Origin: Sminthopsis crassicaudata
Taxonomy: Eukaryota
DNA length: 64,000 bases
Assembly (NCBI RefSeq): GCF_048593235.1
Contig: NC_133617.1
Coordinates: 421,766,958-421,830,957 of the forward strand
Direction: 5' to 3'
Positions within the stretch are counted from its first letter, which is position 1. Every line of letters starts with the position of its first letter. This document shows, piece after piece, positions 1 to 64,000 of this stretch. The notes below the pieces were generated by a model that was not told the DNA's origin, made no database searches, and worked only from the letters and a program-made list of their open reading frames with translations. Position numbers and translations under genes: made by a program.

Positions 1-84
1 TCATAGGAGTTCTTATCATTTTTTACTGTTTCAAAATATTAAAATTTAAAAAGCAAACAAAAATAGGCAAGTATAATATTCATT

Positions 85-480
85 ACATTGGTAATTTTTG
101 ATCCAGGGATTCTATTACCAAGCTTATGCTCCAAAGAACTTATTCATAAAAAGAAGTCCCTATATACACCAAAATATTTATAGGACCATTTTGTGTGTGT
201 GTGTGATAGCAAAGAATTGGAAGCAAAGTAGATATCCACTGATTAGAAAATGGCTATCAGCAAATTATGGTACATGAATGTAATAGAATATTATTATATT
301 GGAAGAAATGATCAATATAATGAATACTAGAGGAGTATGGAAAGATTTACATCAATTAACAAAGAGCAAAGTAAATAAAGCCAAGAATGAGTACACATGA
401 CTACAACAACATAAACAAAATGAATAACTACCATCCCCCAAAATCAAAGTCAATGTGTCAAAATTATGAAATATGAAAAT
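85..480 (+). mobile_element. Old L1 3' fragment
   Basis: Degenerate ORF2-end/3' UTR motifs (gatccagggattctattacc, tggtacatgaatgtaatagaatattat). Confidence 0.65.
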
Positions 481-507
481 GATTCAAAAAAGAGAGGATA
501 CTTCTAT

Positions 508-608
508 CAGAGCTTCTTAAATTTTTTCCACTTATGACTCCTTTTCACCTGATAAATTTTTTGTGATCCTGGGTTTATAGGTATACCAACATGTATGTGT
601 GTGTGTAG

Positions 609-646
<38 letters not shown>

Positions 647-750
647 ATATGTATATCAAACATTTGCTGATAATAAATTATAATTTCTCAACCTCCACAT
701 TCAGTTATGGGACTCCATATGGAGTTATGACCCATAGTTTAAGAAGCTGG
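508..750. mobile_element. hAT-like MITE remnant with internal (TA)n/(TG)n
   Basis: Imperfect terminal inverted repeats cagagcttcttaaa / tttaagaagctg. Confidence 0.5.
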
Positions 751-2130
751 AGTTTAGGCTTAATTTTCATCAATAAGGATCATGATAACACTGAGGAGTC
801 AGCTTCCCCTACCTGTCTACAGCTTCTAGTGCCTTACTTTCTCTTCCCTTGAGTCTGCCTCAAATTGAGTCTATAGAGATATGTGTCTCTCTTCTTGATA
901 ATTCTGTCCTTCATACAGACACCCAGTTTTACACTAATATTCTCTCCTCTGTTAGAAGTCTTTTACTACATACATTCACATTAGCACACAAAAACACCCC
1001 GGGCTAATCTGGGTATTACCTGGGTTATAATTGATATGAACTTTTGAAGTAATTTTTTCCTTTGTCCATTTCCTTTTTTGGATAAATGTTTTCAATGTGA
1101 AATGGTTTAGTAGAGTTTGTTTTATTGGGGGGGGGGGGCGGTTTGGGTTTTTTGTTGTGCTTTGTTTTGTTTTTTTAATAAAGTCCCAAATCTGAGAATT
1201 ATGGCAAAGAGATTTTGGCCATAGGAAGAACTACTGGATTGCTGCTGGATTGTTAGAAGAACCACACTCCCCACTACCTATATCCCTCAGGAGCTGGCAC
1301 TGATGAATGGGAGTACAATATAGGAAAATCCTACTTCTGGGACCGGGGATCCACATACAGGTTGCTGGGATTAGGAATGAGGTATCAGGGATGTAAAATC
1401 GAGAACAAAATAAAATTCAGGAACTGGATTATAAAACTGTAAAATAACAGGACTTATAAATAGAAGGCAATAGAAAGAACTGTTTCTGAAATCAGAGCCC
1501 CTGGATTCAAATCCTACTCCTTTCTTAATACTTGTCTCATCTTGAAGAGGCTACCTGATTACTTTAGGCCTCCTATCTCCATCTGTAAAATGAGCTGGTT
1601 AGAGCAGATGGATTTTAAAGCCCCTTCTAACTTTAAATCTATGACTTTGTGATCCTATGACTTTAGAAATTATCTACTTTAGTCCCTGTACATTTTATAG
1701 ATTAAGGAAATTAGGTCTATCAAGTTTTTGAGCAAAGAATAAATCACTGGGCCACTAGGTGGAGCACAAGGACAAAAATAAATCTTTGGAATACAAGTGA
1801 ATAACAAGGAATAATATGAAGATAATTGCTCTTAATATTGAGTTATAAAATTTCTGAATCAGGGTTCCTATTATTCTCCTCTCTAGGACCAGGACTGGTC
1901 CCATATTATGAGATACAACTGAAAAAATTAAATTCTATTAAATAGGTTAGAAATCAGGGGCAAGTAAGAGGATTAGAAAAAATCTTATATATCAATCTAA
2001 TCTACAAGTGTCAAATGTGATCAGCAACCGTCCCTAAAATATAATTAGGAAATAATTATCAAGGGAAATAAAAATATAATCGAACATAAATAACAGCAAT
2101 ATGTTTATTTTTTGTTTGTTTTTGTTGAGG

Positions 2131-2260
2131 CAATTGGGGTTAAGTGACTTGCTCAGGGTCACACAGTTAGAACGTGTTAAGTGTCTGAGAACAGATTTGA
2201 ACTCAGATACTCTTGACTTCAGGGCTGGTGCTCTATCCATTGTGCCACCTAGCTGTCCCT
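2131..2260 (-). mobile_element. tRNA-derived marsupial SINE (WSINE1-like)
   Basis: ggggttaagtgacttg...tttgaactc...gccacctagctg with upstream T-tract. Confidence 0.75.
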
Positions 2261-3754
2261 AATATGTGTTTTTTCTAAGACAATATCTGGCACAAATTTA
2301 TATATGGTTCAATGTCCATCTTCCTCCATTCTGTCCTAGCTTCTGGGAGCACAGTACACAGAGCCTTATTAGCACCATGCCTTATCAGGAAGACTCATCT
2401 TCCTAAGTCTAAATCTGACCTTAAACACTTACTAGTTGAATATCTCTTGGCAAGTCACTTAACCCTGTTTAACTTCAGATTTTCATATTTAAAATGCTCT
2501 GGAGAAAGAATGGCAAACCACTCTAGGATCTTTGTCAAGGAAACCCTAAAATGGAGTTTTCCCCTAAAACAAGCCTAGTACTGAACAACTTCTGGTTTTA
2601 GTTAGTTTAGGTTTAGTTTAGTTTCTAATCCAGACTCCATGACTTTATAGATGAGGAAACTGAGACACAGGCATAGAAAATGATTTTCTTTCAATCATAT
2701 CAACATTTTATGATCATTTAGCCTAATCAGAAAATCCTACAGAACATCATTTCTCCAGAGTAAATTTACTCCTCCATGTCCTGCCTTGGGGAAGAAGGAT
2801 GGAGATGGGAGGCAAAGAAATCACTGAAATCAGCAATCTTTCACCACTCATTCTCCCATATTATGCCATACTATTACTCACTGGGGGAGCAGGTAAGCAG
2901 TTTGCCTTTTAAGGTTGCCCTGCCAACAGGAAATAGATGAAAAAGCAGAACGTCCTCATCCCTTTGGCATTCAGGAAGGTTGAGATTCAGTTGACTTTTT
3001 CTCTCTGTCTGTCTCTCTCTGTCTCTGTCTATCTTTGTTTTTCTCTATGTCTCTGTCTCTCTGTCTCTCCCAACTGTTTTTTATTTTGATTTTGGTTGTC
3101 TTTTATTTTTACCAGTTATGTGTAAAGATAATTTTCAACATTCATTTTTTGAATTTCCAATTTTTTTCTCCCTCCCTTCTTCCTTTCCAAGATGTGAAAC
3201 AATCTGATATAGGTTATACATGTGGTACCTCTTTTAAGGAACTTGGTAGATATCAAGTGGTACAATGGAAACAATCTTATAGGACAATAGGATCATAGAT
3301 CTAGAATCCAAACCCCTCATTTTGAGATGATGATGCTGAGGCTCAGGCAACTGAAATGGTTTGTCCAATACAATACAAGTAGTAACAGACAAAAGGATCT
3401 AAGTTCAGATTCCACTTGTGTGATCACTGGCAAATTTACTTAACCTTTCTGGACCCCAGTTTCCTAATCTGTAAAATGGAAGGTGGGAGTTAGATTATCA
3501 TCAACTACATAGTTCGTTCTATGGTTGTTGTGATGTGATCCTCTACTGTTGTTTAGTTGCTTCAATCATATCCAACTCTTCATGATCCTATTTCTATTTC
3601 TATTAAGTCAAAATAAGTTGTTCAATATCTCTGGGCCCCAGAATCAACAGTATACCAATAATCTAATTTGCTGGAAATAGAATAGAGAGAAAGGGAGAAA
3701 TAGCACTTCCTCAGCCTCTGGTTGGCATCCCTTTTAACTCTTACTTATTTGCCT

Positions 3755-4260
3755 CCTCAAAAAGGACCCACATGTGCAAAATTGTTTATAGCAGGTCTTT
3801 TTGTGGTGCCAAAGAGTTAGAAAATGAGTAGTTGCTTGTCATTTGGGGAATGGCAAAATAAGTTATGGAATATGAAGTAATGGAATATTATTGTTCAATA
3901 AAAAATGAGGAACAAGCTGATTTAGGAAGTCCTAGAAAGATTTACAGGAACTGATGCTGAGCAAAACAAGCAGAACCAGGAATACATTGTACACAGTAAC
4001 TACAAGATTGTGCCATGATCAATTATGAAAGACTTGGTTTTTCTCATCAGTTCAATGATTCAAGGCAATCCCAACAAACTAAAAAATGCTATGTGCATCC
4101 AGAAATAGAACTATGGAGATTGAATGTAAATCAACATATACTATGTTCACTTTTTTCTGTTTTTTCTTCTGGCATGGTTTTCCCCTTTTGTTTTGATTTT
4201 TCTCTCAACACGATTCATAAAGAAATATGTATTTAAAAAGTTAATATATGTAAAACCAGA
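3755..4260 (+). mobile_element. Old L1 3' fragment
   Basis: ORF2-end/3' UTR motifs (atggaatattattgttc, gaactgatgctgagc). Confidence 0.7.
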
Positions 4261-6343
4261 AAAAATAAAACAATTTAGAAAAAGAAAAAAACATATTTTC
4301 CTTCTCTTCTTTCCTGTGTAATGTTCCCTTATTAAACTTCTGTCTGACACTATGCCTGTGGAGTGTAAATAGTCTTTGCCTCAATTGCCTTGGGTTACGA
4401 TGAGGACAATATGTCCTTTGGAAGTTTGTTCTGGGCGTTGTACCTCCCATATGTTCTCTGGACCAAGTGTTGTCTTGTTAACAGTCCATAAATTTGCATC
4501 TGAGCAGGATCTAAGACAAGTAATTTAATCCTCAGGCCTTTCTTTTTTCTCTTAACCTATCCCAAGAATGCCTATCCATTCTCATAGCTTCAAGTCTTAC
4601 CTGTAGCTTAATCCCAACTCCTCTTCTAAGCTCCAAGTCCACATTTCCAGCTGTTGTTAGATATTTCCAGCTATATAATAACAATAGGATAAGATGAGGA
4701 ACTGAATGTGTATGATTTCTTTGGAATAAGGGATTCCCAGATTTAAAAAAAAAAAAAAAAAAAGCTTCCTCTATCAATATATATTGGCTTTCTGTACAAT
4801 TGATAATCTTAGAAAAGCACCAGGCACACTGAAAGCCCAAGCTAACATAACCAATACACTTGAGCTCCTATCTTACTTGCCTAGAGGCCAACTGTTTATC
4901 TACTATTCCACAGTGCCTCCCAAGTAAACCAGAACCACTTAAAACTTAATGTACACCAAATAAATTTCAGCATTTCCCCCTGCTCTGTTATTAGAACTGC
5001 CCATATTTATATATGCCCTTATTTAACTCACAACAATGGTGGAAGGATGGTGATCTGCGCAAAATTATCTCTATTTTGCAACTAAGGAAAACTCAAGTTC
5101 TGAGATGTTAACTAACTTACTTTACATCACAGAGCTAGTATCTAAGGATTTAAATCCAAACCTCCCAGCTCTATATAACCTTTGACTTGAAGGACCAATT
5201 ATATAGGAATCTCTCTTCATTTGTAGAGATTGGTTACAAAATATACCATGCCTTCAGGAGAGGCCAGTGGAGTAGATAAGAGTAGTAAAGAAGAGAGACA
5301 TAATTTCTTGTGGCTTCTAGTTTTCAGAGAGAAGATCCATGATACCAATCTCCCTTCAGGTCACTAACAGGAAAAAAAGAGTGGGAAGAAGATGACATGA
5401 GAAGAACTGGATATCTCTCTTGTGTACATATGTTTGCTACACTAGAAACACTAAGGAATTTTCATTTTGAGTAGATCTGGGACTCTCTCAGTTAAGTTAT
5501 TTCTCCCATTTCCAATGGGAGAATTCAATTATCTGGTAAATATTATGATATGTATACTTTCTTTGATTTCTGTTTTGTTAGATAAATGGATTTCTTTGCT
5601 ATGCCATATAGGTTCATTGGGTCATTTTGGCATTAAAGAATTTGCTTTGTCTTCCACTAGCATTTGGTGGGAAAGAAGTCAAGTCTTGAATATCCAGCTT
5701 GGGATACTTTTCCCCCACTAAAAAACAAACAAACAAACAAACAAAACCACTAATAAGGAAATGAGTTTGAACATGAAAAATTAATTCCCTAGATATTTAA
5801 GAGAACCAATAGATATATTTCTCTTCTCTCTGAGGAGAGCAGAAGAGTCAGCTTCTGCCCTCAACCTCCTGCTTTCCCTTTTGCCAGGAATCAATTTCCC
5901 TTGAAGAAGAGTGAGAGGGAAGGAGACTTAGAAATTTCTGTGCTTGACTCTTCTCAAGCCAAGTCAGTCAACGCAGTCACTGTACACCTAAATCCAATGC
6001 TCTTTCCATTATACCACACTGTCTCTCACATATCCTATCAACATTGCAAACTCAAATTTTAGCAAGCAGATTTAGCACTTGTCTCTATCCCCTTCCTGAA
6101 CTTTTCTTACAGATTTTGTTTGTCTATTAATTGTGTCATTTCTAGTCATCTAAGCTCAGACAACCAAGGTCATCTTTGTAAACCTATAAAATGACTCCTA
6201 CATCCAAGTCACTAAGCCACCTATCAATTATTCTTTCATTAGTATCCCCTACTGTCAAGGCCCATTGCTACCACTTAAGTTCAGGTGGTCATCACTTCAT
6301 GGTGGTGAGGAAATTGAGGGGATTAGAACAGCAAGTGATATAT

Positions 6344-6934
6344 TGTGGAAATTCAGTGAACCAAACTGATTCCATCTTGTGATTCAATTCTGGAACTAGG
6401 TAAGTTCCTTTTTCTAGTCAATTATGAGTCTGGTCCAACTTCTGTCTTGTGAGAAAAACTTTATTCAGTTATAGGAATTTGGAGAAAACCTAATTGTATT
6501 CTTCAATACAATACAATACTTAGCCCTGCATGACTAGGAAGCTAGACCACCTCTACTTGCTGCTTAAAGACCCTTAACCAAGGACCTAAATTATACTGAC
6601 CAGAAACCTGGTCCGATGCAAAAATTGATGCAAGGTGTTTTCTCACAATTGTACCTCTCAGGCAATTATATTGGAAAAGTAATCCATGCTGCTCAATCAA
6701 TCAAGTGATCCATGTTTCCATATCCCTTTGTTTATTTACAAAAATTTGAGAAGTGTGGTACTTTTTTTTTTTCTGAATTCAGGGAATTGTACCTATTACT
6801 CTCCTCTTCCCAACTGGAAAAGTCTAATTTTTCATCCAATTAGAAATCAGATTACCAAAAATTGTGTTGTTTCTTTTTAATTAATCAATCTTATTTTATT
6901 AATTGGTGTGCCTTGCTTGATAAGTCGATATACA
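6344..6934. mobile_element. Possible solo LTR
   Basis: TG...CA ends, ttccatcttgtg motif near the start, interrupts L2-like sequence; no TSD found. Confidence 0.35.
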
Positions 6935-8071
6935 TAGTCAAAACTTTGTTTCCTCAGACATTTCATTTTTCACCCTGTCACACTTGATTAATTGATTTCA
7001 ATTCAATCGAAGCACTTTCTATGTGTATGTCACTGTGCTAAGCAACAGAGATACAAAGGCAAAAGTTCTGCAGATATCTCAATATTCAAGACAGAACTAG
7101 AATAAGCTACAAAGCTAGGGATATAAGATACATAACAATGGCTTGATGGTATAATGGGGTCTTTAAGGTCACAGGGCATTGAGCCATGGGATGTCTCCCT
7201 CACCAGCAGAATTCTTCTCTAATACTTTTGAAGCTTTCCCTTCCCACCCCCTCACCAGCAAAGAGCTGGTCTTTTCTTGAGACTCCTATAACATTTATTA
7301 TTTGAATCATTCATTTGGAACTTAATATTTACTGCCTTATATTGCTATTTTTTTGAAACCATGTATCTAATATTTTCAAAGAGAATATAAGTTTCTCAAT
7401 GGCAAGGAAAAGGCTTTATGGTCCTCAAAAGAGGTGTTCAATCAATTCTTCCATGCCCATAAAATCACAGATTTAGAACTGAAAGAGACCTTGCGGGTCA
7501 TTTAGTCAAATTCTTCTTCCCATTTTACAGAAAGAGAAACTAGAGGGGTCAGAGAAGAAAAGTGATTTGCCCAAGAAAATGCAATGGAAAGGTGGAATTT
7601 GAACCAAGCTCCTTGAGCTCCAAATGCAACTCTTTTTAATGAACCACAATGGCCCACCCTCTCTTAGTTGATGTTTACCAAAATCATAGCTTTCCCAAAG
7701 ATGAATGAGAAAAAAATGTTTGGTCATTAATTTTCCCCAGAAAAATGACTTGCTAGCTACCACAGAGTTGCCTGCACAATGTTTATATGTCAATTTGGAG
7801 TTCTCCAGGACAAGTGAAGAGGAGAAGAAACATGTCTGAATGATGAAGTGTTTGTTCTTCAGTTCAGGTTCTTTCCTGACCTCAGGTAACTCTCACACCC
7901 TCAACAGAAGAACCATGAAAGAGGAGAAAGAAGAAGTATACTCATTTCTTTTTTTTTCTCTTATAAGAAAAATATAAGAAAATGTATTTTTAAATTAATT
8001 TCTTCTTGTTTCCTGTTACATGTAAATAAAAAAATTTTAGCATTAATTATTTTTTAAAAATTTGAGTCCCA

Positions 8072-8876
8072 CACTAATAATACATTGTTGGTAGAGTTAT
8101 GAACTGATTCAACTATTCTGGTGAGCAATTTGAAACTATGCCCAAAGAACTGTCAAACTATGTGTAACCTTTGATTCAGCAGTGTCTCTACTGGGTTTAT
8201 ATTCCAAAGAGATTGTAAGAAAGGGAAAAGAATCCACATATGTAAAAAATGTTTGTAGCAGTCCCTTTTTATGATGGCAAGGAACTGGAAACTGAGTGGA
8301 TGCCCATCAGTGGGGGGATGGCTGAATAAGTTATGGTATATGAATGCCATGGAATATTATTGTTCTATAAGAAATAATTAACAGGATGATTTCAAACAGT
8401 TCTGGAGAGATTTACATGAATTGATGTTAAGTAAAGTGAGGGGAACCAAGAAAACATTGTATGCAGAAATAAAAGATTATGTGATGATCAGCTCTGACAG
8501 TCATGAAAACAACGAGATGATTCAAGCCAATTCCAAAAGATTTGTGATGGAAGGGACCATCTGCATCCAGGGAGAGTACTGTGGGGACTGAATGTGAATC
8601 ACAACATCGTATTTTCACCATTTTTGTTGTTGTTTGCTTGTTTTTTTTTCTCTTTCTAATTTTTTCCCTATTTTGATCTGATTTTTCTTGTGCATCATGG
8701 CAAATATGAAAATATGTGAAATAGAATTGTACATGTTTAACATATATTGTATTACTTGCTATCTAGGAAAGCAGGTGGAGGAAAGGAGGGAGAAAATTTT
8801 GGAACACAAGATTTTTCAAGGGTGAATTTTGAAAACTATCTTTGTACATATTTTGAATATAAAAAGCTATTATTAA
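8072..8876 (+). mobile_element. 5'-truncated L1 inserted into an older minus-strand L1 3' end
   Basis: ORF2-end/3' UTR and A-tail; 16-bp TSD aaaaat(t/a)tgagtccca at 8056-8071 and 8877-8892. Confidence 0.85.
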
Positions 8877-8892
8877 AAAAATATGAGTCCCA

Positions 8893-10068
8893 GATTCTTT
8901 CTTTCTTCATTTTCTCTCCCAACCTTGAGAAGAAAAATAATTTTATATTGAGTATATGTGTGTATTCATATAAAACATTTCCATATTAGCTATATTGCAA
9001 AAGAAAACACAGACCCCCAAAATAATTTTTTTAAGTTTAAAAAATGCTCCATTCATGTGCCATCAATTCTTTCTCTGGAAGTGGATAGCATTTTTCATCA
9101 TAAGATCTTTGGAATTGTCATTGCTGAGAATAGCTAAGTCATTTACAGTTGATCATCACACAATATTGCTGTTACTTTGTGAATCAGTTCATGTAAATCT
9201 TCCCAAGTTTTCTGAAATCATTCTGCCTATCTTTCTTAAGGCATAATAGTATTCCATCGCAATCTTATATCTCAATTTATTTAGCTATTCCCCAATTGAA
9301 GGGCATCCTCTCACTTTCTAATTCTTTTGATCACAAAAAAAGAGCTGCTATAAACATTTTTGCACATGTAGATTATTTTCCCTCTTTTGTGATCTCTTTG
9401 TGATACAGACCCAGAAAGACACTATTGAGTCAAAGAGCATGCACATTTTTATAGCTCTTTGGGTAATGTTCCAGATTGTTCTCTAGAATGGCTAGATCAG
9501 TTCACAACTCCCCCAATAATGCATTGGTGTCCCTATTTTCCCACAACCCCTCCAATATTTATCATTTTCCTTTTCTGTCATATTGGCCACTCTGATAAGT
9601 ACAAGATGATATATCAGAGTTGTTGTTGCTATTATTGACAGCCAATTCTGCTGAAAGTTTTTCTAATATTGAACCACATTTGCATTTGTGGTATAAATTC
9701 TACCTGATCATAGTTTATGGCTTTTGTGATATATTGCTATAATCTCCTTGATAGTAATTTGCTTTAAATTTTTGCATCAATATTCATTACGGAAATTGGT
9801 CTAAATTGGGTTTTGTTTTGTTTTGTTTTTTGCTCTTCCTGATTTAGGTATCAGAAGCAAATTTGTGTTGTAAGAAGTATTTATTAGAACTTCTTTGCCT
9901 ATTTTCCAAATAGTTTATCTTAGTATCAGAATTAATTGTCTTTTAAAAGTTTAGCAAAACATTTTTAGCAAAATGTAATTTACCTACTTATTTCCTTTAA
10001 TTAGATCTACTTTTGCTTTTGCTTTGTCTGAGATCATGATTGCAATTCCTGGATGTGTGTGTGTGTGT

Positions 10069-10118
<50 letters not shown>

Positions 10119-11880
10119 CTCTGCTGAGGCATAATAGATTATGTTTAAGTCCCTCATTTTTATTTTTCGTTTCTCTGTGTCAAATGTGTTTTTTAAATAA
10201 ACAATATATTGTTGGATTCTGCTTTTTAATCCATTCTGCTATCTACTTTCATTTCGTGGGTGAGTTCATCCCATTCACATTCATGTTATGACTATTAACT
10301 GTATATTTCCCTTTGTCTTGTTTTTTCCTTGTTTATCCTTATTTCTATTTCTTTTTAGCCTGTCCTTCCTCAGAAATTATTTTTTTGCTTCTAATCACTA
10401 TTTTCCTTTACCTGCCCTCACTTCTCTAATCCTTTTCCCATTCTACTTCCCTGTACTATAAGACAGTTGGGGTTTCATACCCAACTATGTGTATTATTTC
10501 TTCTTTAAACCAATTCCAATGACAGAAAATTTAAAGCATTGTCTTATATCTATCCCCCGTCTTATCCTTAATTGTAAAAACCCTTCCTTTCATACCTCTT
10601 TTATATGAGTTTCTAATTCTTTCTTTTTCTTCTCCTAATGCATGCTTCTTTTTTGCTTTTTAATTTTATTTGTTTAAATCATCCTTTTAGAGACATCTCA
10701 CATCCATGTCCACTGTCTATGTATACTACTTCTAACTTCCTTAATAAAGAAAAAATTCTCTAGTTACAATTATCTTCCCATATCAGTTTGTAAACTTTTT
10801 TATTTTTATTGATTCCCTAATGGTTTCTCCTTCATGTTTATCTTTTTGTTCCTCTTTTTTTTTGAAAGTCAAATTATATATTTATCTCTGGTCCTTTCAT
10901 CAGGAATGCATAAAAGTCTTTTATTTCATTGAATATTCATTTTTCTCAATTTTGCTGGATAGATTTTTCTTGATTGTAATCCAAGTTCCTTTGCCTTCCA
11001 GAATATCTTATTCTAAATTCTCTGATCCTTTAATGTGAAAGCAACTAAATGTTATGTGATCCTTACAGTGGTTCCATAATATATTATTTATTTATTTATG
11101 GCAATATTTTTTCCTTGCCCTGAGAGCTCTGAAATTTGGCTATAATATTCCTGGGAGTTTTCATTCTGGGAAGTGATCAATGGATTCTATCTATTTCTAT
11201 TTTATGCTCTGCTTCTAGGATAGTTTTTCTTGATAATTTTTTGAAATATGATGTCTAGAGTTTTTTTATATGACTTTCAGACAGTTCAATAATTTATATA
11301 TTATTTCTCCTCAATTGATTTTTTCCAGGTCAATTGTTTTTCCAAAGAAATATTTCACATTTTCTTTAACTTTGTTCATTCTTTTGATTTTGTATTATTT
11401 TTATTTGTGTCTCATGGTATAACTAACTTCTAATTTTTAAAGGATTGTTTTCTTTAGTATATCTCTTTTTCTATTTTGCTAATTCTGCTTTTAAAGTATG
11501 CAGATTTTTATGCCTCTTTTACTAAGCTGTTCACTTTCTTCTCATAATTTTCATGCATCATTTTCATTTCTTTTCCTAATTTTCCTCTACCTTTTAATTT
11601 GATTTTTAAAGCCCTTTTTAAGATTTTCCAAGAATTCATTTTAAATTTGTATCCAATTCACATTTTCCTTAGAAGCTTTGATTATAGCTACTTTGACATC
11701 ATTGTCTTTTTTCTGGGTTTGTGTCTTGATTTTTTTTTTGTCACTATTATATCTTGTTATGGTCATGTTATTTTTTTCCCTGCTTGTTCATTTTCCAAAC
11801 CTATTTCCTGACTTTTACCTTCACATTAAAATTAGGCTCTGCCCAGGGTAGAGGGAGTACCATCCCAATGTGTAGGCCTT
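8893..11880 (-). mobile_element. Old fragmented L1 (3' UTR, ORF2 and ORF1 pieces) with internal (TG)n
   Basis: Degenerate L1 minus-strand motifs; boundaries approximate. Confidence 0.7.
10054..10114. repeat. (TG)n microsatellite, ~30 units with one interruption
   Basis: Seen directly. Confidence 0.95.
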
Positions 11881-11904
11881 TTTTCATATTGTTTTCAAAG
11901 GTTG

Positions 11905-12109
11905 GAGAGGAGACAGAGAAAGAAAATGGAAGAGTGAAGAATGACAAAGTGAAAAAAAAAAGAGAGGGGGAGGAATGAAGGAACAAAGGAAGGAAGGAAG
12001 GAAGAAAAGAACAAAGTAGTGAATAAATGAAGGAAGAAAAGAATGAACAAATGAAAGAAGGAAGGAGGAAGGGAAGAAAAGGAAAAAGAAAGGAAGGAAT
12101 AAATAAAAA
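11905..12109 (+). repeat. Purine-rich (GGAA/GAAA) low-complexity tract running into an assembly gap
   Basis: Seen directly; N-gap 12110-12251. Confidence 0.9.
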
Positions 12110-15100
12110 NNNNNNNNNNNNNNNNNNNNNNNNNNNNNNNNNNNNNNNNNNNNNNNNNNNNNNNNNNNNNNNNNNNNNNNNNNNNNNNNNNNNNNNNNNN
12201 NNNNNNNNNNNNNNNNNNNNNNNNNNNNNNNNNNNNNNNNNNNNNNNNNNNNGTTTTCTTTATAGCTCTAAAGGGAAACATGCTCTGGATGAGGTGGTCA
12301 ATAAAGGACAGGCAAGGATTTCATTGTTGTTGAAAGGTGGTCTAGGGCTGGAGTCACCTACACAAATGAATTTTTTTCAATAACTTCCTGACTGCTTTCC
12401 ACTGGCTAAACTTGAAAAGTTCATGATCCCCAGGGCATTAAAAAGTTGTAAAATACATTCTTATAAACTTGGCATGTGAACCAAGGTATTTACCTTACAC
12501 AGACAAATAGCCTTGTTAAGTAGCTGCTGCTTACTAGGCTTCAAAAATAAGGTGTTAGCATGATTTATATTTATCTACAAGAGGCATATATGTGTTAGTA
12601 TTTGTTTTGACCATGTCCTGTTGCTGATTTCAAATAAAGAAGACTATGTCTCAATAAGCAAGATCTTTACTAATTGGTCAAATAGTCAATAAAAATTTCT
12701 TAAGCATTAAGAGTACACCAGGAACTGTTGCTAAGCAATGGGGACACAAAGAAAGATAAAAAGACAGTTCCTTCTCTCAAGAATTTCGCAGTTACTGGGG
12801 GAGATAACATAACAACAGTTATGTACAAGCAAGCTATTGCAATAAATAAATTAGGAAAGATCAACAGAGGGAAAGTACTAGAACTCATTAAAGATGGATT
12901 TTGGCTGAGACTTGAAGGAATCCAGGGAAAACAGGAAGCAAAGGTGAGGAGGAAGAGTATTTTAAGCATGGGGTCAGCCAGTAGAAATGTAAGGAGTCAG
13001 CAGAGCAATTATCTTTTTTAAGAAACAGCAAGGACAATGACGCTAGATTGCAGAGTATTTAGGGAGAAAGTATAAGGTATAAGAAGATTGAAATTTTCTA
13101 AAAGTATCTTGGAAATAAGTGAAGAGGCAACTGGTATTCACTAGAGGCTAGGCCTAGAGTCAGGAAAACCTGAGTTCAAATCCAACCTATAGTACTTACT
13201 AGCTATTTAGCATTGGGCAAGTCAAGTAATCTTTGTCTGCCTCAGTTTTCTCAATTGTAATATGAAAATAATAATAGCACCTACCTCTCAGGGTTATTTT
13301 GAAAATAGTTTTTTTTTTCTTTTGGTACAGTTTTTCTTGTACAACATGACAAATAAAAAAATATGTTTAAAAGGATTGCACATAATTAATCTATATCAGA
13401 TTGCTTGGAGTCTTGGGGAAGGAGAAAATAAGGGAAGGAGAGAGAAAAATTTAGACCACAAATTTTTCAAAATGAATGTTGAAAACTATCTTCACATGTA
13501 CTTGGAAAAATAAAATATTATTAAAAACAAAAAGAAAAGAAAAAGAAAATCAATGAGATAATATTGATTTTTTTTAAAAGCACTAAGTACAGTGCCTGAC
13601 ATATATTAGGAACAAAACAAATATATGTTTCCTTGCCCCCTTCTCAATAAGATAGGGGAAAGATCACTAGATTTGTAGATCATTTAGCTAAGGATCTTTT
13701 ATAATCATTGAATCTTGATTCAGCTAACCTCTCTGAAATTCAATTTCCTCATCTATAAAATGGAGATAATAATATATATATGTATATATATATACTACCT
13801 ACTTCAGAATTATAAAAATCAAACAAGACAATGAATTTAAAACAATATCAAATTATGAACTTTTTTCAGACATAATTGTTTTTTTTTTATTTTGCTTAAA
13901 TATTCTTATTTTATTATAAGGGAATGTTCATTTGGTAGGAGAAGCAGGGTTTGTAGGAAGAAAAGCCATAAATTACTGTGATGTAAAAACATAAGGTTTT
14001 AATAAAACTGACTTTTTCAGATATTTTGCAATAATTGTCTTTGTTTTCACCATATCACCATAATGAATAACTCTTGTTAAGTAAAAAAGATTCTTTTAAA
14101 AAATGAATGCATGGATGGAGAAATGGAAATATGCAAACTATTATTAAGGTTGCAGGCAATAAGCACCATGAGTGAGTAGATTTGAATCTTCAATGACCTT
14201 TGTTGGTTTTATTGTTGATGTAATTTACTATGCTAATTGATTTCCTAATATTAAACTTTTTTTGCATTCCTGGAATAAACTGAATATATTACAAAGAATA
14301 TTTTAATGTGTTGTTTTTATTAAATTTTTTAACATTAATGATTTTGGCCAATAATTCTTTTTCTCTGACTTAACCTTTCCTGATTTAGATATCAAAACCA
14401 GGTTAGTTGAAAAATGAAATTANNNNNNNNNNNNNNNNNNNNNNNNNNNNNNNNNNNNNNNNNNNNNNNNNNNNNNNNNNNNNNNNNNNNNNNNNNNNNN
14501 NNNNNNNNNNNNNNNNNNNNNNNNNNNNNNNNNNNNNNNNNNNNNNNNNNNNNNNNNNNNNNNNNNNNNNNNNNNNNNNNNNNNNNNNNNNNNNNNNNNN
14601 NNNNNNNNNNNNNNNNNNNNNNNNNNNNNNNNNNNNNNNNNNNNNNNNNNNNNNNNNNNNNNNNNNNNNNNNNNNNNNNNNNNNNNNNNNNNNNNNNNNN
14701 NNNNNNNNNNNNNNNNNNNNNNNNNNNNNNNNNNNNNNNNNNNNNNNNNNNNNNNNNNNNNNNNNNNNNNNNNNNNNTAGAGGCAAAATTTGGCTCATTG
14801 TGATTTCTACCCTTTGATGCTCATTCTGGTCTTTGTAGTAACATAGAATGTCTGTTCTATTTGATAGGAATTTTGTTTTTGAAGAGAGCTTTCAAAAACC
14901 TCTTTTCCAATTTGGATGTGTGTGTATATATATGTGTGTACACAATACACGACCCCCTCACCATCCTGAATGTCCTTCTCTGAATTTACTATGGTCTAAT
15001 AATATTTCTCCTAACACATAGTTTCCAAAATTGATTATAATACCCCAGAATATAGCTAAGATTTATATAGTTTTAAGATTTCCAAAGTACCTTTATGGAT

Positions 15101-15299
15101 ATTATGCTATCTCACTCTTATAATTGTACTGTGAGGTAGATGTTATTATCCTCACCTTAAAAATAGAGAAACTGAGGTTGAGAGAAGCTAAGTGACTTGC
15201 CCAAGGTTATACAACTAGTGTCTAAGGTAGGATTTGAAATCAGATCATGAACTCCAAGTCCAGTACTATATTGTTCTTATATGTGGTCTGACTAGGACT

Positions 15300-15520
15300 T
15301 TGTTGTTTAGACATTTAGGACTCTTCATGATATTATTTGAGGGTTCCTTGACAGAGATCCTGGAGTGGTTTGTTATTTACTTTTCCAGTTATTTTTACAG
15401 ATGAGGAAACTGAAGAAAATAGAGTTAAGTAATTTGCCCAGAGTCACACAGGTAGTGTGTGTGTTTGAGATCAGATATGAACTCAGAAAGATGAGTCTTT
15501 CCTGACATCAGGTCCAGCAT
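15300..15520 (-). mobile_element. Mar1/CORE-type SINE
   Basis: cctggagtggtttg...ttttacagatgaggaaactga...gatatgaactc. Confidence 0.7.
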
Positions 15521-16094
15521 GCACTACTTGACTGTCCTTGACTATTACAGAATATAATAATTTCTGCTTCAGTTCATCTCTGTCTCTACATCTATCCTTT
15601 CAACTTTCTTTCAAGACTCCAAAAAAAATAACGTCTTTGTTTTTAGGCACTGAGTCCCTTGTAGTTCCTCATACAAAGCACTCCATCTTCTAATGTTATT
15701 AGAATGTTATTAGTAGAAGCACTCTACTAATGTATTGTGTGTAGTGCTCTACATTCCATCTTCCTGTTTCTTGAATTTTCATTATCTGGGGACCATGTCT
15801 AGAATGCTTTACATCTTCCTATCCACTCATGTCTTCCCTAAATGCCTTCAAGTCTCAGCAAAAATCCCACTTTCTACAATAAACATTTCCATATTCCACT
15901 CAATACTAGCACTTCCCTATTGAGATAATTTCCAATTTATCCTGTTGTAAGTGGTTGTCTCCCCTATTATAGGATGAGTACCTCAGAGCAAGGAAGATCT
16001 TTGTATTCCCTAGTATCTGAGACATTACTTAGCATAGTGACTAACACATAATACTGCTTAATTTTTGTGTTGTTTTAACACTGCTACCTCATTG

Positions 16095-16850
16095 ATATTT
16101 TTTAAAATAAAATTTTATTTCCCCAAATACACATAAAGATAGTTTTCAACATTTACTTTTGCAAAACCTTGTGCTCTGAATTTTTCTCCATTTCCTTTCT
16201 CCTTTCACTGCTCAAGACAGTAAGCAATCTGATATCAGTTAAACATGTGCAGTCCTTCTGAACACATTTCCATATTTGTCATGCTGTGAAGAAAAATCAG
16301 ATCAAAAGAGGGAAAAAAGCACGAGAAAGAAAAAAAAAGCAAATAAACAACAACAACATCAAGGTGAAAATACTATGCTTTGATCTCCATTCAGTCTCCA
16401 TAGTTCTCTCTCTAGTTGCAGATGGAACTTTCCATCACAGGTCTATTGGATCTTGAATCATCACATTGTTGAAAAGAATCAAGTCCATCACAACTTATCA
16501 TCACATAATCTTGTTACTGTGTACAATGTTCTCTTGGTTCTACTCACTTCACTTAGCATCAGTTCATGTAAGTCTCTCCAGGACTTTCTGAAATCTTCCT
16601 GCTGGTCATTTCTTACAGAACAATAATATTCCATAGCATTCATATACCATAATTTATTCAGCCATTCCTCATCCGATGGGCATCTATCTACTCAGTTTCT
16701 ATATCCTCATCACTACAAAAAGGGCTACTATAAACATTTTTTGCGCATGTGAGTTCTTCCCCTCTTTTATGATCTTTTTGGGATACAGACCTAGTAGAGA
16801 TACCGCTGGATCAACCAAAGAGTATGCACAATTTGATAATCCTTTGGGCT
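16095..16850 (-). mobile_element. L1 3' end
   Basis: T-rich start, 3' UTR and ORF2-end motifs (cagaacaataatattccat). Confidence 0.85.
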
Positions 16851-17739
16851 AATTACCTCATTGATCTCGTTGGAATTTCTTGAGAAGAAATCATCCACTT
16901 CTGCTTGCTTAACTCCTTGTTCAGAGAATAATTAGTTGAGTAATTTGGCTTTAAGCCTAAAAGTTGTGCTGAGGGAGAATGGGAGAATAAATTGGAAAGA
17001 TAAGTCAGGGCTAGATTTAGAGGAGGTAGGGCACACCTTAAAATCAGGCTAAAAAGTTTGTATTTTATTTCATAATTAGGGAAGTGTTATTCATCTTTCC
17101 TTCTCAAAGAAAACCATGACGTGAGGGAGGTGACACCGCGTCATGCAAATGAATTGGATTTAAATTAAGGAGGGCTGTACAAAGTCACCACTCTCATTTT
17201 CTTTTCTGCACCCTTCTGGGTCCAGTAGCCAAATAGACTAGGATGATAGGTGATGGAAGAAGATATTCAGGTTTCTGGCCAAAACCTAGACAATTGCTAT
17301 TTACATTCACTCAGAGTCATTTAAAGCTCAAACAAAGACCAACAGGGCTTGGCCTGGGACCTATTGTTGGCCTATCCATAACAGTGATAAAAAGAGGATG
17401 ACAGTAATGGGAAGACTTTACAGAGAACATTTTCATCTTTAGGGATGATTCATGATGATTCTGCCTGACTGAATCAGAAGCATGATTTCACAGGCCTCCA
17501 AATTTGGGGGCATAGTCCTCTGTCCCTGCAGGAAGAATATGAGGGGATGTAAGAGGAAGAAGTTTGAGTAAATATTTTATGGACTATCAAGTTTTGGATT
17601 ATTGGTTTATTTGTTTTGCAAGACTTGTTATGGTAGAAGAATATATCTCCTTTCCAGCTTGAATTTTTATCTTTTTCTATATGTTTTTACCTCTCAACCA
17701 TTCTATTTCCTCACATTCAAAAAAAGTCCTCATCTACTG

Positions 17740-18410
17740 ATACATTGTTAATGGAACTGTGAACAGATCCAATCATTCTGGAGAGCAGTTTGGAACTATG
17801 CTCAAAAAGTTATCAAATTGTGCATACCCTTTGATCCAGCAGGGTTTCTATTGGGCTTATATCCCAAAGAGATCTTAAAGGAGGGAAAGGGGCCCACATG
17901 TGCAAAAATTCTTGTGACAGCCCTTTTTGTAGTGACAAGAAACTGGAAACTGAGTAGATGCCTACCAGTTGGAGAATAGCTGAATAAATTATGGTATATG
18001 AATGTTACGGAATATTATTGTTCTATAAGAAATGACCAGCAGGATGATTTCAGAGAGTCTTAGAGAGACTTACATAAACTGATGCTAAGTGAAATGAGCA
18101 GAACCAAGGGGTCTTTATAGATGGCAACAACAAGATTGTTTGCTTGCATTTTGTTTTCTTGCTCAGTTTTTCTTTTTCTTCCTTCTTGATCTGATTTTTC
18201 TTGTGCAGCAAGATAACTGTATAAATATGTATATGTATATTGGATTTAACATGTATTTCAACATATTTAACATGTGTTAGACTATCTGCCAGCTAGGGGA
18301 GGGGGTAGGAGGAAGGAGGGGGAAAATTTAGAACAAAAAGATTTTGCAAAGGTCAATATTGGAAAAATTACCCATGCATATGCTTTGTAAATAAAATTTT
18401 TAAAATAATA
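17740..18410 (+). mobile_element. L1 3' end with internal deletion
   Basis: gaactatgctcaaaaagttatcaaa...ggggagggggtaggagg...A-rich end. Confidence 0.85.
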
Positions 18411-18994
18411 ATAAAAAGTCCCCATCTTTAGTCATTGGTCATGGCTTACATGAAAATGTATGATAATAGCATGCTTTTACAAATATATTATAATAGAAAG
18501 TGCTAAACATATCTCTGGATGTGAATTCTGGCTCTTTTATTTACAGCCTGTTTGATCTTAGAACCCATTTCCTCATCCTTAAAATTCAGAAATTAGACAA
18601 GATGTCTAGGGTCTCTCCATCCTGTGACTATATGTAAGTTTTTATGGCTATCAAGTACTTTACCTTAACTAATTTGATAATGTGGACTTGCATTTATTAA
18701 ACCACTTTATAAATGTCTGCTTCTTACAATAGTGTGTGAGCAAATAGGACATTATTGTATTTGTTTAGCACCTGGAGAAACTACCAGCATCACTACCATC
18801 ACCACTACTTCCAGCTTTCCCCAGAAAAGGGCTTTTAACTTCGAAATACTCTGTTGGGCCAGATTCTTCTAAAACCATAGCTCAGGAGCCTTCACCTTCA
18901 ATACATTTACTTTTAATAGTCAAGAAATTCATTCCAAGCAAAGTTATTAAGTGAACTGACACAATACAAAAAAGTAACAATATATCATGTTCCC

Positions 18995-19230
18995 AGCTAG
19001 GTGGTACAGTAAGAAAGAATACTTCCTGGAGTCAGGAAAACCTGAATACAAATCCAGCCAAAGACACTGACTGTGTGTCCTTGAACTTGTCGTCACATTT
19101 TAGTTTCTTCAGTTGTAAACTGGAGATAATAATAGCATCTATCTCACAGAGCTATTGTGAGAATTAAATGAGAAAATACTTGAAAAATGTTCAGCATACT
19201 GCCTGTTATATAGTAGGCATTTAATAAATA
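18995..19230 (+). mobile_element. MIR/CORE SINE
   Basis: ctggagtcaggaaaacctga...ctcacaga..attgtgagaattaaatgag...taataaatattt. Confidence 0.75.
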
Positions 19231-20602
19231 TTTGTTCCCTTCTTTCTCATAAACTAGGGCTCACTCTCCTACAGAATAGACAGAACAAACATGAAAGGAC
19301 ATCCATGTAAGGAATACGTGGCTAAAGTCTTTCTGCAGAGATTCATATAAGAAACACAAGTGTCCTGGACTCAGGGATAGAGGTATAGAATACATTGAGA
19401 CACAGTAGCAGGACACACATGGAAAAACTCAGTTCAACTGCTGACATAAGACTTTTCCTGATCCCTATAGTGGCTACTGCTTCCCTCCCTCTTGCTCTAA
19501 CTTGTGAGGGCCATCTCCAGTTGTTTTTATTTTAGATCACTGGATCCAGATGGTTCTGGAGGGGAAAGTGAGGCAGGTAACCTTGCCTAGCCCTTCTTCA
19601 CTCAATCCAATGACATCACTTCCCTGATGTCTAGAATGCAGTACAAACAACAACAATTAACTTGTATTTATTTTGTACACAGTTACATACATATGAACAT
19701 GTCATTTCTCACAAAATAATATAAGCTACTTGAAGGCAGAAACTGCTTCATTTTTGGCTTTATATCGGTTGCAAAGAGCCTGGCACATAGTAGGTGCTCA
19801 ATGAATGCTTATTTATTGATTGAAGAAGTGAGGAATAAAATAAGCATTAATTAAAGCTCCCACAATAAGTCAAGCATAGTATTATAGTCTTTATAAATAT
19901 TATCTTAATTCTCACAGCAACCCTGAGAGATAAGTACTATTATTATCCTCATATTATAGTTTTAATCTTTTATAGAAAAGATTTAAAAACAAACAAAAAA
20001 CCTTGGACCAAGACCAGGAAAAAGCATTCCTTTTCTTCTTCGTTCAGAAGAATGAAGCCTTTTATCTCCCAGAGGCCAAATTTTTGAAAATAAAGAATAG
20101 AGGGCTTCCAGCCAGCTAATGCCTTGAAGATTAATCTTTTCTTTGGCTTTCACTTCCTAATCCAGGAGATTTGATCATTCAGTCCAAGACCTAGCCTTGC
20201 TTAATGGTAAATACTCCATATACCTCCCAAATTGTTTTCTCTGAAGACTACATGACAAGTAATGATTATTCATTCAGTTACCATGGAGCAGTTCTGGGAT
20301 TCAGAGTTGTTTAACTTTCAGATCTTGTCTCTAAAGTTCTTTCTAGGAGTGAGTGAGGAAAAAGGTGGGGAAATGTGTTAGACCCTGAAAAAGGCTTTTA
20401 TGTCAACTTAACCTCTTCATATACTTTTGTTGTCAGAAAAGGCATCTACAGCTAGATTTGAACTTAGGCAGCTAAATGGAGCCAACCTAGAACAGAAATA
20501 CAGCTCAATATAACCTCTGTCTACCTCTCAACTCTTTATATACTTTTAGTATACAGGCCCATTGCTGGCCCTCCTCCTTTACGTACTACACAAAGGGTAT
20601 GT

Positions 20603-20798
20603 AAAGGCAGAAGAGGGAATGAGAGGTGAAAGAGGAAAGGGAAGCTGAAGAAGGGAGGAGGAAGGAAGTATGGAGGGAAGAGATGGAAAAAGAAGGGAAA
20701 GGAGGAGGAGGGAGTAGAGGGAGAAGAAGGGGGAGAAAAGAAGGGGAAAGAGGAAAAGAAATGAAAGAGGCAAGGAATAAGATGAGGGGGGAAGAAAA
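20603..20798 (+). repeat. ~195-bp polypurine/polypyrimidine tract
   Basis: Almost exclusively G/A on the + strand; abuts the PNLDC1 retrocopy. Confidence 0.95.
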
Positions 20799-20803
20799 TT
20801 TTA

Positions 20804-22094
20804 GGATTGTCAATATTTTCAAGCATAGCAAGAATGTCAAACAAGTATACAGGTAATTTATATAAATTTTTTTCTCATCCCTACCACACTTGGGATTATG
20901 GATTTGGAGTTCTCCTTCCAGCCCCCTAATATTCTATTTTTGAATCAATACAATTTTGACTATAAGTTCCTCAAAAATGGGATCAAATATGTGAACAAAT
21001 GTCAGGGGAAGAAAATTAAGGAAGAACTTCTATCAGGAAATTAAAAAGCTTATAGTACATTGGACAAAGATTAAATGGAGGTTATTGATAAGGTCACATG
21101 ATGTTTAGAGATGGCAAAAGGAGATTAGATATAACCAGGTTCCTGTTATAATTTATATAATTAGGTTTTAGCCTTTTTGAGGTACATTTAACACTGACAC
21201 AGGCTTTCTCCACAGCTTGGACCCTGAGGAAAAACAAAGGGCTGCTAGTTAAGAAAAGAAAAAGGAAACACCAATGGCATCTAGAAAATTCCTCTTGTAA
21301 CCATGATGACTACAAGAGGTAGAAGATTCTCCTCTATGCCCAGAGCTTTTTCCAGATGCTGGCAAGTCAGAAGGCCTTTGGTGGGACATAATATGATGGT
21401 GGATCTTTTATACTTTCATGAAAAATTTTACAGACTTCTCCCAGAATCCTATGAGCAGTTTAAACTGAACATCCATGGCTTGTTTCCTGTCCTCATAGAT
21501 ACCAAGAATGTGTCAAAAGGGATTTGGAAGGAAATAAGTTTCCCAATAGCTTCAAAGATTTTGGAAATTTATGAAGTTCTAAACAGTGACCTGAATCCTA
21601 CCAAGAATTCTTGTCCAGTGGTCATCTATTTGTGCAAATGAATGTATCAAACATGTTGAGACTAAATATCCTCATGAAGCAGCTTATGACACCTTCCTTT
21701 ATACATTTTTTTAAGTGGCACACTTATTATATGGATCAACTAATAGGGTAAAACTAGAACCCACATTCCATCAATTTCTTGATGTACTGGCTCTCTATGA
21801 GAACTAGATGAACCTTATCCAAACATCTATCTCTAAAATGAATAAAGGCAATCGTGGTTTGAGACCAATGCAAGCTCACTCTGTTTAAGCTGGGTGGGAT
21901 GGATATTCCCCTAATGACCTTTTGAAATTCTCTGGTCCAAATTCTCCAAGAAGCCTCTATCCTCAAAGGCAAGAGGTATCCTGGGACAAAGAACAGATAT
22001 ATTATGAGTTCAAGGACCTCTATAAATTTGATGTCCTGTATTTCACCCGGAACTAGCTTCTCCTTATGACCAACAAGTTCAATGATGTCAGAAT
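20804..22094 (+). pseudogene. PNLDC1: Processed pseudogene (retrocopy) of PNLDC1, PARN-like piRNA 3' trimmer; 5'- and 3'-truncated
   Basis: Intronless, colinear peptide blocks match remembered PNLDC1: GLSIFS..NKY, PTTLGIMDLEFSFQ, FLNQY, KFLKNGI, VIDKVT, PLVGHNMMVDLLYFHEKF..LPESYEQFK..LFPVLIDTKNV, LNSDLNPTKNS, PHEAAYD, FSGP, KFDV..TNKF. Multiple stops and frameshifts. Confidence 0.92.
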
Positions 22095-23010
22095 GGTTGC
22101 CCAGAGAAGTTCATGAGTAGAGTCTGTCAGTTTCATGATGGCATGCTTGCTTAGGTTCTGGACAATGGACAATGCTTTTAAGTTTCCCAATCACCAATGG
22201 AGTGAAACAAGGCTGTGTTCTTGTTCCCAACAAGGATAAACATGAAATCAAAGTCAGCTACCAGAGTGATGATAAATTCTTCAACTTGAAAAGGCTGCAA
22301 GCCAAAGCTAAAGTAGAGGAAGTGTTGGTGCATGATTTTTTGTTTGCAAATGATTGTGTATTCAATGCAGCTTCCAAAGCTGAGATGAAACAAACTATGG
22401 ACCAATTCTCTGCTGCTTGTGCTACTTTGGATTAACTATTAACACCAAGAAAACACAGGTACTCCATCAGCCAGCACCACACCATCCAAATATGGAACCA
22501 TCAATTACAGCAAATGGTGAAGTTTGGAGTGGTGTGGATAAGTTCTTTTACCTTGGCAGTATGCTTTCCAGGAATGTTTACATTGATAATGAGGTTGACA
22601 CACACATTGCCAGAATTAGCAATTGGGAAGCTCCAGAGGAAAGTGTGGAAGAGGAAAATTACATGACCAAAATGAAGGTCTACAGAGCCCTTGTGCTGAT
22701 TTCATTGTTGTATGCCTGTGAAGCCTGGACAATATATGAGGTCCATGCTAGGAAATTGAAACACTTCTATCTGAATTGTTTTAGGAAGATTCTGAAGATC
22801 ACCTGGCAGGATAAGTTATCAGACACTGAGGTCCTTTCTCCAACTAAACTACCAAACATTCCAACTCTGCTACAGAGAATACACCTCTGATGGGCTGGTC
22901 ACATTGTTGGAATGCCAAATGTGGGCTTGCCAAAAAGATTATTTTATGGAGAACTCATACCAGGAAGTGCTCATAAAGTGGTCAGAAAAAGGGATACAAG
23001 GGCACTCTCA
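22095..23010 (+). mobile_element. RTE-clade LINE, 5'-truncated, reverse transcriptase region (left part)
   Basis: GCPEKFM..QFHDGML, FPITNGVKQGCVL, LFANDC (degenerate YADD), GLTINTKKT, FFYLGS, KVYRALV..LLYACEAW; ORF fragments 22172-22435 and 22417-22890. Confidence 0.9.
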
Positions 23011-25550
23011 ATTCCTCTCTTTTAAAGTGGAAGCTATAAGGTCCTGGGTAATCCTGATTGTGGCTCTTTAATATTTGAATTGTTTTCTTCTTCTGCTTAC
23101 AGTATTTTCTCCTTGATTTGATAATTCTGAAATTTAGCCATAATCTTCCTTGGAGTTTTCATTTTGAGGGTCTTTTTCAGGAGCTAATCAGTGAATTTTT
23201 TCCATGGCTATTTTACCCTCTGGTTCTAAGACATCCAAGCAGTTTTCTTTGATGATTTCCTGAAAGATGATGTCTAGGCTCTTTTTTTTTCATCATGGTT
23301 TTCAGGACATCCAATAATTCTTAGATTGTCTCTCCTACATCTATTTTCCAGGTCAGATGTTTTTCTAATGAGGTATTTTACATTTTCTTCTATTTTTTCA
23401 TTTTTTGGTTTTGTTTAACTGATTTTGAAGTCTCATTGAGTCATTTAATTCCGTTTGTTCAATTTTAATTTTAATTTAAAAAAATTTATTAGTTTTTTAT
23501 TTATATGCATGGGTAATTTTTCAACAAAGACCCTTGCAAAATCTTCTGTTCCAAATTTCCCATCCTTCTCCCCACCCCCTCCCCTAGATGGCAGATAGTC
23601 CAATACATGTTAAATATGTTAAATTATATGTTAGATCCAATATATGTATACATATTTATACAATTATCTTGCTGCTCAAGAAAAATTGGATCAAGAAGGG
23701 AAAAAAACTGAGAAAGAAAGCAAAATGCAAGCAAACAACAACAGAAAGAGTGAAAATTCTATGTTGTGGTCCACTCTCAGTTCCCACAGTCCTTTCTCTG
23801 GGTGTAGATGGCTCTCTTCATCACTGAACAATTGGAACTTGTTTGAATCCTCTCATTGTTAAAGAGAGCCATGTCCATCAGAATTGATCATCATATAGTC
23901 TTCTTGTTGCTATGTATAATGATCTCCTGGTTCTGCTCATTTTACTTAGCATCAATTCACATAGGTCTCTCATGTAAGTCTCTGAAATTATCCTGCTGGT
24001 CGTTTCTTACAGAACAATAATATTCCATAACATTCATATACCAAAAATTATTCAGCCATTCTCCAATTGATGGGCATCCACTCAGTTTCCAGTTTCTTGC
24101 CACTACAAAGAGGACTGTCACAAACATTTTTGCTCCTGTGGGCCCCTTTCCCTCCTCTAAGATCTCTTTGGGATATAAGCCCAGTAGTAGCACTGCTGGG
24201 TCAAAGGGCATTCACAGTTTGATAACTTTTTGAGCATGGTTCCAAATTGCTCTCCAGAATTGTTGGATCCATTCACAGTTCCACCAACAATGTATCAGTG
24301 TCCCAGTTTTCTCACGTCCCCTCCAACATTTGTTAATATCTTTTTCTGTCATCTTAGCCAATCTGAGAGTTGTGTAATGGTATTTCAGTTGTCTTAATTT
24401 GCATTTCTCTGATCAATAGTGATTTAGAGCCCCATTTTAATTTCTTCATCTGAAAATTGTCTGTTCATATCCTCTGACCATTTATCAGTTGGAGAATGGC
24501 TTGATTTCTTATAAATTTGTGTCAAATTCTCTATATATTTTAGAAATGAGTCCTTTATCAGAACCTTTGAATGTAAATTTGTTTTCCCAGTTTTCAATTT
24601 TAATTTTTAGTGAATTATTTTCTTTTTTTATTTCCTTTTGCATTTGGCCAATTGAATTTTTATATGAAGAGTTTTGTTCATTGCATTTTTTTCCATTTCA
24701 CAGATGTCATTTTTTACTGAATTGGTTTCTTTTTCATATTTATTTTGTAAGGAGTTACATGTATGCTTTTTCCATTTTATCAAGTCTATTTTTAAAGGAG
24801 TTTTCTTCAGATAATTTCTGGTTTTCTTTTTCCATGACCTCTTGCAAATATCTCATGTCCTTTCCCCATTTTTCTTCTAATTCTTTTAAGATCCTTTTTG
24901 AATTCTTCCAAGAGAGTCTTGTGAAATGGGGATCAACTCATATCACCCTTTGGAGCTTCATCTGGAGCTTACTTCTTTAAGATACTCAGGGTTTGAGATC
25001 TTTCTTCTCTTTCTCCATAAAAGCTACCTGTGATCAGAGTTCTTTTTGGTTTTTTGCTCATTTTTTTAAGATTGAGGTCTGCTCTTAAGACAGAGGGGTA
25101 ACAGTCGCTTTAGTTTGCCCTGAAGCCCATACTACTGACTGACTTCAGGTGCTGGGTAAGTTCCCATTCTTCCAGAGTTCATTAGCTCACAATTTACCTT
25201 TTGTATTTGCTTTACAGATTTGCTGAATCACCAGCTTGCAACCAGGACAGAATAGCATAATAGCCTCACAGTAGATTCCCGGGTGCTGAAGGCCCCAACA
25301 CTCTGGTTCCCTGCCCCAGGGCTCCCTGCACTGTGGTCTGGACTCAGTAGCCTCTCCCCTACCTTCTTGAAACAGACCTATTCTGAAGTTCTTCCAAAGT
25401 ATCTTCTTCTGGAAATTTGTTGTACTCCAAATATTTGTGGGTTCTGTCACTCCAAAAGTTCAGGGCCTTAATCTGCTGTTAATTTAGAGAAGCTCCAAGG
25501 AGGTCTAATCGATATGGTATCTGCTTTCCGCCATTCTGGCTCCACTCCCC
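23011..25550 (-). mobile_element. L1 5' portion (5' UTR plus part of ORF1), interrupting the RTE and itself interrupted at 23473-24593
   Basis: Reverse complement begins GGGGAGTGGAGCCAGAATGGCGG (L1 5' terminus motif); ORF1-type AT-rich sequence; no poly(A) or TSD seen. Confidence 0.75.
23473..24593 (-). mobile_element. Younger 5'-truncated L1 (ORF2 C-terminus plus 3' UTR)
   Basis: ORF 23957-24211 (PFDPAVLLLGLYPKE...WYMNVMEYY); G-rich 3' UTR; perfect 14-bp TSD tcaattttaatttt at 23459-23472 and 24594-24607. Confidence 0.92.
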
Positions 25551-25863
25551 AAGATCTCCCTTAAGAACTTTAGAACTGATTGTGTGACACAGGAGACACT
25601 GGCACCAGACGCCCAGCATGGTGAGCGATCTTCAGAGATGGCACTGCTCTCTATGAGCAAAGCTAAATTGAATTAGTTCAGAAGAAACGGGAGATTCGCA
25701 AAGTTAGAAAAGCCACCCCAAATGTTCATAGGGACTGTTTGTGCTGGACCCGTGGCAGAGCACTCCCAGTTCCTGTTGGGAGCTACAGTCCGGCAAATTG
25801 TAATTGGAACTAGTGACAGTCATTTTGGAACTCTTCGAAAACAGAGGGAAACAACTAACCAAT
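25551..25863 (+). mobile_element. RTE LINE 3' end (continuation of 22095-23010)
   Basis: Resumes the RTE reading (ggcactctca|agatctcccttaagaacttt); ends in a CAA-type tail acaactaaccaat. Confidence 0.8.
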
Positions 25864-26149
25864 CGATTGTGCTTGGTACAACCATACTTTCCTACTTCAT
25901 CTTTCTGTACAGGTGAAGGCAAGGAGCTGAGTTCTTAGATGCTTTCTTTTTCATTTTTTTTTTTTTTTTTCAAATGCCAGAAGTCTCGTAGTAACACAGG
26001 CCCACCGCTAGAGGGCTGCGGCTCTCCTTCCCAAAAGCAGCAAGGTAAGAGAGTGCACCTTTTGGTTTGGCAAGAAGAGGGAGGATTCATAAGGTCCTTA
26101 TCCAGCCTAGACCTCCGAGGAGAAATGGTCTATCTGGTAAAAGTCAGGC

Positions 26150-27160
26150 TCAAGGATATCTCTGGGGACTCCAAAAGCCAGCCTGCCCCTCTCCCCAGGG
26201 GACTCCGGCCGGTGGCCAAAGGAAGGACTCTGGACGGCGGTGCTACCCCGGCCCAAGCGCAACTGGCACCAGCTGGAAGGGCTATGAGTGCCCGCAGTTC
26301 GGCGGTGGGGCTTCAGAGGGAGCTATGGAGCTGTCCTTAGTCGGGCCGGCTGGACTGGATCCTAAGGGCGGTGTTTAGGGCTGGGAGGCCGGCCCAGGGA
26401 GGAGGGACCGAAGGAGGAGACTGCAGCAGGCTCACAAGAGGCTTCGACAAGCCGGGGCGGCTGGGGATGCCCAGGTGCTTCTCGGAGCGCATCGCAGCAC
26501 AGCCCGTACGCACATCCCTTCCCACTGTCAGGTAGCTCTGCAGCTGTCCCGAACCGGACTTCACTTCCTCAAAGCCCCAAGGTGAGTTTTCAAGTACCGA
26601 GGGAATAGGCATCTAGAGATGTTCCCAGAGGTGCCCCTCTGTGGAAGCTGGTTCGAATATATGGGACTCCGCGTCCGTCTCCGGTTGCCGGTAGTTCTGC
26701 TGGTCCGACAACGTGCTTTCCTTTCCTCTCTGCTCTCAATATAAAATTTAAGCTGGCCTTTTTCTCAGTCGGGGTCTGAGAGTCTGACACCAGTCATCTG
26801 AATTTCCCAAATAGAGCAAAACCAGGACTAACCCCAGAATCTGGACCAAACCTCCCCTGCCCGCTAAGCAGGGATGATTTATAAGCAAAGTATCCCTGTA
26901 GCCTTGATTTAGTGGGTGCGCAGAAAACTGCTGAGCACACCTGAAGCCACGGTGAAGAGTCCATTGTCTCACAGCTCAGCTCCCTCTAGCTACATTCCGG
27001 CAGCGAGAAGTCCCCGGGACCCTTTGCTCTCAATGATCTGAGTACCGAAGCACCGAATCCTGAAAATCAGATTCTACTGACATTCCAACTACGACCGGCC
27101 CTTGGCATTTTGCTTTAGGTCTAGCAGTTTCAGCGAATTGGTTGATTTCAACCTCGTACT
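26150..27160. promoter_or_regulatory. CpG/GC-rich promoter region of SCNN1G, no obvious TATA box, GC boxes at 26366-26371 and 26455-26460
   Basis: Sharp local rise in GC and CpG density in an otherwise CpG-poor window; two GGGCGG motifs; ~5 kb upstream of the first coding exon. Confidence 0.75.
26400..26581 (+). other. SCNN1G: Putative non-coding exon 1 (5' UTR) of SCNN1G; start approximate
   Basis: Strong donor AAG|GTGAGT at 26581/26582 inside the CpG island; mammalian SCNN1G has a non-coding first exon. Confidence 0.65.
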
Positions 27161-28699
27161 GGTAGAACTTATTTTCTATAGAATAATTCAGTCTTGGAGA
27201 GAAAGAAGGAAGAAAGTTAAGACTTTAAATCTTTCCACATAAAAAAACAGGTTAAAAAAAATTCTTAAATTGCTGAAAGCTCCTGGCAAAGGTGGGAGAA
27301 CATGAAATCAAAGATCCAGAGAGAGAGATTTAGTTTTTATTAAAAATACTTTTGTCATCCGAGGGAAGGAGAGAGTAGGTGCTGATGAAATTTCCAGGAA
27401 GCTTATGGAGAGGGCTCTTGTCTGGTGGCGGCAAATCTTGCTGAAATAGCAGGCTAGCGTATCTCCTCAAGTATGGGAAATGATGAGAGTCTAAGGTTGA
27501 AGGAAAAAAGAAATGTTTGGAATTGGTCTCGGGTGGTAGAAAATGAATAAGATGGTCGAACAATGAGCCACCCTAAGGTTACGAATGAAATAAAATCTAT
27601 ATCAAGAGGTTTGTTTTTGTTTTTGTTTTGTTTGTTTTGTTTTGTTTTTTAGTACTCAGCAATTGGAAAGCAGGAGAGGAGAAATCAAGAAATCATATAG
27701 TGAAGGTTTCCTATATGTAAAAATTTTCAGACTGGGTATTGGGAAGGATGGCAAAAAGGATCCTAAATTAATAATTAGTGAAAGATAAAAGTAGCAGACC
27801 AGATCGAGGCTGGATAGGAAAGCTACTGAAATCAGAATAGGTAAGATGTGAAAAGATCACTGACTATGAAGTCAGCAAATCAGAGTTAGAAACCTAAGTT
27901 GATTATCTGGGTGATGTGACTCAAATTGCTCATTTTTGTACAAGTGGGAAGATTGATTTAGGTAACCTCTGAAATCCCTTCCAGCTCTCTCTATATGATG
28001 CTATAAGCCATGTAGGGATCAAAACCATTTACTTAGAGATCAGGACCATCTAGATTGATCAGCCTTCCATCTCTATTCTAACAGAATAACTGTTGTAAGA
28101 GTAATTCAATGTCATGAAGGAGGCAGGGAGAAAATTTCTGTGAACCGTGGATTTAGTTATCAAAGAAATATAAGCCCAAAAGAAATTTTCTTTCAATGAA
28201 AGAAATTGTGAGTGTTGACAGAATCAGAAATAGTAGCAGCAGATTGATTATTGAAGTCTAATCTCCAAAATCTCCTATTACTCAAAAAAAGATTTAAATT
28301 TTTAAGCAATAAATTTCATTTTTCACTCCAGTAATCCATTAGATTTTTGCAAATTGAGTCTTTTAAAAAAGTTGTTAAAGTGGAAGTAAAGAAATGGTTC
28401 CTCTGTGATGGGAAATGAGAAGTATAATGGGAATGAGGAGGTAGAGTCCTATGTACCTGTGGAGTGAGCTGGAGCTATTTGACATCCAATATGTCACTGA
28501 TTCTTTTCTTCCTAACATCAGATAACTTGTTTCCCTTTTCCTGGTCAATCCCAGGCCTATAGATTCCAAATCTTTTGTTTCTACCACTAACTCATGCCTT
28601 GCTCATGAGCTTCATGTCACTGGTTTAAGGATCTAGGATAGAAGAAATATGATAATTAAGAAAAGAAGAAGCCTGAAATCCAGTTTCCTAGCCAAAGAG

Positions 28700-28940
28700 T
28701 TTGCTGTTCAGTCATTTTCAGCCACTTTTGATTCTTCTTGACCCCATTTGCAGTTTTCTTGGCAAAGATACTGGTTTGCCATTTCCTTCTCTAGCTCATT
28801 TTGCAGATGAGGAACTTTGGCAATAGGGCTAAGTGACTTGCCTAGGGTCACACAACTAGTAAGTATCTGAGGCTAAATTTGAACTCAAAAAGATGAATAT
28901 TTTCTGATTCCAGGCTCAGTGCTCTCTCCATTGCATAACC
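28700..28940 (-). mobile_element. Mar1/CORE-type SINE in intron 1
   Basis: ttcttggcaaagatactgg...tttgcagatgaggaa...tttgaactc. Confidence 0.75.
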
Positions 28941-29249
28941 TACACATACGCAAATCAGAACAGTTTTCCAGGGTACAGAGTACCAATTTTTGCCACATCC
29001 AAATCCCTGAACTCTCATTCCTCTTGCTCATGGAAACCCATAGTATTGAAACCCATTGCATGCACGTATGATCATTGAAATGGCCATGGAAATTACAAGA
29101 CTATAGACTCTGAGGTAGAATTTTATCTCATATCTCATCTCCCTAACCACTTTATTTTTTTTTTACCAGTAGAGAACTGAAGCCAGAGATCACTCAAGAT
29201 CACCAGCTAGTTAGTGGCAGAAAAGAAAAGGAACCATCACCTGCCTTCA

Positions 29250-30500
29250 GAGATTTCGATCTAATGGGGCAAATAACAGGCAAATAACTGTATAAACAAA
29301 ATATAGAGAGCATAAAATTAGAGATAATCAATAGAGGGAAGGCACTAGGATTAAGGGAAAGGCTGGAAAATGCTTCTTATAAAAGGCAAAATTTTAGTTT
29401 GGACTTGAAGGAAGTCTGGGAAGCCAGGAGATGGAGGTTAGGAGAGAGATTTCCAAGCATCAGCACAGCCAGTGAAAGGAGACATATGTGAAGAACAATA
29501 AGAAGGTCAGTGTTATTGGATCACAGAGTAGTTGGGAGTAAATAAGGTATGAGAAGACTTGGAAGATAGGAGAGGTAGATGTTATGAATTGCTATGGTCC
29601 AAAAGGCAATGGGGAACCACTAGAATTTATTGCATAAAGTGAGGTCAGATCTGTGCTTTAGGAATACCAATTTTCTTTCTTTTGAAGCAATTGGTTACAC
29701 AGCTAATAAGCACCTGAGGCTGGATTTGAACTCCAGGGCTGGTTCTATATCCATTCTGATACCAGCTCACTCTAGGAAGATTAATTTGACAGATGAGTGG
29801 AACATGGAATGAAATAGGGAGAGATTTGAGGCAAGGAAATAGTCCAGGACTTTGGTGTACTGGGGATAGGATCAGGAGAGAAGAAGGAATATAGATGTTT
29901 TGAAGGTGAAATTGACTGGATTTGGCAAAAAAAAAAAATAATAATAATAATTGGATATAGAGTTGAGAGAAAGAGATGAATAGAAGCTTCAAGTGGAAAC
30001 TGAATGACTGGGAGGAAGCTGTGTCCTGCAGAATTACAGGGAACTTTAGAAGAAAGGAAAGGATTTCTGAGGAAGATAGTAAGTTCCATTTAGGAGACAG
30101 AAGAAATGTGGTCATTTAGAAGGATATGAAGAATAAAAATTGCATAGGGTTTTCAATACACAAAAGAATTTGTATTTATTCTTGGGGAAAAAAGGGAATT
30201 ACTGAAGTATCTTGGGTAGGGAAATGATATTGTCAAATCTTTCCTACCATTTTGGCAGCTGATGAGAGGAAGTATAGAGTAGGGGAAAAACAAATAAAAA
30301 GAAATCAAGTATAGTCTCTTGCTATAACAGACTATATATATAGAGAGAGACTATAGCAATAGTTTAGGCAAGAGGTGATGAGAGGTTGAACTAGGACAGC
30401 CACTTTTATGGGTGAAGAAAAAATGATGTTTGAGAAGTTTGTTAAAAAGCAGAGTTAAAAGAATTTGATTTTGGCATGTCACCTAGCCTCAATGGGCCTG
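29250..30500 (-). mobile_element. Degenerate L2 LINE fragments (with an inserted SINE) in intron 1
   Basis: Purine-rich degenerate L2-like sequence; boundaries approximate. Confidence 0.55.
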
Positions 30501-31487
30501 AGTTTGATTATCTTTAAAATGACAATGATAATATTTGGACTTTCCATCTATCAGGGCTTTGTAAAAGTCAAGTCAGATGTGCAATCTTCTTTTTTTTTTT
30601 TAAGTGTATTGTTATAGGAATGCTTGTTTTAATCCATAAATTAAAAAAAAAATTAAATCAAGTTAGATAAGAAAGATCTTTGTCACTGTAAAGTCCTCCA
30701 CAAAAATGAATGGGGCTAGTAAAAGACATTGGAAAGACTTTGGGAATTGTCTCTGGAGAGTTCATGTTTTAATAAGTTTAATAAAGTAGCTGAATATTAA
30801 ATAAATCAACCCTTCTGAATTTTGCTAACAAAACCAGCAAGAAGAGATAACAAAGGAAACTCCACTCAAAATAACCATAATAATCCAGGAAATATTGGGA
30901 ATTAGCCTTCCCCCACATCCAGGATTTATAAGACACAACTCCAAAACAACAAAAATTACAAGATATATTAATCAAAGCGAGATTTATTTCATTGTTCACT
31001 AAGTCATTAAAAAAAAATTAGAACAGTACTGAAATTAATTTACAGATTTGTGGTCAAACCAATCAAATTAACAAGGAATATGTGTAAACAACTAATTTTT
31101 CTATGCTGACCCTATCAGAAAACTCCAAAATGGATTTTCTTTACCGGGTCCTTTTCAGTGACTCATTAGTTAAGCCTCTAGGAAGCTTACAGGGATAGAT
31201 CGGTAGCTGTAAGGGGAGAAAACAAGACTCTTTGGCAGAGACCACAGTCAAAAACAAATATCCTGGAGAAGGAGCCAAACCCTAAGTGCACAGTATCCAG
31301 CAGATAAAGGGAACAAGATTTCCCTCAGGTCTGGCTGGCTTTAGCCCCAGAATGAGGCTCCTCCTAAGAAGACCTGAAAAAGACCATGAGCAACACAATG
31401 CGGGAAAGGTCAGGGTTTTGCAGGAGGCGCTTCTCTTACTAACCACCCCACCTTTTCCTACTCCCCTTTCCAGGTTCGAACTTCACT

Positions 31488-31804
31488 ATGGCTCCTGGGG
31501 AAAAGATCAAAGCCAAAATCAAAAAGAACTTGACTGTCACGGGTCCTCAGGCTCCCTCAATAAAGGAGCTGATGAAATGGTACTGTCTGAACACCAACAC
31601 TCACGGCTGCCGGCGGATTGTAGTGTCCCGGGGCCGTCTCCGCAGGCTTATTTGGATCTTGTTCACGCTCACGGCTGTGGCGCTTATTCTGTGGCAGTGC
31701 GCCCTGCTCGTCCTCTCCTTTTACACGGTCTCTGTCTCCATCAAGGTCCATTTTCAGAAGCTCGAGTTCCCGGCTGTGACCATCTGTAACATCAATCCTT
31801 ACAA
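31488..31804 (+). CDS. SCNN1G: SCNN1G exon 2 coding part (MAPGEK...NINPYK; TM1). Exon starts at 31474
   Basis: Branch point TACTAAC 31437-31443, pyrimidine tract, CAG acceptor ending 31473, ATG 31488, donor AA|GTAAGA; 317 nt. Confidence 0.98.
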
Positions 31805-32145
31805 GTAAGAGACTGGGATAGGGGAACAAGGAAGGGGTTATTGAAGTGACCAGCGCCAACCATTTTACTCAAGACCTTGGGACTCCGTTACAGTAGAATC
31901 TGCTTATGGTTACTCTGCTAAAATAGTTTACTATGTAAACTATGTAGTTCATAAAATGACATTTCGTGAGGAGAAGATATAAATGGCGGTTATATACATA
32001 TGTAAAATTTTATTACTATACATTATATATACTATATATTATTATATTTATTATAAAACCAGCATGTTTTGAAAAGTTTTGTTCCAAGCATGGAAAATGA
32101 AAAGAGTTACTTAATTTTAATTAAGAATTCTAAATTAGAATTCTT

Positions 32146-32277
32146 TTTTTCCTCTGAGGCAATTGGGGTTAAGTGACTTGCCTAGGGTCACATAATTAGG
32201 AAGTGTTACGTGTCTGAGGTGTAACTGATGCAGGACTTGTGCTCTATTTATGTTCACCACTTAGCTGCCCCTAATTC
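32146..32277 (-). mobile_element. WSINE1-like SINE in intron 2
   Basis: SINE body flanked by repeated agaattctt (32137-32145 and 32278-32286, probable TSD core). Confidence 0.75.
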
Positions 32278-34736
32278 AGAATTCTTAACCTTGGGGACTT
32301 CTTAGGGATAGATACATTTTAGAGAGTCTCTTAATTTGAATGGGAGACAATTATAATCTTTGCTTTTTTTTTTTTTTTTAACCAGTCTTTAACTGGAATC
32401 TAGTTATTTCCTTCAGTTATAAATATAGGCAATGAACATTATTCTAAGAAGAGAGCTATCAGCTTTAACATAATACAAAAATATTAAAGAAACACTATTG
32501 TTTTCCTTTTGGCAGTTAGAGTTAAATGACTTTTTCCCGGGGTCATACAGCTAGCTATGTCTCTAAGGTCAAATCTGAACTCTGGGCTTCCTGCCTCCAG
32601 GGCAGTGCTCTATCCACTGTACCACCTAACTGCCTATTGTTTTTCCAGTATTATGATTCTGTGGTTACTTTCTCAAATTAAAGGTGACTACAGGAATACT
32701 TAGGTTTGGGGTAGAAATGTCTCAAAAACAAAACAAAACACACACACACACACACACAGAGGAATGTCAGATAGCCTGATCTTACCAATAAACAAATATT
32801 TATTAAAGGTCAACCAGGCACAAGAGGGGTTATAAGACAGGCATTACCATTTAAGAATTGATCATGTAATTAAGGAAACAGAAAACACACATATAAAAAG
32901 AGAACTTTACCTCCCTGGGCCATTGTTTCCTCATCTGTAAAATCACAGGACTGAACCACATGTCTTTTGAGGACCCTTATTAATTTCCTAGATTTATGAT
33001 CTTTTGAACTGCAACTACAAAAAAAACATAATATACATAATAAAATACAGGTATAGCCAGATATAAGTAAGAGTTTTGGCCCTCAAGGAGCTTATTATCT
33101 AGTAGGAGATAAAAGAGAAACATAGCTGGGTAGAATACACAGTAAAATGTTCCAAACAGAAGAGCTTAATTTGGCAAAAAGTAGATTTGTTTTAGAGGAA
33201 TAGATTATAGACAAAATGAAGGGATAAAATAAACATGGTAAATATGAAATAGAGTTGGGAGATTATAGCTAGATGAACCAAAGTTAGCTAGGGTGAGGAG
33301 AAGGACTCCAGTAGAGGGAAGACACTATGAGAGGGAGAGAGAGTAACCTCATGGTGGGCTTAGTCTTAAAAAAGAACTTAAGGTAATGGGAGAGCTTTTG
33401 CTTAAGACATTGACACACTCTTAAAGAAAGCCAAATTCCAATGTAGTTAATGGTACTCAGGTAGTGTGGGGTAGTGGAAATAATACCAGACTTAGAAGAC
33501 AATTTAAACTCTCTGACCTTGAGTTTCCTCCTCAGCCCTAGCTACCTTATAGGGTTTTAAGGAGGATCCCATGAGGTAATGCAAATAAAAATGCTTTGTG
33601 ACCACAAAAGGAGTGAGAAATGTAAAATATACATAGCCAGTTATTACTTAATTCACACAATACAGAGGATGCGTCTTTAGCACAAATAATCTAAGAAAGT
33701 CCTTGTTTCTCCTTTCTTGCCAGAACTATAACCATCATGCTTAATCTCCTCTCATTATCATTATCACCACATTCTAGTCCTCATCCTTGAGTTAGACAAG
33801 ATGATGTGCCCCACATTCTAGATAAGTAGAAGTGAAAGAATGGATTCTTGGGTCCAGACCTCAAGGCTGATAACCTTAACCTGATAGCCTTGAAGTAATT
33901 TATTTATAATCAAAAGCCATTTTACAGTTGTGTTATCAGAGTGAATCATTAATATCTAGAGAGGAGAGAAGTAAGAAAGGGATGATACAATCAATGTAAG
34001 AAGTTTTCTTATGCTATAAAGGCCTCATGATCATGCTTCGAGAGATTCATTTAAAAGAACTGAAGATGGTTAGCGTATAAAAGATGTGAGAAAGGATCTC
34101 AAAGGATATCAAGTTTAATCCCCTTATGTTATAGATGATAATACAGAGGCCCAAGGAGATTATATAACTTGCCAAGATACTAAAGAAATTTGAATCCACC
34201 TCCTATGACTCCAAGACTATTGCTTACATGACTGCTATCTTTGAGAATTCTAAAGTCTTTCTCATGAAAGAGGGATTACACTTAGTCTACCCAGCCCCAG
34301 AGGACTGAACTAGGAGCAAAAGGTGCAAAGTAGCATCCTGATCTGGTGCTGATAAAAACTTCCTTAAGTAGAATAAGTTGCCTTACAAGATAATGAGTTC
34401 TCCCACCCTAGAGGTGATCAAGATCAAGATCAAGGCACTTGGGGGAATTTTTGCTGAGGAATGGGATCTCTGAGGTTTTGCGATTCTATCCCTTTTGTCT
34501 CTCCCTATGCCAGCCTCCAGGTGCCTGCAATGCAAATAATCATTGATAGCAAGCACAGAATTATGAATTTATCACCTGTGTTTGTTCTAGTGGGAAGACA
34601 TTTGGGAGGGCATTGTGAAATCAGGTGCTAGCAAAGTTAGGTACTTTTTTCATGACATGTTTTCCCTGGGGTTGGTCCCCTAAGGAAGGGCTCTGTTCTC
34701 TCTCTACATTTCATGACTGTTTTTATCTCCTGACAG

Positions 34737-35049
34737 GTACAGTGCTTTGAAAGAACTTCTGTCTGGCTTGGACCAAGAGACCAAAAATGCCTTGAGGAAT
34801 TTATATGGACTTTCTAACATCAAATCTCGGAAGCGGAGGGATGCTGATTCTCCACAATCATCTGAGGGACACACTGATTCAAAGTTCTTGAATATCTTGC
34901 CGCTTATAGTCTTTGAGGCAGATGATACAACCACGGAAGCCACTGATCTCCTGACTGGAAGAAAGCGGAAAGTCAATGGTACCATTATCCACAAGGCATC
35001 GGATGTTATGCATGTACAGGAGACCAAGAAAACTGTGGGCTTCCAGATG
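34737..35049 (+). CDS. SCNN1G: SCNN1G exon 3 (finger domain: furin RKRR, inhibitory tract KFLNILPLIVF, RKRK site)
   Basis: Acceptor tgacag|G, donor ATG|GTGAGG; YSALKELL...VGFQM; 313 nt. Confidence 0.96.
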
Positions 35050-35085
35050 GTGAGGGCCATTCTAAGGATGCTCCCTTCTATGTGA

Positions 35086-35086
<1 letters not shown>

Positions 35087-35126
<40 letters not shown>
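35087..35126. repeat. (TG)20 microsatellite starting at intron 3 position +38
   Basis: Seen directly. Confidence 0.95.
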
Positions 35127-35133
<7 letters not shown>

Positions 35134-35803
35134 TTATACCATGTCAGTCCAAATGTAGGCCATTGTTGAACATAAATAGGATGCAACTTCAAAATGAGAT
35201 TTCTTTGAAAGGAAAAACATTCAATTCAATTCTACTAGCATTTCTTAAACTTCTGTGATATTCCAAGTACGGCTAAATGCTGGGTATAGAACAACAAAAA
35301 GAAAAATATTCCCTGCCCTCAAAGAACTTATATTTCTATTAGTGGAAAACAACATCTGCACAATTAAATAAATACAAAGCTCGACAAATTAAATTATTGT
35401 ATTGGAGGAGCAAGGGGAAATTATTAACAATTGAAGGAAAGGAAAGTATCTATATAAGAGAGACCATGGGATCTGAGCTTGTAATGGAAATAGAGATACC
35501 AGGAGACAGAGATATATGTATCTTTCTCTATGCATTCTCTCCCTACCTTTGCCTCATAAAATTCTCTTCTTTAAAGATGCAACTCAAACCACCACCTTCT
35601 ACATGAAATCTTTCCTGATTTCTCATCAGGAGAAATCTTTCTGTCTTTAACTACTTTATATTTATTTGATTTATTCTGTGTCCATTGATATATGTACTTG
35701 GCTCCCTCAATAGAATATAAACTCTTAGAATTATAAATGCTACTCTTAAAGATTATTTTATTCTTTGTATTTGTATTATCCCACCTACAATAAAAGAGAC
35801 AGA

Positions 35804-36304
35804 CAGAGATGTGAGCCAATGGCACTTTATTAAAGGGTCCATGGTTCTCTCTAATGAAGTAGACCTCAGATCTGACTCATCATTTGAGATGTTGCCTCCT
35901 TCCAGGGCCCTATTTTTGTAGGGCTAGATGGCCAGACATTAAAGAATAGCTATACCAAATACATAATAATTCCATCAATTTACATGTGATGCAGAAGCTA
36001 AAATAAGCTGTCAGTAGGATCAAGATGATTGAAGCAAGAGATATCTCCATACAAGATGGATAGGCTTCCCAATAGGTTAGGCAGAAGGAAATGGTACAAG
36101 CTATCATCGTCTAAATTGTCATAAGATGGTCATCTGCTTCTATTGGATAAGAAATTGGTCCGGAGGCACTAAAGTATTTTGGGCGACTTTCTATGTAGTT
36201 GATCACCTCTGCCATGATGGTCTCAGCCCAACAAGAGTGGAGAGCTTTTAGTTAATTTCCTATGGTTAAAAAAGTGAATTTCGAATCTGTAGCTCACAAC
36301 TCTG
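35804..36304. mobile_element. Unclassified ~500-bp element with terminal inverted repeats (MITE or solo LTR)
   Basis: cagagatgtgagcca ... tagctcacaactctg; minus-strand AATAAA close to one end. Confidence 0.4.
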
Positions 36305-36957
36305 GGGCTTATATACAGAACTTTAATATGATTCTATCAAATTGATAAATACTAATTAGAATAGAGTAATTCCATAATTGATATAGATATAGATATGGAT
36401 ACAGATACAGATTGATATAGATCTCTCTCTTACTATATATATACATACACACTGAAAAATAACCCTCATTTTTAGGTTATACTCAAGGCTTATACAAGTC
36501 AGATTATGGGGGGAATTGTGGTCTAAATTCAGATCCATGAAGTATAAACAGAAGTGTGTTATTTCTGTCATATAGTGCTTCATTTTTGCCATCCCTAATC
36601 TGCCTTCCTGGGTCTATTCTTGGAATTTTCTATATTAGAAAAACTGCCAGGAGCAGCAACCACCATTGTCCAAGTTCCTTGCATTAAAAAAAGAATCTTA
36701 TCCATGCACATTCTCTACTCTCCTTATCCCTGAGGTCTGATGACAATTTATTAGCACAAAATCAACCTTTTCCCACCCTAATTCCAAGGCACCATTATTC
36801 ATGAGGCTACTGATATCACAACATTTGAGGGGGTTGAGGAAAGTGAGATAAAATTCTATCGCCTGAACATTCCCATCCAGGTAGTAGACAGCATTCCCCT
36901 ATCCCAGCTGCCCATTGCTAGAAAGGTCTGACAAATACCATCTCATCTCTTTCACAG

Positions 36958-37154
36958 TGTGAAAAAAATGGCACTACTGATGACTGTGCAACTTATACCT
37001 TCAATTCTGGGGTCAATGCCATTCGGGAATGGTACAAGCTGCACTACATGAATATCATGGCGCAAGTGCCCCTGGAGAAGAAAATCAACATGAGCTACTC
37101 TGCAGAGGAATTGCTGGTGACCTGCTTCTTTGATGGAGTTTCTTGTGATGCCAG
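36958..37154 (+). CDS. SCNN1G: SCNN1G exon 4
   Basis: ttcacag|TGT...GCCAG|GTCAGC; CEKNGTTDDCATYTFNSGVNAIREWYKLHYMNIMAQVPLEKKINMSYSAEELLVTCFFDGVSCDAR; 197 nt. Confidence 0.97.
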
Positions 37155-37388
37155 GTCAGCAAGGGAAATGCTCCTGTTTTCACCCTATTTTCAACCTTCA
37201 GCATTCTCTTGTCACTGAAGGGTGCTACCCTACACACACAGCTGAGCTGACTGATTCTCCTTATTGGAATCTTGTTCCCTCACTTTATTATATAGTTGAC
37301 ACATGGGTAAGAAGTTTTAGTGGAGGAGGAGAAAGTGAATGGAAAGGATCCAAGTCTGGTCCTTGATTTCTGACTAATAATACTTCTG

Positions 37389-37498
37389 TTACTATTACTA
37401 TTACTACTACTACTTCTACAACTACTATTACTACTATTATTATTACTACTACTACTATTACTATTACTACTAGTAGTAGTAATAATAATAGTAATAGT
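37389..37498. repeat. Degenerate (TAC/TAT)n to (TAG/AAT)n trinucleotide tract
   Basis: Seen directly. Confidence 0.9.
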
Positions 37499-37933
37499 TG
37501 CAGAGAAGGTGCCAATTTGCATTGCTAAGGAATTTCCTTATCCAGGTAGTTCCTTATATCAGCTAAATAACAGATTCAATCTCTATTCCTATTAACAATA
37601 ATAATTTTAAAAATCTAGCCTGTGATGTCATTGCAATAAGGAACTTTCAGAAAGGAAATGTCCTCTACCAATTCAGATCAGTGGTAACATTAGAAGTTTA
37701 CCCAGAGCATTGAACAATTAAGTGATTTTCTCAGAGTCATACAATATATATTTGAGGCACGACCTAAACTAAGGTTTTATTGATTTCATGAATAGCTCTT
37801 TACTCATTACACCAAGCTGACCTCATAATAATAAAGAATTGTCCCTTAGTTAACCTACTAGATTACATACAACTATTTTTATTCAATTATAGAAAAGCAG
37901 GCGTTTTTTGTTTTTATTTTTACCACATAAGGT

Positions 37934-38120
37934 CAGAGGTTCTCAAGATGATCCAAAGACCCTTTCAACAGGTCCATGAGGTCAAAACTATTTTCACAAT
38001 TACACTAAGATCTTTTATTTCTACTATAGCATATACATATGACATTCATGTAAATAAAAACTCTTTAGCGAAAGCCCTCAATATTTTTTAAGACTATAAA
38101 GAGTTACTGAGAACCACTAT
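37934..38120. mobile_element. hAT-Charlie-type MITE remnant
   Basis: Ends cagaggttctcaa / tgagaaccact. Confidence 0.55.
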
Positions 38121-38516
38121 ACTAGATAGTAATCTGTAAGACAATAAATATAAAGGAATTATGGCAGGGATAATGACTTCTGTTACTATTTCTATCTGAA
38201 TTCCATCAAACAAGATAAGAACAAGATGGATAACAGTAATAATTATTAAGGGGCATAAAGATGTAGAAACAGAGATATTAGTAGGAGTTGAGAGGAAAAA
38301 GCAGCAAGCCCCGCAACAGTGATGGAAGAAGCAGAGAAAGAAATAGACAGTTGATAGGATATCCCAACAAAAGGTGGGGTAAGAAGGGGAAAAGAACTAT
38401 GTTGAGGCTCTCAACACAACAGTGCTCCCTCTCTGACTCGATTTTTTTTTTTTTAAGAGCTAGGAATGAAGAGTCCCAGATCTGGAACTATCTGACTCAG
38501 TTTTTTATCTCTGTAG

Positions 38517-38620
38517 GAACTTCACTCTTTTTCACCATCCAATGTATGGGAATTGTTATACCTTCAATGGAGACAACAATAAGACTGTCCTCAATACGTC
38601 CATGGGAGGCAGTGAATATG
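38517..38620 (+). CDS. SCNN1G: SCNN1G exon 5
   Basis: ctgtag|G...TATG|GTAAGA; NFTLFHHPMYGNCYTFNGDNNKTVLNTSMGGSEY; 104 nt. Confidence 0.97.
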
Positions 38621-40399
38621 GTAAGAAAGTGGGAATTACGGTTTCTCGGGTATGATTAGGACAGTAGGAAGATCCTTTTAAAAATGTCTATTTTCCTCCC
38701 TTTGGCCAAAGTTCTAGGATCTTACAACCCAGAATATTCTCAACAGAAACCATTCCTTCCCCCATTTTACTGTCTTATGCCCCAAGAAGCAGAACTACAA
38801 GTTATTGGAAGTCACAAGGAGGGAAATTTAGGCTTGAAATAAGGAAGAAAAACTTCTTAAAGAAGAACTGACATAAGATTTGCATTCATTGTCTTATTTG
38901 AACCTCATAGCAATCTTGTGAAACAGGTAATCTTATTTCTTAGCCTCATTTTATAGAGAGGAGGCTGAAACTCAAAACACTGAAAAGTGTCAGAAGTAGA
39001 ATCTAAAATCTTCCTTAGCAAGTCAAGCTGCCTCAGGCAGGTGACTCCCAACATAGAATGAAATGCCTCTGCAGGTGGTAGTGGAGAGTTGCAAGCAAAG
39101 GCTGAATGACCACTTGGGAGGAGATTCTAGGACTAACTGGCTGCTGAGTTTCCTTCCAAGCCTGAGATCTTGTGATACTGTAATGTAATGCATTATCTAC
39201 TTAGATTCCTTTTGAGATAGCGACAAAGCAGTTACTGTTTCAATGAGATATTGTTATAATTCCTCTGAGTATCAGGTTTTGAATTCCCTTGGCTTCCATT
39301 TAAAAATACAATGGACAGAGCCCTAGATTCTGCTACTCAATCTTTTTGGGTGACTTTAGGGAAATCACTTCATTTTCCTGGATCTTAAGTTTCTTCTTCT
39401 GAAAAATGTGAGGGAATTGGAAAGGAATGGGGAAGGAAGGGAATAAGCATTATAAAGCAACTACTATGTACCAGTCACTGTGCTAATCACTTTACAAATG
39501 TCATCTCATCTGACTCTCAGAACTTTTAAAGGTACATACTGTTATTATCCACATTTTGAGGATTATTGAATAGAAGTGACTTGCCTAGGTTCACACAGCT
39601 TGTAAGTATTAGAGGTTATAAGTTGTATCCACTATGTCACCAGCTGCCTGCTTAGGACTAGATGAATTCTAAGGTTCCTTTCTGTTCTAAATTTGTGATC
39701 TTACAAACCTCTTTATCTAGAAGAACCACTCAGGTAAGTTTGTTACTGATGGCTTAGGCAATGGAAATATGCCCTTATTGGCTTGTAATCGTAAAAATGA
39801 TCCTCCAGACGGTTTCACTCAGATGTCTAATCATGGCAAGGAATGTGGATTTTGGAGGCCTGTAACATCAGACACCATGCTCTGACAGGTTTTCATCTAC
39901 ATGGTATCTTTATGTTTGTAATCCTTGAAGTATTTAAGAAATAATGGTGTTCTTGGATTCTATAACTAGTATTGCCCACCTAACAATGAAAGTGGTCTTG
40001 CCCTAATACTCAACCAATTGATAACAAAGAGGCTCGAGCTGGGTGTTTATCTGGGGAGCACCCTTGTAGGGCTGACTCAGCCCCCAACACCTGTTCAAAA
40101 TAAAACACCAGATATGAAAATTGGAAAATTGCCACACTTTATCAAAGACACAAATATAAATTCGTGATAAGTATGCATGAAGTAAGATAGTCTCCATTGT
40201 AGGTGAAGAGGCCCAGTATTGGGCGAAACTGGGCTGTAGGTCAGTCAAATATCTTCCTCCATTGGGAGGAAGGGCCATAAGTTTCATCCAATAAGCATTT
40301 ATTAAACATGTACCATGTACCTAGGCACTGGGGATAGATGCAAGATTATGTGATGATCAACTATGATAGACTTAGGTTGTCTCAATAATTCAGTTATCC

Positions 40400-40703
40400 A
40401 GGACAATTGAAATATTCTTGGGATAAAAAATCTGTATCCAGAGGGAGAACTATGGAGACTGAATGTAGATTGAAGCATAGTATTTTCACCTTTTTGTTTA
40501 TTTGTTTGCTTTTTTTTCTTTCTCATATTTTTTTTCCTTGTGGTCTGATTTTTCTTGCACAAAATGACAAATATGGAATTATGTGGAGAAGGATTGTACA
40601 TGTTAAGCATTGTTTGCTATCTTGGGGAAGGGAGGGAAAAAAATCAGAACACAAAATCTTACAGAAGTGAATGTTGAAAACTTTTTTTTACATGTATTTA
40701 GAA

Positions 40704-40705
<2 letters not shown>
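40400..40705 (+). mobile_element. L1 3' UTR fragment followed by (TA)n/(TG)n
   Basis: ccagagggagaactatggagactgaatgtaga...gtgaatgttgaaaac. Confidence 0.75.
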
Positions 40706-40742
<37 letters not shown>

Positions 40743-41624
40743 GTACTCAAGGTAGAGAGAAAGAGAGGAAAGTGATATGTAATATAGTCTGGAAAGATAG
40801 GTTAGACTGATTTTTTTTCATTTTTAATAATTATACTTTATTTTAATATTAATTTTTAAGTGAAAGAATTATACTTCAATCTGCATTCATCATTTTTCTC
40901 TCTGGATAAAGATAACTTTTTTTCATAAGAACTTTGGAATTTTCTTGTATCATTATTTAATTAGAGTAACTTAAGTCTTTTACATTTGATCAAGGTCATT
41001 CTATTGCTGTATACAATGTTTGGATATGATTTTTAAGGGCTAAATGGAAGTGTCTGTATTTTACCTTAAAGGCTACAAAAAGCCATTGGAGATGTATGAA
41101 CAAATGAGTGACCTGGTCAGACCTGTACTTTAGGAATATAACAGGGTCACAAATTTAAAGCCAGAAGGGAATCCTCCCATTTTTACAGATGCGGAAAGAG
41201 AGGCTCAAAAAAAAGCTATTTAATTTGCCTAAAATAGCAAAGGCAGAATTTCAACTCAAATCCTCTAAATGTAGACCTGATTTTTTTTTTTTTAATTGTA
41301 CCACAAGAATTCCCCATCAGTTTGGCACTTCTCCAGAAAAGGATTTAGATAAGGGAGAAACAAGTTAAAAGGAGATCAGTTTGGATGCTGTTGAAGTAGT
41401 CTAGGTAAAAATGATAAGGAAATGATAAGGACATGAATGCCATCAACAAATACTGTCTTTCCTATCTCAAACTTTTTACTTCTGCCCTAGTTGCCCTAAG
41501 TCTGCAAGTTTCCTACCATAACTCCCAGGCAGGACAATCTAGGACACAGATGTTCTCAGAATACATAGCCCTTGTTGCCTTCCCCCTTTTTTAACCTGAA
41601 GTTTTGTTTGCTTTTGATTTTGGA

Positions 41625-41748
41625 AGCAGACTTAAGTGACTTGCCCAGGGTCACACAACTGGTAAGTGTCTGAAGCTGGATTTGAATTCAGGTCTTCCTG
41701 ATTTTAGAGCTAGTGCTCTATCCACTATGTCCCTTAACTGTCCCCTTA
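41625..41748 (-). mobile_element. Marsupial tRNA-derived SINE
   Basis: aagtgacttgcccagggtcacacaactggtaagtgtctga...tttgaattcaggtcttcc. Confidence 0.75.
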
Positions 41749-42323
41749 GCTGGGTTTTTGAGGGTCCCAAAGTGGGCTACTTTTTCCCACATTCACCTCT
41801 ATCCTCTATTTTTCTTTTTATTGAGAACTTAATAAACACCAAATAAATGAGCATTCTCATATATATTTTAAAATGGAAAAAAGCTTAGTTTTGCATGNNN
41901 NNNNNNNNNNNNNNNNNNNNNNNNNNNNNNNNNNNNNNNNNNNNNNNNNNNNNNNNNNNNNNNNNNNNNNNNNNNNNNNNNNNNNNNNNNNNNNNNNNNN
42001 NNNNNNNNNNNNNNNNNNNNNNNNNNNNNNNNNNNNNNNNNNNNNNNNNNNNNNNNNNNNNNNNNACTGTGATTTTGTGACTCCTTAGAGATTTCCTTTT
42101 GTTAGCTTTTCATTCTGGGAAGAGAGCCCTAGCTACCCATTAAGTGGAAAGAGTAACAAAGAGAAAGAGTAACAAAAATGCATAATCAAATTAAACAAAT
42201 TCCCACAATGATTGTCAGCCCTTTTAATGAGTGTCCTTGCTACAGTTGCTCCTTTACTCATGCAAATCTCAGGAGTTTTCTTGATATCTCAGGCCTTTAA
42301 TCATACCTTCTCCTTCCCTCCAG

Positions 42324-42487
42324 GACTGCAGGTCATTCTTTATATAGATGAAGAAGAATATAACCCCTTCTTGATATCATCAACTGGGGCTAAGGTCGTT
42401 ATCCACAGGCGAGATGAATATCCTTTTATTGAAGACATAGGAACAGAGATTGAGACAGCTATGGCCACTTCAATAGGAATGCACCTG
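42324..42487 (+). CDS. SCNN1G: SCNN1G exon 6
   Basis: ctccag|GA...CTG|GTAAGT; GLQVILYIDEEEYNPF...TSIGMHL; 164 nt. Confidence 0.97.
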
Positions 42488-43699
42488 GTAAGTGAGGATT
42501 ATTATGTGCTCCGAGGCATGTCCTGGAATAATAACAATTACAGCGCCTAAACTTACTTAGAACTACTTAGAATAGTTAAAACGTAGTTGCCAAAATATTT
42601 TTCAACTGAGGGTCCATAGACAACCCTCAAGTGATCTGTGAATTTAGCGTCAAAGGGGGGAATTATAATTTCTAAATGAGAATGAAATATAGTTGTCAAA
42701 ATATTTTTAAAAGCAAAGTCATAGATCTAAGTAACATAAGGAACTCTTAAGAAATTTAGGGATTAGCTTTGCTCAGCCTTCTATGATACTGTAGTTCTTC
42801 AAGAGTTTTTATTTCATCATTGTGTATTCTTTCTCCAGTGAGGCAAATGATCATCATCATTGACATTTAGATAATTTTGAAATTTACAGAATTCTTCACC
42901 TATAGTGTCTCATTTGCTTCTCACAAAAGAATCAGGAAATATGCCCTACTGTTCCCATTTTTCAGATGAAGAAACTTAAGCCCAGAGAAATTAAATGATT
43001 TTCCCAGAGTCAAGAGCCAGTAAATGCTAGGACTGGGATTTGAACTCAGGTCTCTCCTGACTTCAAGTCAGTCAATCACTTTTCTCTACTGTGCTGTTCT
43101 GTCTTCCATAACCTTTCATGCCTTAGTCTTCATAAGGTGCTCTAACTCCGCCTCCCCCAAAAGATCATTCCTCAATAGCCAACATTGTGGTGATAGACTA
43201 TAATCTGAACAGCAAATAATACAGCATGATGGAGCATACATGAAGTTTACATAGAGAAGAAGAGTATGAGAAGATTGTAAATATGATGTTTTGGGATCAA
43301 TAGATCAGAAAAATTATCATATTCATGTGTCTGGATCTCAAAAGGAATTTAACAAAGTCTCTAGAATCATAGCTGAAAGGGACCCTACAGGTCATTTAGT
43401 CCTATTTTCTCCCTCATTTTACAGATAAAGGAAAGAGTGAGACTCACTAATTTTTACTGATTGTAAATATCAGAGCTGAAATTTATCAGACTCCAAATCC
43501 AGTTCACTCTCTACTGCATCACTGATGGGTGTTGACACCTGTGATCTTTTTGGACAAAATTGTGAAAGATGTGAGAGAATTTGGCCCAGTTTCCTGTTAT
43601 AGGACAGTGAATGTGTAGTGAGGTTAAAAAATGTAGATTTGTGGATTGTCAGATAATGATTTTAAAAATCCTGGAGCTCTGCAAGTATATTTGACCTCT

Positions 43700-44968
43700 G
43701 CAGCTTTTGATCCTTGAATTATCCTTTTCTCATTGATAGCTCTCTTCACTGTAGGATTTTTATAACATTGCTTTTTATTGCTTCTCCTACCTCTCTAACC
43801 ACTCTTTCTCAGTCTTCTTTGCTGACTCTTCATCCAGGTCATGTCTACCAATCATGGGATTCCTTGAAGACTGTTCTGGAGTCTTTTCTTCTTTCATGAT
43901 ACTATTTCACTCAGTAATCTCAGTTCCTGTGGATTCATTTCAATCCATGCACAGGATTCCCAGATCTGTACAGCTAATCTCTCTCCTGACTTCCATTCTT
44001 GCACCCCTTAGAAGTCAGTTCTTCTAACCCCTTCATTGTACAAATGAGGAAATAGAGAAATGACTTCCTAAAAGTCACATATGGATTCTTTTACTTCAAT
44101 GGCCTACTAGCCATCTCAAATCGATTGTCCAACAAACACGTTAAATTCAGTGTATCCAAAACTGGACTCATTTTCTTCCCTCTCCAATACAACCCTTCCC
44201 TTTTTCTACCTTTCTTGTTATTATCTAGGATACCAACATCTTTCTAAGTTACCCTGTGTCATCCTTAAATCCTCACTCAATCTTACCCCCATATCCAATC
44301 TATTTTTAAGTCAGTTCTACTTTCACAACATTTCTTGTATATGCCTTTCTCTCTGCTCTAGGACTGCCTTTGGCCCAAGCCCTCATCACCTAACACTTGG
44401 ACTATTTCAGTAGTCCATTGGTTGATGTTTCTGCCTTTCCTTATGTCAGTCCACCCTCCACTCAGCTGCCAAACTGATCTTCCTAAAGTACAAATTTGAT
44501 CATGTCACCAGCACCCTCAATTAATAAAGTCCAGTGACTCCCTGATGATACTTCCAATATCAATTATTAAATCTTCTCTGGGGCTTTTACAGCCTTTCAC
44601 AAATTTACCCTTTTATTGTCCTTCCATATTTCATATACATTATACCTCTCGTCCCCCTCCCAAGTATTCTGCAATCCAGCAACATTAGCTCCTTTGCTGA
44701 CTGTCTTCTCTGCTTCCCTCTCTCCTCTTAGCTTCCTTCAACTTTCAGTCAAAAGTTCACCTTCTACAAGAAGCCTTTCCCATTCCTCTTTATGTTGATT
44801 ATCTCCAAATTTATCCTGCATACAATTTGTTTATACATAGCGGGTTTCATGTTGTTTGTCCCCTTTAGATTGTGAGCTCCTTGAGAACAGAGACTATCTT
44901 TTGTTTCTCTTTCTTATGTCTCCATGTTAGCACAGTGTCTGATGCATAGGAAGTGTCTAATAAATGAA
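43700..44968 (+). mobile_element. L2 LINE 3' portion in intron 6
   Basis: Pyrimidine-rich L2-like body ending ttgtgagctccttgag...taataaatgaatt. Confidence 0.65.
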
Positions 44969-45009
44969 TTGGAAGAGAGATGAAATTAGACTTATTTTTT
45001 AGTGAAGGA

Positions 45010-45330
45010 ACTCAGCCATTTTTGTGTTATGGAGGCTTTTAGGAGTCTGGTTTAGTCTTTGGACTCCTCAAAATAATGTTTGTTTTTTTTTAAATGCATA
45101 AAACAAGACTCACTCTATATCTAATTAAGTCTTGGAAAATCAACTTTTTCTACACCAGTAGTTCTTGCCCATTTTTGTGTCCCGGAGCTCTTTGTGAGTC
45201 TGGTGTAATCCATGAACCCCTGTTTAAAACAATGTTTTAAAATGCATAAAACTAATTACATGAAATCATAAAGGAAACCAATTGTATTGAAATATAGTTA
45301 TCAAAATATTTTTAAGAATCAAGATCATAG
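45010..45330. mobile_element. hAT-type MITE remnants; ~90-bp segment repeated at ~150-bp spacing
   Basis: ccatttttgtgt...agtctgg...aatgcataaaac occurs twice. Confidence 0.5.
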
Positions 45331-48173
45331 GCTCCAAGTTTAAAAAAATTATAGAAGGAGATAACATAATAATCATTTGGTTAAATAGTACTAGGCACAG
45401 AAATACAGAAATATAGGTAGTCAGGCAGTCTGGTTTTCTATGGCATTTCAGGCTGACCATTGAGAGTAGATGCAATCATAAAATTCAGGATCAGAACGTG
45501 ACTGGGATTCTGTAGCTATTTCCCAAGCTAAGAGCCTTCCAGGAGTCTGCCATTTTCTTGAAAGGTCTCTTAATGATGGGATATGAGCCCTGGCAAGAAA
45601 GGTTGAGCTCGAGAGTTCTTGTGAAAGAATTCACTCTATGGCAAAGAATAGGAAAGTTTTTTTTCTGAATATCACTAAGAAAGAGATTTCCTAATACAAC
45701 CTAATACAATCTGGAGATTTTGTTAAAAGATTTGTTGAGGGTACTTAGTTTTATGGATAGATCCCAGAGTTTGGGATTATTGAAACAATGGAGAATTTTG
45801 CAATTGAATAGGTTTCTGTTTAACTCTGTAGAAAGTTTAATCAGTATTGGGTGTTATCAATGGGGGCTGGTCTCTTGGGATAACAGAATGGGGCTAGTCT
45901 TCTGGGTGGGGTACAGAAGTAAAGTTCAAGGTAGCTTTCTCCTTGAGAGAAAAAGTTTCTTCTGGCTTCCCATTTCATTTTGAGTTCCTGATTCAACCAG
46001 GATTTTCACCTCAATTATTTTACTTCTATATTCACTCAGACTGCCTCTGTATGTTCTTTATACCCTGGGCCTTTCTTCAAATTGGTCACATAGATACAGG
46101 TGCAATTGAGAATACTGGATGCTGCCGCCAAAGTCTTCGATCCTTTACCAAAGGGAACTCCAAATAAACCCACTTCTGGCATTTACTGTCTACAGTTTAC
46201 AAGTCACTTAACTTCCAGTTTTCTCATCCATTAAATGAAGGAATTAAACTATTGATGCCCCCTTAGATCCTCTCCAGTTGTAGTTTCTCTATAGGATCTA
46301 TAATCCTATAAGAGGTCATTGAGTTCAGAACACTCTGGCTCTTTCCACACATTCAAATGAGGGAATTCTTTCTGCCACCTCAGGGAAATTAAGCCTCCTC
46401 ATGGTAGATAAAGAGTACAAAGAATGGAGAGAAGTTATTCCTCCTCTCCCCTCCCCACTTAGGGTGATTTAAGCCCATGATACCTGGGCAGAAGATAATA
46501 CTGGGAAAACATGGGGGAATTTAATTTCTGAAATTCTCTTTAGGTCATCTGAGTCTCACGACCATGTGGGTGGTTGTCTGGGTGGTTTCAGCTACTGAGC
46601 CCAAAGAATCATTTTCCTGCTCCCCAACCACCACCACATACCTAGTGTGAGCTTCCTACCCGGTCAGGAAACATGACCCAAGAAGCCCTGGAATCATAAG
46701 GTCTGATAACTATCTCTTCAAAGTCCAGAGCTATTTTGTTGATCAGATAGCCAAGAAATGAAAAATAATTCAAAATAGATTGCCCAGAACGAGACAGCTT
46801 GGCTGCCAGGTTCTCAAAGCCAAACTGTTACCTGGGCAGTCCCAACCAGCAATTGCTGAATGAAGCTTGACTTGGGTTTATCATTCTGATAGGTTGTACA
46901 GCTTTTCCGTGAAGCACATAAAGCTCCTTTTTAAAATTCCATGAATAACCAACAGCCCCAGAGGTGCCTCTATTAGCTAAAAGTATGATGGTCCAGAGAA
47001 ACTTTTGTGACTTCCAAGCTAAGTTCATGCTCAAGTGTGATAGAAGCTGAGTTCACCCGTACAAAATAGTACCCAGAATCAGGAAAGGGGGTCCAAAGGC
47101 CTTTCCTTGCTTGCAGCATGCACACAACATGCTTGTGCACACACATACTAACAATAATGCATTAGAAGCAACAATACTGACTCCTAACCCAAAGATAGGA
47201 AACTTATTCTGTTTCTTTTACCATGGAGACCCTGCTTTTCTAAACCAAGGAAGTCAACCCCTCTATAGCACTCATTCAAGGAGCTAAGTCTCAGACTCAT
47301 CCCCAAAACAGCCCAGAGGGAGTAGACCTCAAAAGGCCACTCTTTGGTTAAGATCTCCCTGAACCTTCCAAATTCTTCCAGAAATGAACTTGAAAGAAAT
47401 CCCAGGGTTCAGTAGCTTAAATCTGAAATGACTTCTCAATTTATCCACCTCACTTCTAACCCAGTGTGACATTTATTATTATCACCACAAGATTCACTTG
47501 GCAAGTCCAAGACTAAGGAGGCTGATGACTTCCTTCTGAGTACTTGACAAGTAGGTCACCTTGCTAATAGATTGTCATCTTGTGGTTAGACAAGCTGGTT
47601 TTCCCTAGGTGTGGTTATTGAAGAGAGATTAGTTCAATTCATTTCGATTTATTCAAACAAACATTTATTTAAGGACTTACTTCAAAGCCTGTGCTAGCCA
47701 CTTGGAAGAGCAACAAAGATAAACAAAGCATATTCTCTGTCTCTTAGAGAATTTTCAGTTTAATGGAGGGATGTGATAGAGAAAGACTTTTGATAGGTCC
47801 TTTAAGATCCAGAGGTGATTAGAAAAAGTTATTTCTCTTTCTTCCTCATTTTCCTCAGAGATCATATATTTAGAGTTGAAAAGATCATAGAACTCATGTG
47901 GTCTGTAACCATCACTTCTCCCCACTCTATTTCATTGATGGTGAAACTCAAATTCAGGAAAAATGTGATTTGCCAAAAGTCACATAAAAAAACAGGAGCT
48001 GAGATTTGATAACAAATCCTGACTCCAACACCTCTTTTCCATTGCCTACTACCAAGGCTACCATCTCCGTTTTGGTTTTTCATTTAAGTCATTGCTTCCC
48101 TCTGGCTATGGTGGGAGCTGTACTATGGGATAATCGGTGATATTTATCTCAGTTTTCTCTTTTGGGGTTTCAG

Positions 48174-48272
48174 ACGGAATCCATCAAGCTGAGTGAGCCA
48201 TATAGTCACTGCACCAAGGATGGCAGGGACGTGCCTGTTGATAGTATCTACAACGCTACCTATTCTCTCCAG
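48174..48272 (+). CDS. SCNN1G: SCNN1G exon 7
   Basis: tttcag|ACG...CAG|GTACTA; TESIKLSEPYSHCTKDGRDVPVDSIYNATYSLQ; 99 nt. Confidence 0.97.
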
Positions 48273-48757
48273 GTACTAAGCTGGGTGGGCAGGATGAGGA
48301 TCTCCATCTCCCAAGATGTGTGAGCACCCACCAGGAAGCTGGCGTGACACAGATGTCAAGGTCACACTCTAGCTGGGGCTGGGGAAATTCCACCTTGTAA
48401 TCAGTTGAGTGTGGGGGTGGGATCAGAAGATCAGAAATGGTGATAATAATCCCTGATATTATCTAATCACCAGCAAGACTTTGGGTACATTGCCACTGGC
48501 TAATACCAGTTTTTCTCCATGTCATCTGTAACTGGATCTTAATAGTCAAAGATTTTCCTGGAACACTGTGTTAAGAAAAGAAGGCTTCTTTTCCTAGATA
48601 TGAACCCTTTTACCTGGAATCTGGCAGATTAGACATGAGATTCCTCACATATACTGTAGAAATCTCTCCATAAGGGAAAGGAGATTGGGAATCCCCACCT
48701 GGAGCTGGAGGTGTGGAGGAAGGGATGGGGAGGAATCATCAGCATCTCTTCTTTCAG

Positions 48758-48875
48758 ATATGTCTTCACTCCTGCTTCCAGAGGCACATGTCCGAAAAGT
48801 GCCATTGTGCCCAGTTTAGTCAACCTGCACCAAAAAATGTCTCCTACTGCAATTACCAGAAACACCCCAACTGGA
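48758..48875 (+). CDS. SCNN1G: SCNN1G exon 8 (cysteine-rich thumb)
   Basis: tttcag|ATA...TGGA|GTGAGT; ICLHSCFQRHMSEKCHCAQFSQPAPKNVSYCNYQKHPNW; 118 nt. Confidence 0.97.
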
Positions 48876-49978
48876 GTGAGTTCTTATCAATAACTAGCAC
48901 CCCCGGGCTAGTCTCTCAAGATAGTGATTCAGAGGGAAAAGAGAGAGTGTGTCCAAAAACATAAAGCCAGAAACTTTAACCATTTAAATCAGTTTCAGGG
49001 AGGAGGGGGGTGGGGTAAAATGGCAAGACATGTAATTTAAATTTCATTATGAAGGAGAATTTCTTGATATAAGATTAAATCAGAAATGATAACCTTTCAA
49101 GAAGGACTTAAAATATTAAAATGGAGGAGATCCAGCCAATAAGAAGCATTTGTTTTCTAAAAACTAAAAGGATGTGAAGAATCAGAGGGTCTTCACAATG
49201 GAAGAGACCTTAGAGAGCTGGAAGTAGCCTTAGTAGTTATCTAACCTAACTTCTTCATTTTACAGATAAGGAAACTGATATTATCTCCTTTAGGAATTCC
49301 TTCCTAAACAGCCCTACATAGTATCTTTTGTCTACTCTTCAGTATGTAAAGAGAACTAAATTAGAGTGAGGAAGCCTGGGTCTAGCCCTACATCTACCAC
49401 ATTCAAGCTGTGCCCACTGACTTTATTTCTCTGGGCCTCAGTTTCCTGATCTGCAAAATCAGGGAATTAAACTACAAGGCCTTTTAAAATGTCCTTCTAG
49501 CTCAAGAGCTGAACCTACTTTCCCATCTATGTCTCTGGATTCCTCTCCAAAACAATGGATAGGGGCTGGAGGCAGAGTTGGGAAAGACTGGATGGCTCAT
49601 CAAAGTCAATGGAGAGGAAGGTGTCTTTTTTTGGGTATGCTCTCTGTCTGTTCCTCCAGATTTTAACACATTGGACATCATAGATAAGCAATAAAGTAGA
49701 GTGCAAAGAGATTTGGAATCAGAAGTGGGATACAATTCCACCCCTGTCATTCATTATCTATTGATTTTGAGCAGGTTACTTCAATATTCCAGGTCTTTCT
49801 CATTTTTCTTATCTGTAAAATAAAAAGGTTTCCACTCTCTAAATCTGTAATTCTATATGTGATGTGAAGGGAAAAAAAACCAAGAAATAGCGAGACAGGA
49901 AATGAGCAGGTTCAGGGAGTGACAGGGACCTTGTGGGAAATTTCATGGCCCTCATCCTCCATGGTCTTCCCTCCACAG

Positions 49979-50057
49979 TGTATTGCTACTATAAGCTGCA
50001 CCAGGCATTTGTCCAAGAAAAGCTGGGCTGCCAGGCCATCTGCCGGGAACCTTGCAA
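49979..50057 (+). CDS. SCNN1G: SCNN1G exon 9
   Basis: ccacag|TG...TGCAA|GTAAGT; (M)YCYYKLHQAFVQEKLGCQAICREPC; 79 nt. Confidence 0.96.
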
Positions 50058-50145
50058 GTAAGTATTGCCACAAGTAGGTGAGGGGTCTGCATTGCATTGG
50101 GTCTGGTCAAATTACAAGACTAATCTTGCCTTTTTTTCTCCGTAG

Positions 50146-50203
50146 ATCTAAAGAATGGTCTTTGACCACCAGTCTGGCTCAGTGGCCATCTGACATTTCA
50201 GAG
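50146..50203 (+). CDS. SCNN1G: SCNN1G exon 10
   Basis: ccgtag|A...GAG|GTGAGT; (K)SKEWSLTTSLAQWPSDISE; 58 nt. Confidence 0.95.
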
Positions 50204-50648
50204 GTGAGTTTGTTTCCCCCAATGGGTGTGGAAAAACTGTAGGGTCCTTCCAGCCTCTTGCAACCAGGTAGTACTTTCCTGCCACATAAGAGGACCAGTA
50301 TAGCTGAACTGGGACCTCGCTACTCTGTACAGTGTATTTGTGATCCAGGAGAAAAACCATACAGATAAGAGAAACAAAAAGCCTTCCTTTCCCTTCTTTG
50401 CCTCCTTGAAAAAAATCTGAACTTCAAACTAGATAAAATTAGCATTTCCATATGTAGATATATATTTGCATATGTTCATATATTATTGGAACAGAAGGAA
50501 AGAATAATATATGATCTGAATCTCTTAGTACTTGCTTTTTTTTGAGAGTCAGACTCTTCCAGGTAGAAGGCTTAGTTCCTTGAGGATTCATAATCAGCAA
50601 ATAAATCTTTCTATGCTTACTCATGCATATGTATTCTTTCTCCCTCAG

Positions 50649-50710
50649 AAGTGGATGCTGGATGCTCTCACATGGGATAAAGGCCAAAAAGAAAACAAAA
50701 GGCTAAATAA
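50649..50710 (+). CDS. SCNN1G: SCNN1G exon 11
   Basis: cctcag|AAG...AATAA|GTAAGT; KWMLDALTWDKGQKENKRLN; 62 nt. Confidence 0.95.
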
Positions 50711-51181
50711 GTAAGTTTTCTTCCATTCTTCGCCTCCTTTTCCTTTTTCTTGCTTTACCCATGTCTAACTTACAGGGTTCTTTCCATACTATTTGCATGT
50801 TTATTCTTTTCCCTAGTACCATGACTTCTACCCTTTTTTTGGAAAATCCTCCTTCTTCTGAAAGGACCTTTAATGGCAGATTGTAAAGCTAAGATACTCA
50901 TACTTTGGTCTTAGAAGGATATTTCCAAAATAGAAGACTACTTAGAGGACAAAGAAGAAACACAGGAGACAGGGAAGCACCTTCTGTTCTTCAAAGGGTG
51001 CTCTTGGCCATGATTCCCAGTCTCACTACTGAGACCCATGGGGAGCCCACTACATCTCCAAGACAGGATGGGGATTCCATTAAGGGAGCAATGGGAACAG
51101 GGATGTGACGATCTAACTGTCTCATGTTCTGCCCTTGGCCTTGACTCACTCCAGGTTGTTTTTATGTTTGCTTCCCTCCAG

Positions 51182-51257
51182 GACAGACCTAGCCAAACTC
51201 ATGATTTTCTACAAGGATCTGAACCAGAGATCCATCATAGAGAGTCCAGCCAACAGT
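51182..51257 (+). CDS. SCNN1G: SCNN1G exon 12
   Basis: ctccag|G...AGT|GTAAGT; TDLAKLMIFYKDLNQRSIIESPANS; 76 nt. Confidence 0.97.
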
Positions 51258-51720
51258 GTAAGTGATGCTTTCTCAAAAATGCTTTTTATTTCTCTAGGGT
51301 CAAAGACCCTGGAAATGGAAGCCAGATAGTATGGAGTCATAGGGAAAACCTGATTAGGTGGGAAGGGAAACTCTTATGTCACATTGGAGTAGAGGCGGGG
51401 TCAATTAACAATGGGAAATGACATAATCACATGTTACTAGAGCCTCTAGTTCTGTGTCAGTAGAGAAATCCTTTTGCTGCTAAGATTCTATCTCCCTCTT
51501 TCATGGTTTTTTTCTCCCACTGCAGGCTGCCCTTCTGAATTTGAGGTCCCCTCTCATGCCCACTACACTTCACAATAGGCACTTAATAAATGCTTAATAA
51601 GTTGTTGAATGATTGAATGCTGCTCAATATTTTTTGCAGATTGAGAAACTGTTGTTGAATGACTGAATGCTGTTGAGAATGGTTGAGTGACCAAATGCTG
51701 CTCATTACTTTTTTTTGCAG

Positions 51721-52110
51721 ATTGAGATACTGTTGTCCAACTTTGGGGGGCAGCTGGGTCTCTGGATGAGCTGCTCCGTGGTGTGTGTCCTTGAAATCAT
51801 TGAGGTTTTCTTCGTTGATTCCCTATCCATCATTACGCGACGATATTGGCAGAAAATCAAGAAGCGGTGGGCCCAACAGAACACTCAACAGGGCCAGTCA
51901 TCCTCTAGGAACCCTGAGGACCTTGCTGGCTGTGATAATCCAACTTGTGTTCTTGATGATGATCTACCTACCTTCAATACAGCTCTGCAATTGCCCCAGG
52001 CCCCAGGAGCCCAGGTGCCTGGGACCCCACCACCCAAGTACAACACTCTGCGTATTGAAAGGGCCTTTTCCAATCAACTTGAAGACACCCAAGACTCAGA
52101 AAATGTCTGA
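51721..52110 (+). CDS. SCNN1G: SCNN1G exon 13 coding part (TM2/selectivity filter, PY motif, stop)
   Basis: tttgcag|ATT; IEILLSNFGGQLGLWMSCSVVC...PGTPPPKYNTLRIERAFSNQLEDTQDSENV-TGA. Confidence 0.98.
   Translation: MEILLSNFGGQLGLWMSCSVVCVLEIIEVFFVDSLSIITRRYWQKIKKRWAQQNTQQGQSSSRNPEDLAGCDNPTCVLDDDLPTFNTALQLPQAPGAQVPGTPPPKYNTLRIERAFSNQLEDTQDSENV

Positions 52111-64000: not shown

What the first reader, a model, noticed from the sequence alone, without database searches (positions are those of the whole stretch)
22081..22140. PNLDC1 mRNA fused to an RTE LINE 3' half: candidate template-switch chimeric retrocopy
Seen: PNLDC1 similarity stops at TNKFNDVR (~22094) and RTE RT sequence (GCPEKF..QFHDGML) starts immediately, on the same strand, with no spacer or poly(A). 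The RTE then runs to its natural 3' tail at 25863. A cellular RNA 5' part joined to a LINE 3' part is the known signature of template switching during target-primed reverse transcription, well described for L1 (U6-L1) and much less for RTE in mammals. The junction decamer ATGTCAGAAT (22085-22094) fits both PNLDC1 (D-V-R) and the RTE M-S-K-F codons as I remember them, which suggests microhomology-guided switching. This would be a transposon capturing the mRNA of a gene from its own silencing pathway.
Basis: partly seen in the sequence, partly recalled or inferred. Interest (0 to 1): 0.8.

Follow-up and report, generated by a model that had tools for sequence, protein, structure and literature searches.

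The report
PNLDC1 pseudogene fused to RTE LINE
A dead, intronless copy of the piRNA-trimming gene PNLDC1 that lacks its own 3' end runs straight into the 3' half of an RTE retrotransposon; the join, the matching ages and the clean 3' flank fit one copying accident, but two ordinary multi-step histories remain possible.

Summary
An intronless, decayed PNLDC1 copy (20801-22094, + strand, aa ~69-479 of 533) has 7 stops and at least 8 frameshifts. It abuts a 5'-truncated RTE-type LINE on the same strand, with no spacer and no poly(A). RTE copies fetched from a public metagenome read ...IMSKFGCPEKF... The window decamer ATGTCAGAAT (22085-22094) matches their consensus at 9 of 10 bases, with a 2-base gap before GG, and it also encodes PNLDC1 D-V-R-I.

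Both refutation tests I could run failed to refute the chimera:
- PNLDC1 does not detectably resume after the RTE.
- The two parts are equally diverged, about 14-16% each.

Three things remain open:
- No target-site duplication was found around the composite or around the RTE alone. At this age that says little.
- The RTE's natural 3' terminus could not be verified.
- No outgroup DNA could be fetched.

Best reading (about 0.5): one RTE-driven reverse transcription that switched template onto PNLDC1 mRNA at a short similarity. Rivals: an RTE insertion into an older retrocopy with a target deletion, or a microhomology-mediated deletion joining two neighbouring elements. The copy cannot make protein, so the "captures its own silencer" angle has no functional support. 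Interest is modest.

The parts
20596..20790 (.). Polypurine (GA-rich) low-complexity tract directly upstream of the PNLDC1 copy. Not part of PNLDC1; origin unknown.
   Evidence: Read directly; repeat families D2, D3, D6, D9. No PNLDC1 N-terminal similarity upstream of 20800.
20801..22094 (+). Intronless, 5'- and 3'-truncated, decayed copy of PNLDC1 mRNA (aa ~69-479 of 533). 7 in-frame stops, at least 8 frameshifts, 69-71% aa identity to every marsupial PNLDC1 tested.
   Evidence: Pfam CAF1; phmmer and HMMER hits named PNLDC1; tblastn and frameshift-aware alignments. The parent genes span 18-26 kb, so the 1.3 kb contiguous copy is processed.
21844..21927 (+). 84-nt extra segment inside the PNLDC1 copy. 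It matches the read-through C-terminus of Tasmanian devil isoform X3 (...ISKIHKGSPGCRPLQAHCV), so the source mRNA likely used an alternative donor site.
   Evidence: P0231 C-terminus against the window translation.
22085..22104 (+). Junction zone. 22085-22094 (ATGTCAGAAT) is PNLDC1 D-V-R-I and also 9/10 to RTE ATGTCAAAAT. 22095-22104 (GGTTGCCCAG) is RTE G-C-P-E. The crossover lies at about 22094/22095. Relative to the RTE consensus two T are missing. A PNLDC1 exon-exon boundary falls at 22084|22085 or 22085|22086.
   Evidence: Alignment A3 and the identity profile; tblastn start at 22095; exon boundary inferred from opossum isoforms P0229 and P0230.
22095..23062 (+). RTE-type LINE, RT region, 5'-truncated inside the RT domain. 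Carries deletions of 45, 7, 5, 1 and 1 nt relative to relatives.
   Evidence: 79-80% nt identity to L001 and L002; tblastn with P0282-P0293; relatives carry Pfam RVT_1.
23063..25550 (-). Nested insertion, mainly a minus-strand L1 fragment, inside the RTE. About 34 nt of RTE sequence is present on both sides.
   Evidence: Self-BLAST hits to other window copies. Minus-strand ORFs read as the L1 ORF2 C-terminal region by eye; the Pfam scan of the 23957-24211 ORF returned no family. Duplicated RTE segment seen at 23029-23062 and 25551-25584.
25551..25863 (+). RTE 3' piece: the end of the ORF (stops at 25811-25816) plus about 47 nt.
   Evidence: Collinear continuation of the RTE ORF across the L1. 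A distant RTE C-terminus gives the best window hit here, but it is not significant. No tail copies in the window.
25864..26000 (.). 3' flank: no PNLDC1 continuation, no poly(A), and a T run at 25950-25970. It leads into a GC-rich region upstream of the ENaC-gamma-like gene.
   Evidence: Frameshift-aware and degenerate-nucleotide alignments; sequence; composition.

Best explanation
A single retrotransposition event by the RTE machinery produced a chimeric retrocopy. Reverse transcription started on an RTE RNA at the target nick and copied about 1.3 kb of its 3' part. Inside the RT-coding region, at ...IMSKF|GCPEKF..., the growing cDNA moved onto a PNLDC1 mRNA, at the start of that gene's penultimate coding exon. 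There the two RNAs share ATGTCA(A/G)AAT and, probably, more similarity just downstream. Copying continued towards the mRNA 5' end and stopped at about codon 69.

Shown: the anatomy, the seamless join, the shared decamer, the absence of PNLDC1 3' sequence beyond the RTE, and the equal divergence of the two parts.

Inferred: that the join was made at the RNA/cDNA stage and that both parts arrived together.

The product has been a neutral, dead pseudogene ever since. PNLDC1 was probably the partner simply because it is expressed in the germ line, where heritable insertions arise.
For: 1. Same strand, with an intronless mRNA copy 5' and a 5'-truncated LINE 3'.
2. No filler and no poly(A) at the join. 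RTE identity is 34/40 downstream, 9/10 in the decamer, and falls to random within 20 nt upstream. PNLDC1 aa similarity ends at the same place.
3. The decamer match has a chance frequency of 2.3e-4 per position pair.
4. The PNLDC1 copy lacks its last ~54 codons, 3' UTR and poly(A), so it is not a standard poly(A)-primed retrocopy. These parts are not found after the RTE: the target region ranks 644-679 of 854 bins.
5. Divergence from source is alike. PNLDC1 aa identity of 0.69-0.71 corresponds to d = 0.14-0.16 by simulation, with 7 stops observed against about 6 expected. The RTE shows 14.7% private changes (65/443) and 16.4% against the majority of three or more copies.
6. RTE-clade template switching is documented. 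U6-RTEX chimeras exist in Anolis, and two U6 copies associated with RTE_Mdo/RTESINE1 exist in opossum (PMC4476161). RTE-tailed SINEs have swapped heads (PMC5786205).
Against: - No TSD flanks the composite. The best flank match is at chance level (63 of 300 shuffles reach it), and a 9-mer AGGCAAGGA lies in low-complexity sequence.
- The RTE's natural 3' end, which RTE-primed synthesis needs, is not verified.
- In a simple cDNA-end annealing model the shared segment should carry the RTE version. The window instead carries the PNLDC1-type G at 22091 and lacks the RTE's TT, so a later change or an out-of-register (T.GTT) switch must be assumed.
- Part of the RTE's 'private' divergence may be subfamily difference (synonymous:non-synonymous 11:18), so equal age is only approximate.
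- Microhomology is equally expected under the rivals.
- No outgroup was examined.
Confidence: 0.5

Rival explanations
1. Two elements and a deletion. An ordinary L1-made PNLDC1 retrocopy and an independent RTE copy lay close together in the same orientation. A later microhomology-mediated deletion (MMEJ or replication slippage, at ATGTCA.AAT / T.GTT) removed the retrocopy's 3' end with its poly(A), the spacer, and the RTE's 5' part.
For: It explains the 3'-truncated retrocopy, the 5'-truncated RTE, the join inside a 9/10 shared decamer, the absence of any TSD pair and the absence of PNLDC1 after the RTE. Both element types are common in marsupial genomes (PMC3403934), so such accidents are expected a few times per genome by my own rough estimate.
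Against: It needs three events, the same orientation by chance, and equal divergence of the two parts by chance. I put that last coincidence at roughly 15-25%. Microhomologies of about 10 nt are, from general knowledge, uncommon among genomic deletions.
Confidence: 0.2
2. RTE insertion into an older, complete PNLDC1 retrocopy. The cDNA 5' end was joined to the upstream target end by microhomology, and the event deleted the rest of the retrocopy: at least 160 nt of CDS, the 3' UTR and the poly(A).
For: Microhomology-mediated 5' end attachment of truncated LINE copies, and insertion-associated target deletions, are established for L1 (general knowledge; not tested for RTE). The junction features are the same as under template switching.
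Against: The host sequence does not resume after the RTE, so a deletion of several hundred bases that removes every trace is required. From general knowledge such deletions accompany only about 1% of fixed L1 and Alu insertions. The RTE is not detectably younger than the retrocopy.
Confidence: 0.2
3. Splice-type fusion. The PNLDC1 part ends exactly at an exon end (22084/22085), everything from 22085 on is RTE, and the two were joined by cis- or trans-splicing of PNLDC1 pre-mRNA to an RTE transcript before reverse transcription.
For: The exon-exon boundary inferred from opossum isoforms X1 and X2 falls exactly where the decamer starts. mRNA/L1 chimeras ending at splice donors have been reported (bioRxiv 10.1101/2025.02.02.635956).
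Against: The RTE consensus has TT (or TA), not AG, before ATGTCA, so there is no acceptor site. The window decamer has the PNLDC1-type G at 22091 and the PNLDC1 register (no TT). Under this model the 9/10 resemblance of the RTE to the next PNLDC1 exon would be pure coincidence (about 1e-3).
Confidence: 0.05

Closest known systems
L1 chimeric retrocopies (U6/L1, other small RNA/L1 and mRNA/L1 bipartite retrogenes)
   Same: A cellular RNA copy 5', a 5'-truncated LINE 3', the same orientation, and direct fusion. They are interpreted as one TPRT event (PMC4476161; PMC2104539; bioRxiv 2025.02.02.635956).
   Different: Here the LINE is RTE-type with no poly(A), and the partner is joined at an internal mRNA position rather than at its 3' end. 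The join sits in a 9/10 decamer. U6/L1 joins have been attributed to RNA ligation (PMC6789731), which would not give microhomology. Those cases are validated by a TSD around both parts, and none is detectable here.
U6-RTE-clade chimeras (Anolis RTEX-2; two opossum cases with RTE_Mdo and RTESINE1)
   Same: An RTE-clade reverse transcriptase joining a cellular RNA to an RTE 3' part. The opossum cases likewise lacked an obvious TSD and were left undecided (PMC4476161).
   Different: The partner there is the snRNA U6. Here it is 1.3 kb of a spliced protein-coding mRNA.
RTE-tailed composite SINEs and bipartite non-autonomous RTEs (WALLSI, MAR4, RTESINE1/2, Bov-tA)
   Same: Foreign 5' sequence fused to an RTE 3' tail, explained by template switching or recombination, and mobilised through the tail (PMC5786205; PMC3747384).
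   Different: Those are amplified families with short tails. This is a single, dead, one-off copy that keeps 1.3 kb of RTE coding sequence.
Ordinary processed pseudogene interrupted by a later LINE insertion
   Same: An intronless decayed gene copy next to a LINE fragment.
   Different: The pseudogene would have to resume after the LINE. That was tested and not found.

Membership tests
LINE-mediated chimeric retrocopy (single TPRT event with template switch) | Two parts from different RNAs, same orientation, fused without genomic spacer | tested here: met
   PNLDC1 reaches 22094 and the RTE starts at 22095, both on the + strand.
LINE-mediated chimeric retrocopy (single TPRT event with template switch) | The 5' part is an intronless copy of a cellular RNA | tested here: met
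   aa 69-479 are contiguous in 1.3 kb, whereas the parent genes span 18-26 kb.
LINE-mediated chimeric retrocopy (single TPRT event with template switch) | The 3' part is a 5'-truncated LINE that keeps its natural 3' terminus | tested here: inconclusive
   5' truncation inside the RT domain is shown. The ORF end plus about 47 nt is present. The true terminus is not verifiable, because no reference tail was found.
LINE-mediated chimeric retrocopy (single TPRT event with template switch) | One target-site duplication flanking the whole composite | tested here: inconclusive
   No significant flank match. At about 15% divergence a short TSD would mostly be erased.
LINE-mediated chimeric retrocopy (single TPRT event with template switch) | Both parts have the same age | tested here: met
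   PNLDC1 d is about 0.14-0.16. The RTE shows 0.147 and 0.164. The estimate is approximate.
LINE-mediated chimeric retrocopy (single TPRT event with template switch) | Both parts are gained together (an empty site in an outgroup) | not testable with these tools
Standard (poly(A)-primed) processed pseudogene | [quoted passage not shown] | tested here: not met
   The copy stops 54 codons before the stop codon. There is no poly(A) at 22095 or after 25863.
Pseudogene interrupted by a later LINE insertion | The host sequence resumes after the LINE, usually with a short TSD | tested here: not met
   No PNLDC1 tail at 25864-26000. No shared k-mer of 6 nt or more at the RTE edges.
RTE-clade non-LTR retrotransposon | An RT domain that groups with RTE elements | tested here: inconclusive
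Close relatives carry Pfam RVT_1 and read ...LWKIMSKFGCPEKF.... Distant relatives share the motif.
RTE-clade non-LTR retrotransposon | A short 3' UTR without a poly(A) tail | tested here: met
   ORF stops at 25811-25816, and there is no A-run in the next 150 nt.

The most novel reading that the evidence does not exclude
An RTE-clade ('stringent') LINE reverse transcriptase in a marsupial performed a homology-guided, internal-to-internal template switch from its own RNA onto a spliced germ-line mRNA. This is the only way such an element could retropose part of a protein-coding transcript. If so, 3'-truncated retrocopies abutting same-strand RTE 3' halves should be over-represented genome-wide and would form a so far uncatalogued class of mammalian retrocopies.
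Probability: 0.45. Interest if true: 0.45.

Novelty: new member of a known kind. Interest (0 to 1): 0.33.

Why it matters
If this was a single event, it would be a documented case of an RTE-clade LINE joining itself to a protein-coding mRNA in a mammal. So far only U6 partners in a lizard, two undecided opossum cases and SINE heads are on record (PMC4476161; PMC5786205). The join would point to short sequence similarity as the guide for the switch.

It would also give a simple search image for a genome-wide count: a 3'-truncated retrocopy followed by a same-strand RTE 3' half.

It has no bearing on piRNA biology. The copy is a dead fragment without the N-terminal catalytic part or the C-terminal tail. 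As one decayed locus with an unresolved history, it is of modest interest.

Tried and rejected
1. I first thought PNLDC1 resumed right after the RTE (S-IVL...FLYR against R-IVLQEY...LYRYW). Frameshift-aware protein-DNA alignment scored 18-34 there, against a window background of 35-46. A degenerate back-translated nucleotide alignment ranked the region 644-679 of 854 bins. Rejected as chance.

2. The same scan found the best window-wide match to the missing C-tail (aa 486-532) at 40254-40113 on the minus strand. Shuffle tests gave 1/200 and 0/200, and tblastn gave E 0.06-0.14. Identity is only about 36-46% against about 70% for the main copy, there is no poly(A), and it lies next to what I read as a MIR-like SINE tail in an ENaC intron. 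I judge it probably chance.

3. TSD searches around the composite and around the RTE alone found nothing above chance.

4. I tried to fetch parental PNLDC1 gene DNA from opossum, wombat and sugar glider. No DNA was served. So there is no nucleotide-level parent, no 3' UTR and no orthologous-site test.

5. I looked for an RTE 3'-tail reference through window self-search, a distant RTE C-terminus and papers and supplements. Nothing usable turned up.

6. The JGI metagenome scan returned only distant RTE-like elements, at most 67% aa identity.

7. The splice-mediated fusion idea is disfavoured, because the RTE consensus has no acceptor site there.

8. N-terminal PNLDC1 codons 1-66 are not present upstream.

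Full report
**What is there.** The window is marsupial-like DNA. Its PNLDC1-like sequence is about equally similar to all marsupial PNLDC1 proteins tested. An ENaC-gamma-like gene lies downstream on the + strand, with its start-codon exon at about 31488 and its last exon ending at 52107 (Pfam ASC).

From 20801 to about 22094 the + strand carries a contiguous copy of PNLDC1 coding sequence.
- Two stop-free pieces hit Pfam CAF1 at E 3.5e-7 and 1.4e-18.
- A full-database phmmer search and a follow-up search return proteins named PNLDC1.
- A frameshift-aware alignment to eight marsupial orthologues covers aa 69-483 in 400-404 codons. Identity is 69-70% (71% if a match to any species counts). There are 7 in-frame stops, 8 frameshifts and 11 gap events.
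- The parent genes span 18-26 kb, so this 1.3 kb copy is processed.
- Codons 1-66 are absent upstream. A GA-rich tract (20596-20790) precedes the copy.
- The copy also carries an 84-nt segment (21844-21927) that matches the read-through C-terminus of a Tasmanian devil isoform. The source was therefore an alternatively spliced mRNA.

**The RTE side.** No second RTE copy exists in the window, so I looked for relatives elsewhere. A protein search with the longest RTE ORF piece found short host-derived contigs in one ENA metagenome. Their DNA (L001, L002) is 79-80% identical to the window, but L001 starts 13 nt short of the junction. A second search found further ORFs from the same sample. These read ...VSHEGLWKIMSKFGCPEKFINIVHQFHDGMFAQVLDNGQ..., and their contigs L085-L087 span the junction.

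The RTE consensus there is GGAAAATTATGTCAAAATTTGGTTGCCCAGAGAAGTTC. The window reads AGTTCAATGATGTCAGAAT--GGTTGCCCAGAGAAGTTC.

| Window segment | Identity to the RTE consensus |
|---|---|
| 22095-22134 | 34/40 |
| 22085-22094 | 9/10 |
| 22075-22084 | 5/10 |
| further upstream | 1-2/10 |

These figures are. tblastn with the RTE ORFs starts at 22095. Distant RTE-like elements also read IM(S/K)KFGCP.

A match of 9/10 or better occurs in 2.3e-4 of PNLDC1/RTE position pairs. That is roughly 1e-3 once a few registers are allowed.

**Fine structure of the join.**
- Within 22085-22104 the window is PNLDC1-like on the left. It has G at 22091, the Arg codon AGA, where the RTE has A, and it lacks the RTE's TT.
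- It is RTE-like on the right (GGTTGCCCAG).
- The crossover is therefore at about 22094/22095.
- In the ungapped register the local shared bases are only T.GTT. The decamer similarity is offset from that register by 2 nt.
- Either the switch used the decamer and TT was lost later, or it used the short T.GTT match next to it.

I cannot decide between these without the parental mRNA. The PNLDC1 codons beyond D-V-R-I are inferred from protein only.

Opossum isoforms X1 and X2 differ by a 99-nt exon that begins inside the Asp codon. A PNLDC1 exon-exon boundary therefore falls exactly where the decamer starts. A splice-type fusion is unlikely all the same, for two reasons:
- The RTE has no AG acceptor there.
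- Under that model the decamer's resemblance to the next exon would be unexplained.

**The rest of the RTE.** The element is not continuous to 25863. RT-coding sequence runs to about 23062. A 2.5 kb insertion follows. It contains minus-strand ORFs that I read as L1 ORF2-like, although a Pfam scan of one of them returned no family. The RTE ORF resumes at about 25551, and about 34 nt are duplicated on both sides of the insertion. The ORF stops at 25811-25816.

I could not verify that 25863 is the natural 3' terminus.
- No tail copies or RTE-tailed SINEs matching it occur in the window.
- A distant RTE C-terminus gives its best window hit here, but not a significant one.

**Tests of the interpretation.**

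*Does PNLDC1 resume after the RTE?* By eye it seemed to, but it does not. The marsupial tail IVLQEYRYHPDLQVTLYRYWRHSPN... scores 18-34 at 25864-26000 against a window background of 35-46. A degenerate-nucleotide alignment ranks the region 644-679 of 854 bins. No poly(A) or A-rich remnant lies between the RTE and the GC-rich region at 26200-26800.

*Are the ages different?* No.
- Simulated neutral decay of the conserved codons gives aa identity of 0.715 at d = 0.14 and 0.682 at d = 0.16. It predicts about 6 stops per 404 codons. The observed values are 0.69-0.71 and 7 stops.
- The RTE differs from the L001/L002 agreement at 65 of 443 sites (14.7%). It differs from the majority of three or more copies at 23 of 140 sites (16.4%).
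- A mild excess of synonymous changes (11:18) suggests that part of the RTE figure is subfamily difference, so the equality is approximate.

*Is there a TSD?* None was found around the composite or around the RTE alone. At about 15% divergence per copy this is uninformative.

**Weighing.** One event explains everything seen: orientation, the seamless join in shared sequence, the missing mRNA 3' end, the clean 3' flank and the equal ages.

The rivals need two or three events and a coincidence of ages. Each step is common, however, and microhomology is expected for all of them. The rivals are a microhomology-mediated deletion between neighbouring elements, and an RTE insertion with a large target deletion.

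RTE-clade switching onto cellular RNAs is documented for U6 in Anolis and was left open for two opossum cases that also lacked TSDs (PMC4476161). RTE-tailed SINEs show repeated head swapping (PMC5786205).

| Explanation | Confidence |
|---|---|
| Template switch | about 0.5 |
| Deletion between neighbouring elements | about 0.2 |
| RTE insertion with target deletion | about 0.2 |
| Splice-type or other | about 0.1 |

**Function.** None is expected. The copy lacks the first ~68 residues, which hold the first DEDD catalytic motif (DIEFTGL) according to the orthologue sequences. It also lacks the C-terminal hydrophobic tail, and it is full of stops and frameshifts. That the partner is a piRNA-pathway gene is most simply a by-product of germ-line expression. 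This last point is inference from general knowledge of PNLDC1.

**Verdict.** This is a real and correctly described junction. The proposed mechanism is plausible and survived the tests I could run, but it is not proven. It would be a new member of a known kind, and it is of modest interest.

Noticed in passing
window 40113-40254 (minus strand): The best window-wide match to the PNLDC1 C-terminal tail that the retrocopy lacks (aa 486-532: RYLTDLQPSFAQYWASSP...). Shuffle tests gave 1/200 and 0/200, and tblastn gave E 0.06-0.14. Identity is only about 36-46%, with two frameshifts. It sits in an intron of the ENaC-gamma-like gene, next to what I read as a MIR-like SINE tail. Probably chance, but it is exactly the missing piece.
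   Followed up: partly
window 21844-21927: The PNLDC1 retrocopy contains 84 nt that canonical marsupial PNLDC1 proteins lack. The segment matches the read-through C-terminus of Tasmanian devil isoform X3, so the source mRNA seems to have used an alternative donor inside that intron.
   Followed up: partly
window 22084-22086: A PNLDC1 exon-exon boundary, inferred from opossum isoforms X1 and X2 (a 99-nt exon is skipped), coincides with the first base of the decamer shared with the RTE.
   Followed up: partly
window 23063-25550: A minus-strand L1 fragment is nested in the RTE. About 34 nt of RTE sequence (23029-23062 and 25551-25584) appears on both sides, which is unusually long for a TSD.
   Followed up: partly
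window 20596-20790: A 195-nt polypurine (GGAA/GAGG-like) tract lies immediately upstream of the 5'-truncated PNLDC1 copy. Its origin is unknown: a simple repeat, or filler acquired at integration.
   Followed up: no
window 26200-26800 and 31488-52107: A GC-rich stretch (GC 0.52-0.68, CpG o/e about 0.6) lies 0.3-0.9 kb downstream of the composite. It precedes an ENaC-gamma-like gene (Pfam ASC) whose start-codon exon begins MAPGEKIKAKIKKNL. It is a likely promoter or first exon, so the composite sits just upstream of it.
   Followed up: partly
window 25950-25970: A run of about 20 T on the + strand, 90 nt after the RTE end. It is a poly(T), not a poly(A), on the strand of the composite.
   Followed up: no
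L001, L002, L085-L087 (ENA ERZ27259999): One public 'metagenome' assembly holds many short contigs of marsupial-type RTE copies. L001 and L002 each have about 4-5% private divergence. This is presumably host DNA contamination. It served here as the only RTE reference.
   Followed up: partly
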